From Eubacterium sp. (GTDB lineage Bacteria > Bacillota > Clostridia > Lachnospirales > Lachnospiraceae): a DNA stretch of 64,000 nucleotides. The translations under genes were made by a program, and so were the position numbers. A model generated the notes under the pieces. The model was not told the DNA's origin. It was given only the letters and a program-made list of their open reading frames with translations, and did not search any database. This document shows positions 1-64,000 of the stretch, in pieces (positions within the stretch are counted from its first letter, which is position 1; the number at the start of each line of letters is the position of its first letter). The stretch is from the NCBI GenBank assembly GCA_024684035.1, contig JAIKXQ010000059.1, positions 12,232 to 76,231 on the forward strand. The letters run 5' to 3'.

Positions 1-106
1 GTGCTGTGCCGTCCATGAGAACGTCATTTTAATGGAGTTATAGAAGAATGATCGAAGGGCGTCAGAGGAATCTGATGCCCTTCGTTGTGCATGAGGGAGG
101 TAAAAA

Positions 107-1207
107 ATGGAAGCTGTAACTGTAAGCAGAAGGAGAGAGGGATTGGAGTTTTCCTACCGTATTCGTTGGGAAAAGGATTTTGACGCACTCGCCGAAAGTA
201 TCAGGGAAGTGGAGGGGCTTCGTCCGAACAAAATCTGCATCGTATCGGACAGCAACGTAGCACCTCTCTATCTGGATGACGTAAAGAAGGCGTTGGAGGG
301 ACTGGGAGTGAAGGTCTTTTCCTGGATTTTTCCGGCAGGTGAGGAGAGTAAAAACCTTGAGACCGTCAACGGTTTGTATCGCTTCCTGATTGAAAATCAC
401 TTTGAGAGAAAAGATCTGCTGGCGGCTCTCGGCGGAGGTGTCTGCGGAGATCTCACCGGTTTTTCCGCTGCAACCTATCTGAGAGGAATCGACTTTATTC
501 AGATCCCCACGACACTGCTTGCACAGGTGGACAGCAGCGTGGGCGGCAAAACGGGTGTTGACTTCGAACAGTACAAGAACATGGTGGGAGCCTTCCATCA
601 GCCCCGCCTGGTATATATGAATATGAGTACGCTGGAGACCCTTCCGGAGGAGCAGTTTATCTCCGGCATGGGTGAGGTGGTAAAAAGCGCTGAGATCCGC
701 AGTGAGGAGCTGATGAGCTGGATTGAGGATCATGTAGAGGAAATCTGCGGCAGGGAAGTGGCGTCAATGGCACATCTGATTCGTGAGTGCTGTCTGATCA
801 AGGCCGGCGTCGTCGAGGAAGACCCTACCGAGAAGGGACTTCGGGCAATTCTGAATTTCGGACACACCCTGGGACATGCTATTGAAAAATGCAGAAATTT
901 CGAACTTCTCCACGGTCAGTGTGTGGGGATCGGAATTGCCGGAGCAGCATGGCTTTCGCTGAAAAAGGGAATGATCTCTGAGGCAGACTATCAGCGTATC
1001 ATCGACCTGAACCTTGCTTTCGGGCTTCCGGTGAAAGTCTCGAACCTGACAGCGGATCAGATTCTTCAGGCCTCCAAGAATGACAAGAAAATGCAGGAGG
1101 GAAAGATCAAATTCATCCTTCTGGAGGGCATCGGAAATGCTGTCATCGATCACTCTCTGACGGACGAAGATCTCCTTCGCGCATCGGAGGAACTGATTGA
1201 GGGCTAA
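107..1207 (+). CDS. aroB: 3-dehydroquinate synthase
   Basis: LGGGVCGDL, IPTTLLAQVDSSVGGKT and LNFGHTLGHAIE motifs; SD GGAGG upstream. Confidence 0.96.
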   Translation: MEAVTVSRRREGLEFSYRIRWEKDFDALAESIREVEGLRPNKICIVSDSNVAPLYLDDVKKALEGLGVKVFSWIFPAGEESKNLETVNGLYRFLIENHFERKDLLAALGGGVCGDLTGFSAATYLRGIDFIQIPTTLLAQVDSSVGGKTGVDFEQYKNMVGAFHQPRLVYMNMSTLETLPEEQFISGMGEVVKSAEIRSEELMSWIEDHVEEICGREVASMAHLIRECCLIKAGVVEEDPTEKGLRAILNFGHTLGHAIEKCRNFELLHGQCVGIGIAGAAWLSLKKGMISEADYQRIIDLNLAFGLPVKVSNLTADQILQASKNDKKMQEGKIKFILLEGIGNAVIDHSLTDEDLLRASEELIEG

Positions 1208-1263
1208 CTGTTTTAAAACAGGCGGACGCAGACATTATTATGACAGAAAAAAGGAGTTTGCAT

Positions 1264-1863
1264 ATGCAGGAGATAAACCGGGAACAGAATACGGAGGAAA
1301 CAGGAGATTCGAAAAAATCGAAAGAAGAACTCCGGGAGGAAACTGTTTTTCATCGGAGAAGCGCAGGCAGCTGGTTGATGATCGCTGTCTCCGTGGCAAT
1401 TCTTGTGGCGCTGGATCAGTTTACCAAGTATCTGGCTGTCACGAAGCTCTCCGGCGAGGATTCGCTGGTTCTCATCGATGGCGTGCTTGATTTTGTCTAT
1501 CTTGAGAATCACGGGGCAGCCTTTAGCATGCTGCAGAATCAGCAGTGGTTTTTCTACATCCTTACGACGGTATTTTTCATTCTGGCCGTTGTGGTTCTGC
1601 ATAGACTTCCGCAGAATGCCAAGTACAGACCCATGACGATTAGTGTTATGGTTCTTCTGTCCGGCGCGGCGGGCAACTTTATCGACAGGGTTGTGAACCG
1701 GTATGTCATTGATTTCATCTACGTGGAACTGATCAACTTCCCGGTGTTTAATGTAGCGGATATTTATGTGACGGTGGGCGTTACGATTCTGATCGTCCTG
1801 ATGATTTTCAAGTATAAGGATGAGGATATGAAGGTGTTATTCAGATCCCGGAAATCCGGCTGA
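1264..1863 (+). CDS. lspA: Signal peptidase II (lipoprotein signal peptidase) with a charged N-terminal extension
   Basis: DQFTK, NHGAAFS, GNFIDR and FPVFNVADI motifs; start moved to ATG 1264 behind AGGAG. Confidence 0.94.
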   Translation: MQEINREQNTEETGDSKKSKEELREETVFHRRSAGSWLMIAVSVAILVALDQFTKYLAVTKLSGEDSLVLIDGVLDFVYLENHGAAFSMLQNQQWFFYILTTVFFILAVVVLHRLPQNAKYRPMTISVMVLLSGAAGNFIDRVVNRYVIDFIYVELINFPVFNVADIYVTVGVTILIVLMIFKYKDEDMKVLFRSRKSG

Positions 1864-1908
1864 TGCTCTGCTTAGATGCGCACTCGCAGATGGAAGATCG
1901 CTTCGCGA

Positions 1909-1997
1909 TTCTGCTCGCGCGCCTTTCGTCCGCAGCGCTCACCGTGAGGAGTGAGGGGATGGGGGAGTCGAAGCCCGCTTGCGGACGGTGTTTGTTC
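1909..1997 (+). repeat. Dispersed GC-rich hairpin repeat, family 2 copy 1
   Basis: Shares GGGGGAGTCGAAG(C/T)CCGCTTGCGGAC with 21663-21688 and TTCTGCTCGCGCGCCTTT.GTCCGC with the reverse complement of 28172-28196. Confidence 0.75.
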
Positions 1998-2023
1998 AAA
2001 AAGGAAAGGATGGAAAGGCTTCC

Positions 2024-2950
2024 ATGGAAAAACTGACATTTACGGTTGAGACGGAGGATGAGGATACCAGAGTCGACGCCTATCTCGCTTCTCAGATCGA
2101 CCGGATGTCCCGCTCCTACATACAGAAAATCCTAAAACAGGGCGGCGTTCTGGTGAACGGGAAGGCGGTAAAACCGAATTACAAAGTCTGTGAAGACGAC
2201 AGGATTGAGATCGAAATCCCTGAGAACGAGGAACTGGATATTGAGGCAGAAGACATTCCGCTCGACATTCTCTACGAGGACGATGACGTTCTCATCGTAA
2301 ATAAACCGAAGGATATGGTGGTACATCCGGCGGCCGGACACTATGAACATACCCTTGTGAACGCACTGCTTTATCACTGCAGAGACAGACTCTCCGGCAT
2401 TAACGGAGTCATGCGGCCGGGCATTGTCCACCGCATCGACAAGGACACCACGGGGGCGCTGGTAATCTGTAAAAACGACACCGCACATCAGTCTCTGGCG
2501 GCACAGCTGGCTGTGCACAGCATTACGAGGCGTTACCGCGCCATCGTTGCCGGTAATTTCAAAGAAGAGACGTTTACCGTAGAAGGAAATATCGGAAGAT
2601 CTTCCAATGACAGAAAGAAGATGGCAGTGGTGAGCCCCGACAAAGGAAAACACGCAGTTACCCATGTAAAAGTCCTGCAGAATCTCAAGGGCTATGCCTA
2701 TGTGGAGTGTGAGCTAGAGACAGGGCGAACCCATCAGATTCGTGTACACATGGCGCATATCGGTCACCCGCTTCTGGGAGACGAAATCTACGGCCCGAAG
2801 AAATGCCCTGTGAAGGGACTTCAGGGACAGACCCTCCACGCCATGGAACTTGGCTTTCAGCATCCCTCCACCAATGAGTATGTGGAATTCACGGCTCCGT
2901 TGCCGGAGTACTTCGAGGAACTGCTTCGAAAACTCGGGGAGAGAATCTGA
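2024..2950 (+). CDS. rluD: RluA-family pseudouridine synthase with S4 domain (RluD-like)
   Basis: GIVHRIDKDTTG catalytic motif, LETGRTHQIRVH; the ORF-track N-terminal extension derives from a repeat element. Confidence 0.9.
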   Translation: MEKLTFTVETEDEDTRVDAYLASQIDRMSRSYIQKILKQGGVLVNGKAVKPNYKVCEDDRIEIEIPENEELDIEAEDIPLDILYEDDDVLIVNKPKDMVVHPAAGHYEHTLVNALLYHCRDRLSGINGVMRPGIVHRIDKDTTGALVICKNDTAHQSLAAQLAVHSITRRYRAIVAGNFKEETFTVEGNIGRSSNDRKKMAVVSPDKGKHAVTHVKVLQNLKGYAYVECELETGRTHQIRVHMAHIGHPLLGDEIYGPKKCPVKGLQGQTLHAMELGFQHPSTNEYVEFTAPLPEYFEELLRKLGERI

Positions 2951-2998
2951 TACAGCTAATTCTGCTGGAAAAAATTACATGGATCACACTTGGAATAG

Positions 2999-3044
2999 AA
3001 TCCTACTCGTTTTTGCTAAGGTGCAAATACGCGTAGGATTTTTT
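2999..3044 (+). terminator. Intrinsic terminator after rluD
   Basis: AATCCTAC...GTAGGATT stem followed by a T tract. Confidence 0.65.
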
Positions 3045-3190
3045 GATTCGAAGAATTAAGGACAAAATAACCAATTTTTGGCGGAAAAGATACGAATAAA
3101 TGTGCACTTTTAAACTTTCCTGTGCTATAATGTATACAGAAAATAACTCTGGCTATTCCTGTCAGGCATGAGATATAGGAGGGAACCTTT

Positions 3191-3844
3191 ATGAAGACGA
3201 TTATCAGTATCGGACGTGAATTTGGCAGTGGAGGTCACCTGATCGGCAAGAAAGTTGCGGATCAGCTCGGCATACCCTTTTATGACAAGGAACTTTTGGA
3301 ACGTGCCGCAAAGGACAGCGGACTCTGCAAAGAGATTTTTGAGAATCAGGATGAGAGACCGACCAACAGCTTCCTGTATTCTCTGGTGATGGATACCTAC
3401 AGCTTCGGTTATTCCTCCAATGTGATGAATGACATGCCCCTGAACCAGAAAGTTTTCCTTGCACAGTTTGAGAGCATCAAGAAGCTTGCTGCAGAGGGCC
3501 CCTGCGTCATCATCGGCAGATGCGCGGACTATGCCCTCGAAGAAGATCCGAACCTTCTGAGCGTCTTTATTCATGCGGACATCGATACGAGAGTACGCAG
3601 AATCGCGAATATCTACGGCTTAAAGGCAAACAAGGCCAGAGACCGCATCAAGAAGAACGACAAGAGCAGATCCAGCTACTACAACTACTACACAAGTAAG
3701 GAGTGGGGATCTGTAGACAGTTATGATCTCTCCATCGACAGCGGCAAGTACGGAATCGACGGAGCTGCAGAACTGATCATCCGGGCCGTGATGATCAAGG
3801 AGAATGGCATCGGCACAAGCATCGTGGATACTAGAGAGGAATAA
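3191..3844 (+). CDS. Cytidylate kinase-like family protein
   Basis: IISIGREFGSGG P-loop variant, VIIGRCADY, YDLSIDS; TGnTATAAT promoter upstream. Confidence 0.85.
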   Translation: MKTIISIGREFGSGGHLIGKKVADQLGIPFYDKELLERAAKDSGLCKEIFENQDERPTNSFLYSLVMDTYSFGYSSNVMNDMPLNQKVFLAQFESIKKLAAEGPCVIIGRCADYALEEDPNLLSVFIHADIDTRVRRIANIYGLKANKARDRIKKNDKSRSSYYNYYTSKEWGSVDSYDLSIDSGKYGIDGAAELIIRAVMIKENGIGTSIVDTREE

Positions 3845-3887
3845 AACCGCCGTGCACGTTAATAATAGTATGAAAAACGAAGGTAAG

Positions 3888-3920
3888 AGCCTCCGCCGAA
3901 TTGATCCGGCGGGGGTTTTT
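3888..3920 (+). terminator. Intrinsic terminator
   Basis: AGCCTCCGCCG-AATTGATC-CGGCGGGGGTT then TTT. Confidence 0.75.
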
Positions 3921-4040
3921 GTGAAAAGGGAGAATCCCTTTGAAGTATCTGTAGATCCGTTCTATAGTTCAGCGAACCAGAGCGTCCTGGAAGAGTCTAT
4001 TCAACAACTGAAGGTGGGAAAATGTAAGAAGCACGACATG
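3921..4040 (+). pseudogene. Remnant C-terminal half of a RelB/DinJ-type antitoxin
   Basis: Translates to ..NPFEVSVDPFYSSANQSVLEESIQQLKVGK..HD, resembling the C-terminus of Firmicute RelB/DinJ proteins; no N-terminal RHH part and no toxin gene. Confidence 0.5.
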
Positions 4041-4387
4041 ACAAAATGTACGCCACAGATTTGTTGCAGAGATGAATTCCCTCGGATAGGATATACAAGT
4101 ACGGCTTTGCTTTTGAAGGGGAACAATGTCTGATCAAAAAGGCTTAAATTAAAATTTTCACGAGCATGTCAGAGAATTCCTTTTTTCATTGATCATTTAC
4201 ACGCACGTTGTTGGCATGGAACGGGATGATTAGGGACGTCGTCGCATCTATTTCCCATTAAAGAAAGAAAAACTGTCACCGGCCTTCAAATTGTGATATG
4301 ATACATGCATTGAGTGTAGGTATATTTTGAGCAATGGTACGAACACAATGCATAATTCATCATACATTTGATCGAGGGGAGATTGCT

Positions 4388-5437
4388 ATGAACGAGAGTA
4401 GAATTCCGGTTTTCCTTAATGCAGATGATCAATATACAGTTCCCACGTATATTACGCTGTATTCGATGCTTTATAATCACCGCGGCGATGAGATGCTGGA
4501 TGTATATCTCTTGACCAAAGGCGATCTGACAGAGAAAAATATTGCCCTGCTGAACTCGTTGGCAGAGAAGTTCCCAAAGCTTAATTTTGAAATCCTTACC
4601 GTGGATAAAAACTATGACCACGTTTCCATCAATATGGAGCATCTTTCCTGTGCGACTTTGTACCGTTTGATGATTCCTCGTATTGCGCTGTCCGTATCGG
4701 ATGAGCCTATAGACAAGTGTATTTATATAGACACAGATCTGATCGTGGAAGGCGATATTGCTTCCCTGTATCACTGCGACGTTGAGGGATACTATCTGGC
4801 CGGAGTGGCGGACGGCATCCGGCTTCTTCCTTACAATGATGACTACAAAAACATCCTTGGGATTCCTGACGTGAACAATTATATCAACGCCGGTGTTTTG
4901 CTGTGGAACCTTAAGGAATTGAATCAGGCGGAAGGGTTAAGGGAATCCCTGGAGGAAGCCGGCTTCAGAAATGACTTCCCCTTTAATGATCAGGATGCGC
5001 TGAATTCGGTGTTGTACGGAAAGATCAAGGAGCTGCCTCCAAAGTTTAATGTGATGCCTTTTTATTTCTGTGACCGGGAGAAGGCGGAAATAGAACGGCT
5101 CTATGGACGAAATGATGTGGCAGAAGCAAGAAAAGATCCGCAGATCGTTCACTATATTAACTTCAAGAAACCCTGGATCTACACCACGACAGCCTTTGCG
5201 GGAAGATGGTGGAAGTATGTGCGGATGCAGGATCGCAGCATCAGGCGGGAGTATATCCGGCCGTTTCTGAATGCACACCGACTGCCGAGACATTCCGTCG
5301 CGAGAGAACGATGCATTACCGTCATGAAGGAGATCGGCATATACTGGACTGCCCGGAGACTTAAGGGCAAAGTGAAAGCGCTAAGGAATGAGACGGGCGC
5401 GCATACAGGTGATCTTACAGTAACGGAGATGGAGTGA
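4388..5437 (+). CDS. Glycosyltransferase family 8 protein
   Basis: YRLMIP, IYIDTDLIV (DxD), YINAGVLLWN, DQDALN, IVHYINFKKPW; start at ATG 4388 behind a G-rich SD. Confidence 0.92.
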   Translation: MNESRIPVFLNADDQYTVPTYITLYSMLYNHRGDEMLDVYLLTKGDLTEKNIALLNSLAEKFPKLNFEILTVDKNYDHVSINMEHLSCATLYRLMIPRIALSVSDEPIDKCIYIDTDLIVEGDIASLYHCDVEGYYLAGVADGIRLLPYNDDYKNILGIPDVNNYINAGVLLWNLKELNQAEGLRESLEEAGFRNDFPFNDQDALNSVLYGKIKELPPKFNVMPFYFCDREKAEIERLYGRNDVAEARKDPQIVHYINFKKPWIYTTTAFAGRWWKYVRMQDRSIRREYIRPFLNAHRLPRHSVARERCITVMKEIGIYWTARRLKGKVKALRNETGAHTGDLTVTEME

Positions 5438-5467
5438 TTTCTCACTTCATCTCCGTCTTATTATGGT

Positions 5468-5493
5468 ATAGGAAATTGTTCCGCAATCCCCAT
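5468..5493 (+). repeat. REP-like 26-bp hairpin core, family 3 copy 1 (outer stem 5461-5500)
   Basis: ATAGGAAATTGTTCCGCAATCCCCAT; near-identical copies at 12158, 50387 and 52312. Confidence 0.75.
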
Positions 5494-5531
5494 ACCATAA
5501 CGCTCCGCGGGATGCGCTGCAGGACTTTGTT

Positions 5532-6599
5532 CTAATCATCTTCCCGCAGGTGCACGGCTTTGGCCGCGGAACGCCGTCTGAGGTCGCTCATGGCCGCATA
5601 ATGGCGTTTTGTCGTGTTGACGTCTTTGTGTCCGAGAACATCAGCCACGAGGTAAATATCGCCCGTCTCGCGGTACAGGGCGGTGCCATAAGTACTTCGG
5701 AGCTTGTGCGGGGTGATTTTCTTCGTGGTGGTGATCCTCGAGGTGTATTTCTTTACGAGATTCTCGACGGATTTCACATTGATTCTCCGTCTCTGGGCGG
5801 AGTAGAAGAGAGCGTGCTCATGCCCCTGCTGTGGAGTGATTGCGGCTCTTTCTGTCTCGATATAGGCCTTCAGGGCGGATTCAACTTCCCCGCCGAAGTA
5901 TACCATCATTTCGTTGCCGCCTTTGCGGAAGACTTTGATTCCGTTGTTCCGGAAGTCCACATCTTCCAGATCCAGACCAACACATTCCGATACACGGATT
6001 CCCGTGCCGAGAAGCAAGGTGATGATGGCTGTGTCCCGCAGTTTGGATTTCTCCCAGTAGGAACGCTGATGCGGACTTAATTCTTCGCCGCAGGATTCGA
6101 TAAAATCAAGCAGATCCGCGACTTCGTCCGCATCCAGACGGATAATTTCCTTCTCGTGAAGCTTTGGCATATCGACCAGAACCGTCGGATTCGTCCGGAT
6201 CATTTCGTGTTTGTAATAGTAAGCATAAAAGACACGAAGGGCTGACATTTTCTGTTTGATGCCTTTCTCCCCGTTAGTGACATATTCTGAGTCTTCGGAG
6301 TTCTTGTAGGCTTTCAGATAGTCCATGTATTCCTCCAGATCCAGTGCGGTAACCTTATCCAGATCATCCAGGGTCAAATCCCGTATGGAACGGTTTTTGT
6401 GGACCGGATTCGATTTGACCAGAAAATCGAAAAAGATCCGGATGGCATAGGCGTATTTGAGCGTCGTATTGGCGGATCTGGTATTGGAACTTGCGCGGAA
6501 GAAATCCCTGGCAAAGGCCGGCATGGTGGCCAGTACCTCACGAAGTCTAAGGGTATTATCAATGTCACGTTGTTCGTGGTAGGTGGTTCGTTTATCCAT
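5532..6599 (-). CDS. Tyrosine recombinase, XerS-like (probable chromosome dimer resolvase)
   Basis: Catalytic R (GIRVSE), K (RKGG), HKLR, LGH and Y (KRHY); 355 aa; N-terminus MPAFARDFF..TTLKYAYAIRIFF resembles streptococcal XerS as I recall it. Confidence 0.9.
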   Translation of the reverse strand: MDKRTTYHEQRDIDNTLRLREVLATMPAFARDFFRASSNTRSANTTLKYAYAIRIFFDFLVKSNPVHKNRSIRDLTLDDLDKVTALDLEEYMDYLKAYKNSEDSEYVTNGEKGIKQKMSALRVFYAYYYKHEMIRTNPTVLVDMPKLHEKEIIRLDADEVADLLDFIESCGEELSPHQRSYWEKSKLRDTAIITLLLGTGIRVSECVGLDLEDVDFRNNGIKVFRKGGNEMMVYFGGEVESALKAYIETERAAITPQQGHEHALFYSAQRRRINVKSVENLVKKYTSRITTTKKITPHKLRSTYGTALYRETGDIYLVADVLGHKDVNTTKRHYAAMSDLRRRSAAKAVHLREDD

Positions 6600-6672
6600 T
6601 TGTTGAGATTGATCTCCATATAAATTTATTCGTGTGAACCGGAAAGAAAGGCGATTCCCGATAATTCTATTA

Positions 6673-6710
6673 TCAACTATTCGAAAAACCTGCGTTTTCC
6701 GAATAGTTGA
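6673..6710. other. Candidate chromosomal dif site (difSL-like), 16-6-16 inverted repeat
   Basis: TCAACTATTCGAAAAA-CCTGCG-TTTTCCGAATAGTTGA, one mismatch between arms; 73 bp upstream of the recombinase start, at the gene-strand switch. Confidence 0.7.
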
Positions 6711-6724
6711 ATCTCACTCTTTAC

Positions 6725-6753
6725 ATTTTATATCAGGATCTCTTCTTCTTCAA
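6725..6753 (-). promoter_or_regulatory. Putative sigma-A promoter of the recombinase gene
   Basis: TTGAAG-N17-TAAAAT on the - strand. Confidence 0.5.
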
Positions 6754-7014
6754 CCGTAAATTTCCGTATACATCGTACTCGAACGGATAAGCTAAAATGC
6801 GTCTATAAAGAATGACGAGGAACCGGCTGGCAATAAGGGATGCCGGCCGGTCCTGCTTTGGGTAAATATAGGTAATTGAGGTACATTAGTATATATTACA
6901 AGAGCTAAGGGGTAACTCATTGTAACAATGAAAAGAGATTAAATTAAGTGATTTAAGTTTAAGGGATATAAATTCAAGCGATATAAATAAATGAATCAAA
7001 TGAGCGATTATAAT

Positions 7015-7446
7015 TCAAGGTTTGTACTCTGTGGAATAATAAGGAACCGTAAGGTATTCGCCAGGAGTCAGGTCATTGCCGGCCAGGTGATTGATTCTGC
7101 GGACTTCTCTGATATAGTCATTGGTGTCCTCGTATTCGCAGCTCATGTATTCCTGAGCGATGGACCAAAGGGTGTCCCCTGACTTTACGGATACAGATGT
7201 ATAGTACTTGTATGTGGGCACATCCATGCGGTCTGCGTTCGCTTTGTGCGCAGTTATGGTGAGAACAGCAGCTGTCGTAAGGATGACACTGATCAGTACC
7301 AGAAGCAGACTACGGATTCGTGCCTCGCGTCTGAGACGGGCAATTCTCTTCTCTCTTCTGCTCCTGGAAGGCCTTGCGGCTACCATAGTTCTTGCTGTAT
7401 AGATAGCACTTCCTGCACGCATTGTCTGTGTTCGCATAGTACTCAT
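7015..7446 (-). CDS. LysM-domain membrane protein, YneA-like SOS cell-division inhibitor
   Basis: Basic N-terminus, one TM helix, C-terminal LysM (VKSGDTLWSIA..IRRIN..LTPGEYLTVP); divergent from lexA; start at 7446 behind GGAGGA. Confidence 0.85.
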   Translation of the reverse strand: MSTMRTQTMRAGSAIYTARTMVAARPSRSRREKRIARLRREARIRSLLLVLISVILTTAAVLTITAHKANADRMDVPTYKYYTSVSVKSGDTLWSIAQEYMSCEYEDTNDYIREVRRINHLAGNDLTPGEYLTVPYYSTEYKP

Positions 7447-7468
7447 ATCCTCCTGAAATAAACAAACA

Positions 7469-7493
7469 GAACGATTGTTCAGAACGCCTGTTC
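7469..7493. promoter_or_regulatory. Two tandem LexA (SOS/Cheo) boxes
   Basis: GAACGATTGTTC (7469-7480) and GAACGCCTGTTC (7482-7493) match GAAC-N4-GTTC. Confidence 0.88.
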
Positions 7494-7506
7494 GACTCAT
7501 GAGACG

Positions 7507-7535
7507 AGTATATTACGAAAACTGTAAGGTGTCAA
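7507..7535 (-). promoter_or_regulatory. Sigma-A promoter of the yneA-like gene
   Basis: TTGACA-N17-TATACT on the - strand. Confidence 0.8.
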
Positions 7536-7543
7536 CAGAAAAA

Positions 7544-7557
7544 CGAAAATTTGTTCG
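7544..7557. promoter_or_regulatory. Degenerate LexA box upstream of the lexA promoter
   Basis: CGAAAATTTGTTCG, one mismatch to GAAC-N4-GTTC. Confidence 0.6.
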
Positions 7558-7653
7558 GAATATGTGTTTGTTTTTTTACATCGTCTGTGCTACAATGATT
7601 AAGAAAAAACAGGACAGAAATAAATTTTTGATATATAAGGGAGTTCATTTGAT

Positions 7654-8328
7654 ATGGCTGAAAAGGGAAGAATTAGTAAGAAACAGCTGGAAATACTGAA
7701 TTATCTCAAGAAAGAAATCCTCCTCAGAGGTTTTCCTCCGTCTGTGCGTGAGATCTGCGAAGCTGTAGGTCTGAAGTCCACCTCTTCTGTTCATGCACAC
7801 TTGGAATCACTTGAGAAGAACGGTTATATCCGCAAGGATGCGACGAAGCCCAGGGCGATCGAGATTCTTGACGATGATTTCCGCGAAGAGAGATTCCGCA
7901 GGATTACACCGGATCCGAGTATTGACACATCGAAACCTTCGGAATTTCAGCAGGTGCCGGTGATCGGTAATGTAGCCGCAGGACAGCCCCTTCTGGCTGT
8001 GGAGGCTGTGGAGTCCTACTTCCCTGTTCCTGTCAGCAAGCTGCCCAACGCACAGACCTTTATGCTCAGAGTACGCGGCGAAAGTATGATCAATGCAGGA
8101 ATTCTCGACGGCGACCTCGTACTTGTCAAACAGCAGGAAACAGCAGCCAATGGCGAGATGGTCGTAGCTCTCATCGATGACTCGGCAACCGTGAAGACCT
8201 TCTACCGTGAGAAGGATCATATTCGTCTCCAGCCGGAAAACGACCATATGGATCCCATCATCGTTACTTCGGATCAGAACTTCAAGATCCTCGGCCTCGT
8301 GATCGGCGTGATGCGTTTCTTCTTGTGA
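7654..8328 (+). CDS. lexA: SOS repressor LexA
   Basis: HTH (GFPPSVREIC..STSSVHAHL..LE), Ala-Gly cleavage site VAAG, catalytic Ser (GESM) and Lys (ATVK). Confidence 0.97.
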   Translation: MAEKGRISKKQLEILNYLKKEILLRGFPPSVREICEAVGLKSTSSVHAHLESLEKNGYIRKDATKPRAIEILDDDFREERFRRITPDPSIDTSKPSEFQQVPVIGNVAAGQPLLAVEAVESYFPVPVSKLPNAQTFMLRVRGESMINAGILDGDLVLVKQQETAANGEMVVALIDDSATVKTFYREKDHIRLQPENDHMDPIIVTSDQNFKILGLVIGVMRFFL

Positions 8329-8332
8329 AGAT

Positions 8333-8359
8333 AGTTTACATAAATATGTTATGTAAACT
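8333..8359. other. Perfect 11-5-11 palindrome resembling the Firmicute dif XerD/RipX arm
   Basis: AGTTTACATAA-ATATG-TTATGTAAACT. Confidence 0.4.
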
Positions 8360-8457
8360 CTTGGCTCGTTTCTGTTTTTTGTCATTAAATGCAATCTGTT
8401 GACATTTTTGAGAAAGAAAATATTATAGCGCTTGTTTTGTGATTAATGATGATTGGA

Positions 8458-8682
8458 TACGCGTCAGGCGGCAAAGTCATACACCACGAACGATAGGAAG
8501 CGAAGGAAGTCAGCGCGAGCATAGCTCGCAGGTGCGTAAGCAATGTTTGAGACCGCTTTGTACATCGCCCGAAGGGCATAAGACAAAGCGGTTGAGTTTT
8601 TGCGTGAGCACCTGCAAAAGGCGGCGGAGCGCTGACAAGTTCGCGACGTGTGAGTGGGTATGCTTTGTCACTGACGCGCGTA
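8458..8682 (+). repeat. Structured modular repeat, family 1 copy A (possible ncRNA)
   Basis: Self-complementary ends; nested stems GCAGGTGC/GCACCTGC, ACCGCTTTGT/ACAAAGCGGT and GCCC-GAA-GGGC; related copies at 44138, 48154 and 62426. Confidence 0.75.
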
Positions 8683-8708
8683 ATATATACAAATCTCTTG
8701 ATATATAA

Positions 8709-8744
8709 AACGGGCAACAGATCAATTAGGATCTGTTGCCCGTT
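8709..8744. terminator. Terminator, mainly for the leftward rsfS operon
   Basis: AACGGGCAACAGATC-AATTAG-GATCTGTTGCCCGTT perfect 15-bp stem. Confidence 0.85.
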
Positions 8745-8769
8745 CTTGATAATATGATAAGCGTTTTAG

Positions 8770-9123
8770 TTATTGGAGGTTCTCTTTCTCCACCAGCTTT
8801 CCGTCTCTCCAGATTCTCTCGATATCGTAGAACAGACGGTTCTCCTCGTCAAACAGGTGAACAATGATATCACCGAAGTCCATCAGAATCCAGTTGGCGT
8901 TCTGATATCCCTCCGTATTCTTCACTTCATGTCCGGCTCTTCCGAGAGCCTCGTCCACGGAATCAGCCATGGCCTGTACCTGGTTACGGTTTGAACCGCT
9001 GGCGATGATGAAGTAATCCGCGATGGTTGAGATATCGGAAATATCAAGGATTTTTATATCCAGTGCTTTTTTGTCTTCGAGTGCTGCGACAGCCAGTGCT
9101 GCCATTTCTTTTGCTTCAGGCAT
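8770..9123 (-). CDS. rsfS: Ribosome silencing factor
   Basis: ALEDKKALDIKILD, ADYFIIASG, WILMDFGDIIVH, RLFYDIERIW. Confidence 0.95.
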   Translation of the reverse strand: MPEAKEMAALAVAALEDKKALDIKILDISDISTIADYFIIASGSNRNQVQAMADSVDEALGRAGHEVKNTEGYQNANWILMDFGDIIVHLFDEENRLFYDIERIWRDGKLVEKENLQ

Positions 9124-9167
9124 AGTTTCCTCTCCTTTTGTCATATGTATGTATATGCGTAGTTGAA

Positions 9168-9770
9168 TCAGAATTCTGTTTCTCTTGCGCGGATCAGCTT
9201 CTTGTAATAGGAATAGGCACTGAGTGTGGTGTGATCCATGGACTTCGGATTTTCGCTGAGATAATCTACGGTGTCACGAAGAATCAGATACATGCATTGA
9301 TCAATATCCGAAAATGCAAGCTTGCGGATCTCTGCCAGGTTCGGCTGCTTCTCCCTGTTTGGCTCAATGTAGTCAGAGACAAATACAATTTTTTCAAGGA
9401 GAGTCATGGCCGGTCGTCCGGTCGTGTGCCAGGTGATGGCGTCCAGAACAGCCTGATCATCACAGCCGTACTCTTTTTTTGCCAGATAGGCGCCCAGTTT
9501 TGCGTGAAGAAGTACCGGATGTTCGATCTCGAATTCGGACACGGGGATTTTCTTCTTTTTGCAGATTTCGATTTTCTCACTGTTTGGGATGCACTTTGCG
9601 CAGTCATGCAGCAGTCCGCCCATACGAGCCTGACTGAGGTTGGCGCCGTGCACCATGGCAAGGGCGCAGGCTGTGTATGTCACGCCCATGGTATGGCGGT
9701 AACGGTTCTCTGTCAGTTCTTTCTTAAGCTTTTCTTCTATTTCAGCCCAGATGGTTTTTGTCTTTCCCAT
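9168..9770 (-). CDS. yqeK: HD-domain symmetrical Ap4A hydrolase
   Basis: RYRHTMGV, GLLHDCAK, LLHAKLGA, HTTG; synteny with nadD and rsfS. Confidence 0.92.
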   Translation of the reverse strand: MGKTKTIWAEIEEKLKKELTENRYRHTMGVTYTACALAMVHGANLSQARMGGLLHDCAKCIPNSEKIEICKKKKIPVSEFEIEHPVLLHAKLGAYLAKKEYGCDDQAVLDAITWHTTGRPAMTLLEKIVFVSDYIEPNREKQPNLAEIRKLAFSDIDQCMYLILRDTVDYLSENPKSMDHTTLSAYSYYKKLIRARETEF

Positions 9771-9781
9771 TTGCTGCTCCT

Positions 9782-10405
9782 TTATTCCGAAATACGATAA
9801 AGCGAATGCTCCCGAATGTAGTCGAGGACCGGATCCGGAACATAATATTTAACGGATGCTCCGCTTCCCACCAGTTCCCGAAGATGCTGAGAAGAAATAT
9901 CAAGGTTTGGGGTGTCGAGACGGAGGAAATCTCCGTGATACTGTTCGCGCCGCTTCTGCAACAGAGCCTCAAAAGAATCGTTGCTCATCTGATTTCGTGT
10001 CGCTACCACCAGATGGGCGGCATTTGCGATTCTTTGCGGATTCATCCAGGTGTCAAAATCCACCAGGGAATCAGCACCCATAATAAAATAGAACTCGCAG
10101 TCACTGTATTCACTGTTCAGCGCTTCCAGAAGGCGGTAGGTGTAACTGTACCCATCTTCTCTCATATCAAACAGAGACAGAGCAAAGTGTGGATTTCCCG
10201 CGATGGCCAGCCGGATCATTTGCACCCGGTCTTCATCGGCTGCTCTTCCTGTCCTGTTTCTTTTGTGGGGAGGATTCCCCGCGGGCATGTAGAGAACCTG
10301 ATCCAGATCAAGCTGTCTGTAAGCCTCTTCTCCCAGAATCAGGTGACCGAGATGGATCGGGTTAAAAGTTCCGCCCATAATACCTATCTTCTTTTTCTCA
10401 GTCAT
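9782..10405 (-). CDS. nadD: Nicotinate-nucleotide adenylyltransferase
   Basis: GGTFNPIHLGH, FIMGADS, ISS motifs. Confidence 0.96.
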   Translation of the reverse strand: MTEKKKIGIMGGTFNPIHLGHLILGEEAYRQLDLDQVLYMPAGNPPHKRNRTGRAADEDRVQMIRLAIAGNPHFALSLFDMREDGYSYTYRLLEALNSEYSDCEFYFIMGADSLVDFDTWMNPQRIANAAHLVVATRNQMSNDSFEALLQKRREQYHGDFLRLDTPNLDISSQHLRELVGSGASVKYYVPDPVLDYIREHSLYRISE

Positions 10406-10410
10406 TTTTC

Positions 10411-10704
10411 TTATTTCGGGAGAACAATTTTGCGGTCGTCTCCCTGTCCCTCTTTGTAAAGTACGATTTTCTTACCGATAATCTGAACAACCTGTGATTT
10501 GGTGCGCTCTGCCAGCGTCTGAGCCATTTCTTTCGGGTCATCCATACAGTTCTGGAGGATGCCGATTTTGATCAGCTCACGGGCGATCAGAGCCTCCCGC
10601 ACGTTCTCTGTAAGTTCCGGTGTCACTCCGCTTTTTCCGATGTGCAGAATGGCGTTTTCTTTCATTGCAAGGCTCTTCAGGTAAGCTCTCTGTTTACTTG
10701 TCAT
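10411..10704 (-). CDS. yhbY: RNA-binding protein YhbY (CRM domain)
   Basis: TSKQRAYLKSLA, IGKSG, ELIKI, VVQIIGKKIVLY. Confidence 0.94.
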   Translation of the reverse strand: MTSKQRAYLKSLAMKENAILHIGKSGVTPELTENVREALIARELIKIGILQNCMDDPKEMAQTLAERTKSQVVQIIGKKIVLYKEGQGDDRKIVLPK

Positions 10705-10797
10705 ATATTTCTATCTCCGGTTATCAGGCCTTCCGGCCGTCTGAACAAAACACGTGATCGAATGATCTGTACGTGTTTTATGTCGGTTAACTGCTGC

Positions 10798-12096
10798 TTA
10801 TTTATAATATTCAAAATGGAGGCCGTACATCCTTACGGTATCTCCTTCTTTGATTCCTGCTTCTTCAAGGTCGTTCAGAATGCCGCTGTCTTTGAGGAAT
10901 TTCTGGAAGAACTGGAAGCCCTTCTCGGAATCAAGATTGGTGTAGCCCAACATCTTGTCGATCTTTGGTCCTTCGACAATGAAGGTGTGAGGATCATCCG
11001 GATCGATTTCTACGGTGTAGGGAAGGTTCTCCTCCACCAGCATGACTTCCGGATCAAATTCCGGAACAAAGAACTGTTCTTCCTTCGGGATTTCATCCAG
11101 ACGGTTCTGTACATAGTACAGCAGTTCTTTGAGTCCTTTTCCGGTTGCGGCTGAAATCGGGAATATTTTGTAACCCTTAGGCTCAAATTCTTTGCGGATT
11201 TTTTCTACCGGATCTTCTTCTCCATCCTCTGTAAAAATCAGATCCGTCTTGTTGGCTGCGATGACCTGCGGAAGGTTTGCGAGTCTCTCACTGTAGCGGG
11301 AGAGCTCGTTGTTGATCTTGTTGATGTCATCGATGGGATCACGTCCCTCGGAGCCTGCTGCGTCCACTTCATGGATGAGCATACGGCAGCGCTCGATGTG
11401 TCTGAGGAATTCATCTCCCAGACCCGCTCCTTCTGAAGCTCCTTCGATCAGTCCCGGTATATCCGCGATGACAAAGCCGTTACAGCCCTCTACGTCTACG
11501 ACGCCAAGGTTCGGCACAAGGGTCGTGAAATGGTAGGCCGCAATTTTGGGCTGAGCGTTACTTACCCTGGACAGGAAGGTGGATTTTCCGACGCTGGGGA
11601 AACCTACGAGACCAACATCCGCGATGAGCTTGAGTTCCAGTCTCACTTCAATTTCACGGGCGGGCTGACCGGGTTGCGCAAATTTTGGAACCTGCATGGT
11701 GGCTGTGGCGAAGTTCATATTTCCTTTGCCGCCTCGTCCACCCTTCAGGATGACCTGTCTTCTGTTGTCACCGGACATATCGGCGATGACCTTGCCGGAG
11801 GCTGCATCCATGATGACGGTGCCTTCGGGAACTTTCAGGATGATATCCTGTCCATCCTTGCCGTGGCAGCGCTTCTTACCGCCCTCCTGACCGTCACCGG
11901 CCTTGAATTTATATTTGTGACGGAAGGGAGCCAGCGTATTGAGACCTTCGTCGACTTCGAATACTATGCTTCCGCCATTGCCTCCGTCACCTCCGTCGGG
12001 TCCGCCGGCGGCCACGTATTTTTCGCGGCGGAAGCTCACATGGCCGTCTCCGCCTTTGCCGGAAACAATTAAGATTTTTGCACGATCTGCAAACAT
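10798..12096 (-). CDS. obgE: GTPase ObgE/CgtA
   Basis: Gly-rich Obg fold, GFPSVGKST, FTTLVPNLG, DIPGLIEG, NKTD. Confidence 0.97.
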   Translation of the reverse strand: MFADRAKILIVSGKGGDGHVSFRREKYVAAGGPDGGDGGNGGSIVFEVDEGLNTLAPFRHKYKFKAGDGQEGGKKRCHGKDGQDIILKVPEGTVIMDAASGKVIADMSGDNRRQVILKGGRGGKGNMNFATATMQVPKFAQPGQPAREIEVRLELKLIADVGLVGFPSVGKSTFLSRVSNAQPKIAAYHFTTLVPNLGVVDVEGCNGFVIADIPGLIEGASEGAGLGDEFLRHIERCRMLIHEVDAAGSEGRDPIDDINKINNELSRYSERLANLPQVIAANKTDLIFTEDGEEDPVEKIRKEFEPKGYKIFPISAATGKGLKELLYYVQNRLDEIPKEEQFFVPEFDPEVMLVEENLPYTVEIDPDDPHTFIVEGPKIDKMLGYTNLDSEKGFQFFQKFLKDSGILNDLEEAGIKEGDTVRMYGLHFEYYK

Positions 12097-12157
12097 GTTC
12101 TTTCACCTCTGTAATGGTACAACTGTCAGTTACCAGTGGGATGCTGCCTCTTCCGGT

Positions 12158-12183
12158 ATAGGGATTGCGGAGCAATTTCCTAT
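12158..12183 (-). repeat. REP-like hairpin core, family 3 copy 2 (extended stem 12141-12200)
   Basis: Reverse complement ATAGGAAATTGCTCCGCAATCCCTAT. Confidence 0.75.
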
Positions 12184-12191
12184 GCCGTGAA

Positions 12192-12250
12192 GAAGGCAAC
12201 TTATATAGCAGACGCATCTGCGTCATGCGTCTGTTATATAAATTGCCTTC
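12192..12250. other. 26-bp-stem inverted repeat between rpmA and obgE
   Basis: GAAGGCAACTTATATAGCAGACGCAT-CTGCGTC-ATGCGTCTGTTATATAAATTGCCTTC. Confidence 0.7.
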
Positions 12251-12319
12251 CATTTATGTGTTCCTGCTATTCCAAAAGAGGAGCCATCACACTGTGACAG
12301 CCCCTCTAATGTTCATAAA

Positions 12320-12613
12320 TTATTCAGCTGCTTCAGCCTGCGGAATTACAGAACAAATCTTTCTGTCTCTTCCTTTTCTTGAAAATCTGACAACACCGTC
12401 AACCATTGCGAAAAGTGTGTCATCTTTTCCAAGACCTACATTCAGACCTGGATGAATATGAGTTCCACGCTGTCTGTAAAGGATGTTTCCGGCTTTAACG
12501 AACTGTCCGTCTGCTCTCTTGGCACCAAGTCTCTTGGACTCAGAATCACGGCCGTTCTTTGTGGAACCTACTCCCTTTTTATGAGCGAAGAACTGAAGAT
12601 TTAACTTCATCAT
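12320..12613 (-). CDS. rpmA: 50S ribosomal protein L27 with Prp-cleaved N-terminal extension
   Basis: [29 protein letters not shown]. Confidence 0.97.
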
Positions 12614-12616
12614 TTC

Positions 12617-12949
12617 TTACACCTCCATGAAATTAACATCGACGAAATCCTTATAGGCGTCTTCTTCCTGCATATCGGAAAGAGTCTGTGCAAGTGCCTT
12701 TACAAAGAGTTCCGCGTCGTGACTGATCTTCCCTTTCAGAGAAAAACTGATCACTGCATTCTCCTCGTCGGCAGAACTGTCTGTCTCCTGAGCTGTAAAT
12801 CTCTCGACCGCATTGATCGTGTGAATCACAAGCGCTGATATAGCGGCACAGACGATATCTTCGCCTGCCTCAGCATAACCGGCATGATCTGCTGCCTTGA
12901 AACCTGTCAGCTGTCCGTTCCGATTCTGATAAAAAGTAACCCTAGTCAT
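12617..12949 (-). CDS. prp: Ribosomal-processing cysteine protease
   Basis: DHAGYA..GEDIVCAAISAL; lies between rplU and rpmA. Confidence 0.92.
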   Translation of the reverse strand: MTRVTFYQNRNGQLTGFKAADHAGYAEAGEDIVCAAISALVIHTINAVERFTAQETDSSADEENAVISFSLKGKISHDAELFVKALAQTLSDMQEEDAYKDFVDVNFMEV

Positions 12950-12974
12950 TTCGATTTGACTTCAGACATTATAC

Positions 12975-13283
12975 TTAAGCATTGATCTTGTTGATCTGTA
13001 CTTTTGTATACTCCTGTCTATGGCCGTTTTTCTTGTGATAGCCAGTCTTTCTCTTGTACTTGTAAACGATAACCTTCTTAGCTTTTCCGTTAGCAAGAAC
13101 AGTAGCCTCAACAGAAGCTTTTGCTGCGTCATCGCCAACTTTGATGGCTGCGTCATCGCGAACTGCAAGTACCTGATCGAAAGTTACTTTGTCGCCGGCC
13201 TCAGCTCCGAGTTTCTCAACACGGATAACATCACCCTCGGCTACTTTGTACTGTTTACCACCAGTTGCAATAATAGCGTACAT
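12975..13283 (-). CDS. rplU: 50S ribosomal protein L21
   Basis: [28 protein letters not shown]. Confidence 0.97.
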
Positions 13284-13296
13284 ATAGGACACCTCC

Positions 13297-13366
13297 TACT
13301 TTCTAAAAACTCGCCAGATTCGGTGACCGTTTACACGGTACTTAAACCCCTCTGCGCGGCATACTT
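13297..13366 (-). promoter_or_regulatory. Probable L21 leader RNA
   Basis: GC-rich 5' leader of rplU with GCCGCGC...CTGGCGAG elements at the position expected for the L21 leader. Confidence 0.45.
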
Positions 13367-13464
13367 CCATATTATTACATGGAGAACTTTATTTGTCAAT
13401 AACAATTTGACGGACAAAAGACGGACAAATCATTGTCGAAACATTGTCTCACCAATCATCGTCC

Positions 13465-14343
13465 TCAGATCACAACCTTGTGGCTGACCGTGACGGCGAG
13501 ACTTCCGGGTCCGATGTGGCAGCCTACAACCAGAGAAAGCGGATCCCCTGTGATTTCATATCCGGGGAAGGCTTCTTTGAGTTCTGCCTCCCATTCTTTG
13601 ACATCCTCGGGTGCGTCTCCCTCAGAGTATGCGTAGCGGATCACGGCCTCACCCTTATCGGTAAAGTCTTTGAAGCGTCCCTCCATATCTTTGCGGATGG
13701 CGTCGATCATCGTCTTCTTTGCCTGTCTGGTTCCGCGGCATTTTGCGAAGGCGTCCAGTTTTTCACCCTGGATCTGCAGAACAGGTTTGATATGAAGAAC
13801 ACTTCCGATCAGAGCTGCCGCAGGTGTGACACGCCCGCCCTTTTTCAGGAACTTCAGGGTATCAACCATGATGTAGATGCTGGAATTGAACTTCTCTTCC
13901 TCCAGTTTTTCACGGATCTGCGCGGCACTCCATCCGTTATAGGAAAGGTAGAGCGCATCCTCTACGGACTGACGCATGGTGACGGAGATACGCTGGTTGT
14001 TTATGACTTCTACTCTTCCGTCATAGTCCTCGGCGAGAAGTTTTGCCGTCTGATAGGAATTGGAGAGACCGCTGGAGAGCGGGATGTAAACAAGTTCATC
14101 ATTCTCCTCCAGAACCTTGTCCCAGAGTTCGGTGACCTCAGCGGGTGCCGGTTGGGATGTGGAAATGTTGAGTTCCGGATCTTCGAGCATCTCGAAGAAT
14201 TCTTTCTGTGTAATATCAATGTCTTCACGAAGAAGTTTATCATTCATCAGGAAAGCCATCGGAAGGACATAGACGCCCAGTTCCTTTGCCTGATCCTGTG
14301 TAATACCGCAGTTACTGTCTGTGACTACAGCGACTTTTCTCAT
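13465..14343 (-). CDS. DegV family fatty-acid-binding protein
   Basis: VVTDSNC, STSQP, LSSGLSNSYQ, LKFLKKGGR, GCHIGPG. Confidence 0.93.
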   Translation of the reverse strand: MRKVAVVTDSNCGITQDQAKELGVYVLPMAFLMNDKLLREDIDITQKEFFEMLEDPELNISTSQPAPAEVTELWDKVLEENDELVYIPLSSGLSNSYQTAKLLAEDYDGRVEVINNQRISVTMRQSVEDALYLSYNGWSAAQIREKLEEEKFNSSIYIMVDTLKFLKKGGRVTPAAALIGSVLHIKPVLQIQGEKLDAFAKCRGTRQAKKTMIDAIRKDMEGRFKDFTDKGEAVIRYAYSEGDAPEDVKEWEAELKEAFPGYEITGDPLSLVVGCHIGPGSLAVTVSHKVVI

Positions 14344-14379
14344 ACTGGTAAAACCTCCTGGGGTTACTGCTGAAAAAAA

Positions 14380-15369
14380 TTATCCGATGACTGCATCTGT
14401 GAAAATGAGTATCAGACCAACACATAAAATAATAACGGTTGGTATAATAATTTGCAAGAGTGTCTTGCGTTCCCGCCCCTGAACGAGGAACGCTGGTTTG
14501 ACGACGGACTCTGATCTCCGGATGAGCCAGCATCCGGTGTAGATCAGAAGAGGTACAGGTAAACCGTACATACACAGGACAACTCCCACGGTACTTCCCG
14601 TCAGATGGACGCTGTTCAGCAGTTTTGCGGAATCCACCGGAACCATGCTCCTGGCCAGAAGACTGGCTACGATCAACATGGAGTTGTAGAGGAAATGCAG
14701 AAGCATCGTGTAAAAAATATTATCGGTCTCCAGCATGATCCAGGCGGCAATCACGCCCATCAGGATCGGCATGGACCATCTGACCGGCGAGATGTGAAAA
14801 ACTCCGAAGAGAATGCCGGTGAGTGCCATAATCAGTGGTCTTGACCGGAAAGAATTTTTCAGGCCGCGGAAGATAATTCCTCTGTGAAGGATTTCTTCGG
14901 TGACTGCCGGTGCAAGGGTCGTACTGATCAGCATCAGAAAAACGGAACTGCCCGAAAGCATACTGCTGCTGATATCCTCAGAAGCAGAGACGGTCTGACT
15001 CGGAAACAGCCACAGAGTGAGCATGGAAATCGCCTGCGCGGACAGAAAAAAGGAAATCAGAATCACGAAGATTCCGCCGATGGCCACACCTTTCGGTTTC
15101 CGGAAGGGAAGAACCGAGGAAATATGATTTTTCATCAGAAGGATGAAAAGCAGACTGGCGATGACGAAGAACACCAGCTCAGAGAACATATTTGCCAGCT
15201 GTGGACTTGGGAGCAGCCTGTACACGAAGCGCCCGGTGTACAGGAAGGCCAGTGTTGTGGCCACAGCAAAAATCAGAGCCTGCCAGAAACGAATGGGGCC
15301 TCTCTTGAAAAAGTGCCGCCGGATATGCCGCGGTTTTGAATTTGCAATACTGCTGTAAGGAATATCCAT
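14380..15369 (-). CDS. CPBP/CAAX family intramembrane metalloprotease
   Basis: Multi-TM protein; PAVTEEILHRG, LFGVFH, LHFLYN motifs. Confidence 0.88.
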   Translation of the reverse strand: MDIPYSSIANSKPRHIRRHFFKRGPIRFWQALIFAVATTLAFLYTGRFVYRLLPSPQLANMFSELVFFVIASLLFILLMKNHISSVLPFRKPKGVAIGGIFVILISFFLSAQAISMLTLWLFPSQTVSASEDISSSMLSGSSVFLMLISTTLAPAVTEEILHRGIIFRGLKNSFRSRPLIMALTGILFGVFHISPVRWSMPILMGVIAAWIMLETDNIFYTMLLHFLYNSMLIVASLLARSMVPVDSAKLLNSVHLTGSTVGVVLCMYGLPVPLLIYTGCWLIRRSESVVKPAFLVQGRERKTLLQIIIPTVIILCVGLILIFTDAVIG

Positions 15370-15371
15370 AA

Positions 15372-16565
15372 CTATCTCCCCTGTGAATAAGCTGTGGTAA
15401 GAGCGCTGTGCTGTTCGGCCAGAGAACGGCGAACCTTGCGTCTCGTGACCTCCATGATGTCCAGAGCGGTGAGATCAACTACTTTCGTGGAGACCACATC
15501 CCTCTTCACGAAGTCCTGCATGAGCTCAATGAGTTCTTTGCGATCTTCCGGATCTTTCATATTTATAAAGTCAATCAGAATCGTTCCGGAGAGCTGTCGA
15601 AGCCGGATTTGTCTGGCACTCTCTTCTGCTGCCTCCGCGTTGGTCATTCTGACCATGGAGCGGTAATCCTTGTTGCCGGAATACCGGCCGGTGTTTACGT
15701 CAATGGCGCAAAAGGCCTCTGTCTGCTCAATGACAAGAAAACCGCCGGATTTAAGCCATACTCTCTTTGAGGTGAGCTCGGTAAACAACGTTGTGAGATT
15801 ATAAATGCGAAAAAGTTCCACCATATCATCCTTGTAGAGCTCGCATTTTACCCGGTGCTCCGGATCTACACGGTGTAGAAAGTCCTGCGTTTCAGCATGA
15901 ATCTCCGGCAGATCTGTCACGATTCTGTTCAGATGAAGGAAGGAGCATTGACGGATCATGCGGATCCACTCCGGATCTTCTCTGTAGAGGCAGGTACCGG
16001 TGGTTCTGGACGGACCGTAAGTCGTGATATATTCCATCTTCCCGGCCAGTTGCTTCCACTCTTCCTCTAATTCCTTCTCTCCTGCCTGTGCCGCGTTGGT
16101 GCGGATGATCACGCCGAAAGTGGCGTCATACATAGGTTTCAGCAGAGCCTTCAGACGGCTTCGATCTTCCTCGTGAAGCTTTTTGGAGAAGTTCATCGTG
16201 GGTCTTCCTGAAGTAAAAACCAGCCACCTGCCGGCCAGATTGATATTTGTAGTCAGTCTCGGAAGTTTCTGCTTGAGAGCTTCCTTTTCAATCTGAACGA
16301 TGACCGAATCACCTTCGTGAAGAGTGGACAGTTCCTCCCCGGTAAGAGGGAGGAAGCCGTTGGAATCCTCGTGAAAGCGGACAAAGGCAGCCGAGAGACT
16401 TTTCTGTATCTTCTCAACCCGTCCGACATATACATTGCCAAGGACGGGGCGCTGTCCTGCCGGTGTCAGACAGAATTCTGCCGGTTTTCCGTCCTCATAG
16501 AGAACGGTGGCCACAGTCTCTTTTCCCTCCGCGGGGAAAGCTGCAACGACAATCTTCTGTTCCAT
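15372..16565 (-). CDS. rng: Ribonuclease E/G family protein
   Basis: S1-like GNVYVGRV..AAFV, AIDVNTG, IRLRQLSGTILIDFI. Confidence 0.92.
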   Translation of the reverse strand: MEQKIVVAAFPAEGKETVATVLYEDGKPAEFCLTPAGQRPVLGNVYVGRVEKIQKSLSAAFVRFHEDSNGFLPLTGEELSTLHEGDSVIVQIEKEALKQKLPRLTTNINLAGRWLVFTSGRPTMNFSKKLHEEDRSRLKALLKPMYDATFGVIIRTNAAQAGEKELEEEWKQLAGKMEYITTYGPSRTTGTCLYREDPEWIRMIRQCSFLHLNRIVTDLPEIHAETQDFLHRVDPEHRVKCELYKDDMVELFRIYNLTTLFTELTSKRVWLKSGGFLVIEQTEAFCAIDVNTGRYSGNKDYRSMVRMTNAEAAEESARQIRLRQLSGTILIDFINMKDPEDRKELIELMQDFVKRDVVSTKVVDLTALDIMEVTRRKVRRSLAEQHSALTTAYSQGR

Positions 16566-17341
16566 CAGAATTCCTTTCCCAGAGCGTCGAGAGCTACCAG
16601 TTTTCTGCTGCCCCCTTCGCCGAGATCAGCGAAAATATTGTTTCTGTGAACCAGGATGGCGTTGTCCGGGATTTCAAAACCTGCGTATGCGGCGAAGGCC
16701 TGCACCACAAGATCCGGTTTCAGATTGTGAACGCTGCCTGTGGCAAGTGTCATGCGGAAGGCGATCCGTTCCGCCTCCACTCCTGCCGGATGATTCTCCA
16801 GGGTTGCGTCGTCAAGATTGATCATGCGGAGTTTGTAGATCCAGGGATGGATGTCAACTTCCGCCTCGCTTCTTTTGGTCTTGCGCATGACCTTGATTTC
16901 CGGAAGATCCATGAAGGCAACGAGTTTTTCTTTCAGGTTGTCCGGGAAGGCCACCCGTCCCTTGCGGAAGCTGACGGTGTAATCCGCTGCAGCGACAACT
17001 GTCATTCCCTTGGAGGCTTTTGTCTCCGGAATCTGTACCACGCTCTCCACGGTGATGCCGTCTGCCATCTGACTGTTCAGAAGCTTCAGGAAAGTCTCAG
17101 ACGTGATGCCTGCCTTTGCCATGCCCTCATCCTTGAGATCCAGGTCAAAATATTCTCCGGAGCTTGTCTTGCCTACACCCAGAGGAGCGGCAAAGGACAT
17201 CAGCATGTGCGGGCTGAAGCCGGTGGAAAGGGCAAAGGGAAGCTCCGCACGGCGCAGAGCCTTCTGGAAATATCTCATAACATCCAGATGACCGATAAAT
17301 TTGAGACATCCGGTTTTGGTGAATTTAACTCTTACTCTCAA
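16565..17341 (-). CDS. Radical SAM-associated protein (TIGR03936-type)
   Basis: RVKFTKTG.LKFIGHLDVMR..ALRRAELP..STGFSPH..FAAPLGVG. Confidence 0.9.
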   Translation of the reverse strand: MRVRVKFTKTGCLKFIGHLDVMRYFQKALRRAELPFALSTGFSPHMLMSFAAPLGVGKTSSGEYFDLDLKDEGMAKAGITSETFLKLLNSQMADGITVESVVQIPETKASKGMTVVAAADYTVSFRKGRVAFPDNLKEKLVAFMDLPEIKVMRKTKRSEAEVDIHPWIYKLRMINLDDATLENHPAGVEAERIAFRMTLATGSVHNLKPDLVVQAFAAYAGFEIPDNAILVHRNNIFADLGEGGSRKLVALDALGKEF

Positions 17342-19193
17342 TGCAGACGCCTCCTTTGTATGCTGTGCAGCCGCAGCCTCCGCAGGCCTGACGGCAGTTC
17401 GGAGTGATGACGGCCTGCTGTGCTTTTTCCCACTCGCGGATCAGGAATTTCTTGGATACGCCGCAGTCCAGAAGATCCCAGGGAAGGATCTCGTCGATGC
17501 TGCGCACTCTTGCTGTGTAGAAATAAGGATCAATGCCGGTCTTCTCGAAGGCCTGATTCCACTTCTCTCTGTCAAAATTCTCCGTCCATGCGTCAAAGAT
17601 ACAGCCGCTGTTGTAGGCTTCCTCAATAGCCGCTGCCACACGGCGGTCACCTCTGGCAAGAACACCCTCAAGTTCGGAGACATAGGCGTCGTGATAGGTG
17701 TAACGGATGCTCTTCTGGTTCGGCATTGCCCGGACTTCATCCTTGACCATATGTGCCTTGTCCAGGAATTCCTGTTCCGTGTTCATCGGAGCCCACTGGA
17801 AGGGCGTGAAAGGCTTGGGAACAAAGAAGGAACTGCTGGCGGTGATGGAAATCTTGCCCACACGTTCTTCCTTCGGGATATTGTCATAATAACACTCGGC
17901 AACCCGCTGGCAGAGATGGGCGATATCCTTGATATCCTCTTCCGTTTCACCCGGATGTCCGAGCATGAAGTAGAATTTCACCTTGTTCCATCCGCCCTTA
18001 AATGCCTCAAGGGCACCGTTCATGATATTCTCCTCTGTGATTCCCTTGTTGATGACGTTGCGCATCCTCTGGGAACCCGCCTCTGCGGCAAAGGTAAGAC
18101 TGCTCTTCTTCACATCCTGTACCTTGGACATAATGTCAAGGGAAAAGGCGTCGATTCGAAGAGAAGGCAGGGAGATGTTGATTCCCTTTTCCTTGCAGAT
18201 TTCAATGAGAAAGTTCAGGAGCTCATCCAGCTGTGAATAGTCAGAACTGGACAGCGAGCTGAGGGTGATCTCATCGTAGCCGGTGTTTTTCAGCATAATC
18301 TCAGCCTGCTGCTTCAGCTTCTCCACGTTCTTTTCACGCAAAGGCCGGTAGAGCATGCCGGCCTGGCAGAACCGGCAGCCGCGGATGCAGCCGCGCTGAA
18401 TCTCCAGGACTACTCTGTCCTGTGTCGCCTGGATATAGGGAACGACAGGGGCATCCGGGTAGCTGACATTGCTGAAATCCATAACAATCTGTTTGGTGAT
18501 CTTCTCGGGCACAGAGTCGTCGACGCGTCCCAGTGAAGACAGCGTTCCGTCTTCGCCGTAGGTGCAGTCATAGAACTGCGGCACGTAGAGCCCCTTGATA
18601 TTTGCCGCCCTTCGCAGGAATTCTTTTCTGGTCATGCCGGTTGCCTTTTTCATCTTGTAGAGAACGAAGAGATCGTCATAGGCAATTTCTCCTTCTCCGA
18701 TATAGAAGAGATCGAAAAACTCTGCAATGGGCTCCGGGTTGTAGGTACACGGACCTCCTCCGATGACGATGGGGTCATCCTCTTTCCGGTCAACGGCGTG
18801 GAGGGGAATCTCTGAGAGATCCAGAACCTGCAGAATGTTTGTATAGCACATCTCATACTGGATGGTGATTCCGAGAAAATCGAAATCGCGGATCGGATCC
18901 TGGGATTCCAGGGCAAAAAGGGGAAACTTCTGCTCTCTCATTACCTTGTCCAGATCCGGCCACGGAGAATAGACTCTTTCGCACCAGATATCTTCTCTTT
19001 TATTGAACATGTCGTAGAGGATCTGAATTCCCAGGTGGGACATTCCGATCTCGTATACGTCCGGGAAACACATGGCAAAGCGAATGTCAACGGAAGACGG
19101 ATCCTTCATCACCGAGTTGACTTCGTTACCGATGTAGCGCTCCGGTTTTTCGATATTCATCAGAATATCATCATCTAAAGCAAGTTTGCGCAT
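17325..19193 (-). CDS. B12-binding-type radical SAM protein (TIGR03960-type)
   Basis: FPDVYEIGMSHLG, RGCIRGCRFC (CX3CX2C), SLPSLR, FVPKPFTPFQW. Confidence 0.92.
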   Translation of the reverse strand: MRKLALDDDILMNIEKPERYIGNEVNSVMKDPSSVDIRFAMCFPDVYEIGMSHLGIQILYDMFNKREDIWCERVYSPWPDLDKVMREQKFPLFALESQDPIRDFDFLGITIQYEMCYTNILQVLDLSEIPLHAVDRKEDDPIVIGGGPCTYNPEPIAEFFDLFYIGEGEIAYDDLFVLYKMKKATGMTRKEFLRRAANIKGLYVPQFYDCTYGEDGTLSSLGRVDDSVPEKITKQIVMDFSNVSYPDAPVVPYIQATQDRVVLEIQRGCIRGCRFCQAGMLYRPLREKNVEKLKQQAEIMLKNTGYDEITLSSLSSSDYSQLDELLNFLIEICKEKGINISLPSLRIDAFSLDIMSKVQDVKKSSLTFAAEAGSQRMRNVINKGITEENIMNGALEAFKGGWNKVKFYFMLGHPGETEEDIKDIAHLCQRVAECYYDNIPKEERVGKISITASSSFFVPKPFTPFQWAPMNTEQEFLDKAHMVKDEVRAMPNQKSIRYTYHDAYVSELEGVLARGDRRVAAAIEEAYNSGCIFDAWTENFDREKWNQAFEKTGIDPYFYTARVRSIDEILPWDLLDCGVSKKFLIREWEKAQQAVITPNCRQACGGCGCTAYKGGVCIESKS

Positions 19194-19310
19194 ATATACC
19201 TCTTGTTCTTTTGGTGTCAGTATAACGGTTCATAAAAAACGATCGTTATACCGGATGTAAAAGTTTGTACTGCAGTTTCGAACGGACAGCCCGATTCGTT
19301 GCTGCACATC

Positions 19311-19343
19311 AAAAGGGACTGTCTAGTGTTGCGGCAGCCCCTT
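19311..19343 (-). terminator. Terminator after the hydrogenase gene
   Basis: AAGGGGCTGCC/GACAGTCCCTT stem then TT on the - strand. Confidence 0.6.
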
Positions 19344-19355
19344 GAACATCCTTAA

Positions 19356-20897
19356 TTATTTGTTTTCAGCTTCCCTTGCGGCTCTCTCAGCCTTCTCGGC
19401 TTCAGTCTCGATCCATGCCTTGTGGATGATATCATCGCGGAACATGGAGAATTTATCCATTGGATACTGTTTCAGATTTTCGAGAACTTTGCGTCCGTCC
19501 GCCTGCTTGAGAAGAACTTCCCGTGCCTTCAGTGTCTCAGACTCTGTCCTGTGTTTGGAAGGACCGCCCACGCATCCACCGGGACAAACCATGCCCTCGA
19601 CGAAATCTTCCGGAAGTTTTCCGAACTGAAGCAGGGTGAGAGCCTTGCGGCATTCATCGCCTCCGGCACATTTGCGGAGACTGATATCGTTGGTATCCAC
19701 ACCTCTCTCTTCCATACACTCGATGACAGCCTTTGCTACACCGCCGGAAGTTGCAAAGCGTTTACCGAAGATGGATGACTCCTGATACTTGTCCTCGCAG
19801 GGTTTTAATTCAACGTCCTTGGAGCGGAGGAACGCACGGAATTCTCCGTAGGTAAGAACGTAATCCGCATTTTCTGCCACAAGTTCTTTGTCTGCAGCCT
19901 CGGATTTTTTCGCGATACAGGGGCCCACAAAGACAGTGATGCATCCGGGATGTGTGGCCTTCAGATATCTGGAAATCGCACACATCGGTGAGACAACGGA
20001 CGACATATTGTTCTTGTAGAGATCAGGGAAATGCTTGCGGAGCATATTGATGAACGCCGGACAACAGCTGGTGGTCATCTTTTTGCCGGCCTCTTTGGCC
20101 TCGCTCCATTCCTCTGACTCATAGGCGGCGGTCATATCTCCTCCAAGACCTACCTCAACCATATCCGTAAAGCCCATCTCTTTGCAGGCTACGCGGATGG
20201 AACCCATGGTAATATCGGGGCCGAACTGGCCCTCTGTCGCAGGCGCGCACATCGCAAAAACTTCCCGGTCGGACTTGATGTCAGCGATGATACCCGGGAG
20301 ATTGGATTTGGAAGCCGGAGCTCCGAAGGGGCATGCATGGATACAGTGACCGCAGTTGATGCATTTCTCCTCGTCGATAATGCAGATGCCATATTCATTG
20401 TAGGTGATGGCACCTACCGGGCAGGCCTTCTTACAGGGTCGCTCAAGGTGAACGATCGCATTATAAGGACAGGCCTGTGCACACTTGCCGCACTCACGGC
20501 ATTTGGTGGGATCGATATGAGATCTGTGGTTACCAATGGAAATGGCGTCGAACTTACAGGCATTTTTACAGGCCTGACCCATACATTTCCGGCAGTTGTC
20601 GGTTACAGAATACGAAGAAATCGGACACTCCTCACAGGCCGGGCTGAGAATCTGTACAATGTTTGTGGAGTCATTTCCCGGTGTCGGGTTTTTGCCCTCC
20701 GCGAGACGGATTCTCTGTTTTACAAGTTCCCGGTCCTTATATACACAGCAGCGGTATTTGGCCAGGGGACCGGGAATCAGCTCGTAGACCAGTTTCTGTT
20801 TTCCTTCTTCGTTCAATTCATCTTTCCAGGCAAGTCTTGCGACTTCCTCCAGAATCTTGTGCTTCAGATCAAGTAAGCTCGCGTCATTGGTAATCAT
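19356..20897 (-). CDS. Monomeric [FeFe] hydrogenase, group B-like, with ferredoxin-type 4Fe-4S domains
   Basis: H-cluster motifs TSCCP, GPCIAKKSE and EGMVCPGGCVGGP; several CX2CX2CX3C motifs. Confidence 0.88.
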   Translation of the reverse strand: MITNDASLLDLKHKILEEVARLAWKDELNEEGKQKLVYELIPGPLAKYRCCVYKDRELVKQRIRLAEGKNPTPGNDSTNIVQILSPACEECPISSYSVTDNCRKCMGQACKNACKFDAISIGNHRSHIDPTKCRECGKCAQACPYNAIVHLERPCKKACPVGAITYNEYGICIIDEEKCINCGHCIHACPFGAPASKSNLPGIIADIKSDREVFAMCAPATEGQFGPDITMGSIRVACKEMGFTDMVEVGLGGDMTAAYESEEWSEAKEAGKKMTTSCCPAFINMLRKHFPDLYKNNMSSVVSPMCAISRYLKATHPGCITVFVGPCIAKKSEAADKELVAENADYVLTYGEFRAFLRSKDVELKPCEDKYQESSIFGKRFATSGGVAKAVIECMEERGVDTNDISLRKCAGGDECRKALTLLQFGKLPEDFVEGMVCPGGCVGGPSKHRTESETLKAREVLLKQADGRKVLENLKQYPMDKFSMFRDDIIHKAWIETEAEKAERAAREAENK

Positions 20898-21359
20898 AGT
20901 TTCATCCTTTCATATGAGTCTATCGCTGTGTTGCGCGTTTCATAGCTGTTCTTAATCACTTCTTCTGATCCTCTCACGGAATTCCGGAGAAGATCCGGTA
21001 CCACAATTCTTCCGGTGCAACAGAAACTCTGATTGAAAAATCTGTCACACAAATACTCCGATCCGTAAAAGTCCGCACTTCTTTTCGTTTTAGGAAAAAT
21101 ATACTTTTAAAGACAGGAATTCCCCTGTCTACGGAGCGATTATATTTTACTATGTTTATGAATTTCTTGCAACGTGTACCGGCATGACGGTTTTGAACAG
21201 TGCTTCCTCTACACCGGGAAAAACAAAAGAAGACTTGTCCGTGGACGACCTCAATGCTACACTGTAGCTGTTGAAATAAAACAGAAGGTTATGCGCTTCG
21301 CATCGCTGAATGTGAAGTGGATCCCTATCTTATAAAAACATGAAAAGAGGGCCAAAACG

Positions 21360-21641
21360 ATGAAGTTCTTTTATCCTGTAATCGTTACAAAAAAAGAAGA
21401 AGGCTATTATGCTGAATTTCCGGATCTGGAGATGTGTACGGCTAAGGGTGAAACTCTCGACGACGTTCTGGAGAATGCCCGTGAGGCTGCCTACACCTGG
21501 ATTGACACGGAACTTCAGGAGGATGATCCGCAGCTTCCCGCCTCATCCGACAAGGCTGATCTTCAGGCCGAAGCCGGACCGGACCAGGATGTAAGAGAAA
21601 TCCTGATCACATATCGTATGATGGATGGCTGGGAGGAGTGA
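21360..21641 (+). CDS. Stand-alone HicB-like protein
   Basis: YPVIV..GYYAEFPDL.MC.A.GET.DD..ENAREA, typical HicB N-terminal fold. Confidence 0.8.
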   Translation: MKFFYPVIVTKKEEGYYAEFPDLEMCTAKGETLDDVLENAREAAYTWIDTELQEDDPQLPASSDKADLQAEAGPDQDVREILITYRMMDGWEE

Positions 21642-21644
21642 TCC

Positions 21645-21696
21645 TCTCAGGATTGAAGGGCTGGGGGAGTCGAAGTCCGCTTGCGGACTTTGTTCA
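21645..21696 (+). repeat. Family 2 copy 2, lying inside the 3' end of the vanZ-like CDS
   Basis: CTCTCAGGATTGAAGGGCTGGGGGAGTCGAAGTCCGCTTGCGGACTTTGTTCA. Confidence 0.75.
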
Positions 21697-22255
21697 TCCG
21701 TCCCGCAAAACGCAGGAAAAGCAGAGCAAGAAGAATACCGGCCAGGACTCCGCCGGAGTCGATCAGAACGTCCGTGAACTGTCCGCTTCTGCCGGGCACA
21801 AACAACTGATGGATTTCATCCGAAGCCGCATAGAGCGCACCCAGAGTAAAGGAGGCGCCTGTGCGGCTTCGTTTTATGATCCCCTTTTTGACGTTGTTCA
21901 GTTCTGCATCCCGGTGGTTAAGTGGATACAGAGTGGCAAAAAGAAGTATGCCGAGAATGGCGTACTCGGTGGCGTGGGCTGCTTTTCGCATCGGGTAGTC
22001 CATCTTTTCCGCAAAGCTTTCTTTTTTCTCTTCCGGCCAGTTTTTGAATCCGGGAACCAGAAGCTCACCGGCCATCCGTCCCCAGAACATGCTTGTGTCC
22101 GTGGACTCTTCCGCCGGCTGTGCGGAAAACGTAAATATGACAAGCATCCAGGTGATGGTGAGAAAAAGCAGAATCGTGAAAGCTGTCCTGTGTTTTTGTT
22201 TTCCGTTCCTGGCAACCTTTGCCTGGGTGTCTGTCGAAAGGTTTGGTTTATTCAT
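21647..22255 (-). CDS. VanZ family membrane protein
   Basis: WMLVIFTFSAQ, MRKAAHATEYAILG, YAASDEIHQLFVPGRSG..DV.ID. Confidence 0.9.
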   Translation of the reverse strand: MNKPNLSTDTQAKVARNGKQKHRTAFTILLFLTITWMLVIFTFSAQPAEESTDTSMFWGRMAGELLVPGFKNWPEEKKESFAEKMDYPMRKAAHATEYAILGILLFATLYPLNHRDAELNNVKKGIIKRSRTGASFTLGALYAASDEIHQLFVPGRSGQFTDVLIDSGGVLAGILLALLFLRFAGRMNKVRKRTSTPPALQS

Positions 22256-22377
22256 TGCTGTTCTATCCTTGTGTTCGTGATTGTTACATTCTAATATAAC
22301 GGTTTTTAAATAACTCTACTTATGCTAGCCCGCTTGTCTCGATAGCACGCACCTGCAAGCTCACTCTTCCGCAGGTA

Positions 22378-23034
22378 TTAGTACCCCCGGTTGTCTGTCA
22401 GCATATAGAGCAGGGCATTGCAGATGCAGGCGGCGATATTACTTCCGCCCTTCCGCCCTCTGGCCACGATGCAGGGAACACCCGTATTGATGATAAGCTC
22501 CTTGGAAGCCACGACATTCACAAAGCCGACGGGGACTCCGATCACAAGTCGGGGATCGATCCGTTTTTCATCAATGAGCTGACTTAAGTGGATCAAAGCT
22601 GTCGGAGCATTGCCGATGGCAAAGATCAGCGGGCGGTTCAGTGATGCCGCTTTCTCCATGCTGACCACGGCCCGGGTAACTCCCCTGCGCTTTGCTTCTT
22701 CGGCAACATCTTCGTCGGACATGAAACAGAGCACTTCTCCTCCGTATCTTTTCAGAACGTTTTTGTTGATGCCGGATCTGGCCATCTGGGTATCTGTCAC
22801 AATGGAGGCACCCTCACGGATGGCCGCGAGCGCCTGTTCCACACAGCCGTCGGAGAAATAGAGATTCTCCGCGTAATCAAAATCTGCCGATGTGTGGATG
22901 CATCTCTTGACAATCAGCTCTGTGCCGGGTTTCAGAAGCTTTTCTCTCTCTCCCAGCTCTTCGGAGATGATCTCGAAGCTTCTCTTTTCAATGTCCATCG
23001 GGCGGATCTGCTCGATTTCAATTTTTTTTCTCAT
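22378..23034 (-). CDS. cbiC: Cobalt-precorrin-8 methylmutase (CbiC/CobH)
   Basis: IEKRSFEII, IHTSADF, AIGNAPTAL, GVPVGFV, GRKGGSNIAA. Confidence 0.95.
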   Translation of the reverse strand: MRKKIEIEQIRPMDIEKRSFEIISEELGEREKLLKPGTELIVKRCIHTSADFDYAENLYFSDGCVEQALAAIREGASIVTDTQMARSGINKNVLKRYGGEVLCFMSDEDVAEEAKRRGVTRAVVSMEKAASLNRPLIFAIGNAPTALIHLSQLIDEKRIDPRLVIGVPVGFVNVVASKELIINTGVPCIVARGRKGGSNIAACICNALLYMLTDNRGY

Positions 23035-23040
23035 CGGAAC

Positions 23041-24576
23041 TTATATCCCTTTCTCAAGTATCTCATAGACTTTTTTCATGTCAAGGCTCTCCCTGAGCCC
23101 TTCTGCCAGCAGATCAAACTGTGACTCTTTAAATGTCTGATAGTCTGTCGTTTTCATGCCGGAGGTATCAATGCCTTTTGCCGCTCCGAGGTCGGCGATG
23201 ATGGCAGCGGTGATCTCATCGCTGTCAAAAATGCCGTGGATGTAAGTCCCGTAGACATTTCCGCACTGTGCCCCATCGAAGACAGTTTCGTTTCCTATGC
23301 GGTTGATTTCGGTCAGTGGAGCGGAAAACGAAGGCTTTCCTGTCGACCGGCCGGAAGGTTCCGGCATGCTCTGCCCCATGTGGATCTCATATCCCTCAAA
23401 GGAAAGACCCGAGAGCGAATGAAGAATTCCGCCGACTTTCTGTATGCGCCCTTTTGTCTGGGTGCGGGTCTTTGCTGTGGAAAATGTGGTTTTCACCGGA
23501 AGCAGTCCAAGGCCTCTCGCTGTCCCGCCTTCCTCTGTGTGGAAAGGATCAGAAAGTCCGGTTCCAAGCATCTGAAAACCACCGCAGATTCCGAAGATCG
23601 GCGTTCCCGCTGCTGCAGCTTTCAGGATGGCAGCCTCCAGTCCGTTCTGACGGAGCCACAGAAGATCACCCATGGTATTTTTGGTACCGGGAAGAATAAT
23701 CATATCGGGATTTTTTAGTTCCCTGACATTCGTTACATAGCGAAGGGAAAGCCCTTCGATGCTCTGGAAGGGATTGAAGTCTGTGAAATTGGAAATCCGT
23801 GGCAGACGGATCACCGCGATGTCGAGGAGGGCCGCTGCACTCTTTTGTTCAAAGCGTTCGGACAGACTGTCTTCATCTTCGATATCCAGCTGCATGTAGG
23901 GAGTAACGCCGATGACAGGAATGTGGCATCTGGCCTCCAGCATTTCCACGCCGGGATCGAGGATGGTCTTGTCTCCACGGAATTTATTGATGATCAGTCC
24001 CTTCACCATAGCTCTCTCATCGTCATCTAAGAGTGCCGTTGTTCCGTAGAGCTGGGCAAAGACACCGCCGCGGTCAATGTCCCCTACGAGCAGAACCGGT
24101 GAGGAGGCGATCTTCGCCATGCCCATATTCACGAAACAGTCGTCGTTCTTGAGATTGATCTCCGCAGGACTTCCCGCGCCCTCAATGACGATGATGTCGT
24201 TTTCCTGCGCCAGGGAGTCATAGGCACTTCGGACAGCCGGAATCAACTCCGGTTTGTATTTGAAGTAATCCCGGGCATTCATCGTGGCGATGACTTCACC
24301 GTTTACGATGACCTGGGATCCCACGTCACTGGTAGGCTTCAGGAGAATCGGATTCATTCGCACATCCGGCGCCAGACCGGCACACTCCGCCTGCATAACC
24401 TGGGCACGCCCCATCTCCAGACCGTCCTTCGTAATGTAGGAATTCAGCGCCATATTCTGTGCCTTAAAAGGCGCAACCCTGTAGCCGTCCTGGCGGAAAA
24501 TCCTGCACAGCCCGGCTGCCAGAAGGCTCTTCCCGGCATTGGACATGGTTCCCTGAATCATAATTGCTTTTGCCAT
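23041..24576 (-). CDS. cbiP: Cobyric acid synthase (CbiP/CobQ)
   Basis: [50 protein letters not shown]. Confidence 0.96.
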
Positions 24577-24597
24577 TTGTTGTATATTCCTCTCTTG

Positions 24598-25647
24598 TTA
24601 CTGAACCTGTTCAGGATGAAAGTTTCTCAGCGCCTCGATCAGCTTTACATTTTCGTCATGAAGTCGAATGGCAACCCTGTAATAGCCCTCCACAAGTCCA
24701 CGGTAGTTGGAGCAGTCCCGGATCAGGATTTTTCGTTCCAGCACAGACTCTTTGAGTCCGGCAGGTCCTTTGAAGAAGAGATAATCGGCGCTTCCGTCAT
24801 ATACGGTAAGACCGCATGCCTGAAGTTCTTTCTTTAGCCACTCCCGTTCTTTGGCAAGGTATTCCATCGTGTGTTCCAGATAAGACGTTTCCTGAAGTGC
24901 CGCAATGCCGGCTTTCTGGGCCGGTAGGGAAACACTCCAGGGCTGTACATAGCCATGCATTTTTTCCAGAAATGCAGTGTCGCCGCAAAGACCGTAGCCG
25001 AGCCGAAGACCCGCCATGGCATACTTTTTTGTAAATGCTTTCAGGACAAAAAGATTCGGATATTGATCAAGGTATGGCACCAGGGATCGGCCTTTTTCGA
25101 CGCAGAAGTCCAGAAAGCATTCATCCACCAGAAGCCGGATGTTGTTCAGCCTGCAGAGTCGGAGAACTTCGGTAAGGAGGTCCGGGTCTATCAGCAGACC
25201 GGTGGGATTGTTGGGATTGCAGAGGACGACCAGATCCAGATCCGGGTCCAGGCGATCCGTCAGATCCTGTCGGAAGTTAAAGCCGTCTTCAACTCTCAGA
25301 TGATAAAAATCTATGTGGCAGTTTACACTCATCATCGCCTGTTCGTATTCCGCAAAAGCAGGCGCAGGAAGAAGGGCTCTCCTTGGCTTTAAGGCAGCCG
25401 CGTAGGTAAATAAAAGCTCTGCCGCTCCGTTTCCACAGATAATCTGAGAAGGTGCGCTGCCTTCAGAGACAGCGATGGCAGTGACAAGTTCCCGGCATAG
25501 CGGATCCGGGTAGCTGCTGATTGATGTAAGTGCCTCAGCGGCCGCCCGGATCACAGATTCCGGTGTCCCGAAAGGATTCATATTTGAAGAAAAGTCGATG
25601 ACGCCGGGATGACTGTAGACATCACCGCCGTGGATGATTTTTGACAT
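24598..25647 (-). CDS. cobD: L-threonine-O-3-phosphate decarboxylase (PLP)
   Basis: HGGD, DFSSNMNP, CNPNNPTG, DECFLDF, AFTKKYAMAGLRLGY; cob context. Confidence 0.9.
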   Translation of the reverse strand: MSKIIHGGDVYSHPGVIDFSSNMNPFGTPESVIRAAAEALTSISSYPDPLCRELVTAIAVSEGSAPSQIICGNGAAELLFTYAAALKPRRALLPAPAFAEYEQAMMSVNCHIDFYHLRVEDGFNFRQDLTDRLDPDLDLVVLCNPNNPTGLLIDPDLLTEVLRLCRLNNIRLLVDECFLDFCVEKGRSLVPYLDQYPNLFVLKAFTKKYAMAGLRLGYGLCGDTAFLEKMHGYVQPWSVSLPAQKAGIAALQETSYLEHTMEYLAKEREWLKKELQACGLTVYDGSADYLFFKGPAGLKESVLERKILIRDCSNYRGLVEGYYRVAIRLHDENVKLIEALRNFHPEQVQ

Positions 25648-25734
25648 AATGTGTCTCTTTTCCTGTAATGGATTTACGTTTGGGATTTGTGTTTGATGTT
25701 CGCGCTGACTTTAAAACTCAGCGTCGAAGAACAG

Positions 25735-26727
25735 CTATACTAGTATCAGTGCCAGAGCTCTCAGAGATGCAAAGAGGATCAGGGCTGCGATGGATGTAAG
25801 GTTCATCAGCGTTCCTGCTCTCGGGATGTCTTCGGCCTCGATTTCCCGGACCGGATCTCCGATGGAGGGTTTGTGTACGAGTTTACCGAAATAGCTCGCG
25901 TCTCCTGCCAGGCGCACACCAAGAGCGCCGGCCATGGCCGCCTCCGTCTGCGCAGAATTCGGACTGGCATGTTTCTTCCGGTCTCTTTTGAAAATCTTCC
26001 ATGCATTCTTTCGGTCGTAGCCGCCAATTCCAGACATCAGCACCATGATAAGTCCCGCGATTCTGGCCGGGATGAAATTCACCAGATCATCCAGGTGGGC
26101 GGCAAAAGAGCCGAAATGAAGGTACTTTTTGTTCTTGTATCCAATCATGGAGTCCAGTGTATTTACGGACTTGTAGAAAAATCCTCCGGCTGCGCCGCCG
26201 ATGGCGATAAAGAACAGAGGCGCAACCACGCCGTCAGAAGTATTTTCCGCGACGGTTTCCACCGCCGCCCGGGTGACACCGGCACGGTCAAGCTTCCCGG
26301 TATCTCTTCCGACAATCATGGATACCGCCTGGCGGGCATCTTCCAGGGTACCTTTTTTCAGGGCATGGTAAACCTTGCCGCTCTCCTTCCGAAGGGAAGT
26401 GGCTGCCAGCATCTGGCTGCACCAGAAAGTCTCCAGAATAAAGGCGGCAATTATGTTTATCTTTTTTACAAGGAGCAGAAGGATCAGAGGAAGCAGGGTG
26501 CTGACAAGAACAGTCGTCATGGCCGTGTATAAGCCGGCCTGCCACTCCCCTTTTTTGTCTCTGGTATTCATGCTCCGGAAAAGCTTTTCCAGGTACCCGA
26601 TGAGACTACCTATGATCCGCACCGGATGGTACAGAAATTCGGGATCACCGATGAGTTGATCCAGGAGAAAACCGAGGATCATGGCCGGGAGGATGGGTTC
26701 ACGGGTTAACAGTTGCACAAGGTACAT
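25735..26727 (-). CDS. cbiB: Adenosylcobinamide-phosphate synthase
   Basis: DQLIGDP..HPV, ETVAENTSDG, YKSVNTLDSMIGY, SPNSA. Confidence 0.95.
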   Translation of the reverse strand: MYLVQLLTREPILPAMILGFLLDQLIGDPEFLYHPVRIIGSLIGYLEKLFRSMNTRDKKGEWQAGLYTAMTTVLVSTLLPLILLLLVKKINIIAAFILETFWCSQMLAATSLRKESGKVYHALKKGTLEDARQAVSMIVGRDTGKLDRAGVTRAAVETVAENTSDGVVAPLFFIAIGGAAGGFFYKSVNTLDSMIGYKNKKYLHFGSFAAHLDDLVNFIPARIAGLIMVLMSGIGGYDRKNAWKIFKRDRKKHASPNSAQTEAAMAGALGVRLAGDASYFGKLVHKPSIGDPVREIEAEDIPRAGTLMNLTSIAALILFASLRALALILV

Positions 26728-26733
26728 ACATTT

Positions 26734-28116
26734 TCATCTCTTTCTTGCAGCAGCCCGAAGAAAAGCTTCGGCGGCCGCTGGATTTGCGTAGTAATACAGA
26801 TGCGGAAAACCGGCATAAAGCGTATCCGTGGAATAACCGCAGCGCCAGGAACGGTTGCCGGTAGGTTTGACCGCCAAAAAGGCATCTCCGGGATCTCCGG
26901 ACTCGTAGTAGTGAAACTCGTGGGCTTTGATATCTCCCACATCGGCGCCGAAGAAACGGTTTTCTTTCAGAGTGACATAGCCAAAGCGGCTCAGGTGGCC
27001 GGTGAATCTGCAGGTTTCCGGAAAAATTCCCACGGCTGGGTGCTCAACGCCTTCCGGATCGATGATGCTGCGGTGCAGGTAGAGAAAACCTCCGCACTCC
27101 GCAATGGTGGGCAGCCCCGCATGTACTGCACTCCTGATTTCTGAACGCATGGTGGTGTTTCCGGACAGTTCAGCCCCATAGATTTCGGGATAGCCGCCGG
27201 ACAGGATCATGGCATCCAGACCATCGGGAAGATGTGAATCGTGAAGCGGGGAAAAAGGAAGGATCTCCGCTCCCATTTCTTTCAGCAGATCCAGATTGTC
27301 GCGGTATATGAAACAGAAGGCCTCGTCTTCTGCCACACCCACACGGATGCTTGAACCGTCCGCGTGTCTGATTGGAACATCCGGGAGAATTCTCTGGCGT
27401 ACACTCAGTCTGTCCGCACGAAGTTCCGGAGCTGTAGCGGCAAGTTCCAGAATCTTCACGAGATCTACGCTCTCTTCCATTTGTTCAGCCAGACGATCCA
27501 GTCCTGACTGAAGATCTTTGATTTCATGGGGAAGAACCAGACCCAGATGCCGGCTTTCCAGATGAAGATCATCCATAACAGGCAGGTAGCCAAGAACCGG
27601 TATGCCGATTTCTCTCTCGATCATTGCTTTCATTCGCGGATATACCATGGGTGAAACGCGGTTCAGTAGAATTCCGCGGATACTGGAGGCCTTGTCATAA
27701 TCCAGAAAGCCCCGGATCAGCGGAAGTACAGACCGGCTCATCCCACGTGCCGGAACAACAAGGATGACGGGCGTCTTCGTAGCTTCTGCCAGGTCGCTGG
27801 AACCTGCATTGGAATTCTCAAGTCCCAGGCCGTCGTAGTATCCCATGACACCTTCAAGGACAACCAGATCCGATGCTTTTGAGTTTTTTGCAAGCAGCGC
27901 CCGGGTAAGGGACGGCGGCGTGAAGAAGGTATCCAGATTCCGTCCGGGCACATCAATCACCTTTGTGTGAAACATGGGATCGATAAAGTCGGGACCGCAT
28001 TTCATCGAGACAGGGTGAAGCCCCTTCTTTTTCAAAAGATGCAGGAGTCCGCAGGTGACGGTCGTTTTTCCGCTCCCGCTCGAGGGAGCCGCAATCATGA
28101 TCCGGTTGCGTTTCAT
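26734..28116 (-). CDS. cbiA: Cobyrinate a,c-diamide synthase (CbiA/CobB)
   Basis: SGSGKTT, KCGPDFIDP, EGVMGYYDG, GGYPE, AECGGFLYL, HEFHY. Confidence 0.95.
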   Translation of the reverse strand: MKRNRIMIAAPSSGSGKTTVTCGLLHLLKKKGLHPVSMKCGPDFIDPMFHTKVIDVPGRNLDTFFTPPSLTRALLAKNSKASDLVVLEGVMGYYDGLGLENSNAGSSDLAEATKTPVILVVPARGMSRSVLPLIRGFLDYDKASSIRGILLNRVSPMVYPRMKAMIEREIGIPVLGYLPVMDDLHLESRHLGLVLPHEIKDLQSGLDRLAEQMEESVDLVKILELAATAPELRADRLSVRQRILPDVPIRHADGSSIRVGVAEDEAFCFIYRDNLDLLKEMGAEILPFSPLHDSHLPDGLDAMILSGGYPEIYGAELSGNTTMRSEIRSAVHAGLPTIAECGGFLYLHRSIIDPEGVEHPAVGIFPETCRFTGHLSRFGYVTLKENRFFGADVGDIKAHEFHYYESGDPGDAFLAVKPTGNRSWRCGYSTDTLYAGFPHLYYYANPAAAEAFLRAAARKR

Positions 28117-28156
28117 AGCTTATGATCTCCTTCATTCATGAACTCAGCAAATGTAA

Positions 28157-28196
28157 GAACAAAGTCAGCAAGCGGACAAAAGGCGCGCGAGCAGAA
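28157..28196 (-). repeat. Family 2 copy 3, an internally collapsed version
   Basis: Reverse complement TTCTGCTCGCGCGCCTTTTGTCCGCTTGCTGACTTTGTTC joins both ends of the 1909-1997 element. Confidence 0.7.
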
Positions 28197-28217
28197 CCGT
28201 TCTTCATAAAATGGTGA

Positions 28218-29420
28218 TCATCCGGGATTTCCTGTGGCGGAAATAACATAGACGGGATTGTGGGCAGTCATCATGTGATAAGAGGCCACAGATCTGCTTT
28301 TCGCTACATTTACACTGGCAATATCCACCTCTCTGAAGGGAAGTTCCCGAAGGGCGGCCAGAGCTTCTGTCAATGTTTCCAGTGTGATGGCATTGATGAC
28401 GATGCGGATGCCCGGATTTTTGTCCAGAAGAAGCCGGAGAATTTCACGGAGCTCTCCGCTGCTTCCTCCGATAAACGCGTGTGTAGGTACGGGAAGATCC
28501 GCAAGCGCTCCGGGTGCTGTTCCCCGTATGATTTCCATATTTGCAGCGCAGAAATGCTGACGGTTCTTCTGCAGGAGTTCAACAGCTGCATCCTTCTTCT
28601 CAATGGAGAATACTCTTCCGCCGCTGTCCAGCCGAGCGGCCTCTATGGAAACGGAGCCGGTGCCGGCCCCGATATCATAGAGAACGAAGCCTTTCGTCAG
28701 GCGCAGCTTGCAGAGGGAAATTTCGCGAACCTCTTCCTTTGTCATTGGAACATCGCCATGGATGAAGGCATCATCCGGAATTCCGTGGGCGACGGTACAC
28801 TCCGGGGAGGGATTCTCCAAAAGGATTACACTCAATGGATGATTTTCATAGGACAAAAAATCCTCTACACTTCCGCGTGTGATACTTTCCTCCGGATAAC
28901 CCAGCTGTTCACCGACCGTGATCCTGATGTGCGTCATACCGAAAGACAGGAGTTCTTCCGCAATCCGGCATACAGCATCCCCGGTTCCGAGAATCGAGAA
29001 AACCCGGTGGTGTGTGCGGAGCTCACCCACAAGGTTGAGGTTTTTGCCGTGCATACTTGTCACACGGATATCGTCCCAGGAGGTGCCAAGGCGCGCACAG
29101 AACATGGATAGGGAACTGATCCCGGGGATAATCTTCGTATCCACGGGCAGCAGAGGAAGAAGTTTCTTCGCCCCGCTGAAAAAACCGGTGTCGCCGGACA
29201 TCAGAATCGCAATTTTAGCTGCCGACGGATGATTTTCGATACATTCCAGAATCCGTTCCGGCAGATAGGCACAAAAACAATCCTGTCCCTCACCGGCCAC
29301 TGCCTGCAGCATGCGGGAGGCACCGATGAGCAGATCTGCTTCATCGCAAAAAGCGGCGGCCTCTTTGGTGAGGGCGCCGTTATTTCCCGGTCCGATGCCG
29401 ATCAGTGCAATTTCTCTCAT
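28218..29420 (-). CDS. cbiET: Bifunctional cobalt-precorrin-7 C5 methyltransferase / cobalt-precorrin-6B C15 methyltransferase
   Basis: IGIGPG, LMSGDTGFFSG, PMTKEEVR, DIGAGTGSVSIE; start at 29420 behind GGGAGG. Confidence 0.93.
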   Translation of the reverse strand: MREIALIGIGPGNNGALTKEAAAFCDEADLLIGASRMLQAVAGEGQDCFCAYLPERILECIENHPSAAKIAILMSGDTGFFSGAKKLLPLLPVDTKIIPGISSLSMFCARLGTSWDDIRVTSMHGKNLNLVGELRTHHRVFSILGTGDAVCRIAEELLSFGMTHIRITVGEQLGYPEESITRGSVEDFLSYENHPLSVILLENPSPECTVAHGIPDDAFIHGDVPMTKEEVREISLCKLRLTKGFVLYDIGAGTGSVSIEAARLDSGGRVFSIEKKDAAVELLQKNRQHFCAANMEIIRGTAPGALADLPVPTHAFIGGSSGELREILRLLLDKNPGIRIVINAITLETLTEALAALRELPFREVDIASVNVAKSRSVASYHMMTAHNPVYVISATGNPG

Positions 29421-29517
29421 AGTTGTAAACCTCCCGGTAGTTGTCAAATGAAGGACGAAATATGTTCAGGCGTTTGATGTCGGATAGTTGAAGCATAACG
29501 GAAGCATAATATTTGAT

Positions 29518-30375
29518 TCAGAAGTCTCTGACCGGAAACTCAAGATATTTTTTTATACAGGTCTCGACGGAAATACCCTCTTCGGATACCGGGCGGCTGA
29601 TGATGATCAGCGTACAGTTACAGACTGTTGCCGCAGCTTCTTTTTCCGGAAAACCGCCTTCGACGCCCGTATCCTTGGTTACCAGGTAGGATGCCTGACA
29701 GTGACGGATCATAGCCTCATTCAGATCCCGGGAAAAAGGTCCCTGCATACAGATCAGATGTTTTCCCTCAAATCCCAGTTCGCTGCACTTCTGCACGACC
29801 GAAGGCAGGGAAAGAACCCTGGCAAAGAGTCTGGTCCGGTAATCGGTGATGGATGTGTAGGCTTCCAGCTCCTTGCTGCCTGTCGTCACGAAAACGTTCC
29901 CCTTCGTCTGGTTCAGATAGGACGCAGCCGAGGGAATATCCGGAAATACAAGGCGGGAAGCTCGCGTTTCATCTGCCGTCGTTTCTGTACCTGATCCGGA
30001 ATTTACCAGAGGTGAATCGGAAAGACCGGAAAGTCCCTTTCGAAGAACGCGGATGTATTTCCTCTCACAGACTTCGCAGGCAGAGCGGATATTCTCCGTC
30101 GCAGCCGCCGCGTAGGGGTGGGTGGCGTCGATGATTAAGGCACCGGGGACAGATTCTGAGCGGAGCATCGTCTCGATGTCAGCCTGATCCAGTCGACCGC
30201 TTCGAATCTCAATCGTATTCATTTCCGATTCATCAGTTAATCCGGCAGAGTCAAGAAGAAGCTGCTTCCCGTAGGAAGTGGCGGTAAGTATCAGAGACTT
30301 GAAAGCAGTTTGCCGCAGATGATCCGCAATACGGTGCCCCTCACTTGTTCCGGCAAAAAGGATGATCTCAAACAT
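29518..30375 (-). CDS. cbiJ: Cobalt-precorrin-6A reductase (CbiJ/CobK)
   Basis: LFAGTSEG, IDATHPYA, TTGSKEL, ARVL, MQGPFS, VTKDTG. Confidence 0.93.
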   Translation of the reverse strand: MFEIILFAGTSEGHRIADHLRQTAFKSLILTATSYGKQLLLDSAGLTDESEMNTIEIRSGRLDQADIETMLRSESVPGALIIDATHPYAAAATENIRSACEVCERKYIRVLRKGLSGLSDSPLVNSGSGTETTADETRASRLVFPDIPSAASYLNQTKGNVFVTTGSKELEAYTSITDYRTRLFARVLSLPSVVQKCSELGFEGKHLICMQGPFSRDLNEAMIRHCQASYLVTKDTGVEGGFPEKEAAATVCNCTLIIISRPVSEEGISVETCIKKYLEFPVRDF

Positions 30376-31099
30376 CGCGGTAGCCTCTGGGCGTCACCAT
30401 GTAGTTCTGGATTTCTTTCGTCTGGGAGTTTCCGATAAAGACGGTGGTGAACATATTCACCGGTGTGTCCCTGAGTTCTCGTAAGGTCAAAACCTTCTTC
30501 GTCTCACCCTCACGGCCGATGTTCTCCACGATGCCGCAGATGGTGGATGGATCTCTGTAGCGAAGCAGTATGTCGCAGGCCTTCTGCAGATAATCCGCTC
30601 TCTTCCTGCTGGAAGGATTGTAGAGGACGACGACGAAATCCGCCTCTCCCGCTGCTTCCAGACGCTTTTGAATTTTTTCGATGGGTGTCAGGAGATCTGA
30701 CAGGGAAATCAGACAGAAATCATGAATGAGCGGTGCTCCCAGAATGGCTGCACCCCCAAGTGCTGCCGTTACGCCTGGAATGATGTTCAGTTCCACTTGC
30801 GGATAATCTTCCCCGATCTGATACATGAGACCGGACATCCCGTATACTCCTGCGTCGCCGCTGCAGACAAGAGAGACATTCTTTCCTTTTTCGGCTTCTT
30901 CAAAAGCCATACGGCAGCGGTCAACCTCTTTTGTCATAGGGGTTGTAAGAAACTCCTTGTCCGCCAGATGATCCCGAAGAAGGTCGACATACACGGTGTA
31001 GCCGATGATGGTATCGCTTTCCTCCAGCGCCTTTGCGGCCTCGATCGTCATCTTGTCCCAGGCTCCGGGGCCCATGCCTACTACGTTAATTCTTTTCAA
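30368..31099 (-). CDS. cbiH: Cobalt-precorrin-3B C17-methyltransferase (CbiH/CobJ)
   Basis: VVGMGPG, CSGDAGVYGM, SLSDLLTP, LYNPSS, TPRGY. Confidence 0.95.
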   Translation of the reverse strand: MKRINVVGMGPGAWDKMTIEAAKALEESDTIIGYTVYVDLLRDHLADKEFLTTPMTKEVDRCRMAFEEAEKGKNVSLVCSGDAGVYGMSGLMYQIGEDYPQVELNIIPGVTAALGGAAILGAPLIHDFCLISLSDLLTPIEKIQKRLEAAGEADFVVVLYNPSSRKRADYLQKACDILLRYRDPSTICGIVENIGREGETKKVLTLRELRDTPVNMFTTVFIGNSQTKEIQNYMVTPRGYRDV

Positions 31100-31116
31100 T
31101 GTTTGATCCTGCTTTC

Positions 31117-32217
31117 TTAAAAACGGATGGTTGACTTTGTCAATACAGCGGCAAGGGTTACGCCATCACGGCTTGTTTTGCGGATGACGAGATTATTTCC
31201 ACCGGCGAGAACCGCGGCGCGTTCACAGACGTTATCTACGCCGAGAATCTGCTGTACAAAACCGGAGGCTGTGTAATCTCCTTCGGCTTTCGCCAGTTCG
31301 TCTGCCGTATAGGTGTAAAACGGAAGAAAATGTGTGTCACAGAACCGGAGAAGTCCCGGTTCGTCTTTCTTTAGGTCAACGGAGGCAACCGCCGCGATGG
31401 CCTCCGGATACAGGCTGTATTCCCGCAGGGTATCCGCCACCAGTTTTTCGATGACGGCGGCGCTGGTTCCTTTTTTACAGCCGATGCCGAGAACCAGACA
31501 CTTGGGGATCAGCCAGAGGGTGTGGTCAAAATAGGCGCGGTTATAGGACGGACTGATATAGATTCCAAGGGATGTTCCCTCCGCCTCATTTTCCGCTCTC
31601 GCAAGGCGCGCCTCCTCGAGTTTATCCGACCAGAAGACACCATCGGGGAGATCGCCCTCCACCGGGAAATGCGTGTAGAAACCCACAGGTTCTCCCGCCA
31701 GGAGTGCCGCGGATACTTCCTTGGCATAAGTCATGTTTGAGATGATCATATTGTTCTCCGTGGCATACACATCCACAGCAAAGCGGTGACTGACGTCGGT
31801 GGCTGTGGTAATGACTGGAGTACTTCCCATCCGCTCCGACAGTTCTGTGACAAGGGCGTTGGCTCCGCCGATATGACCGGATAAAAGGGAAATGCAGAAT
31901 TTTCCTTTCTCGTCGATAACAAGAACGGCCGGATCCGTTCGCTTATCCCTCACAAAGGGGGCAATGGAACGGACAGCTATTCCTGCTGCCCCGATAAAAA
32001 TCATGACATCACATTCCTGAAAACGGGCACCTGCCCATTCCTGTACCGGCTCTTTCACGTCAAGAATCGGAGAGTCTTCCTCTCCATCCAGATATTTGCC
32101 CTTTCCGTACCACTGCTGTTCTACCTTGTCACTGTTGTAGAAATCATCAAGAATGCGACGAACGTCAAGGGCTATTTTCTTTCCTTCTGTTGTAAAACAA
32201 ATACCTGCTAGTTTCAT
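31117..32217 (-). CDS. cbiG: Cobalt-precorrin-5A hydrolase
   Basis: IGAAGIAVR, KRTDPAVLVIDE, LLSGHIGGAN, ITTATD, GIGCKKG, VCERAA. Confidence 0.93.
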   Translation of the reverse strand: MKLAGICFTTEGKKIALDVRRILDDFYNSDKVEQQWYGKGKYLDGEEDSPILDVKEPVQEWAGARFQECDVMIFIGAAGIAVRSIAPFVRDKRTDPAVLVIDEKGKFCISLLSGHIGGANALVTELSERMGSTPVITTATDVSHRFAVDVYATENNMIISNMTYAKEVSAALLAGEPVGFYTHFPVEGDLPDGVFWSDKLEEARLARAENEAEGTSLGIYISPSYNRAYFDHTLWLIPKCLVLGIGCKKGTSAAVIEKLVADTLREYSLYPEAIAAVASVDLKKDEPGLLRFCDTHFLPFYTYTADELAKAEGDYTASGFVQQILGVDNVCERAAVLAGGNNLVIRKTSRDGVTLAAVLTKSTIRF

Positions 32218-32978
32218 TTTTTATCTGTCCCCATTCTGAATTCTGTAGTAAATCCCGGGTCATAGAGCTTAGAGCGGTCGTAATGTGAATGGGTCACGAT
32301 ATCACCTACAATGATCAATGCGGTTTTGGTGATGTGATGCTGTTCCGCTGTCTGCGCAAGATCTGAGACTGTGCAAATATATTTCTCCTCGTCCGGCCAG
32401 GTCGCCTTGTAGACAATTGCGGCGGGAGTATCCGGAGCACAGCCGCCGCTGATGAGACGACGGCTGAGTTCCGGCAACATTCCTGTGCTGAGAAAAAGAA
32501 CCATGGTTGCCCCGTGTGTCGCCAATGCCTCGATGGATTCTTTTTCGGGAACGGGCGTCCGACCGGCCATACGGGTGACGATGACGGTCTGTGATACATC
32601 CGGGAGTGTATACTCCAGATTCAAAGCCGAGGCCGCGCCGCAAAGAGAACTGACTCCCGGTGTGTAGTCGTAAGGAATTTCACTTTCATCCAGAAGATCC
32701 ATCTGCTCCCGGATTGCCCCGTAGAAACAGGGATCGCCGGTATGAAGACGGACGGTGGTGAGGCCTTGTTCTTCCGCTTCTCTCATTACACGGATCACTT
32801 CTTCCAGTGTCATCTTCGCGGAATCATGGATGGTACAGGATTCCTTTGTCATCCGGAGAAGTTCGGGATTCACCAGGGAGCCTGCATAAATCACGACGTC
32901 AGCTTCTTTCAGATATTCCGCGCCACGAAGAGTGATCAGATCCGGCGCTCCGGATCCTGCTCCGACAAAGTGAATCAT
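32214..32978 (-). CDS. cbiF: Cobalt-precorrin-4 C11-methyltransferase (CbiF/CobM)
   Basis: FVGAGSGAPDLIT, YAGSLVN, RLHTGDP..YGA, SKLYDP.F. Confidence 0.95.
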   Translation of the reverse strand: MIHFVGAGSGAPDLITLRGAEYLKEADVVIYAGSLVNPELLRMTKESCTIHDSAKMTLEEVIRVMREAEEQGLTTVRLHTGDPCFYGAIREQMDLLDESEIPYDYTPGVSSLCGAASALNLEYTLPDVSQTVIVTRMAGRTPVPEKESIEALATHGATMVLFLSTGMLPELSRRLISGGCAPDTPAAIVYKATWPDEEKYICTVSDLAQTAEQHHITKTALIIVGDIVTHSHYDRSKLYDPGFTTEFRMGTDKK

Positions 32979-33679
32979 AGCTGTTCCTCTTTTCTTTTAA
33001 TAATCGCAAGTGTAAAATAACCGGTCCGTTCATCGATCTGCCGCCGGTCATAATAAATCCGCTGTTCCGGTAATCCGCAATTTTCCACGATGCAAACGGA
33101 ATCCTGTTCATTCATCTGATCGAGGACTGCGGCAAGTTTCTTTCCGGATTTCATGAGCACACGGGTGCCCGAAAGGCTGCTGACAAGGCCGTCGTCGCAG
33201 CTGCCCGCGAGTATGTGAATCGTCTCGTCGTTTTCTGCAAGAGAAAGTCCGGCTTCTGCAGCGGCTGCACAGAAGGAGGGTACGCCGTTGATGATCACAG
33301 CCTCTCTTCCGCTGTTCCGGATCATTTTGTGAAGATAGAGATAGGTGGAATAGACCGTTGGATCTCCGAGCGTCAGGAAGGCTACATCCTGTCCCGCATC
33401 CAGGTGCGCATTGATGGCCTTTGCTGCACTCGTATGCGCTTCCGCCAGTCTGACTGGATCTTTTGTCATTGGAAAATCCAGAGGAAGAAGGACTTTTTTT
33501 GAAAGTTCCGGACAGATTTGAACCGCTATCCGGTAAGCCATTGTTTCTTCGGCAGGATTGCCGGGAAGCGCGACGACTTCGGCTTCCCTGATACGGTTCA
33601 ACGCTTTCAGTGTCATCAGTTCCGGGTCTCCGGGACCTACGCCGATCCCATAGAGGGTGCCTCTTTGTTTATTGATCAT
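32975..33679 (-). CDS. cbiL: Cobalt-precorrin-2 C20-methyltransferase (CbiL/CobI)
   Basis: LYGIGVGPGDPELMTLKA, FPMTKD, TLGDPTVYSTY. Confidence 0.93.
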   Translation of the reverse strand: MINKQRGTLYGIGVGPGDPELMTLKALNRIREAEVVALPGNPAEETMAYRIAVQICPELSKKVLLPLDFPMTKDPVRLAEAHTSAAKAINAHLDAGQDVAFLTLGDPTVYSTYLYLHKMIRNSGREAVIINGVPSFCAAAAEAGLSLAENDETIHILAGSCDDGLVSSLSGTRVLMKSGKKLAAVLDQMNEQDSVCIVENCGLPEQRIYYDRRQIDERTGYFTLAIIKRKEEQL

Positions 33680-34892
33680 AATTGCTCCCTGCGCGTTTGC
33701 TCTGGACAGCAAGGCGCTCTTTTAACAGATCTGTAGTTTCTGTCGCGGCCAACAGACCGTGACAGTTGGAAAAAATAATGGCTCCGATGAGGAAATCCTG
33801 ATTCCTCGCCCTCATGCGAAGATAATAATCGATCCGAGCGGCAAGGACGTCCATAACCTTCCGGAAAGCGTCTTCACCGGCGTTCTGCCTGAGAAGATCC
33901 AGAGCCTCTTCCGTGGTATTGGTATCCAGCAGTTCTCTGCAAAGATCTGCGTCGATCCCTGCGCGCAGGGCGGCCGTGCACATAAGTTCCGCACGACAGT
34001 CCGCCTCATGGGAATGTGTGTTCATGATGCCTCCGGAGACTTTAATGATTTTTCCGATGTGGGATACGATCAGCATTCCCTTGTATCCGCAGTCAATGGC
34101 CATGTCAATGGTTTCTCCCACAAAGTTGCTGAAGGTAATCATCTCATCGGTATTAAGATCCGGCATTTCCTTAGCAAAGCGTTCTCCGTAATTGCCCGGA
34201 GCAACGACGATATAGTCAGCCCCTCCCGCGTGGCGGGCGTTGAGCTCCGTTCGCGTGGTGTCAAGCAGAGCCTTGATACTCATAGGCCAGACGATTCCGC
34301 TGGTTCCGAGAATGGAGATTCCTCCCACAATTCCAAGTTTCGGATTGAAGGTCTTCTCCGCGATCTTCTCTCCTTCCGGAACCGAGATCACCACGGAGAT
34401 TCCGCCCCGGTATCCATGGGCCTTACAGCTTTCACCGACCGCTTTTCGGATCATCTCCCGGGGCACGTGGTTGATGGCTGCGTTGCCCACCGGCTGGTCA
34501 AGACCAGGCCTGGTCACACGGCCGACGCCCTTGCCGCCATCGATGACGATTTCTGTTCCACTGCAGCCGGAGACCGTCACTTCGATCAGGAGGCCGTTCG
34601 TGGCGTCGACGTCATCGCCTCCGTCCTTGCGAACGGAGCAGGTAACTGCCACAGGTTTTCCGGCCGGATCTCTCCGGATATCCGTATCTTCCACAGCCAG
34701 GCACAGATTCTTCCCCGCCGGGATATGGATCTCGACTTCATCCGGGATTTCACTTCCAAGGAGGACTTCCACAGCAGCCTTGGAGGCGGCCGCAGCAGCC
34801 GTCCCCGTCGTATATCCGCAGCGGAGCTTCTGGTGATTATGGATGACGAAACTGTCCTCAAGACCCGTCTTGCGGGCCGGGTCTGACTGCAT
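33669..34892 (-). CDS. cbiD: Cobalt-precorrin-5B C1-methyltransferase
   Basis: LRCGYTTGT, KDGGDD.DAT, GVGRVTRPGL, FNPKLGIVGGISILGTSGIV. Confidence 0.95.
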   Translation of the reverse strand: MQSDPARKTGLEDSFVIHNHQKLRCGYTTGTAAAAASKAAVEVLLGSEIPDEVEIHIPAGKNLCLAVEDTDIRRDPAGKPVAVTCSVRKDGGDDVDATNGLLIEVTVSGCSGTEIVIDGGKGVGRVTRPGLDQPVGNAAINHVPREMIRKAVGESCKAHGYRGGISVVISVPEGEKIAEKTFNPKLGIVGGISILGTSGIVWPMSIKALLDTTRTELNARHAGGADYIVVAPGNYGERFAKEMPDLNTDEMITFSNFVGETIDMAIDCGYKGMLIVSHIGKIIKVSGGIMNTHSHEADCRAELMCTAALRAGIDADLCRELLDTNTTEEALDLLRQNAGEDAFRKVMDVLAARIDYYLRMRARNQDFLIGAIIFSNCHGLLAATETTDLLKERLAVQSKRAGSNYDQ

Positions 34893-34905
34893 AAAATACT
34901 CCTCC

Positions 34906-35532
34906 TTACGAAAAAGACGTGATATTGCTCAGAGAAAAATCCTGATCTTGGCCTGGGCAGAGTTCTGCAGTGAAACCGCAGCTGTTTCCGCACTGCCATT
35001 CATAGTAATCTCTGTGTGGAAGCGCCCATCTCTCGAGAATACTCATGATGGTTCCTCCGTGGACAACAAAAAAGAGACGACCGGCCTTCTCGCGTTGTCC
35101 GATTCTGATGGCATTCAGAAAGGCGTTGCAGCAGCGAAGAGAAAAAACTTCCCTGGATTCTCCATCCGGAAAAGGAAGCGTTCCCATACTGTCGATCCAT
35201 CTCTGATAGTCCGGGGCACCGGAAAGATCTCTGTAATTCTTGTATTCAAAGCGTCCGAAGTCACACTCACGGAAGTCTTCCATGAGATACGGCGTATGCG
35301 ACGGACAAAGGATTTCCGCTGTCTGCACACAGCGTTTCATGGGACTGGAAAAAAGAAGTTCCGCTCTCTCGCATTCCTCATGAAGGATTCCGTTGCGGAG
35401 CTCTGTAAGACGTCCGGCAGCTTCCGGAAGAAGCGGCTCATCCGTGGAGCCGACGTACCGTTTCTCAAGATTTCCTGGCGTTTGTCCGTGCCGGATCAAA
35501 ACTATGTGCATGGGTTTACTTTTATTATACAT
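34906..35532 (-). CDS. cobC: Histidine phosphatase family protein, probable alpha-ribazole phosphatase (CobC-like)
   Basis: LIRHGQT, SSPMKRC.QTA, RECDFG.FE, VVHGG; cob context. Confidence 0.75.
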   Translation of the reverse strand: MYNKSKPMHIVLIRHGQTPGNLEKRYVGSTDEPLLPEAAGRLTELRNGILHEECERAELLFSSPMKRCVQTAEILCPSHTPYLMEDFRECDFGRFEYKNYRDLSGAPDYQRWIDSMGTLPFPDGESREVFSLRCCNAFLNAIRIGQREKAGRLFFVVHGGTIMSILERWALPHRDYYEWQCGNSCGFTAELCPGQDQDFSLSNITSFS

Positions 35533-35770
35533 GATTTCTGGCCTTTTTTGCAGTGGGAGGTTATTTATTCGCGAAAATTATTCGGATCTCTGTCACTCAA
35601 GGTAAACATTTTGTTTAAGAACACTAGGAATATAATGTCGAAAGCGCGCGCTGGGACAGAGCATAAGTATTTGCTTGGATGTTCAAATATCACTCTTGGT
35701 GATGCGTATTTGATTATCAGTAGTATAAACAACGTTTTGCTTATGTTGAAACGTTCCTGTGTCAGAAGAA

Positions 35771-36154
35771 TTATTTTTTTAGAAACGTCCCGATTCCGCA
35801 GTTGACGCGTACAACCTCATCCGAAAAGGCGGCCAGTTTTGTGCAGATCTGTCCCACGTACTCGCGGTATCGGCGATCGAAGGGATCCATGGGTACCAGG
35901 CCGCAACCTACTTCGTCGCTCACTAGAATCAGTTCCGGGTTTCTATCGATCAGGCCAGCGCACAGATCTTCGGGTGATAGTCTGTCCAGAATGTATCTGC
36001 GTATGTAGGAGTGAAAATTACGAATTGCGGTACAGCTGTAGATTTCTTCCATGCTGCAGGTTGCTCCGTCGGTCCAGTCTGCGGACGCGATCCGGTATTT
36101 TTGTTCTGCATAAGCGGTTTTTCCCTGATAGGCGCCGCCGATGATCATTTTCAT
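35771..36154 (-). CDS. Short CobU/CobP paralog
   Basis: IIGGAYQGKT P-loop and SDEVGCGLVP.D..R.YR..VG; start overlaps the cobS stop (ATGA). Confidence 0.82.
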   Translation of the reverse strand: MKMIIGGAYQGKTAYAEQKYRIASADWTDGATCSMEEIYSCTAIRNFHSYIRRYILDRLSPEDLCAGLIDRNPELILVSDEVGCGLVPMDPFDRRYREYVGQICTKLAAFSDEVVRVNCGIGTFLKK

Positions 36155-36927
36155 AAAAACAGCCTCACGATCTTGCTTCCGAGAACTACGCTGAGAAGCA
36201 TGTATAGTTCGCAGTTGCACACAAAGTAACCGGCAAGGTCACCGGTCATTCCGCCGAAGTATTTCATGCAGATATGGTGATAGTAGTGAACGGATACCAG
36301 TGCAGCGAAAACCATGAGAACTCCGGTGGTGAGATCCAGAATGAAGGCGCATACAATAAGTACCACAAATAAGAAAAAAAGAACCTCACGCACGACGTTC
36401 CGGCTTGCACGGGTAGAGAACTCTGCTGCACTTCCCCCGGGATTGGCGCTCGGGAAGGTAACGACGGATATGCCTGAGAGGCAGCGCGAGATTGCGAAGC
36501 CAAGACAAAGGGAAGGAAGGGCGTGTCGGTACAGTTCAGTTGCTGAGCCATAGGCGAGGAGCAAATATACTGCTGACCGGATCACGGCAAAGGCTCCCAC
36601 ATTGGAGTCTTTCAGAATGCGAAGTCTCTCTTCCTGCGGCCTCCAGGAAGAAAGGGCGTCGGAGGTGTCCATGAAACCGTCGAAGTGAATACCTCCGGTG
36701 AGAATCAATGGGATCGCCACCACACCTGCCGCAAACATGGTGGATCCGATATTCAGAATGCTGCAGAGAGTGTACCACAGATACTCAAAGAGACCGATGA
36801 CAAGTCCGATCAACGGAAAAAAACAAAGGGCATAGCGCATGCTTTCGTCATTCCAGACAAACTGCGGCATGGGAATGCGTGAGTACATGGAAAAGGCAAC
36901 TGCTGCGTTCTTCAGTATTCGCTTCAT
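36151..36927 (-). CDS. cobS: Adenosylcobinamide-GDP ribazoletransferase
   Basis: FSMYSRIP, TGGIHFDGFMDTSDAL, ILKDSNVGAF, FGGMTGDLAG. Confidence 0.95.
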   Translation of the reverse strand: MKRILKNAAVAFSMYSRIPMPQFVWNDESMRYALCFFPLIGLVIGLFEYLWYTLCSILNIGSTMFAAGVVAIPLILTGGIHFDGFMDTSDALSSWRPQEERLRILKDSNVGAFAVIRSAVYLLLAYGSATELYRHALPSLCLGFAISRCLSGISVVTFPSANPGGSAAEFSTRASRNVVREVLFFLFVVLIVCAFILDLTTGVLMVFAALVSVHYYHHICMKYFGGMTGDLAGYFVCNCELYMLLSVVLGSKIVRLFL

Positions 36928-37457
36928 TTCTCATACTCCTTGATTTTGACAGGTATTCCGTAGACGACTTCTGTGACGGCATCTGCTCTTTTTCCGAGAT
37001 CCTGATGGATCCGGCCGAGATTTTCGAGATACCGGAGGGTCATATCATCGTAGACTTCGATGCCTTCTGTGAAGACCTCACCTGTGACAATATAGAGATT
37101 TCCGGCCTGTTCCATCAAATGATGGAGACCATCCAGAACAGAGGATACCGCCAGATCCATATTTCCGGCGGGTGAGAACATTTCGTTTGCAAGAAGATTC
37201 GGCACATCTTCCAGGAGAACCGTGGAGCCTTTGGGTATTTCAAGATCTTTAAGGCCGGTTGCCTGTTCAATGGTTTGAAAATAGAGACTCTCTCTTCTGT
37301 CACGGTGTTTCTGTATTCGGGCTGCATTCTCCGAATCATTTCCCTTCACCATGGTGGCCAGGTAAATGCGGCCGGTATCTTTCGTTTCGACCCGAATCAG
37401 CTGTTCTGCGTAAGCCGATTTTCCACTGGCACTTCCGCCTGTAATCAGATGGATCAT
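36924..37457 (-). CDS. cobU: Adenosylcobinamide kinase / phosphate guanylyltransferase
   Basis: ITGGSASGKS.YAE, YLATM, RIQKHRDRR (catalytic His), F.TIE. Confidence 0.9.
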   Translation of the reverse strand: MIHLITGGSASGKSAYAEQLIRVETKDTGRIYLATMVKGNDSENAARIQKHRDRRESLYFQTIEQATGLKDLEIPKGSTVLLEDVPNLLANEMFSPAGNMDLAVSSVLDGLHHLMEQAGNLYIVTGEVFTEGIEVYDDMTLRYLENLGRIHQDLGKRADAVTEVVYGIPVKIKEYEK

Positions 37458-38542
37458 TTTAATTCCTCATAGGCGCTGATGTCATCCTCTTCAAACGTAG
37501 ACATTCGCCGGTATACTTCCAGAGCCATGTCCATGACAGGAAAGAGAACAACTGCTCCACTTCCCTCGCCCAGGCACATGTCGCAGGTCAGATGTGCTTC
37601 CAGGTTGAGCGCTTCGAGAATCTGTACGGCTGCCGGTTCCTTCGAGACATGAGAGGCGATCATATAGCTCACGGCTTCCGGACAGAGTCTTGCAGCTAAC
37701 AGCGCGGCTGTTCCGGAAATAAAACCGTCGATGACAACAGGAAGATGATACAGTGCTCCACCGATGAAGATGCCCGCCATTCCTCCGATGTCAAAACCGC
37801 CGACTTTCGACAATACTTCGACGGGATCCTGCGGATCCGGCCGGTGCAGGGCGATGGACGAGCGGATTACATCTATTTTTCTCCGGAGGCCTACGGAACT
37901 CAGGCCTGCTCCTCTACCGGTCATCTCTTCAGGATCCTTACCCAGAAGGACACAGGACACAGCGCTGCTGGTGGTGGTGTTGCCGATCCCCATTTCGCCG
38001 GTGGCAAGGACGTGATATCCCTTTTCCTTCAACTCCCCTGCCAGCTGAACGCCGGTGAGTATGGAGCGCAGAGCTTCATCTCTTGACATTGAGGGCTCCT
38101 TTGCCATATTCCTGGTTCCGGGAGCAATCTTCATGTTTCTAAGGGAAGTTTCTCTTGCCACACCGATATCAATGGGGAGAATCACTGCGCCTGCCTTTTT
38201 GCAGAGGATGGCGGCACTTGCCTTGTCGGTGAGAAAGTTTTCTGCCACAGCCGCAGTGACTTCCTGGCCGGTCTGTGTCACCCCTTCTTCCACTACACCG
38301 TTGTCCGCACACATGACAACCAGACACTTCTTTTTAAATTGTACCTGATCGGTGCCTTGAATTGCGGCTGCCCGGATCACCAGATCCTCAAGTTTTCCCA
38401 GGCTGTGAAGGGGATGGGCAATGCTGTTCCATCTCTTCTGCGCTTTTTCTGCAAATGTAAAATCCGGTGGTGTTACCATCCGGATCATTGATTTCAGCTG
38501 CTTCTCGTTTTCTGTCATAAGATTTCTGCTGTCTGTATTCAT
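37454..38542 (-). CDS. cobT: Nicotinate-nucleotide:dimethylbenzimidazole phosphoribosyltransferase
   Basis: SLGKLE, ADNGVVEEGV, GEMGIGNTTTS, DGFIS, LGEGSGA. Confidence 0.95.
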   Translation of the reverse strand: MNTDSRNLMTENEKQLKSMIRMVTPPDFTFAEKAQKRWNSIAHPLHSLGKLEDLVIRAAAIQGTDQVQFKKKCLVVMCADNGVVEEGVTQTGQEVTAAVAENFLTDKASAAILCKKAGAVILPIDIGVARETSLRNMKIAPGTRNMAKEPSMSRDEALRSILTGVQLAGELKEKGYHVLATGEMGIGNTTTSSAVSCVLLGKDPEEMTGRGAGLSSVGLRRKIDVIRSSIALHRPDPQDPVEVLSKVGGFDIGGMAGIFIGGALYHLPVVIDGFISGTAALLAARLCPEAVSYMIASHVSKEPAAVQILEALNLEAHLTCDMCLGEGSGAVVLFPVMDMALEVYRRMSTFEEDDISAYEELK

Positions 38543-38663
38543 ATATGTTTAAAAACTCTCAGATACGTTGTTTTGTCATTCGCTCTCAGGGGATAAGCAT
38601 ATCCATAGAAGGACGTTGACACGATTATGTCAGAAATTCCCCTGTGCAGTATACAACTTCAGG

Positions 38664-38703
38664 AAAAAAACTGCAACCGGCTGACAATCATCAGCCGGTG
38701 CAG
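38664..38703 (-). terminator. Terminator after thrC
   Basis: CTGCA.CCGGCTGA/TCAGCCGGTTGCAG stem followed by a T7 run on the - strand. Confidence 0.8.
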
Positions 38704-38796
38704 ATCGTTACCTATTCGATATGTAATACTTATATGCGGTGTTTTCCTGTATGGTACCCGTTGTTATCCGCGATATACGGTGATGCGGACCTATGA

Positions 38797-40287
38797 TCAG
38801 AGACCCAGCATCTCTTTTACAACATTCTCCATCTCATCTACATTCGCTACTGTATTGTGTCGGATCGGGGCAGATTTGATCTCTTCGATGGCCTGCGGTA
38901 CATCTACGCCGGAAACCTCATGAAGAGCGTCGAACTGCTCGAGATCTGTCATGCTGTCGAACTTGTCGGCATCAATGGCGTGAAGGACGCTTCTTGCAAA
39001 CTTGTACGGACTTGCTGTGGAGGCAATAACCGTAGGAAGAGTATCCTTTGTTTCCTCTCTGTACTTGTCATATACACAGGCTGCAACAGCTGTGTGAGGA
39101 TCCAGAACGTATTTGTCGCTCTTGTAGATTCTGTCGATGGTTGCAGATACTTCGTTCTCATCTGCAAAAGCACCGTAGAAATCAGCGAGCTGCTTCTTCA
39201 TATCTTCATCGATCTCATATCTTCCGCCCTCTGACAGATTCTTCATAAGACCTGCAGTCTTTGCAGCATCTTTGCCTGAGATCAGGTAGATCAGACGCTC
39301 AAGGTTGCTGGACACAAGGATATCCATGGACGGTGAAGATGTCAGGATGAACGGACGGTTTTTGTCATAGGCGCCGGTCTGGAAGAAGTCGAAAAGGACT
39401 TTGTTCTCATTGGACGCGCAGATGAGCTTATTGATCGGAAGACCGATCTGTTTTGCGTAGTAAGCTGCGAGAATGTTTCCGAAGTTTCCTGTCGGAACGG
39501 TTACGTTGATCTCGTCTCCGGCTTTGATCACTCCGTTTCTTACCAGTGTAGCGTATGCATATACATAGTATGCAGCCTGCGGAACGAGACGTCCGATGTT
39601 GATGGAGTTGGCGGAGCTGAACTGAACGCCCTTTGCATCCATCTCTGCTGCGAGCTCTTTGTTTCCGAAGATCTTCTTTACGCCTGTCTGGGCATCATCG
39701 AAGTTACCGCGGATGGCAACTACGTGAGTGTTTTCACCTTTCTGTGTGCGCATCTGGCGTTCCTGAACCGGGCTTACGCCGTCCTTCGGGAAGAAGACGA
39801 TGATCTCTGTTCCCGGTACATCGGCGAATCCGGCCATTGCAGCCTTTCCGGTATCTCCGGATGTAGCTGTGAGAATGCAGATTTTATTCTTGATATTGTT
39901 CTTGCGCGCAGCGGTTGTCATCAGATACGGAAGAATGGAAAGAGCCATATCCTTGAATGCGATGGTTTTTCCGTGGAAAAGCTCGAGGAAATAAGCGCCG
40001 TCCGCGTCCTTGAGAGGTGCGATCTCCGGCACATCGAACTTGCTGTCATACGCATGATCGATGCAATATCTCAGCTCTTCTTCCGTGTAATCCGTGAGGA
40101 AAAGGGACATTACTTCGTATGCCACATCACTGTAATTCATCTTCGCAAGGTCATCAAGTGAGCAACCAAGCTTCGGGAATGCCTCCGGAATGTAAAGTCC
40201 ACCGTCTGCTGCAAGTCCGTTCAGAACTGCTTTGGAAGCAGGAACTCCGTTTTCTGCACCCCTTGTGCTGCTGTATAAAATCTGCAT
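38797..40287 (-). CDS. thrC: Threonine synthase
   Basis: YSSTRG, GLAADGGL, ELFHGKTIAFKD, ATSGDTG, SANSINIGRL, PTGNFGN; start at 40287. Confidence 0.95.
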   Translation of the reverse strand: MQILYSSTRGAENGVPASKAVLNGLAADGGLYIPEAFPKLGCSLDDLAKMNYSDVAYEVMSLFLTDYTEEELRYCIDHAYDSKFDVPEIAPLKDADGAYFLELFHGKTIAFKDMALSILPYLMTTAARKNNIKNKICILTATSGDTGKAAMAGFADVPGTEIIVFFPKDGVSPVQERQMRTQKGENTHVVAIRGNFDDAQTGVKKIFGNKELAAEMDAKGVQFSSANSINIGRLVPQAAYYVYAYATLVRNGVIKAGDEINVTVPTGNFGNILAAYYAKQIGLPINKLICASNENKVLFDFFQTGAYDKNRPFILTSSPSMDILVSSNLERLIYLISGKDAAKTAGLMKNLSEGGRYEIDEDMKKQLADFYGAFADENEVSATIDRIYKSDKYVLDPHTAVAACVYDKYREETKDTLPTVIASTASPYKFARSVLHAIDADKFDSMTDLEQFDALHEVSGVDVPQAIEEIKSAPIRHNTVANVDEMENVVKEMLGL

Positions 40288-40407
40288 GAAATACTTCCTC
40301 CTGTAAAAATTACTGCGACCCAGGGTCTGGGACATATTTGTTATCGCTTTAAAGCAATACATTGCGTATTATTATAACACACCGTCTACGAAAAGACTAC
40401 GGATGAT

Positions 40408-42069
40408 TTAACGGTTATTGATGGAAGTTACGAGGGCATCGATGGATGCGCGGATAATATCCGCATCCACGCCAGCTCCCCATGCGGAGCTTCCGTCCGG
40501 CTTTGTAATGCCAACATAGGCGATGGCTTTGGAACTGGAGCTCTTGGCAAGGGCGTGCTCCTGATAAGTATCCAGTTCATATTCGAAGTCAAAAGCAGTC
40601 TTCAGTGCATTGCTTACGGAATCAAGACGTCCGTTGCCCTCTGCCACACAGTCGATCCAGTCGCCGTCTCCGTATTTCGCGTGGACAGTTGCCTCGATGC
40701 GGCCCTCTTCCAGCTGGCGGAAATGCACACCGTTGACAGTGAGAGGCTCTTTGACATTCTCGAATTTCTGTTTGAAGAGACTGAAGATCTCCTCCGGTTT
40801 GAGTTCCTTGTGAAGATGATCGGACAGATCTTTTGCAGCATAGCCCATGGCCTCGCGCATTTTTTTCGGAAGCATCAGATCATAATTGGCCTCGAGAATG
40901 TAGCCGACTCCACCCTTACCGGACTGACTGTTGATACGGATGACATCTGCGTCGTAATTTCTTCCGATGTCCGTAGGATCAATGGGAAGATAAGGTACGG
41001 TCCAGTGATCCGGATCCTTTGTCTCAATCCAGCGCATTCCCTTTGCGATCGCATCCTGATGAGATCCGGAGAAGGCAGCAAATACAAGGGCTCCGCAGTA
41101 AGGACTTCTGGGATTGACATCCATACCTGTGTAGCTTTCATATTTCGAACAGATGTCCGGCATATCGTTGAAGTTCAGCTCAGGATCAACTCCCTGCATA
41201 TAGAGGTTCATTCCCAACGTGATGACATCCACGTTTCCGGTACGCTCTCCGTTACCAAAGAGAGTTCCCTCTACACGATCTGCTCCGGCCAGTACGCCGA
41301 GCTCAGCATCGCTGACACCACAACCTCTGTCATTGTGCGGGTGAAGGGACAGAACCACATTCTCTCTGTATTTCAGATTTTTGCTCATGTATTCGATCTG
41401 ACTTGCGTATACGTGAGGCATGGAGAGCTCGACGGTACTCGGAAGGTTGATGATAGCTTTGCGGTCTGCAGTAGGTTTCCACACATCAAGAACAGCATTA
41501 CATACCTCCAGAGCGTACTCCGGCTCGGTTCCTGTGAAACTCTCAGGGCTGTATTCAAAGCGGTATTTCTGTCCTGCCTCATCGGTCAGTTTCTGAAGAA
41601 GTTTTGCGCCTTCGACTGCGATCTGTTTGATCTCTTCTTTGTCTTTCCGGAATACCTGCTGTCTCTGGGCAAAGGATGTCGAGTTGTATACGTGAACAAT
41701 CGCGTTTTTACATCCCTCCAGTGCCTCGAAGGTTTTCTTGATGATATGCTCTCTGGCCTGTGTAAGAACCTGAACGGTAACATCATCCGGAATCAGATTC
41801 TCCTCAATCAGTCTGCGAAGGAAGACATACTCTGTCTCGGAAGCTGCCGGGAAACCGACTTCGATCTCCTTGAAACCGACTTCACAGAGCATTTTGAAGA
41901 ATTCAATTTTGGTGTCGAGGTCCATGGGGATTACCAGAGCCTGGTTTCCGTCACGAAGGTCTACGCTGCACCATACCGGTGCCTTCTCGATATGATCCTT
42001 CTGTGCCCACTCGGTGTATCCTTTTGGAGCCGGATAATACTGTCTCATGTACTTCTTGAAATTCATCAT
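40408..42069 (-). CDS. leuA: 2-isopropylmalate synthase (alpha/yeast-type)
   Basis: WCSVDLRDGNQAL, FEYSPESF, SLHPHNDRG, GNGERTGN, AFSGSHQDAI. Confidence 0.96.
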   Translation of the reverse strand: MMNFKKYMRQYYPAPKGYTEWAQKDHIEKAPVWCSVDLRDGNQALVIPMDLDTKIEFFKMLCEVGFKEIEVGFPAASETEYVFLRRLIEENLIPDDVTVQVLTQAREHIIKKTFEALEGCKNAIVHVYNSTSFAQRQQVFRKDKEEIKQIAVEGAKLLQKLTDEAGQKYRFEYSPESFTGTEPEYALEVCNAVLDVWKPTADRKAIINLPSTVELSMPHVYASQIEYMSKNLKYRENVVLSLHPHNDRGCGVSDAELGVLAGADRVEGTLFGNGERTGNVDVITLGMNLYMQGVDPELNFNDMPDICSKYESYTGMDVNPRSPYCGALVFAAFSGSHQDAIAKGMRWIETKDPDHWTVPYLPIDPTDIGRNYDADVIRINSQSGKGGVGYILEANYDLMLPKKMREAMGYAAKDLSDHLHKELKPEEIFSLFKQKFENVKEPLTVNGVHFRQLEEGRIEATVHAKYGDGDWIDCVAEGNGRLDSVSNALKTAFDFEYELDTYQEHALAKSSSSKAIAYVGITKPDGSSAWGAGVDADIIRASIDALVTSINNR

Positions 42070-42093
42070 TGAATATGTCCTCCCATTTCATAT

Positions 42094-42380
42094 AAAAAAA
42101 ACCTACATCTCTTCCTGCTTTTGAAAGAGACGTAGGATATTCTACGCGGTACCACTCTTCTTCACGAATCCTCGTGCTCTCATGGATACTATCTGATGCA
42201 ATCAGCCAGATGGTATATCCTGCTCCTGTAACGGTGAGCATCCGTCTGCGTCTACTGAACCGAAAAAAATAAACCGGTCGTTGGGGCAGCCACTCGGAGG
42301 GGAGTTCCATAAGTGTCTTCTGCTGTTTCACACCGGCCAACAGCTCTCTGAATTCCAACCACAAATGTACTGATCCTCGT
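42094..42380 (-). promoter_or_regulatory. T-box riboswitch, leucine specifier CUC
   Basis: AAGAGTGGTACCGCG T-box (42145-42159), AGAGA and GGTGTGAA stem I elements, GAA-CTC specifier (42302-42304), terminator with T run. Confidence 0.9.
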
Positions 42381-42475
42381 CAACGTATTTAACTTCATTC
42401 AACATAGCATTAAATTCAATAAAAGTCAACCATCGCCATGCTTATTTTTTAGCAGATGATGGTTGACCGTAAAAT

Positions 42476-44008
42476 TTATTTTGTTTTCTTCATTTCATCG
42501 AATACATCTGTAACTTCTTTGGAAGGTGCAGGTGTACAGAGACTTACGAGGATGTTTACAAGGAACGCTACGACGAAAGCAGGAAGCAGTTCGTAGATAT
42601 CCCATGCTCCACCCATGGTGCGGATGGAAAATTTCCAAACAAAAATCATAACTCCACCGCTGAGCATTCCAAAAAGCGCGCCCCACATATTGGATCGTCT
42701 CCAGAACAGGGCAAGGAGTACAACCGGACCAAAGGCTGCTCCGAAGCCGGCCCAGGCGAAGGATACAATTCCGAATACAGAGCTGTCCGGATTCCATGCG
42801 ATCGCAATGCCGATCACAGCGATGATGAGAAGGCTGACTCTGGCAACCTTCAGCAGGGTCTTCTCGGCAATCTCCATATGGAAGAACTCATGAATGATGT
42901 TCTCGGATACAGAGGAAGATGCTGCCAGAAGCTGTGAATCCGCTGTGGACATCGTAGCTGCAAGAATACCGGAAAGAACGATACCTGCTGCTACAGCAAG
43001 AGGCACATTGTGACGGCTCATGACATCGGCAATCTTTACGATGATCGTCTCGGAACCGGATCCCTGAAGGGATACAATACTTCCCGCTTTAGACATAGCC
43101 AGACCTACAATACCGATGAGGATGGCGATGCCCATGGAGAGAACAACCCAGATGGAAGCAACTCTTCTGGAAGTTTTCAGCTTATTCTCGTCCTCAATCG
43201 CCATGAAGCGAAGAAGGATGTGGGGCATTCCGAAATAACCAAGTCCCCATGCCAGGGTAGAAATAACAGTAATGAAGCCGTATCCTGCAGCTTTGCCTGT
43301 TTCCGGATTAAAGGTTGCGCCAAAGCTCAGATATCCCGGAAGGGATTTTGCATTCTCGACCACTGCTCCTACTCCGCCTGCAGACTCAATACCGAACAGA
43401 AGGATGATGATCAGAGCCAATGTCATAACGATACTCTGAATAAAATCCGTAAGACTGGCTGCAAGGAAACCACCGGTCATGGTATAGGCGATAATAACAA
43501 TTGCACTGACGATCATGGCAATGTGATACTGAACACCGAACAGACTGGAGAAAAGCTTTCCGCAGGCTGCAAAACCGGATCCTGTGTAAGGAATAAAGAA
43601 TACGATGATGGTGGTCGCACCGATCATCATGAGAACGCGACGTTTATCACCGTAGCGGTCGGAGAAGAAATCCGGAATTGTGATGGATCCGGTTCTCGCT
43701 GTGTAGCGACGGATTCTCCTTGCCACAAGGAGCCAGTTCAGGTAGGTGCCGACAGCAAGGCCGATCGCTGTCCATCCAACATCAGCCAGACCGGTCAGAT
43801 AAGCCAGACCCGGCAGCCCCATCAGAAGATAGGAACTCATATCGGAAGCTTCCGCACTCATGGCCGTAACCAGCGGTCCAAGCTTTCTGCCTCCGAGGTA
43901 AAAATCACTTACAGTTTCATTCTGCTTTGCGTACAGGAAGCCGATAATCAGCATTCCCAGCAGATAGACGATCATGGACACCATGATCAGCATCTGTGCA
44001 CTTGTCAT
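42476..44008 (-). CDS. putP: Sodium/proline symporter
   Basis: YLGGRKLGP, SAEASDMS, WGLGYFGMPHILLRFMA, MSTADSQLL, FAWAGFG. Confidence 0.93.
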   Translation of the reverse strand: MTSAQMLIMVSMIVYLLGMLIIGFLYAKQNETVSDFYLGGRKLGPLVTAMSAEASDMSSYLLMGLPGLAYLTGLADVGWTAIGLAVGTYLNWLLVARRIRRYTARTGSITIPDFFSDRYGDKRRVLMMIGATTIIVFFIPYTGSGFAACGKLFSSLFGVQYHIAMIVSAIVIIAYTMTGGFLAASLTDFIQSIVMTLALIIILLFGIESAGGVGAVVENAKSLPGYLSFGATFNPETGKAAGYGFITVISTLAWGLGYFGMPHILLRFMAIEDENKLKTSRRVASIWVVLSMGIAILIGIVGLAMSKAGSIVSLQGSGSETIIVKIADVMSRHNVPLAVAAGIVLSGILAATMSTADSQLLAASSSVSENIIHEFFHMEIAEKTLLKVARVSLLIIAVIGIAIAWNPDSSVFGIVSFAWAGFGAAFGPVVLLALFWRRSNMWGALFGMLSGGVMIFVWKFSIRTMGGAWDIYELLPAFVVAFLVNILVSLCTPAPSKEVTDVFDEMKKTK

Positions 44009-44137
44009 AAATTCTCCCTCATTTCATGTTTCTTCTAGATTTAGAATGTCGTGCAATCCTTCGAAGTCAGCACTTCAAACCATTGTCGAACATTTTAGCA
44101 CATTAACGTGAAAAAAACAATGCATTCCTGTCAATTC

Positions 44138-44415
44138 ATCCGCCACAGAACCAGAGCATACACGCGTACACGTCGCTCTCGTCCTCAGCGCTCCGCCGCC
44201 TATTGCGGGGTGCTCCCACAAAAAGCTCAACCGCTTTGCCTTATGCCCTTCGGGCGATGTCCAAAGCGGTCTCAAACATTGCACGTCTACTCTCCGCTCC
44301 GGTCCGCGCTAAACGAACGTCCCCCGGACGTTCAGCGCCGCACCCGCGCTATGCTCGCGCTTCGTTCTCCGCTTCCAAGTGTACGCTTAGCATGACTCTG
44401 GCTCTGTAGGCGGAT
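44138..44415 (-). repeat. Family 1 copy B, with an extra GAACGTCC-CCC-GGACGTTC arm
   Basis: Reverse complement shares GCAATGTTTGAGACCGCTTTG exactly (21 bp) and about 130 bp overall with copy A; has its own long outer stem. Confidence 0.8.
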
Positions 44416-44567
44416 TGCCTATCCGTTAAAAAACACAGGCTTTTATTTATTTGCCTATCCGCTAGGATAATCATCAAATTGTATAGAATAAGATACCCGC
44501 TTTGAGCTTCGCGCCGTTTCATGATATTTTAATACTGAGATAAGACAAAGATGAAAGGTGTGACAAC

Positions 44568-46328
44568 ATGACAAAACTGTTTACCTATCTGAGAATGCAC
44601 ATGATTCAGACAATCCTCGCTCCTCTGTTCAAGATGCTGGAGGCTGTTTTTGAACTGATTGTGCCGCTCGTAGTCGCCCGTATGATCGATACCGGCGTGG
44701 CAAACCGTGACGTGCCATATTTGATCCGTGAGGGAATCATTCTGGTTCTTCTGGGAGTGATCGGCTTCCTTGCAGCTGTTACTGCCCAGTACTTTTCGGC
44801 AAATGTGGCTGTTATCACGGGAACCTCTCTTCGGAACGATCTGTTCCGTCATATCCAGACGCTGTCCTGGAGACAGATCGATGAGATCGGGACTTCAACG
44901 CTGATCACCCGCATGACCAGTGATATCAATACGGTTCAGAACGGAGTCAATATGTTCCTCCGCCTGTTCCTTCGTTCTCCCTTTGTGGTTCTGGGAGCGG
45001 TCGTGATGGCCTTTACCGTGGACACGCAGACGGCACGGGCTTTTGCCGTTGCAGTTCCGGTGCTGGCGGTGATTGTTTTTACAATTCTGCTTATAACCAT
45101 GCCCCTTTACAAAAATGTGCAGAAGAAGCTGGATGACGTTATGCGGATGACCCGGGAAAATCTTCTGGGTGTGCGTGTTGTCCGTGCATTTAACCGCCAG
45201 GAGGATGAAAAACGTGCTTTTGATCAGAATGCATCGGAGTACTATCGCAGACAGATTTTCGTGGGAAAGATATCCGCGCTGCTTAATCCACTGACCTATG
45301 TGGTCATCAATGCCGGCATCATCGGCATCCTCTGGATCGGTGGCCTTAGAGTCGATACGGGAGACCTTACCCGTGGAGAAGTCATCGCCCTCGTCAACTA
45401 TATGAGTCAGATTCTGGTGGAGATGATCAAACTGGCCAATCTCATCATTCTGCTCTCCCGCGCCATTGCTTCGATGAAGCGTGTGGATGCTGTTTTTGCA
45501 ATGGAGAATCCTATGAAAGACGGAGACGTTCCTCTTCCCGCCTGTCCGAAAGGCGGCATGGAGATCGATTTTAAGGATGTGACCTTCGGTTATGAAAAGG
45601 AAGCTGCTCCTGCGCTGGATCATATTTCTTTTCACATAGAAGGCGGATCGACCCTTGGCATCATCGGAGGTACAGGTTCCGGAAAGAGCACTCTTGTTCA
45701 TCTCCTCGGACGTTTCTACGATCCCGATTCAGGCAGTGTTCTTCTCAACGGAAAAGATCTGCGGGAAATGAAACTGGCATGGCTTCGGGGACGCATTGGC
45801 CTTGTACCTCAAAAGGCGGTGCTTTTCGCAGGAAGTCTTCGGGAGAATATGAAATGGGGGGATGAAGAGGCGACGGATGATGAGATCTACCGCGCCCTTG
45901 AAATCGCCCAGACAAGGGAATTCGTGGACGAAAAAAAGGAGGGGCTGGATCTTGGCATCGAACAGGAGGGACGCAATCTCTCCGGTGGTCAGCGGCAGAG
46001 ACTGACCATTGCCAGGGCGCTGGTACGTGAACCGGAACTGCTGATTCTCGATGACAGTGCTTCTGCCCTGGATTTCGCCACAGACGCGAAACTTCGGAAA
46101 GCTATCCGGGAAAGCAAGGGAAGATCCACGGTGATACTGGTATCCCAGCGAGTGAGTACCGTGCGGAATTCGGACAGGATTCTGGTACTGGACGACGGAC
46201 AGTCTGCAGGCTTCGGTACGCACCAGGAGCTTCTCAGAAGCTGTGACGTCTACCGTGAGATCTGTCAGTCCCAGATGACGGAGGAAGAAATCGCGGAAGA
46301 TCTTGGAAAAGGAGGTGACAGAGCATGA
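44568..46328 (+). CDS. ABC exporter, fused permease/ATPase (heterodimer subunit 1)
   Basis: GGTGSGKS, LSGGQRQRL, degenerate Walker B LILDDSASALD. Confidence 0.93.
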   Translation: MTKLFTYLRMHMIQTILAPLFKMLEAVFELIVPLVVARMIDTGVANRDVPYLIREGIILVLLGVIGFLAAVTAQYFSANVAVITGTSLRNDLFRHIQTLSWRQIDEIGTSTLITRMTSDINTVQNGVNMFLRLFLRSPFVVLGAVVMAFTVDTQTARAFAVAVPVLAVIVFTILLITMPLYKNVQKKLDDVMRMTRENLLGVRVVRAFNRQEDEKRAFDQNASEYYRRQIFVGKISALLNPLTYVVINAGIIGILWIGGLRVDTGDLTRGEVIALVNYMSQILVEMIKLANLIILLSRAIASMKRVDAVFAMENPMKDGDVPLPACPKGGMEIDFKDVTFGYEKEAAPALDHISFHIEGGSTLGIIGGTGSGKSTLVHLLGRFYDPDSGSVLLNGKDLREMKLAWLRGRIGLVPQKAVLFAGSLRENMKWGDEEATDDEIYRALEIAQTREFVDEKKEGLDLGIEQEGRNLSGGQRQRLTIARALVREPELLILDDSASALDFATDAKLRKAIRESKGRSTVILVSQRVSTVRNSDRILVLDDGQSAGFGTHQELLRSCDVYREICQSQMTEEEIAEDLGKGGDRA

Positions 46329-48115
46329 ACGAAACGAAAACTTTAACTGCAGAAAATAATAAGAAGCAGACGTTGAAACGGATCCTGGCATATATCCGCC
46401 CCTATAGTCCACTGGTGATCTGCTCTCTCCTTCTGGCTGTCGTATCTGTAGTTCTTCAGCTTCTGATTCCGATTCTGATCGGCGAAGGCGTGGACCAGAT
46501 GGTGGCCGGGGAATCCGTGAATACGGAGGCTCTTTTACAAATCCTCACAAAGATTCTCATCTGTATCGGGGCAACCGCAGCTGCCCAGTGGCTGATGAAC
46601 CATATGAACAATGTGATCACCTACCGGGTGGTTCGTGACCTGAGGACCAGGGCTTTTAATCACGTTCATGTACTCCCGCTCTCCTATCTGGATGTGAACT
46701 CCTCCGGCGATACCTTAAGCAGGCTGATCACCGATGTGGAGCAGTTTTCCGACGGCCTTCTCCTTGGTTTTACCCAGCTGTTTACGGGAGTGATCACCAT
46801 CGTCGGCACCATCGTGTTCATGCTTACCCTGCAGCCGGTAATTACCGTGATTGTCGTACTCTTTACCCCCCTGTCTTTCAGGGTGGCAAAACTGATCTCC
46901 GACAAGTCCTACCGCTATTTTAAAAATCAGTCCGAGGCCAGAGGCAAGGTTACCGATCTCACAAATGAGATGCTGGGCAATCTGAAAATCGTACAGTCCT
47001 TCGGCCGGGAACATGCAGTAATGGAGGAATTTGAAAAGAGAAACCGGGTTCTGGGAGAAAACAGTTTGAAGGCAACCTTCATCTCTTCTCTCACCAATCC
47101 GTCCACCCGTTTCGTAAATACTCTGATTTACAACGGCGTTGTTTTTGCCGGTTGTCTTCTCTGCTTCCTCACGCCCTTCGGTATGCAGGCGATGAGTATC
47201 GGTAAGCTCACAAGTTTTCTCTCCTATGTGAAACAATACAGCCAGCCCTTCAATGACATCACGGCGGTGATCACAGAGTTTCAGAATGCGCTGGCCTCTG
47301 CAGCCCGTGTCTTTGAGATCCTCGATGAAACACAGGAGACTGCGGACGACGCAGATGCCATCACCGTGGATCACGCAGAGGGGCGTGTAAACTTAAGCGA
47401 CGTATCCTTCTCCTACCTCCCGGATAAACCCCTGATCGAACATCTCAACGTAGATGTAACCGCAGGAAAACGCATCGCCATCGTGGGGCCTACCGGTTGC
47501 GGAAAGACGACATTGATCAATCTTCTCATGCGCTTCTACGACGTAAATGAAGGTTCGATCGCAGTCGACGGAACGGATATCCGTCATTACCGCAGAAGCA
47601 GCCTCCGCTCGAATTTCGGAATGGTTCTGCAGGACACCTGGCTGAAGGCCGGTACCGTCCGTGAGAACATCGCCTACGGACATCCGAAGGCGAGTATGGA
47701 TGAAGTCCGGGCTGCGGCAAAAAAAGCCCATGCAGACGGCTTTATCCGTCGCATGCCGCATGGCTATGACACGGTCATTGAGGAAAATGGAGGTAATCTC
47801 TCCGCCGGCCAGAAACAGCTACTCTGCATCGCCAGAGTAATGCTGTCCCTTCCACCGATTCTGATCCTGGACGAGGCTACCTCATCCATCGATACCAGAA
47901 CCGAGCACTATATTCAGAGAGCTTTTGATGAGATGATGAAGGGAAGAACAAGCTTTGTGGTGGCTCACAGGCTTTCCACGATCAGAGATGCGGATGAGAT
48001 CCTCGTCATGAAAGACGGACATATCATCGAGCAGGGAGATCACGAGACGCTCCTCGCGAAGAAGGGATTCTACAGCAGGTTGTACCACGCGCAGTTCGAG
48101 AAGACGGCGTCATAA
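46325..48115 (+). CDS. ABC exporter, fused permease/ATPase (heterodimer subunit 2)
   Basis: GPTGCGKT, LSAGQKQLL, LILDEATSSID, AHRLST; 4-bp overlap with the partner. Confidence 0.93.
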   Translation: MNETKTLTAENNKKQTLKRILAYIRPYSPLVICSLLLAVVSVVLQLLIPILIGEGVDQMVAGESVNTEALLQILTKILICIGATAAAQWLMNHMNNVITYRVVRDLRTRAFNHVHVLPLSYLDVNSSGDTLSRLITDVEQFSDGLLLGFTQLFTGVITIVGTIVFMLTLQPVITVIVVLFTPLSFRVAKLISDKSYRYFKNQSEARGKVTDLTNEMLGNLKIVQSFGREHAVMEEFEKRNRVLGENSLKATFISSLTNPSTRFVNTLIYNGVVFAGCLLCFLTPFGMQAMSIGKLTSFLSYVKQYSQPFNDITAVITEFQNALASAARVFEILDETQETADDADAITVDHAEGRVNLSDVSFSYLPDKPLIEHLNVDVTAGKRIAIVGPTGCGKTTLINLLMRFYDVNEGSIAVDGTDIRHYRRSSLRSNFGMVLQDTWLKAGTVRENIAYGHPKASMDEVRAAAKKAHADGFIRRMPHGYDTVIEENGGNLSAGQKQLLCIARVMLSLPPILILDEATSSIDTRTEHYIQRAFDEMMKGRTSFVVAHRLSTIRDADEILVMKDGHIIEQGDHETLLAKKGFYSRLYHAQFEKTAS

Positions 48116-48153
48116 AAATGCTTCAGACACTTTTTCTGTGATAGGATCGCGGA

Positions 48154-48205
48154 AGTGGGCAAAGCATACTTGCTCACACGTCGCTCTCGTCCTCAGCGCT
48201 CCGCC
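48154..48205 (-). repeat. Family 1 copy C (half element)
   Basis: AAAGCATAC..CTCACACGTCGCTCTCGTCCTCAGCGCTCCGCC matches one end of copies A and B. Confidence 0.75.
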
Positions 48206-48246
48206 ATTAAAAGAATATTTCGTATCATAAGTAACACATATCGAAT

Positions 48247-48295
48247 AAAAAAAAAGAAACCGGCCAGTGCCTCGCGGCAACAGACCGGTTTCTTT
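48247..48295. terminator. Bidirectional terminator between the ABC pair and the tRNA
   Basis: AAAGAAACCGG...CCGGTTTCTTT flanked by A and T runs. Confidence 0.75.
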
Positions 48296-48301
48296 ATCTT
48301 A

Positions 48302-48376
48302 TCGGGGCAACAAGATTTGAACTTGCGACCTCACACTCCCTAAGCGTGCGCTCTAGCCAAACTGAGCCATGCCCCG
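48302..48376 (-). tRNA. tRNA-Pro, anticodon AGG, CCA not encoded
   Basis: Cloverleaf CGGGGCA-TG-GCTC-AGTTTGGCTA-GAGC-G-CACGC-TTAGGGA-GTGTG-AGGTC-GCAAG-TTCAAAT-CTTGT-TGCCCCG-A; C1:G72 and A73 Pro identity elements. Confidence 0.93.
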
Positions 48377-48523
48377 ATGACCTCTGTTTCTTTCGGAACA
48401 GAACAGTGATTAATATACACTGTTCTGTCGAAATAGTCAATCACTTTTTTGAAATTTCTTCAAGAAAAATTCAAACATCTGAATGCAGTGAATTCATCGC
48501 GCGTTCGATGGTCAGCTCGGGTC

Positions 48524-49012
48524 TCACTGCTCTTCGTTGATGTAGTTTACCAGTCCGCCGGCGTGGATCAGGTTCTGCATGAAGGGCGGGAATGCCTGTC
48601 CCTGGAATTTCTGACCGGTGGTTACATCTGTGATAAGACCGGAATCAAAATCGATGGAGACCTCATCTCCTGCGTTGATTGCCTTTGCTGCTTCCGGACA
48701 CTCAATGATCGGAAGGCCGATGTTGATGGCGTTCCGGTAGAAAATCCGGGCAAAGGTCTCTGCGATGACGCAGCTCACGCCGGATGCCTTGATGGAAATC
48801 GGGGCATGCTCACGGGAGGAGCCGCAGCCAAAGTTTTTGTTTGCCACGATAATATCGCCGGCCTGTACTTTTTTCGCAAAGGACTTGTCGATATCCTCCA
48901 TGCAGTGTGTGGCCAGCTCCGCCGGATCTGAGGAGTTCAGATAACGGGCCGGAATGATTACGTCAGTATCTACGTTGTCACCATATTTGAAAACTGTTCC
49001 TTTTGCCTGCAT
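48524..49012 (-). CDS. leuD: 3-isopropylmalate dehydratase small subunit
   Basis: [39 protein letters not shown]. Confidence 0.94.
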
Positions 49013-49024
49013 AGTATTCCCTCC

Positions 49025-50290
49025 TTACAGTCCAAGCTCTGACGGATCACTGATGTGTCCGGTTACGGCACTTGCAGCGGCAACTGCCGGGCTTGCAAGG
49101 TAAACTTCAGAATTGATATGTCCCATACGGCCTACGAAGTTACGGTTGGTTGTGGAGATACATCTCTCTCCGTCCGCAAGGATACCCATGTATCCTCCAA
49201 GGCAGGGTCCGCAGGTCGGAGTGCTGACTACAGCGCCGGCCTCGATAAAGATCTCAAGAAGTCCCTCGCGCAGTGCCTGAAGATAGATTTTCTGTGTGGC
49301 GGGAATGATGATACAGCGAACGTCATTGGCCACTTTCCGTCCCTTGAGAATTTCTGCAGCCTCACGAAGATCCTGAATTCTTCCGTTTGTACAGGATCCG
49401 ATGACACTCTGATCTACCTTTACCTCATCGAAGGATCCGATGGTCTTTGTGTTCTCTGGAAGATGCGGGAAGGAAACGGTGGACTTCAGTGTGGAGAGAT
49501 CAATCTCGATGGTTCTCTCATACTCTGCATCCGCATCTGCCTCATAGACGGTGTAGGGTTTTGTGGAGTGCTCTTTCATGTACGCTACGGTCACATCATC
49601 TACCGGGAAGATTCCGTTCTTTCCACCTGCCTCAATGGCCATGTTGGCGATGGTCAGACGATCATCCATGGAAAGATCTGCGACGCCTTCTCCTGTGAAC
49701 TCCAGAGATTTGTAAAGGGCACCATCCACACCGATCTCACCGATGAGGTGCAGGATCACGTCTTTACCGCTCACCCATTTATTCTTTTTTCCTTTCAGGA
49801 CTACTTTGATGGCGGAAGGAACCTTGAACCACGCTTTTCCGGTTGCCATTCCGGCTGCCATATCTGTACTTCCTACGCCGGTGGAGAAAGCGCCCAGAGC
49901 GCCGTAGGTACAGGTGTGGGAATCCGCACCGATCACCACATCACCGGCAACCACGAGTCCTCTCTCGGGGAGCAGTGCATGCTCGATACCCATCTCTCCT
50001 ACATCAAAGTAATTGGTAATGTCGTATTTTTTCGAGAACTCTCTTACCTGTTTGCAGTGTTCCGCAGACTTGATATCCTTATTCGGAATAAAGTGATCCA
50101 TAACAAGGGCAATCTTATCCTTGTCAAAGACCTGCTGTTTCTGAAATCCATCCATAACATCGATCGCCACCGGTGTTGTGATGTCATTTCCGAGAACAAG
50201 ATCCAGATTCGCCTCGATGAGCTGTCCGGCCTCGACGTGATCGAGTCCCGCAGCATGGGCAAGAATCTTCTGTGTCATTGTCATTCCCAT
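49025..50290 (-). CDS. leuC: 3-isopropylmalate dehydratase large subunit
   Basis: [36 protein letters not shown]. Confidence 0.94.
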
Positions 50291-50386
50291 CTCACATAAC
50301 CTCCTGTTGCAGTATAGTTGATTTTATTACAATATTTCATAACATATTGCATTAGAAAATGCAAAGAAATCTCACAATCCATCTGT

Positions 50387-50412
50387 ATGGAAAAGGCGAA
50401 GCAATTTCCTAT
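50387..50412 (-). repeat. REP-like hairpin core, family 3 copy 3
   Basis: Reverse complement ATAGGAAATTGCTTCGCCTTTTCCAT. Confidence 0.65.
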
Positions 50413-50422
50413 AAAAGTACAC

Positions 50423-50449
50423 AAAATCCCGGGAATTTCTTCCCGGGAT
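50423..50449 (-). terminator. Terminator after ilvC
   Basis: ATCCCGGGAA-GAAA-TTCCCGGGAT followed by TTT. Confidence 0.8.
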
Positions 50450-50482
50450 CAGAAAAGTCAAAACGTATTTGAAACCGGCTGA

Positions 50483-51532
<1,050 letters not shown>

Positions 51533-51628
51533 TTACAGCGATATGCTGATTTATGTTAAAGAGCAAAGTGCTCTTTAGCTGTCATTGGTTTTTGCTTTCC
51601 CCGTTGTTTTTCTGGTTCCGGAATGGTC

Positions 51629-52129
51629 TTACTCGAAGTATCTTACGTCTTCCATTCCTCTTGAGAGGGCTGTAATTCCCGTACGTGCAAGTTCCAGTAC
51701 TTCATACTGGTTCAGAAGCTCAAGGAAGGCATCAAGCTTGCTCTGGGTACCTGTGAGCTCGATGATCATGGAATCGCATCCCACATCAACGATCTTCGCA
51801 CGGAAGATATTGGTGATTGCAAGAACATTGTCCCGCTGGTTTGCGTCCACTTTGATCTTCAGAAGAATCAGTTCACGGATGACACTGCTGTTCTCTTTCA
51901 AAACCTTGACGTCTCTGACATCGACCTGTTTTTTAACCTGATTCGTGATCTGCTCAAGAACAAGTTCATCTCCGCTGGTTACAATTGTGATTCTGGTAAA
52001 TCGTGGATTGGCGGTAACTCCTGCTGTAATGCTGTCGATGTTGTAGCCTCTTCTGGAGAAAAGACCCGCAAGTCGTGTGAGCACACCCGCTGTGTTGTCC
52101 ACGAGAATAGATAAAATTCTTTGCTTCAT
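51629..52129 (-). CDS. ilvN: Acetolactate synthase small subunit
   Basis: ILVDNTAGVL.R..GLFSRRGYNIDS, RELILLK, ELARTG. Confidence 0.94.
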   Translation of the reverse strand: MKQRILSILVDNTAGVLTRLAGLFSRRGYNIDSITAGVTANPRFTRITIVTSGDELVLEQITNQVKKQVDVRDVKVLKENSSVIRELILLKIKVDANQRDNVLAITNIFRAKIVDVGCDSMIIELTGTQSKLDAFLELLNQYEVLELARTGITALSRGMEDVRYFE

Positions 52130-52177
52130 TTGATTTTCGTCCTTAAATGTTTAGCTCAATTCATCAAACTGCTTGTT

Positions 52178-52206
52178 ATTCTACACTGTAAAATTTTGTT
52201 TGTCAA
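52178..52206 (-). promoter_or_regulatory. Sigma-A promoter of ilvN-ilvC
   Basis: TTGACA-N17-TAGAAT with extended TG. Confidence 0.7.
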
Positions 52207-52311
52207 CAGCATGAATAAAATTCATCACATAAGTGATTAAGTTTAATTATTGTGTTCAAATTTATTCATGATCACACGAAACTACGCCTGCAGCGATCCT
52301 TTTTTAATCTC

Positions 52312-52337
52312 ATAGGAAATTGCTTCGCATTCCCTAT
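52312..52337 (+). repeat. REP-like hairpin core, family 3 copy 4 (outer stem 52308-52341)
   Basis: ATAGGAAATTGCTTCGCATTCCCTAT. Confidence 0.75.
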
Positions 52338-52444
52338 GAGACAAAACGCTTGCGCGCCAAAGTCCTGATAAAAATGCTTTTGCAACACAGAAAAACTCCG
52401 TGCCACAGTTCAAATCTGAACCATAGCACGGAGTCGTGTCATTC

Positions 52445-54583
52445 TTACTCATTTACAGGTTCTGCCGGGATGAAGACCCGTTTGTCCTCTGCTTCTTCTT
52501 TTTCTTTTGCTTTTTTCTGAGCATATTCACAGAAATAATCCTGAGCGCATATTCTCATGTCGCTTTGCGGCGGAAGTTTGATATAAGAGCCGTCACTCTG
52601 CAGAGTTCTTGCCTTGATGTTGTCCGAAAGCTGGATCTGCAGAATCCGGATTGCCTCATCTTTGCAATGCTGGTCTGTCAGCGGGAAGACGATTTCCACG
52701 CGCTTGTCCAGATTTCTTGGCATCCAGTCTGCACTTCCCATGTATACTTCTTCTGCTCCATTGGCATAGAAATAGAAAATTCTCGCATGCTCCAGGAAGT
52801 TTCCGACCAGAGAACGCACAGTAATGTTGTCGCTGATTCCCGGAATTCCGGTCTTCAGACAACAGATTCCGCGGACGATCAATGAGATTTTTACGCCGGC
52901 AGCGCTGGCCTTGTACAGGGCCGCAATAATCTCTCTGTCACAGAGGGAATTCATTTTCGCTACGATCAGAGCTTTTCTTCCTTCTTCCGCGTGTTTCTGC
53001 TCCATACGGATCAGATGCAGAAAGCGCTCGCGCATCCAGATCGGCGCCACCAGAAGACTGTTCCAGCGATCCGGCTCGGAGTATCCGGAGATCATATTGA
53101 AGGCGGCAGACGCATCCTCTCCGATTCTTTCATCACAGGTTAGAATTCCGCAGTCTGTGTAGAGTTTTGCCGTAGAATCGTTGTAATTGCCGGTTCCGAG
53201 GTGGACATAGCGCCGGATTCCATCCTCCTCCTTGCGGACCACGAGTGTAATCTTGCTGTGAGTCTTCAGACCCACAAGACCATAGATGACATGACAGCCG
53301 GCTTTTTCCAGTTTCTGAGCCCATACAATGTTGTTTTCCTCATCAAAGCGGGCTTTCAGCTCAACCAGAGCCGTCACCTGTTTGCCGTTTTCTGCGGCCT
53401 GCGCGAGGGCTGCGATAATGGGCGAATTTCCGCTGACACGGTAGAGAGTCTGCTTGATGGCCAGTACATTGGGATCTGTCGCGGCAGTCCGCACAAAATC
53501 CACCACAGGAGAAAAACTCATGTAGGGATGATGGAGAAAAATATCACCCTTCCGGATATTCGCAAAAATATCGTCGTCATTCTGAAGTTCCGGCACCTCC
53601 GCCGGTGTATAGGAAGGCTCCTTGTAATCGTCAAAGCCCTTTGTACCGTAGAGCTTCATGAGGAACGTGAGATCCAGTGGGCCGTTGATATAGAAGATAT
53701 CATCCTCCCTGACATAGAATTCTTCCTTGAGAATACGAAGAAGTTCCGATTCAATACCTTCCTCGACTTCGAGACGGATGACTTCTCCCCACTGACGTTT
53801 CCGCAGAGACTTCTGAATTTCAACCAGGAGATCCGCTGCCTCTTCCTCGTCAATGCCCAGTTCGGCATTTCGCATGATTCGGTAGGGATGCGCGCATACC
53901 ACCTCGTATCCGAGAAAGAGTTTCTCCAGATTTCTCTCGATGATCTCATCCATGAGAATCATCGAAGTAATCCCCTCTTCTGTTTCCGGCAGTTCTATAA
54001 ATCGCGGAAGTACAGAGGGAACCTGCACAGTGGCGAAGGAAGTGCGCTGATCGTCGCTTCCTTTTTTCTTAATAAGAGCGCCGATGTTCAGTGACTTGTT
54101 GCGAATCAGAGGGAAGGGTCTCGAGGAATCCATGGCCATTGGTGTCAGTACCGGATAGACATTGGAATCAAAGTAGGCGTCGATGTAGGACTTCTGAGCG
54201 TCAGACAGCTCCTCGTGACACTTATAAATCCGAAGGCCTGCAACGGCAAGAGCAGGAATCAGAGAATCCCGGAAGGTTTTGTACTGATCCGCCACGAGTT
54301 TGTGATTCGCCTCAGAAATGGCAGCAAGCTGCTCCTTGGGAGTCATCCCGGCGATATCTCTCTTGGCGTAGCCGGTGTGCACCTGATCCTTGAGAGAGGC
54401 GACACGAACCATATAGAATTCGTCAAGGTTTGAGGAAGTAATACTCAGAAATTTCATCCTCTCAAAGAGCGGAATCGTGGTATCCTGAGCCTCCTCAAGG
54501 ATCCTCTCGTCAAAACGGATCCACGAAAGCTCTCTGTTCCAGAAATACTCAGGTTTTTCAAAAGCGGTGTAAACATCCTTCAT
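52445..54583 (-). CDS. ppk1: Polyphosphate kinase 1
   Basis: NRELSW..F..RIL, SNLDEFYMVRVA, LHHPY, IKQTLYR, ELKARFDE, KTHSK, SADWMPRN; start at 54583 behind CAGGAG. Confidence 0.96.
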   Translation of the reverse strand: MKDVYTAFEKPEYFWNRELSWIRFDERILEEAQDTTIPLFERMKFLSITSSNLDEFYMVRVASLKDQVHTGYAKRDIAGMTPKEQLAAISEANHKLVADQYKTFRDSLIPALAVAGLRIYKCHEELSDAQKSYIDAYFDSNVYPVLTPMAMDSSRPFPLIRNKSLNIGALIKKKGSDDQRTSFATVQVPSVLPRFIELPETEEGITSMILMDEIIERNLEKLFLGYEVVCAHPYRIMRNAELGIDEEEAADLLVEIQKSLRKRQWGEVIRLEVEEGIESELLRILKEEFYVREDDIFYINGPLDLTFLMKLYGTKGFDDYKEPSYTPAEVPELQNDDDIFANIRKGDIFLHHPYMSFSPVVDFVRTAATDPNVLAIKQTLYRVSGNSPIIAALAQAAENGKQVTALVELKARFDEENNIVWAQKLEKAGCHVIYGLVGLKTHSKITLVVRKEEDGIRRYVHLGTGNYNDSTAKLYTDCGILTCDERIGEDASAAFNMISGYSEPDRWNSLLVAPIWMRERFLHLIRMEQKHAEEGRKALIVAKMNSLCDREIIAALYKASAAGVKISLIVRGICCLKTGIPGISDNITVRSLVGNFLEHARIFYFYANGAEEVYMGSADWMPRNLDKRVEIVFPLTDQHCKDEAIRILQIQLSDNIKARTLQSDGSYIKLPPQSDMRICAQDYFCEYAQKKAKEKEEAEDKRVFIPAEPVNE

Positions 54584-54695
54584 ATATTTACTCTCCTGTA
54601 TCCAAGGCATGGGTTGACGGAAGAATTTCTTTGTTAAATCCACAGACAGCCGAAAGTGATCTCACGCTCCCGGACAGAACCTGCACATCCTGTAT

Positions 54696-56246
54696 TTATG
54701 CGATGCGTTTAGCGATGATGATGGGCTGTACACCGAAGACTTCGGTAAAAAATGCCGCTTCTTCGTCGATCAGACCTGTCTCAAGGGAAAAATCCTCGCG
54801 GATTTCCAGTTTGATCTGGAGTTTATCATCCTTGAGACGACAATCAATCTTCCGCACTTTCTGCAGATGGCTTCGATCCAGCGCGTTGGACAGACGGATG
54901 ATAGCTGTAAAAGCAGCCGTCTTCAGGTAGCGCAGACGGTCGAGACTGCTCTCCAGAACTATTTTTTCATACTCCGGCAGCGGATCAGCCATATATCTGG
55001 CTGCAACGGCAATAATCTCCCTCTCCGTGTGGGAAAGACCGATGATCTCATTGGCCATGATAATGTTGTAGCTGCTCTCACCGATGAGATTGTAGCTGAT
55101 GTATTTTCCCACATCGTGAAGCATGACAGCAACCCGAAGCATGAGCCTCTCTTTCTCATCCATGCCATGCAGTGGTTTCATCGCGTCAAAAATGGCTGTA
55201 GCCGTCATATCCATATTCAGGGTATGCGGTTTGCTTACATCGTATCTCTTTGCCAGATATCTGGCTGAAGTGACGATATCATTGCCAAAGTCATGTCTTG
55301 CTTTCAGCAGATGCATTTTTTCCGCATACTCATATGCCAGTCCTCTGGACAGATGGGTGCCGGGCATCCAGATCTGGGAGGCATCCATCTCTTCCACAAT
55401 CCGGTGAAAGATGATGGCTGAAGGTCTGAGCAGAGAGGCGTACTCCACCGGGATCCGGTTCTCAATGGCCAGATCCGTCACAGATTTACCGACAATCCGC
55501 TGATACCACTTTCCGAAATCAGTTCTGCTGACCATTCGGGTGGACCGGTCTCTGTGTTTGGGATCCTTGAAGATCAGTTCTGTGATAAAGTCTCCGTTCA
55601 GAATCACATTCTCAATCTTCCGGTCTTTGAGATACATCTTTTTGAAGCTGGGGAGATCGTGATGGATCAACTGCTCTACCAGTTCATCGAAGTTGCTGGT
55701 CTTTGCCATGGCATCCTGCAGCCGCTCGCGGATACGAAGACTTCCCATCCGGAGATTCTGAGTGGTGATCAGTTCAGACTTGTCGAAAAGAGAAAGCTGA
55801 ATACTGCCTCCATCCAGATCCACAACGGCAGTTCCCTTCCGGATCATCTCTTCAAAAAGAGAGGATTCCACAGATGCAATGGCCTTGTAGCTGAGGAAAC
55901 GCTGCTCGGAATTCGAAAGAATACGGACATCCAGTCCTGTGGTCTGCCGGATTTTTCCGAGTATGAAGAGATCATTCTGTGCCTCCCGGAGAGCACTGGT
56001 GGCAATCACACTGTAGGCATCTACCCTGTATCCCTTCATGATCTTGCGAAAATCCGACAGTACGGAGCAAAGTTCGTCCACCATGTCCGGTGGAATCTTC
56101 CCGTCCGTGAAAGAACCACGTCCCAGTTCTAGGCGGTGACGGATCTTATCGATACAGTGAATGCCGTTCTTTTTTGATATTTCAAAGACTTCAAGAGTTA
56201 CGTCATAGCTGCCGATATCGACGGCAGCAAAGGTTGTCACAGCCAT
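54696..56246 (-). CDS. ppx: Ppx/GppA family exopolyphosphatase with HD domain
   Basis: AAVDIGS, ATSALREA, DLDGGSIQ, LHDVG; adjacent to ppk1. Confidence 0.85.
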   Translation of the reverse strand: MAVTTFAAVDIGSYDVTLEVFEISKKNGIHCIDKIRHRLELGRGSFTDGKIPPDMVDELCSVLSDFRKIMKGYRVDAYSVIATSALREAQNDLFILGKIRQTTGLDVRILSNSEQRFLSYKAIASVESSLFEEMIRKGTAVVDLDGGSIQLSLFDKSELITTQNLRMGSLRIRERLQDAMAKTSNFDELVEQLIHHDLPSFKKMYLKDRKIENVILNGDFITELIFKDPKHRDRSTRMVSRTDFGKWYQRIVGKSVTDLAIENRIPVEYASLLRPSAIIFHRIVEEMDASQIWMPGTHLSRGLAYEYAEKMHLLKARHDFGNDIVTSARYLAKRYDVSKPHTLNMDMTATAIFDAMKPLHGMDEKERLMLRVAVMLHDVGKYISYNLIGESSYNIIMANEIIGLSHTEREIIAVAARYMADPLPEYEKIVLESSLDRLRYLKTAAFTAIIRLSNALDRSHLQKVRKIDCRLKDDKLQIKLEIREDFSLETGLIDEEAAFFTEVFGVQPIIIAKRIA

Positions 56247-56345
56247 GAAAGAAACCTCCTTGCTGCTATTGATGTATTTCCGACAGGTCCGGTACAAAAC
56301 AGGACACAAACAGTTTCAGAAAAAAATCCTTAAAGAAACAGGAAA

Positions 56346-57476
56346 TCAGTAATTACCGAGAAGACGGAATTCACTGGCCTCAGCTTCAATTCCGCGCAGT
56401 GCGTTCCGGACAGACGGAGAATTCAGATTCCCTTCAAAGTCGATGAAGAATCGATAAGTGAAGGGTTTCTCAGGAATCGGTCTGGACTCGATTTTCAGCA
56501 TATTCAGCCCGTTGAAAATAATATTCGAGAGCATACTGTAAAGGGTACCTGCAGCGTGAGGCAAACCGAAACAGATACTGATCTTCTGGGCATTGCGGAC
56601 AAAACACCGGTTGTGGGAAACAATGATGAAGCGTGTAGAGTTCTTTTCTTTTGAAAGTCCGTCCCCTTTCAGAATCTCAAGTCCGAAGTATTCGGCAGCA
56701 GACCGGCTTGCAATGGCAGCCTGATTGCGCAGTCCTTCCCGGGCTACTTTCTCAGCAGCCATCGCTGTATTCAACACATTTCTCTGTTTCCACTGCGGAT
56801 ATCCGGAGAGGAAATCCTTACACTGGGCAAGTCCCTGGGGATGGGAATAGACCACATCAATGTCTTCCAGGGAAGTACCCGGCAACGCCATAAGCATGTG
56901 ATCAATCTTGATGATCTGCTCTCCCACGATGTAGTTGTTGTACTGCAGGAGAAGATCATAAATATCAGAGACAATACCTGCTGTGGAATTCTCAATGGGA
57001 AGAACCGCAAAATCCGCCTCCCCGTTGGTGACAAGTTCCATGGCTTCTTTCCATGTAGGTACATGGATCGGATGAATTGAATCGTCAAAGAAGGTCTTCA
57101 TCGCTTCAAAGCTGTATGCTCCTTCCACCCCCTGAAAAACAACTCTGGCATTGTCAAAATAAAGCCGATCCATCTGGGCGTAATCCATAGGAAGGGTGAT
57201 CCCGTTCTCCGTCAGAAGCTGATACTGACGTTTGCGACTGATCGACATCAACTGTTCGAAGATCTCCTCAACGCCCCGGCGGTTGAAGCCGGTGTGAGCC
57301 ATCGCGGATACAGACGCGATCTTCTCCCTTTCTCTCTTTGCGTCAAATACAGCCTTTCCGCTTCGGATTTTGTACTCGGCAATCCCCTGTACCAGCTGCA
57401 TTCTCTTCTCAAACAATTCCACGATCTGCCGGTCTGTCACGTCAATCTGCTCTCTGCACTTCTCAAGCTCTGTCAT
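56346..57476 (-). CDS. pheA: Chorismate mutase / prephenate dehydratase
   Basis: N-terminal CM domain, FQGVEGAYS, PIENST, SHPQGLAQC, TRF, KIESRP. Confidence 0.94.
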   Translation of the reverse strand: MTELEKCREQIDVTDRQIVELFEKRMQLVQGIAEYKIRSGKAVFDAKREREKIASVSAMAHTGFNRRGVEEIFEQLMSISRKRQYQLLTENGITLPMDYAQMDRLYFDNARVVFQGVEGAYSFEAMKTFFDDSIHPIHVPTWKEAMELVTNGEADFAVLPIENSTAGIVSDIYDLLLQYNNYIVGEQIIKIDHMLMALPGTSLEDIDVVYSHPQGLAQCKDFLSGYPQWKQRNVLNTAMAAEKVAREGLRNQAAIASRSAAEYFGLEILKGDGLSKEKNSTRFIIVSHNRCFVRNAQKISICFGLPHAAGTLYSMLSNIIFNGLNMLKIESRPIPEKPFTYRFFIDFEGNLNSPSVRNALRGIEAEASEFRLLGNY

Positions 57477-57571
57477 TTCTACTCCTTAATTTCACGGACG
57501 AAACTGTCCGCCGGTTCGTTATTTCACAGTGTATTCTTAATCGTTAATTATAACAAAAACTCCAGCACATG

Positions 57572-57597
57572 AAAAGGGAGTGCCGAGGCACTCCCTT
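57572..57597 (-). terminator. Terminator after the AAA+ gene
   Basis: AAGGGAGTGCC/GCACTCCCTT stem followed by TT on the - strand. Confidence 0.8.
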
Positions 57598-57602
57598 GGT
57601 TA

Positions 57603-58925
57603 TTACATTTCTGAATCCGCTTCTTTTTTGCCAAGCAGGTAGGTGATATACTGCTGCGCGGTTCTTCCGGAGATGCCTCCGTGGCTGAGCTCCCACTTGT
57701 TGGCACCGGCCTTCAGTTCTTCGTCGCTCATGCGGATGCCGGCTTTTTTTGCCAGTCCGCACACAATCCGGAAGTACTCCTGTTGTCCGGGTTTGGAGAA
57801 ACTGATCTGGACACCGAAGCGGTGAACCAGGGAGAGCTTCTCTTCCATGGTGTCAGATTTGTGCATGCCATTGTCATTGACCACATCCTCCCGGTCTGAC
57901 CATGTCTCTTTGATGAGATGTCTGCGGTTGGAAGTGGCATAGATCAGCACGTTGGAAGGCTTGGTCTCCACGCCTCCCTCAATGACAGCCTTGAGGAACT
58001 TGTATTCCACTTCGAAATCCTCGAAGGAAAGGTCATCCATGTAGATGATAAACTTGTAATTCCGGTTCTTGATCTGCGCGATCACATTGGAGAGATCCTT
58101 AAACTGATGCTTGTAGATCTCAATCATACGAAGACCGTCCGGGTAAAACTGATTGACGATGGCCTTGATGCAGGTGGACTTACCTGTACCGGAATCTCCG
58201 AAGAGCAGGCAGTTGTTGGCTTTTCGCCCCTCGACAAAGGCTTTTGTATTTTCAACCAGTTTCTGCTTCTGAATTTCATATCCGATGAGATCATCCAGCA
58301 TGACCTTATCCATGTTGTTGATGGCCTGAAATTTGATTCCGCCGTGTTCGTCGTTTCCGATACGGAAGGCCTTGTTCAGTCCGAACATCCCCACGCCGAA
58401 GTCTTTGTAGAAGCCGGTGATCTCATCAAAGAATTCATCTTCATCTTTTGTTTTTTCCAGTCGCTCAGAAAGAGCCCGCACTTTTTCGCTCACATTGCGG
58501 TTGTACATGAGCTCTGGTTTGACGATAGCCTGATAATCCAGGATGCGGGAAAAACAATCGATGCCAAGTTCCCTTTCCAGCCAGGAAAAATCATAATCGA
58601 AGAGTGCCTTATAAGCTTTGAAATCACCTTTGGCGAAGTAGTTGACACTGCCCTCGCTGGCTCCAACCTTTTCACAGGTGAGACTGAAAGAATTCTCATC
58701 CGTAATCAGACAGAAGGTCAGATAATTGTGCCAGAGATTCTTGTCGAAAGCAAAATCGGTGGCAACTCCCAGAATGCGCTTGATCTGACGGAAACAGCGC
58801 GTACGGAGTTCGTCCACCGGCTGCGTATGTTCTCTTGCATTTTTGCAGATATCTCCCAGCTCGGCGAGGATACTGTCTTCCGGCAGACTTCCATAAATCA
58901 AAAGGTTTGATAAAACATGATCCAT
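57603..58925 (-). CDS. DUF815-type AAA+ ATP-binding protein
   Basis: LIGYEIQKQKL..NT, NCLLFGDSGTGKST, IIYMDDLSFE, YATSNRRHL, RFG. Confidence 0.88.
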   Translation of the reverse strand: MDHVLSNLLIYGSLPEDSILAELGDICKNAREHTQPVDELRTRCFRQIKRILGVATDFAFDKNLWHNYLTFCLITDENSFSLTCEKVGASEGSVNYFAKGDFKAYKALFDYDFSWLERELGIDCFSRILDYQAIVKPELMYNRNVSEKVRALSERLEKTKDEDEFFDEITGFYKDFGVGMFGLNKAFRIGNDEHGGIKFQAINNMDKVMLDDLIGYEIQKQKLVENTKAFVEGRKANNCLLFGDSGTGKSTCIKAIVNQFYPDGLRMIEIYKHQFKDLSNVIAQIKNRNYKFIIYMDDLSFEDFEVEYKFLKAVIEGGVETKPSNVLIYATSNRRHLIKETWSDREDVVNDNGMHKSDTMEEKLSLVHRFGVQISFSKPGQQEYFRIVCGLAKKAGIRMSDEELKAGANKWELSHGGISGRTAQQYITYLLGKKEADSEM

Positions 58926-58935
58926 ATTTCTTTCC

Positions 58936-59373
58936 TCAGTTTCTGTGCTCGCCGTGGTAAGCCTCTTCGCAGTATTTGCAGCGGTAGACAGCGCGGTCGT
59001 GATCTGTCAGGATGAACACCTGATCCAGTCCCTGTTCGATGGATGTGATGCATCGCGGATTACAGCAGTGAATGACGTTACGGATCTCTTTGGGAAGCTT
59101 GAGGTTCAATTTGTCCACGATCTCTCCGTGTTCAATGACATTCACAGTGATATTCGGGTCGATAAAGCCAACGGTGTCAAGATTCAGCTTATCCACCGGG
59201 CACTCAACTTTGATAATGTCCTTTTTGCCCATTTTGTTGCTCTTGGCATTCATGATCATGGCAACGCAGCAATCCATCTGATCCAGTTTCAGATCGTGAT
59301 AAATCGTCATAGCCTTTCCGGCCTTGATATGGTCAAGTACGAATCCCTGTTCAATCGCTCCTACGTTCAGCAT
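58936..59373 (-). CDS. pyrI: Aspartate carbamoyltransferase regulatory subunit
   Basis: [17 protein letters not shown], Zn site C.NPRCIT and YRCKYC. Confidence 0.92.
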
Positions 59374-60314
59374 TCTTTCACCTCCAGTTCCAGCAGTGTG
59401 TACATCAGTGCCATTCTCATATACATTCCCCAGTAAACCTGGTTGAAGTACGCGGCCCTCGGATCGTCATCTACATCAACCGCAATCTCATTGACGCGGG
59501 GAAGCGGATGAAGAACATACATGTCTTTTTTCGCTGCCTGAAGTTTTTCTCTGTTCAGAACATAGAAATCTTTCATGCGGACATAGTCATCCTCGTTGAA
59601 GAAACGCTCTTTCTGCACACGGGTCATGTAGAGGATATCCAGATCCGGAAGAGCCTCCTCCAGACGAATCTTCTCCACATAATCGATGTTGTTCGCTTTC
59701 AGCACATCCTCTTTGACATAGGAGGGAAGCTGCAGCTCTTCCGGTGAAATGAGGACAAATTTCACATTCGGATAACGCACCAGGGCGCTGATCAGTGAGT
59801 GCACGGTTCTTCCGAATTTCAGATCTCCGCAGATACCTACCGTCATGTCGCTCAGACGTCCCTTGCAGGTGCGGATCGTCATAAGATCTGCCAGCGTCTG
59901 GGTTGGATGCTGATGTCCGCCGTCACCTGCGTTGATTACGGGAACCGGAGAAACAGATGCTGCCACCATGGGAGCACCTTCCTTCGGATGACGCATGGCA
60001 ACGATATCCGCAAACTGGGCAGCGACGCGAACCGTATCTGCTACACTCTCACCCTTTGTCGCAGAGCTGGATGTAGCGGAATGGAAACCGATAACCTGAC
60101 CTCCCAGGTTCAGCATTGCATTCTCAAAGCTCAGTCGGGTTCTGGTACTCGGCTCATAAAAGAGTGCCGCCAGTTTCAACCTCTCGGCTGCGTGAGCGTA
60201 TTTCTCGGGTTTCGCCTCCATATCTGCTGCAAGATCCATGATTTTGTCAAGTTCTTCAACAGAAAGATCCAGCGGTGACATGACATGTCTCAGGTGTGCT
60301 AACTGTCTGTGCAT
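59367..60314 (-). CDS. pyrB: Aspartate carbamoyltransferase catalytic subunit
   Basis: [50 protein letters not shown]. Confidence 0.97.
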
Positions 60315-60391
60315 TTTTGTCCTCCTTCATATTCCATTTTTCCTGTCCGCTATTTTACAACATGACTATAGGTTGGTTCAAGCGGCAGCCT

Positions 60392-60422
60392 AAAAAAACG
60401 TCCGGAGAAAAAACTCCGGACG
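60392..60422 (-). terminator. Terminator
   Basis: CGTCCGGAG/CTCCGGACG stem followed by a T run on the - strand. Confidence 0.8.
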
Positions 60423-60429
60423 AGAATTA

Positions 60430-61128
60430 TCAATTATTGCCGGTGGAGTCATCCACATCCACAGCTGTGCTGTCAATGATCTCCATACCGTTAGAATCAT
60501 AATGACTTCTGCCGGAGATTTCATCTCTGATGTTATCTGCGGCCTTGCAGAAATCTGCGGTTGCTTCCGTAAAGAAATCATCTGCACGTTTTTTGAAAAA
60601 GAGACTGCTGATGGCAGTGTAAATCATAAATGCTCCCGCAATACGGAGAATAAGTTCCGTAGCGTGGAAAAGAAATGGAGCCACCAGTAGAAGAAAACCA
60701 AATACAAGGGTGAGAATTCCGCTCACAAGTGAAAGGGTGGATCTCTCCTCGCTGTAACGGGAAAAGGTGCGAACGGCAATCAGCTCCGTGATTCCATAGA
60801 AAATAAGAATGCAGGCAATCACAAGATTGAAGAGATCGAAAATAATATTCGGTCTCACTACAATCAGAAGGCCGACGAGAATGAGAACAATGCCCGTCAC
60901 GAGACTGCCTGTAGAGGCACTCTCTTCTTTGGACTGACTGTTCAGATAGCTGATGCACTGGGATACTCCCGCGATAAGAATCGCTGCGCCAATGACTCTG
61001 CACACAACTGCGATGGCTGAACCCGGTCTGATCAGAAGAAAGAGACCGACAAATAATAATAAGATGGAACAAAGAATGGCGTTCCGTTTAATACTTTTCA
61101 GATAGTTGACGATTTTACTGCTCTCCAT
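60430..61128 (-). CDS. HdeD/DUF308-type integral membrane protein
   Basis: Repeated G..L..G..LI..P hydrophobic helices with an acidic tail; start at 61128. Confidence 0.75.
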   Translation of the reverse strand: MESSKIVNYLKSIKRNAILCSILLLFVGLFLLIRPGSAIAVVCRVIGAAILIAGVSQCISYLNSQSKEESASTGSLVTGIVLILVGLLIVVRPNIIFDLFNLVIACILIFYGITELIAVRTFSRYSEERSTLSLVSGILTLVFGFLLLVAPFLFHATELILRIAGAFMIYTAISSLFFKKRADDFFTEATADFCKAADNIRDEISGRSHYDSNGMEIIDSTAVDVDDSTGNN

Positions 61129-61237
61129 GGTAAATCCCCCCGGTGTTACAGGTATAGCTGTTCTTCGCGACAACAATACCGGTTGCTTTTACTTCTTCCG
61201 CCGCACACTTCCGGCAGCGGTTCATTATTCTCGAAAC

Positions 61238-61873
61238 TTAATTGTCGAAGAATCCCCAGTTTTTCAGATGCCTGTACACCTCGGAAACCGGCAGTCCAAC
61301 AACATTGTTGTAATCGCCGCGAATACCCCTGATATATCTGGCAAATTCACCCTGAATTCCGTATGCTCCTGCCTTGTCTGCGGGATCACCTGTAGACACG
61401 TAATCCTTGATTTCCTTTTCTGTCATGGGGAAAACATCGACCTCGGTACAGACGGCAAAGGACTCTTCCTCCGCCAGCTCATTGGCAGAGAGGCTTGCGA
61501 ACGTGACACCGGTATATACCTGATGCGTCCGCCCCTGCAGCGCAGTGAGCATAGCAACAGCCTCCTTATAGGAACCGGGTTTTCCGAGAATCTGATTGTC
61601 CAGAACAACAATCGTATCTGCCCCGAGAACAATCCGATCCTCTCCTGCCATAATCAGTGAACGCTGACTTCCGTCCCTCAGCACTGCCGAAGCGGAATCC
61701 TCGCATTTCTGCCTGGAGAGATTCTTTACGATTTCTTCCGGATGATTACCCATCATCACTTCCCTGACTGTGCTCGGTCGCACCTCAAAGGGAACACGGA
61801 TCTGGGTGAGCAGTTCCTGTCTTCTGGGCGACCTCGATGCCAGAATGATTTTCTTCATATCTGTTACCGCCAT
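61238..61873 (-). CDS. maf: Maf/YhdE-type nucleoside triphosphate pyrophosphatase
   Basis: IILASRSPRRQELL, GADTIVV..LGKP, DKAGAYGIQG, NVVGLP. Confidence 0.94.
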   Translation of the reverse strand: MAVTDMKKIILASRSPRRQELLTQIRVPFEVRPSTVREVMMGNHPEEIVKNLSRQKCEDSASAVLRDGSQRSLIMAGEDRIVLGADTIVVLDNQILGKPGSYKEAVAMLTALQGRTHQVYTGVTFASLSANELAEEESFAVCTEVDVFPMTEKEIKDYVSTGDPADKAGAYGIQGEFARYIRGIRGDYNNVVGLPVSEVYRHLKNWGFFDN

Positions 61874-61900
61874 TATGTATAAATCTTTGAAAATGATGCA

Positions 61901-62246
61901 TAAGCAGAGCTGTAAGCCGGGTTATGTCGTGTGCGATCATCTATCTGTGCCTTCCCGTCGCCGGGAAGTTCAAGCGACCCACCTGAAAGCGTGACGAGCA
62001 GCCACATAGCTTTACAATTCGGTCTTGCTTCGAATGGGGTTTACATGGCACACCCTGTTACCAGGGTGTCGGTAGTCTCTTACACTGCCTTTCCATCCTT
62101 ACCGCAAAAAGCGGCGGTTTATTTCTGTTGCACTGTCCCTGGAGTCACCTCCGCCGGACGTTATCCGGCATTCTGCTCTGTGAAGCCCGGACTTTCCTCA
62201 GCCGGCCCCTTTCGGTCCTGCCGGCCGCGATCGCATACTCTACTTA
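61901..62246 (-). ncRNA. rnpB: RNase P RNA (class A)
   Basis: GAGGAAAGTCCGGGC near the 5' end, AGTGCAACAGAAA, GTAAACCCC, and ACATAACCCGGCTTAC near the 3' end. Confidence 0.95.
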
Positions 62247-62425
62247 TCGCATCCTTCATATATTACCACATGAAGCGGGACTTGTGTATCTTTTTTGTGA
62301 CACAAGAATGATTCTTCAAATCCTCAAACCATACTGCTCCCGCAGGAGCGCAAGTTATCGAAAAAACGCTTATACGCAAATGCAGTAGTTCATCATCTAT
62401 GATTTGACACTGATTGCCTGTATCT

Positions 62426-62514
62426 TGCGCACAGGGACGAAATATGCAAAGCGAACAATAGGAAGCTGAGGACTTCCGCGACGTGTTCGCGTGCATAATT
62501 CGTTTCTGTGCGCA
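62426..62514 (+). repeat. Family 1 copy D (minimal hairpin form)
   Basis: TGCGCACAG..TATGCAAAGCGAACAATAGGAAGCTGAGGACTTCCGCGACGTGTTCGCGTGCATA..CTGTGCGCA. Confidence 0.6.
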
Positions 62515-62534
62515 CCCTATAGAGTTGCAATTAC

Positions 62535-64000
62535 TCACACATCGAAACAGCTCCCCCCGATGAACTCCCGCAGTATCGAATTGATCGGCACGCTCTCCGA
62601 CGGCAGGGGGATGAAGTAATCCAGGAACTTCAAAAGGCGCAGTGCCTCGTAGTATTCCGGACAGTCTGTGGGCACCTGGAAAAGCAAAGGCTCTGCATAC
62701 ACTTTCAGAATACTGAGTTCGTAGATCAGTGCCGAGTTGAACATGACGTCAGCGTTCTCCTGGTTCGGGAAGATGTACTTCTCCTCGCCTCTTCGAACGG
62801 AGGGCCATCTCTCGATGGTCTCTCTGGCATTTGTGCCACGGGTACGGTAATCCCTTACAATCCGTCGGATCAGTCTTCCGTCGGAGGTTGAGATATAGTT
62901 GTGTTCATCAACATTCAGCTGTGTCAGCGCGCTGAGGTAGACGCGGAAGATTCTGTCCTGATCCAGATTTTCGCAGAGTTTCATGTTCAGACCGTGAATT
63001 CCCTCAATGACGAGAATGTCGTTGGAACCGAGTTGCAACCGGTCTCCCCGGTACTCCGGTTTTCCCTCCATGAAATTGAAGTGAGGCATCTCTACTTCTT
63101 TCCCGTCCAGAAGATCCGAAAGTGTCTTCTGAATCAGATCCACGTCCAGGGATTCAAGGCACTCAAAGTCCAGCTCTCCGTTTTCATCACGCGGACAGTA
63201 GGCTCTGTCGCGATAAAAGTCGTCCAGACTGATGGGATGCGGAATCATGCCGTGTGCGCTCAGCTGAATGGAAAGTCTTCGGGAAAAGGTGGTTTTTCCG
63301 GATGAAGAAGGTCCCGCGATCATTACAAACTTGATGTTGCCGCGGCCTGCAATCTGCTGGACAATATCAGAGATCCTGCTCTCCTGTAAGGCCTCGGCCA
63401 CCAGCATCTGGTGCCCGATTGATCCTTCCGTGACTTTATCATTCAGATCCGCAACACAGTTGATCCCCAGTTTGTCTGCCCATTTTTCAGATTCCTGCTG
63501 AACCTCAAAAATCTTCGAGAAGGGCTTGAAGGGCTCGACAACCGTCGGGTTGGAGGCTTTGGGCAGTACAAGCACAATGCCCTCCGCATAGGCGGTTACA
63601 TCAAAATATTTCAGAACTCCGGTATCCCCTACCATGTAGCCGTAGTTGTAGTCTTTGAATTTTTCCACCTGATACATATTTACCATGGAGACACGGCGAT
63701 AGCGGAACAGTCGTTCCTTGTCGTACATCCCCACCCGGTGAAAGAATTCCCGCGCGGTTCTGGTGCTCTGCTGGGTCTTCAGAAAGGGCTGCTTCCGCTC
63801 TACAAGTTCCAGCATACGCTCTTTTATGCTCTCAGCCAGAGATGCATCCACTTCGCGACCGATTTTTTCGATCGTGTAATAATAGCCGTTGCTGTTGGAA
63901 AAAAGAAGGCTGACATGAGGTGTTACACCCTTTCCGGCCACGTCGTAGACCGCTTTCAAAAACAGAAGGTTCATACTCCTTCGATAGGTATCCATTCCAA
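62535..64000 (-). CDS. Nucleoside (uridine) kinase family protein with ThrRS-like N-terminal region, 5' end beyond the window
   Basis: IAGPSSSGKTT, ISLDDFY, VIEGIHGLN, DGRLIRRIVRD, FNSALIYE. Confidence 0.88.
   Translation of the reverse strand, partial: GMDTYRRSMNLLFLKAVYDVAGKGVTPHVSLLFSNSNGYYYTIEKIGREVDASLAESIKERMLELVERKQPFLKTQQSTRTAREFFHRVGMYDKERLFRYRRVSMVNMYQVEKFKDYNYGYMVGDTGVLKYFDVTAYAEGIVLVLPKASNPTVVEPFKPFSKIFEVQQESEKWADKLGINCVADLNDKVTEGSIGHQMLVAEALQESRISDIVQQIAGRGNIKFVMIAGPSSSGKTTFSRRLSIQLSAHGMIPHPISLDDFYRDRAYCPRDENGELDFECLESLDVDLIQKTLSDLLDGKEVEMPHFNFMEGKPEYRGDRLQLGSNDILVIEGIHGLNMKLCENLDQDRIFRVYLSALTQLNVDEHNYISTSDGRLIRRIVRDYRTRGTNARETIERWPSVRRGEEKYIFPNQENADVMFNSALIYELSILKVYAEPLLFQVPTDCPEYYEALRLLKFLDYFIPLPSESVPINSILREFIGGSCFDV

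Follow-up and report, generated by a model that had tools for sequence, protein, structure and literature searches.

The four hairpin elements (copies A to D) in the DNA analysed here, a stretch of 64,000 nt referred to below as the window, belong to a previously undescribed repeat family, termed family 1, which resembles REPINs, ERIC, BOX and Clostridiales-1 elements in general type. Family 1 is, in our judgment, probably a lineage-restricted, non-coding and non-autonomous structured mobile repeat, likely selfish, that spreads via a folded single strand. It stands as a well-documented case of a repeat that inherits its fold over its sequence, in a cultured clade of rumen cellulolytic bacteria.

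A sequence-only reading of the window had described the elements as four homologous copies sharing a set of motifs. All four do align with one another (Table 1; B and C, by repeat finder, at 89% identity over the 46 nt at 44152-44197 and 48160-48205), and the quoted motifs GGAAGC, GCGACGTGT, ACCGCTTTG/CAAAGCGGT, GCCC-GAA-GGGC and GAACGTCC-CCC-GGACGTTC were found. Minimum free energies of -113.2, -140.6 and -55.4 kcal/mol were computed for A, B and D, with each full copy forming one nested rod, and none of 200 dinucleotide shuffles equalled the native fold (z = -8.9, -7.3 and -8.2, respectively). Copy C had rightly been taken for a half copy: it has no left arm, and its fold is unclosed.

Copy A lies between lexA (7654-8328, + strand) and rsfS (8770-9144, - strand), and a tRNA-Pro gene (48302-48376, - strand) adjoins copy C. 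The inverted repeat between copy A and rsfS is a terminator-like hairpin common to the convergent lexA and rsfS genes that was not called by the terminator scan. A palindrome directly after lexA (GTTTACATAAA..TTATGTAAAC; 8333-8359) is the sole part of the lexA-rsfS spacer conserved in the sister species [Eubacterium] cellulosolvens LD2006 (G014); neither copy A nor the promoter-like site before it, nor any other spacer sequence, is conserved there.

Table 1. Features discussed in the text. Coordinates are window positions unless the source genome (G000) and a contig are named.
Feature	Coordinates	Strand	Basis or remark
Copy A, full element: left arm, apical arm I, right arm	8458..8682	+	Folded as one rod
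Copy B, full element: left arm, module X, apical arm I, right arm	44138..44415	-	Fold
Copy C, fragment with right arm alone	48154..48205	-	Positions 8-56 of right-arm profile
Copy D, 89-nt mini hairpin: outer stem and two loop motifs only	62426..62514	+	Covariance model, 57.6 bits
Apical arm I of copy A (GAGACCGCTTTG..GCCCGAAGGGC..CAAAGCGGTTGAG)	8540..8601	+	95% identity over 62 nt to 44221-44282 of copy B, opposite strand (repeat finder)
Module X in copy B: 55-nt hairpin and conserved purine-rich tail (GGCGCTGAACGTCCGGGGGACGTTCGTTTAGCGCGGACCGGAGCGGAGAGTAGAC)	44285..44339	-	Covariance model, 80.9 bits
Promoter-like site TTGACA-16-TATTAT, 11/12	8399..8426	+	~30 nt upstream of copy A; context, not a family trait
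22-bp inverted repeat between copy A and rsfS	8702..8751	.	86% complementary, 6-nt loop; context only
Family 2 copies	G000:C18:12631-12831, C62:262-461, C104:9292-9492, C41:32422-32571		BLAST
Family 3 motif pieces	5465-5496, 12155-12186, 50385-50413, 52311-52337; 1906-1933, 28172-28199; 1947-1992, 21649-21694		

To describe the family beyond the window, the source genome (G000; 3.08 Mb in 131 contigs, with the window at C80:12232-76231) was surveyed by BLAST and iterated nhmmer with four modules (left arm L, right arm R, inner arm I and module X) and, separately, with a covariance model of the basal stem (R2). The nhmmer search returned 60 left-arm, 72 right-arm, 27 inner-arm and 28 X matches, which resolve into 51 complete L+R pairs, 21 R-only and 9 L-only loci, so that half copies and truncations are common; model R2 returned 63 matches, placing the family total at ~63-72 loci. 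Copy sizes are continuous from ~60 to 340 nt. Many contigs of this genome begin or end within a family 1 copy, and all copy counts are therefore lower bounds. Copies are intergenic, lie among housekeeping genes in either orientation, and where clustered are found beside aspS, argS, hprK, uvrC, a LacI regulator and a PTS gene.

Full copies are built on an outer stem of ~30 bp that starts (C)GCG.. and finishes ..CGC(G). Its outermost 10-12 bp vary between copies more than any other columns of the element, yet they pair. The claims that each copy has its own complementary outer stem and that fixed terminal inverted repeats are lacking thus both hold. Inside the stem, two purine-rich blocks are conserved (left, ATAGGAAGCGGAG..GAAGCGCGAGCATAGCG; right, GGCGGCGGAGCGCTGAGGACGAGAGCGACGTGT), which are not palindromic, do not pair together and resemble direct repeats, while the stems around these loop blocks drift in sequence and stay paired; GGAGCGGAG is a loop motif of the family. 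The apex, flanked by TGAG...CGAG, carries one of several unrelated hairpins, for example ACCGCTTTG..CAAAGCGGT, GAGCAC-AAC-GTGCTC or GGGCATG..CATGCCC.

Covariation in the family is strong. Pairing holds in 95.7% of cells across 15 A-type copies, in which 18 of 48 pairs have changed on both sides; none of 500 shuffles reached any of these measures and slid controls paired at 27-48%. In the basal stem, compared over 42 copies, 22 of 28 pairs have changed on both sides (0/500 shuffles), and the stem of apical arm I covaries as ACCGC/GCGGT, CCCGC/GCGGG and CGCAC/GTGCG. Furthermore, three diverged single copies, one each from Lachnospiraceae bacterium MC2017, congener G020 and a metagenome contig, have preserved the loop blocks between stems that are completely different and still paired. 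Paired positions therefore change together, beyond all shuffles and controls, and structure is conserved above sequence, as had been proposed from the window copies.

The fold also has a direction. The + strand, defined by the family sense (the + strand of copy A), folds better in 47 of 50 copies, with a mean gain of 14.3 kcal/mol, and this advantage holds in either gene context (tandem sense, 10/12; tandem antisense, 7/8). Interior helices contain 170 G-U pairs vs 30 A·C single mismatches. Purines make up 60% of the + strand and 78% of its unpaired bases (42% A, 36% G), and GGA occurs 2-12 times per copy on this strand vs 0-4 times on the other. The asymmetry is intrinsic to the element and independent of orientation to the flanking genes. 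As a double-stranded DNA palindrome would give no such polarity, one strand, whether as ssDNA or RNA, appears to be kept foldable.

Family 1 is confined to a narrow lineage. Outside the source genome, model R2 gave at least 33 matches in G014, none in the 19 other congeners and none in 150 other genera. BLAST over 20 congeners found the family in numbers in G014 alone (at least 21 matches), with a trace in G020 (one diverged copy); a motif scan of the genomes of 185,579 species gave G014 and one diverged copy in MC2017, and two metagenome contigs carry the family. No copy was present on the viral contigs searched, and plasmid and phage collections held nothing relevant.

Within this lineage, copies turn over between sister species. 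Copies A, B, C and D are all missing from the orthologous sites in G014, copies L027, L034 and L038 of G014 are missing from G000, and other sites are common to both species. At the copy B site (G014:C7) only 12 nt (CGTCACAGGGCG) stand in its place, resembling the end of B, and the spacer orthologous to that of copy C holds another repeat, family 3. The empty site of the L027/C44 pair retains 8 nt from the start of the element (GCGGCAGA) together with a 4-nt repeat, CAGA, for which the simplest reading would be a deletion across the hairpin base that left a scar-like remnant. The L038/C26 and copy A sites hold no element remnant and their indels take extra flank; 14-67 nt of extra flank are included in some filled/empty indels. 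Target duplications, for which a comparison of filled and empty sites had been suggested, were not seen in these comparisons, which likewise gave no inverted ends, a single 4-nt microhomology, no shared target motif at junctions and no clean insertion junction. With a deletion-like scar and extra flank in the indels, gain and loss cannot be separated site by site. The turnover is that of a mobile or fast gained-and-lost repeat, not of a conserved gene, and the absence of all four window copies from the sister species, taken with the strand-specific fold, agrees with the mobile, single-strand-structured behaviour first suggested.

Two further ideas about these sites were set aside: the notion that the target was copied in inverted form to make the outer stem is unproven, two empty sites keeping part of one arm and two not, and a comparison asking whether orthologous copies are conserved more than their flanks was confounded by a locally 99% identical stretch.

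Family 1 copies could be structured RNAs selected locus by locus, either as transcript-end or stabiliser hairpins or as protein-titrating RNA with GGA/GGAGCG-rich loops that bind a regulator, CsrA being one conceivable candidate. Covariation in every helix, unpaired bases dominated by A and G as in many natural RNAs, GGA motifs concentrated on one strand only and loop motifs conserved across species while stems are replaced would all be expected of such RNAs. Copy A moreover has a near-consensus promoter before it and a hairpin after it, spacers with copies are more often convergent than divergent (21 vs 9), and the analogous multi-copy Clostridiales-1 motif was judged likely to be RNA by its discoverers (PMC2864571). 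However, a promoter-like site is found in one of 48 copies, copy A, and that site is absent in G014, so that reading the A locus as a stand-alone ncRNA does not generalise to the family. In tandem gene contexts, 12 copies are sense and 8 antisense, the + asymmetry persisting in the antisense ones; the sister species does without all four window copies; 19 congeners have no model match, one diverged copy in G020 being seen by BLAST; and half and truncated copies abound. We consider selection as functional RNA unlikely, and the regulatory role once suggested for the element finds no support, a promoter-like site being present at A alone and copies lying in both orientations to genes.

Palindromes might instead be kept at the DNA level, by template-switch quasi-palindrome correction or arm-to-arm gene conversion, with neither selection on the fold nor dedicated transposition. 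Several features point this way: copies are palindromic over their full length, hypervariable apical stems included; deletions fall between short direct repeats at hairpin bases; and apices have been remodelled in place in orthologous copies. Comparison of nearest-neighbour copies gave 62 compensated doubles, an over-representation even at this distance, alongside 129 uncompensated breaks, which suggests that pairing may partly be maintained in place. Correction of this kind would nevertheless remove loops that are purine-rich, asymmetric and conserved, and under it neither strand should be favoured, against the observed G-U excess, folding gain and purine-rich loops of the + strand. It also leaves unexplained at least 60 dispersed copies whose loop motifs are their most conserved part across species, and as a full account we regard it as quite improbable. 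A classical MITE, derived by deletion from a DDE insertion sequence, mobilised by the transposase of that IS through terminal inverted repeats and leaving target-site duplications, would match the small, non-coding, intergenic, multi-copy and palindromic character of family 1 and its presence/absence polymorphism between species, but we think this most improbable, as conservation is lowest in the terminal 10-12 bp, filled/empty comparisons show no target duplication, no longer element with the same ends and no likeness to transposase loci, plasmids or phages was found, and strand asymmetry is unexpected of an element cut and pasted as a double strand.

The identity of the family and of any mobiliser was pursued in sequence databases. 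All 4227 Rfam families, searched over the whole window at the gathering threshold, gave RNase P, T-box and tRNA matches only and none to family 1. At E<=10, the region 8400-8760 gave five weak matches, every one of them in the flank that begins at 8672, with the folded body of A unmatched, and copy B gave zero; neither A nor B matched RF01699. Together with the comparisons to transposase loci, where no longer element or locus sharing family 1 ends was found, these searches match family 1 to no described Rfam motif or IS end. The check for an associated HUH/Y1 transposase or reverse transcriptase that the earlier reading had suggested was negative: neither adjoins copies nor tracks the family. 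Nine PF01797 (Y1) matches in G000 have no family 1 copy within 4 kb, Y1 genes of the IS200/IS605/RAYT type show neither adjacency nor shared sequence and occur in 16 of 21 congeners regardless of family 1, and for reverse transcriptase G000 has a fragment only, with a genus distribution that does not track family 1.

The mechanism that we propose for a mobile repeat with a folded single strand is as follows. The element would spread, or would have done so until recently, in the [Eubacterium] cellulosolvens clade via a folded single-stranded intermediate, which would be ssDNA, as in IS200/IS605 elements and REPINs, RNA being less likely. Recognition would fall to a factor acting in trans, which would respond to the fold and to the loop motifs but not to the ends, and only copies that still fold would propagate, giving rise to covariation and G-U bias. 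Size classes come about through three steps that individual copies exemplify, namely internal deletion between direct repeats shared by the arms (yielding minis such as D), exchange of the apical hairpin in some copies, and insertion of the separate 55-nt hairpin-plus-tail module X into unpaired loops. Effects on host genes, for example as transcript-end hairpins, would be secondary. Counting against this explanation are that no mobilising enzyme, no clean junction and no strong orientation bias to genes or replication were observed (B and C on the - strand and D on the + strand share one replichore), and that the pattern of compensated and uncompensated changes between nearest-neighbour copies leaves room for some pairing being maintained in place. 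IS608-type ssDNA transposons do show an orientation bias to replication and genes.

The first two of these steps bear on the proposal that the element grows by inserting arms, which stands for module X of copy B and fails for copy D and for the ACCGCTTTG arm of copy A. The junction of copy D, GGAAGC-TGAGGAC-..GCGACGTGT, falls in an 8-nt direct repeat (CTGAGGAC) present in both arms of full copies, and the junctions of other minis fall in GGAGCG (C35:7093) and GCGA (C63:13831), again direct repeats of both full-copy arms. Minis such as D, which had been described as a minimal hairpin, are therefore products of internal deletion and not ancestral cores. The ACCGCTTTG arm of A, supposedly an added arm, is one of several apical hairpins among which copies differ, each taking the place of another at a single position; in the orthologues C10:19187 (G000) and L029 (G014), the arms have been retained and the apex remodelled.

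By contrast with those two cases, the GAACGTCC arm of B is an inserted unit, as the sequence-only reading supposed, and this unit, module X, proved to reach well beyond family 1. It consists of a 35-nt covarying hairpin and a conserved tail (GACCGRAGYGGARCGWAGAC; the tail is also given as GACCGGAGCGGAGCGTAGAC). Of the 14 pairs in its helices, 8 have changed on both sides (0/500 shuffles), and its inner helix covaries between genera as GAACGTCC/GGACGTTC, GCTCGTCC/GGACGAGC and GCAGGTCT/AGACCTGC. Within family 1, X occupies at least five distinct positions, all unpaired in the consensus fold, and between the orthologues C6:12813 and L014 a 53-nt indel inside a 99% identical stretch corresponds to X alone. 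X also occupies the apex of some copies of a second, ~200-nt hairpin family and is cleanly missing from others; in other congeners it occurs without families 1 or 2, inside a further family with copy-specific outer stems of 20-25 bp; and in one genome hairpin 3 of a Clostridiales-1 element (L115; 87 bits) carries it as a 61-nt insertion in its apical loop. X is thus an independent module whose hosts number at least four repeat families, Clostridiales-1 included, and which sits in their unpaired loops.

The covariance model of X scored 65-82 bits in 113 of 301 Lachnospiraceae genera, with 1 to at least 19 copies per genome, and among the matches listed the exact 31-base core occurs at more than 120 loci, including Mediterraneibacter, Lachnoclostridium and many uncultured Lachnospiraceae. 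The module is absent from Rfam. Its flanking genes are unrelated housekeeping genes, relative to which 21 copies are sense, 11 antisense, 12 convergent and 14 divergent; a larger hairpin surrounds 41 of the 69 copies tested; and no transposase was present beside X in the nine loci examined. We tentatively raise the possibility, which we hold to be doubtful, that X is a new kind of miniature mobile element repeatedly landing in unpaired loops of other folded repeats. Were this so, its insertion mechanism would recognise single-stranded loops of already folded ssDNA or RNA, and family 1 would be one host among structured selfish elements that live in Lachnospiraceae as a community of several layers.

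Copies of X are at times arranged in tandem at a spacing of 79-133 nt (G201:C51, G164:C29, G170:C22 and G306:C10). At locus L097 (congener G010:C153:2307-2664), X is flanked on both sides by a tRNA 3' end with its terminator (GGTTCGAATCCCCCTCTCGCTACTTGAAAGAGAATCC...), the two flanks being nearly identical, an arrangement that suggests insertion or duplication within a tRNA gene array. Other identities considered for X were dropped: the motif and spacing do not fit an integron attC site or a CRISPR repeat, and a reading of X as a mere part of Clostridiales-1 fails because none of 18 further X loci matches RF01699.

Several other repeat families came to light in the same genomes. Clostridiales-1 (RF01699) is in this genus a dispersed multi-copy repeat with up to at least 52 matches per genome, and is scarce where family 1 has expanded (8 matches in G000, 6 in G014); its sites include G000:C4:12163-12320, C43:30906-31063 and C73:23112-23269, and it is also seen in congeners G003, G011, G016 and G017. 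Family 2, the ~200-nt hairpin repeat (CAAAATAACTCGACTAATGCGCCGAATGCTTG...TATACTAG) that occurs with or without X at its apex, gave 45 BLAST matches in G000, some of them to the X part of the query alone, and 50 in G014; a related 45-nt piece lies at window positions 22288-22332, and family 1/family 2 chimeras are seen at C5:27046-27383, C97:4218-4497 and C87:4140-4357. Three short repeat motifs of the window are contiguous parts of one ~170-nt element of G014, family 3, which at L017:402-574 (G014) is inserted relative to C27:110798 of G000. In congener G015, loci L085-L092 carry a fourth family with the core CCAGAAGGGAACCTCCGCAGCG...X...CAGAGCGCAAGCG..TTCCCGAATGG, whose outer stems of 20-25 bp are perfect, yet unrelated from copy to copy; such copy-specific stems raise the question of whether they are made from the target at insertion.

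Family 1 sharpens, by its clear polarity and with no recognisable transposase, the question of movement as ssDNA or RNA, and it cautions against calling a repeat a regulatory RNA on the strength of covariation by itself. In practical terms, it accounts for many contig breaks in these assemblies, and its copies could be used as strain-typing markers. Two by-products are more consequential: Clostridiales-1 behaves as a dispersed repeat, and module X, a 55-nt unit that Rfam does not list, occurs in over one third of Lachnospiraceae genera and nests within other repeats. Of all the leads, X would best repay further study.

Among known systems, IS200/IS605-derived elements lack inverted ends and duplications, have strand-specific subterminal hairpins and go in 3' of one set target of 4-5 nt, their orientation following replication. 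In family 1, inverted ends and duplications are absent and folding is strand-specific; its junctions gave no shared target motif, and its orientation is mixed, both on one replichore and to genes (12:8). BOX elements of Streptococcus pneumoniae have the form boxA-boxB(n)-boxC, with paired terminal modules and a variable number of internal modules. Family 1 would share this modular build of paired termini around internal modules, but boxB is repeated in tandem at one position, whereas X is single, occupies many positions and also enters unrelated hosts. The ERIC/IRU elements (Enterobacteriaceae) and bcr1 (Bacillus cereus group) are imperfect palindromes of intergenic, often co-transcribed DNA, in which base-pair compensation preserves a fold at the RNA level (PMC3184786). 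Like them, family 1 is an intergenic imperfect palindrome, present in either orientation, with size classes from internal indels and with base-pair compensation; unlike them, it shows neither terminal inverted repeats nor TA or 5-bp duplications, and there is no sequence similarity.

REPINs (Bertels & Rainey 2011) are hairpins with compensatory changes, and such elements insert into one another (PMC3116915). They resemble family 1 as extragenic, lineage-specific hairpin repeats of two inverted halves in tens to hundreds of copies without target duplication, in which compensatory changes keep a hairpin predicted in ssDNA or mRNA and singlets or half copies decay. However, REPINs have two highly conserved inverted REP ends around a variable spacer and a cognate single-copy RAYT gene flanked by repeat copies, whereas the ends of family 1 are its most variable part, its conserved blocks are internal, purine-rich and non-palindromic, its length is 2-3 times that of a REPIN, and no RAYT/Y1 gene adjoins any copy or tracks the family. 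The Clostridiales-1 RNA motif (RF01699; Weinberg et al. 2010) is a structured motif of unknown function in Clostridia (PMC2864571). It has a closing stem and three hairpins and another sequence, as against the single rod of family 1, and shares with it the character of a non-coding structured element (~160 nt), dispersed in multiple copies in the genus and able to carry X; of catalogued elements, Clostridiales-1 comes closest to family 1, which is not among its members.

Follow-up and report, generated by a model that had tools for sequence, protein, structure and literature searches.

A tRNA-Pro(AGG) gene in the probable place of tRNA-Pro(GGG) in a clade of rumen Lachnospiraceae, with adenosine or inosine at position 34

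Introduction

Can a bacterium read proline codons with a tRNA whose anticodon begins with A, and would that base act as adenosine or as inosine? The question is raised by a tRNA gene in a 64,000-nt stretch of contig JAIKXQ010000059.1, analysed as a whole and called here the window. It belongs to a Eubacterium sp. genome (GCA_024684035.1; 3.08 Mb, 131 contigs, 48.8% G+C, 99.98% complete) whose closest named relative is the rumen Lachnospiraceae strain [Eubacterium] cellulosolvens LD2006. Recent reviews and preprints describe bacterial A-starting anticodons besides Arg-ACG as nearly absent, with only Leu-AAG and Thr-AGU retained over evolutionary time; in the newest survey these two are likewise the only retained bacterial ANN tRNAs, and other types are just scattered database entries. 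A preliminary description of the locus offered two ways in which the anticodon might be used, a TadA with a wider substrate range or an unmodified A34, and both are still live alternatives in the analysis presented here.

Results and Discussion

A complete tRNA-Pro gene with anticodon AGG

The sole tRNA called by ARAGORN in the 64-kb window was a tRNA-Pro with anticodon agg (48301-48377, minus strand), and the same gene was matched by Rfam RF00005 at 48302-48376 on the minus strand (58.7 bits, E = 4e-10; gathering score 29). The gene is 75 nt long, has no encoded CCA and reads, on the minus strand, CGGGGCA-UG-GCUC-AGUUUGGCUA-GAGC-G-CACGC-UUAGGGA-GUGUG-AGGUC-GCAAG-UUCAAAU-CUUGU-UGCCCCG-A. The sequence gives a complete cloverleaf: an acceptor stem from C1-G72 to A7-U66, a D stem GCUC/GAGC, an anticodon stem CACGC/GUGUG, a T stem GCAAG/CUUGU, and A73 as discriminator. 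The anticodon loop (48337-48343) is UUAGGGA (U32 U33 A34 G35 G36 G37 A38), with the anticodon at 48339-48341: A34 at 48341 (T on the plus strand), G35 at 48340 and G36 at 48339. The identity set of bacterial ProRS consists of G35, G36, G72 and A73, and G37 is needed for TrmD; all of these are present in the sequence. Judged on these features, the gene is a predicted proline acceptor of the tRNA family RF00005. The intact cloverleaf with Pro identity elements and the A34 at 48341 had been recognized in the preliminary description, which did not give the minus strand.

A putative sigma-70-like promoter (TTGACT, 17-nt spacer, TATATT; 48412-48440, minus strand; 10/12 consensus matches) was the only such site found by a consensus scan of the region; its end lies about 35 nt before the mature 5' end, implying a short leader removed by RNase P. 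Directly after the tRNA lies an intrinsic-terminator-like hairpin, AAACCGG...CCGGUUU followed by nine U (48247-48296, minus strand). The segment 48245-48302 (minus) folds at -28.5 kcal/mol (z = -5.8; none of 200 shuffles folded as well); a simple terminator scan missed this hairpin because its stem is interrupted. With its own predicted promoter and a strong terminator, the gene is thus probably a stand-alone transcription unit. Its setting is an ordinary chromosomal one: on the upstream side, leuC/leuD-like genes of the aconitase family (48524-50290, minus strand; large subunit 49025-50290, small subunit 48524-49012; PF00330, PF00694) together with ilvC, and downstream a pair of ABC exporter genes that run towards the tRNA (44568-48115, plus strand; PF00664 plus PF00005). 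Two other RNA features of the window were identified with Rfam: a T-box leader (42123-42392, minus; 111.6 bits) and a class A RNase P RNA gene (61897-62246, minus; 298.5 bits).

Contigs from four independent gut metagenome runs covered the gene and had no variant at 48341; sequencing error, raised in the preliminary description, and strain variation at this base are therefore ruled out. In contigs from other rumen samples (runs X12, X19, X25 and X27) the tRNA was identical but the terminator sequence after it was not (e.g. ...CCTAACGGCAACTGACCGGTTCCTTTTATG, plus strand), suggesting that close AGG strains or species are widespread in ruminant gut samples.

Replacement of tRNA-Pro(GGG) in the genus

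The Pro tRNAs of the genome are AGG, CGG and UGG, and tRNA-Pro(GGG) is absent from it, in line with the earlier suggestion that AGG may stand in place of GGG. Within the genus (the [Eubacterium] cellulosolvens group), the AGG gene was present in six species (G000, which is the window's genome, G014, G006, G007, G008 and G016; the gene of G014 is identical), and its best match in 11 further species was tRNA-Pro(GGG). The AGG gene shares 88-91% identity with the GGG genes of the genus, and 82% with the UGG gene of its own genome. Synteny (tblastx) pointed the same way: the leuC/leuD-like upstream flank is common to the GGG loci of G017, G003 and G011 (L010, L011, L012), and the ABC exporter flank downstream to the GGG locus of G012 (L009). 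These shared flanks identify the AGG and GGG genes as positional orthologues. A maximum-likelihood tree of RpoB grouped the six AGG species in a single clade (UFBoot 96, SH-aLRT 97), whose sister is a GGG clade (100/99) and which lies nested within the GGG species.

The simplest history would be a single G34-to-A change in the resident GGG gene, and positional orthology and nesting agree with descent of the kind known from proL G34A mutants, that is, from a GGG gene by G34 to A. As in the A34-for-G34 replacements of the Leu-AAG and Thr-AGU type, the ANN tRNA is present, the cognate GNN tRNA is absent, and the state is conserved in a clade. A real and conserved AGG tRNA thus appears, from gene content and position, to have taken over the chromosomal place and the job of the GGG tRNA in this six-species clade of rumen Lachnospiraceae.

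The preliminary description had noted that the loop context is that of the UGG isoacceptor and had considered a recent U-to-A change. The first part stands: the loop matches UUNGGGA, the context of the UGG and CGG isoacceptors, and some AGG genes elsewhere in Lachnospiraceae carry UGG-like or CGG-like anticodon arms. Against a UGG-type tRNA with a recently altered U34, or an error in sequencing or assembly, stand the same base in the contigs of all four metagenome runs, the identical gene of G014 together with AGG in four further species, a gene body closest to the GGG genes, flanks that are those of GGG loci, and a separate UGG gene retained in the genome on contig C128. Such an explanation is scarcely credible, and origin from a UGG gene is rejected on identity, synteny and phylogeny.

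Distribution in Lachnospiraceae and the phylum

The family was surveyed with a pattern made of the D stem and the AGG anticodon arm in 401 Lachnospiraceae genera, one genome each. The pattern matched 118 of the 401 genera, against 3 control matches; about 117 of the matches were tRNA-like (~29% of genera), all with the loop UUAGGGA. The corresponding GGG pattern gave ~45 true genes among the 401 genera, almost all with an identical arm. AGG is thus commoner than GGG in the family, the remaining genera matching neither pattern, and a true AGG and a true GGG gene were never found in one genome among the 401. The anticodon had been called rare, which holds for bacteria in general but not here. 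Outside the family, Pro(AGG) was found in 0 of ~397 genomes from ~160 other families of the phylum (four pattern matches, all with non-complementary stems), an enrichment with a Fisher p = 7e-40.

The anticodon stems of the AGG genes are diverse across the family and some are identical to UGG-type or CGG-type arms; AGG has therefore arisen several times in the family, and from GGG in this genus. AGG is not a general replacement for UGG: a UGG-pattern match was missing in 43/117 AGG genomes vs. 84/284 of the others (p = 0.19). In the lineage with UCCGG or UUCGG anticodon stems, 16/27 genomes lacked a UGG-pattern match, vs. 30% of non-AGG genomes (p = 0.004), and AGG may be the main proline tRNA there.

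The genomic surroundings of Pro(AGG) vary. In some other Lachnospiraceae genera, those of the lineage with UCCGG or UUCGG stems, it adjoins Arg(UCU) (L357, G112:C37; L358, G292:C159; L359; L361). G112 and G292 each have two copies inside a few hundred bases, arranged in G292 as a pair of Pro(AGG)-Arg(UCU) units. The conserved cluster Pro-Gly-Arg-His-Gln-Lys has Pro(UGG) as its Pro member in other genomes; at L192 (G381:C48) that place is taken by a Pro(AGG) whose anticodon arm matches the UGG type exactly, and G381 has a separate UGG gene elsewhere.

Remodelling of the anticodon arm and selection on the gene

The loop is CUGGGGG in every GGG gene of the genus, and 10 of the 11 have the arm CACGG-CUGGGGG-CCGUG, the gene of G010 differing by one compensated stem pair (CUCGG/CCGAG). 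The same arm, with a Watson-Crick-capable C32/G38, is almost invariant in the tRNA-Pro(GGG) of ~45 genera, while the AGG, UGG and CGG arms vary freely across the family. Common to all AGG genes of the genus are C31:G39, U32, A34, A38 and G30:U40. From GGG to AGG, the arm therefore changed at 32:38 (C:G to U:A) and 31:39 (G:C to C:G), both compensatory pairs, and at 30:40 (G:C to G:U); besides A34, the AGG allele shares five further changes, four of them in the anticodon arm. In an alignment of eight distinct Pro tRNAs of the relatives, 100% of stem cells were paired and nine pairs changed on both sides (a number reached in 0/500 shuffles); 32:38 split cleanly, C:G in the GGG tRNAs and U:A in the AGG and UGG tRNAs.

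Between the two AGG subclades there are compensatory differences at 6:67, 7:66 and 28:42, and their intergenic flanks no longer align, which together argue for purifying selection on tRNA-Pro(AGG) and against a decaying copy. That the gene is silent or dispensable, CCU and CCC being read by tRNA-Pro(UGG) alone, is very improbable. Such decoding does seem workable, as ~60% of the sampled genera match neither the AGG nor the GGG pattern and appear to manage with UGG (plus CGG), but it leaves unexplained that all stem pairs are kept in six species while the flanks have diverged beyond alignment, that promoter-like and terminator-like elements are intact, and that the anticodon loop is invariant, with U32, U33, G37 and A38 kept, in all 35 distinct AGG tRNAs. 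A57 in the T loop was not supported as an AGG signature, 23 of these 35 genes having G57.

The A34 repertoire and TadA

Besides Pro-AGG, the genome encodes A34 only in Arg(ACG) and in its two Leu(AAG) genes; Arg-ACG, Leu-AAG and Pro-AGG were also the only A34 types among the 240 tRNAs in all loci fetched; neither Ala-AGC nor Gly-ACC was found in the genome or among those 240. These three are exactly the four-fold boxes whose anticodon ends in G36, and the chance of both non-Arg types falling in just these boxes is 1/21. A TadA reading U33-A34-N35-G36 would allow just this set, which argues for inosine. Leu(AAG) was found in every species of the genus tested (AGG and GGG species alike) and beyond it, both in further genera and in other families of the order, and is therefore older than Pro(AGG); in Lactobacillales it is an experimentally shown TadA substrate (PMC11472039). 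The two Leu(AAG) genes of the genome lie in tandem (contig C108:6704-6916, locus L270); there is no Leu(GAG) in the genome, and CUA makes up only 1.9% of its CUN codons.

The genome has a TadA gene, outside the window: a 447-aa open frame (contig C109:10494-11834, minus strand; locus L111) with the HAE...PCxxC motif, matching PF14437 (4.9e-53) and the S. aureus TadA 2B3J (3e-54). TadA forms its C-terminal domain, the N-terminal 290 aa being a Cof-type HAD hydrolase (PF08282, 3.5e-44). The TadA proteins of all six AGG species share a replacement of N by S at the position of E. coli D108 and of A by T/S at that of T111; both original residues are invariant in the 13 other TadA proteins of the genus (11 GGG species and two of unknown Pro type). 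The residue equivalent to D108 contacts the ribose of U33, next to the K106 'gate' (PMC9643335). In the rest of the family, the loop NPKAG, as found in GGG genera, was kept in 24 of 26 other AGG genera, the S/T substitutions recurring in two. The TadA loop changes are thus not required for AGG, and their association with it is weak (3/27 AGG lineages vs. 0/28, p = 0.11). Column-wise associations between AGG and GGG genera were also seen in the C-terminal helix; they are confounded by phylogeny and were given no weight. A faster TadA rate was confined to the four-species subclade (G006, G007, G008 and G016) and did not extend to the lineage of the window's organism.

No TadA homologue was found in the AGG genomes G225, G275 and G381 or in the GGG genome G328 (86-97% complete), only dCMP-deaminase-like matches. 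Arg(ACG) is kept in G275, G381 and G328, and only Arg(CCG) was seen in G225; assembly gaps may well account for all four cases, and for G275 and G381 they are the likelier cause, because Arg(ACG) is kept.

Inosine or adenosine at position 34

The proposed course of events is as follows. In the common ancestor of the six-species clade, G34 of the resident GGG gene would have changed to A at the same locus; the anticodon arm would then have been rebuilt by paired changes at 32:38, 31:39 and 30:40, and tRNA-Pro(AGG) would have taken over the role of tRNA-Pro(GGG) as reader of CCU and CCC. The TadA of the genome, presumably already editing Arg(ACG) and the family-wide Leu(AAG), would deaminate A34, a step that is favoured though putative. 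The mature Pro(IGG) would read CCU, CCC and, weakly, CCA, and the CGG and UGG tRNAs would cover CCG and CCA. We put the probability of this whole account, replacement plus deamination to inosine, at about 0.5. Leaving the inosine step aside, a working proline tRNA that replaced GGG at the same locus and had its arm rebuilt is strongly indicated by gene sequence, position and phylogeny. For A34 itself, inosine is slightly favoured, and an unmodified base is almost as likely.

With A34 unmodified, the origin and the role of the tRNA would be the same: A34 would pair with U and also read C, and some A and G, in the strong CCN box; the G34-to-A change would have been nearly neutral, and the arm would have been re-tuned (32:38 C:G to U:A) to balance a weaker third-position pair. 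This reading has not far below an even chance. The proL G34A tRNAs of Salmonella and E. coli stay unmodified, yet work, at normal levels and without fitness cost (bioRxiv 10.64898/2026.05.15.725136). An AGG-anticodon tRNA is not modified by E. coli TadA, and an orthogonal AGG tRNA without inosine reads CCU and CCC about equally, 12.9% vs. 10.3% (PMC11066159, where Oenococcus oeni is also cited as modifying only two of its four A34 tRNAs). The motif measured for S. pyogenes TadA is Y32 U33 A34 M35 G36 R37 A38, with M = A or C (PMC11472039); UUAGGGA fits six of the seven YUAMGRA positions, which speaks for inosine, but has G35 outside the motif; as the motif comes from another order, this only lowers the likelihood of editing here. 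As position 35 of this only measured relaxed motif does not agree, Pro(AGG) is not filed as a TadA substrate. Also on this side are the U32 of Pro(AGG), where the genome's Arg and Leu A34 substrates have C32, the absence of a TadA change in most AGG-bearing genera, and a new loop of the same form (UUNGGGA) as in the UGG and CGG tRNAs of this genome. Contigs with A at position 34 and no G variant were obtained from three metatranscriptome runs, although these contigs are long, include flanks, may derive from DNA or precursor RNA and so carry little weight. The 32:38 position covaries as a pair, as expected of a structural or decoding constraint. On the side of inosine are the ancestral loop CUGGGGG, which lacked the A38 of the YUAMGRA motif, the U32, U33, G37 and A38 kept in all 35 distinct AGG tRNAs, and the greater age of Leu(AAG); the 32:38 change, for its part, is equally well explained as a tuning of ribosomal decoding.

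What unmodified A34 accounts for less well is the distribution. A neutral change would be expected scattered wherever GGG genes exist, and Pro(AGG) is seen in 29% of one family's genera and in none of the ~397 genomes elsewhere; this concentration (117 of 401 genera) suggests a family-specific enabling factor and speaks for inosine. Moreover, the A34 repertoire fits a G36 rule of TadA and not a 'strong box' rule, under which Ala-AGC and Gly-ACC would not be missing, and two otherwise invariant residues of the TadA loop changed on the same branch as AGG. For the inosine reading, we tentatively propose, at somewhat less than even odds, that the TadA of Lachnospiraceae may be a three-substrate enzyme for all four-fold-box A34-N35-G36 tRNAs (Arg-ACG, Leu-AAG, Pro-AGG), with position 35 fully degenerate, and that in this genus it may have been further adapted by changes at the D108 and T111 equivalents, and possibly also by the HAD fusion.

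Proline codon use

In the window's genome, proline is encoded by CCU (17.6%), CCC (20.4%), CCA (9.6%) and CCG (52.4%), so that CCU and CCC together make up 38% of proline codons. A comparison of CCT/CCC usage had been suggested in the preliminary description; it was made between the whole genome of the window's organism and 13 relatives (~5,700-40,000 codons per relative) and showed no significant shift with AGG as against GGG. With other GNN boxes as the reference, the Pro U/(U+C) logit was 0.76 for AGG and 0.55 for GGG species (p ~0.1, non-significant, the lineages not being independent), and the window's genome had the lowest Pro preference for U over C of all those compared. As CCC has not been avoided since the switch, it must be read well by the AGG or the UGG tRNA. 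CCC being as frequent as CCU, with codon use unshifted, can be counted for unmodified A34, yet codon use fits both inosine and A:C reading by an unmodified A34 in the proline box.

Comparison with known systems

The closest natural precedent is tRNA-Leu(AAG)/IAG of Lactobacillales (Oenococcus oeni, Streptococcus pyogenes, oral streptococci). Like it, Pro(AGG) is a non-Arg A34 tRNA of a four-fold box which replaces the G34 isoacceptor, is conserved in a clade, and has G36 and the loop residues U33, R37 and A38. For Leu(AAG), however, inosine and the responsible TadA have been shown experimentally, whereas Pro(AGG) is known here from the gene alone and has a G35 outside UAMG. The hosts differ too: this one has 49% G+C, whereas 60-70% A+T has been reported where ANN tRNAs are fixed in a genus. 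In sequence terms, the closest cases are the proL G34A mutants of Salmonella enterica and E. coli (Chen et al. 2002, as cited; bioRxiv 10.64898/2026.05.15.725136), which have the same anticodon, arisen by G34 to A in a GGG gene at its own locus, and are functional in reading CCU and CCC; these are laboratory mutants of one base with unmodified A34, whereas the allele described here is natural and fixed in six species.

Cytosolic tRNA-Pro(AGG) of eukaryotes, IGG after the action of ADAT2/3, likewise has the same anticodon and replaces GGG, with no GGG gene left. ADAT2/3, a heterodimer, is indifferent to the loop sequence, whereas the only candidate enzyme here is a TadA of the homodimer type with a HAD domain fused to it. 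A four-fold box is also served by a natural A34 tRNA in Mycoplasma, tRNA-Thr(AGU), which works unmodified, without inosine; it belongs to reduced genomes with minimal tRNA sets, whereas the present genome has 3.1 Mb and keeps its UGG and CGG isoacceptors.

Pro-AGG is a third non-Arg A34 type beside Leu-AAG and Thr-AGU: it has become fixed in a clade, and many genera of a major family of gut and rumen bacteria carry it. The genus offers a clean natural experiment, with sister species carrying GGG or AGG at one locus, defined arm changes and two TadA loop residues, and for at least one AGG-clade species a named strain has been sequenced, [Eubacterium] cellulosolvens LD2006. A third TadA substrate, if real, would bear on the origin of eukaryotic inosine decoding and on the substrate rules of TadA as a base-editor scaffold; the three-substrate enzyme would then be an intermediate found in nature between bacterial TadA, with its single substrate, and eukaryotic ADAT, which is independent of sequence. 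Should A34 be unmodified, the clade would instead exemplify long-term tolerance of unmodified A34 in a free-living bacterium.

N-terminal extensions of TadA in the genus

All six AGG species have the HAD-TadA fusion, as do two GGG species, G004 and G010. In the GGG sister clade (G002, G003, G011 and G017), TadA has a highly charged N-terminal extension of ~100 aa instead of the HAD domain, and in G019, a species of unknown Pro type, the TadA open frame runs on upstream in a similar way.
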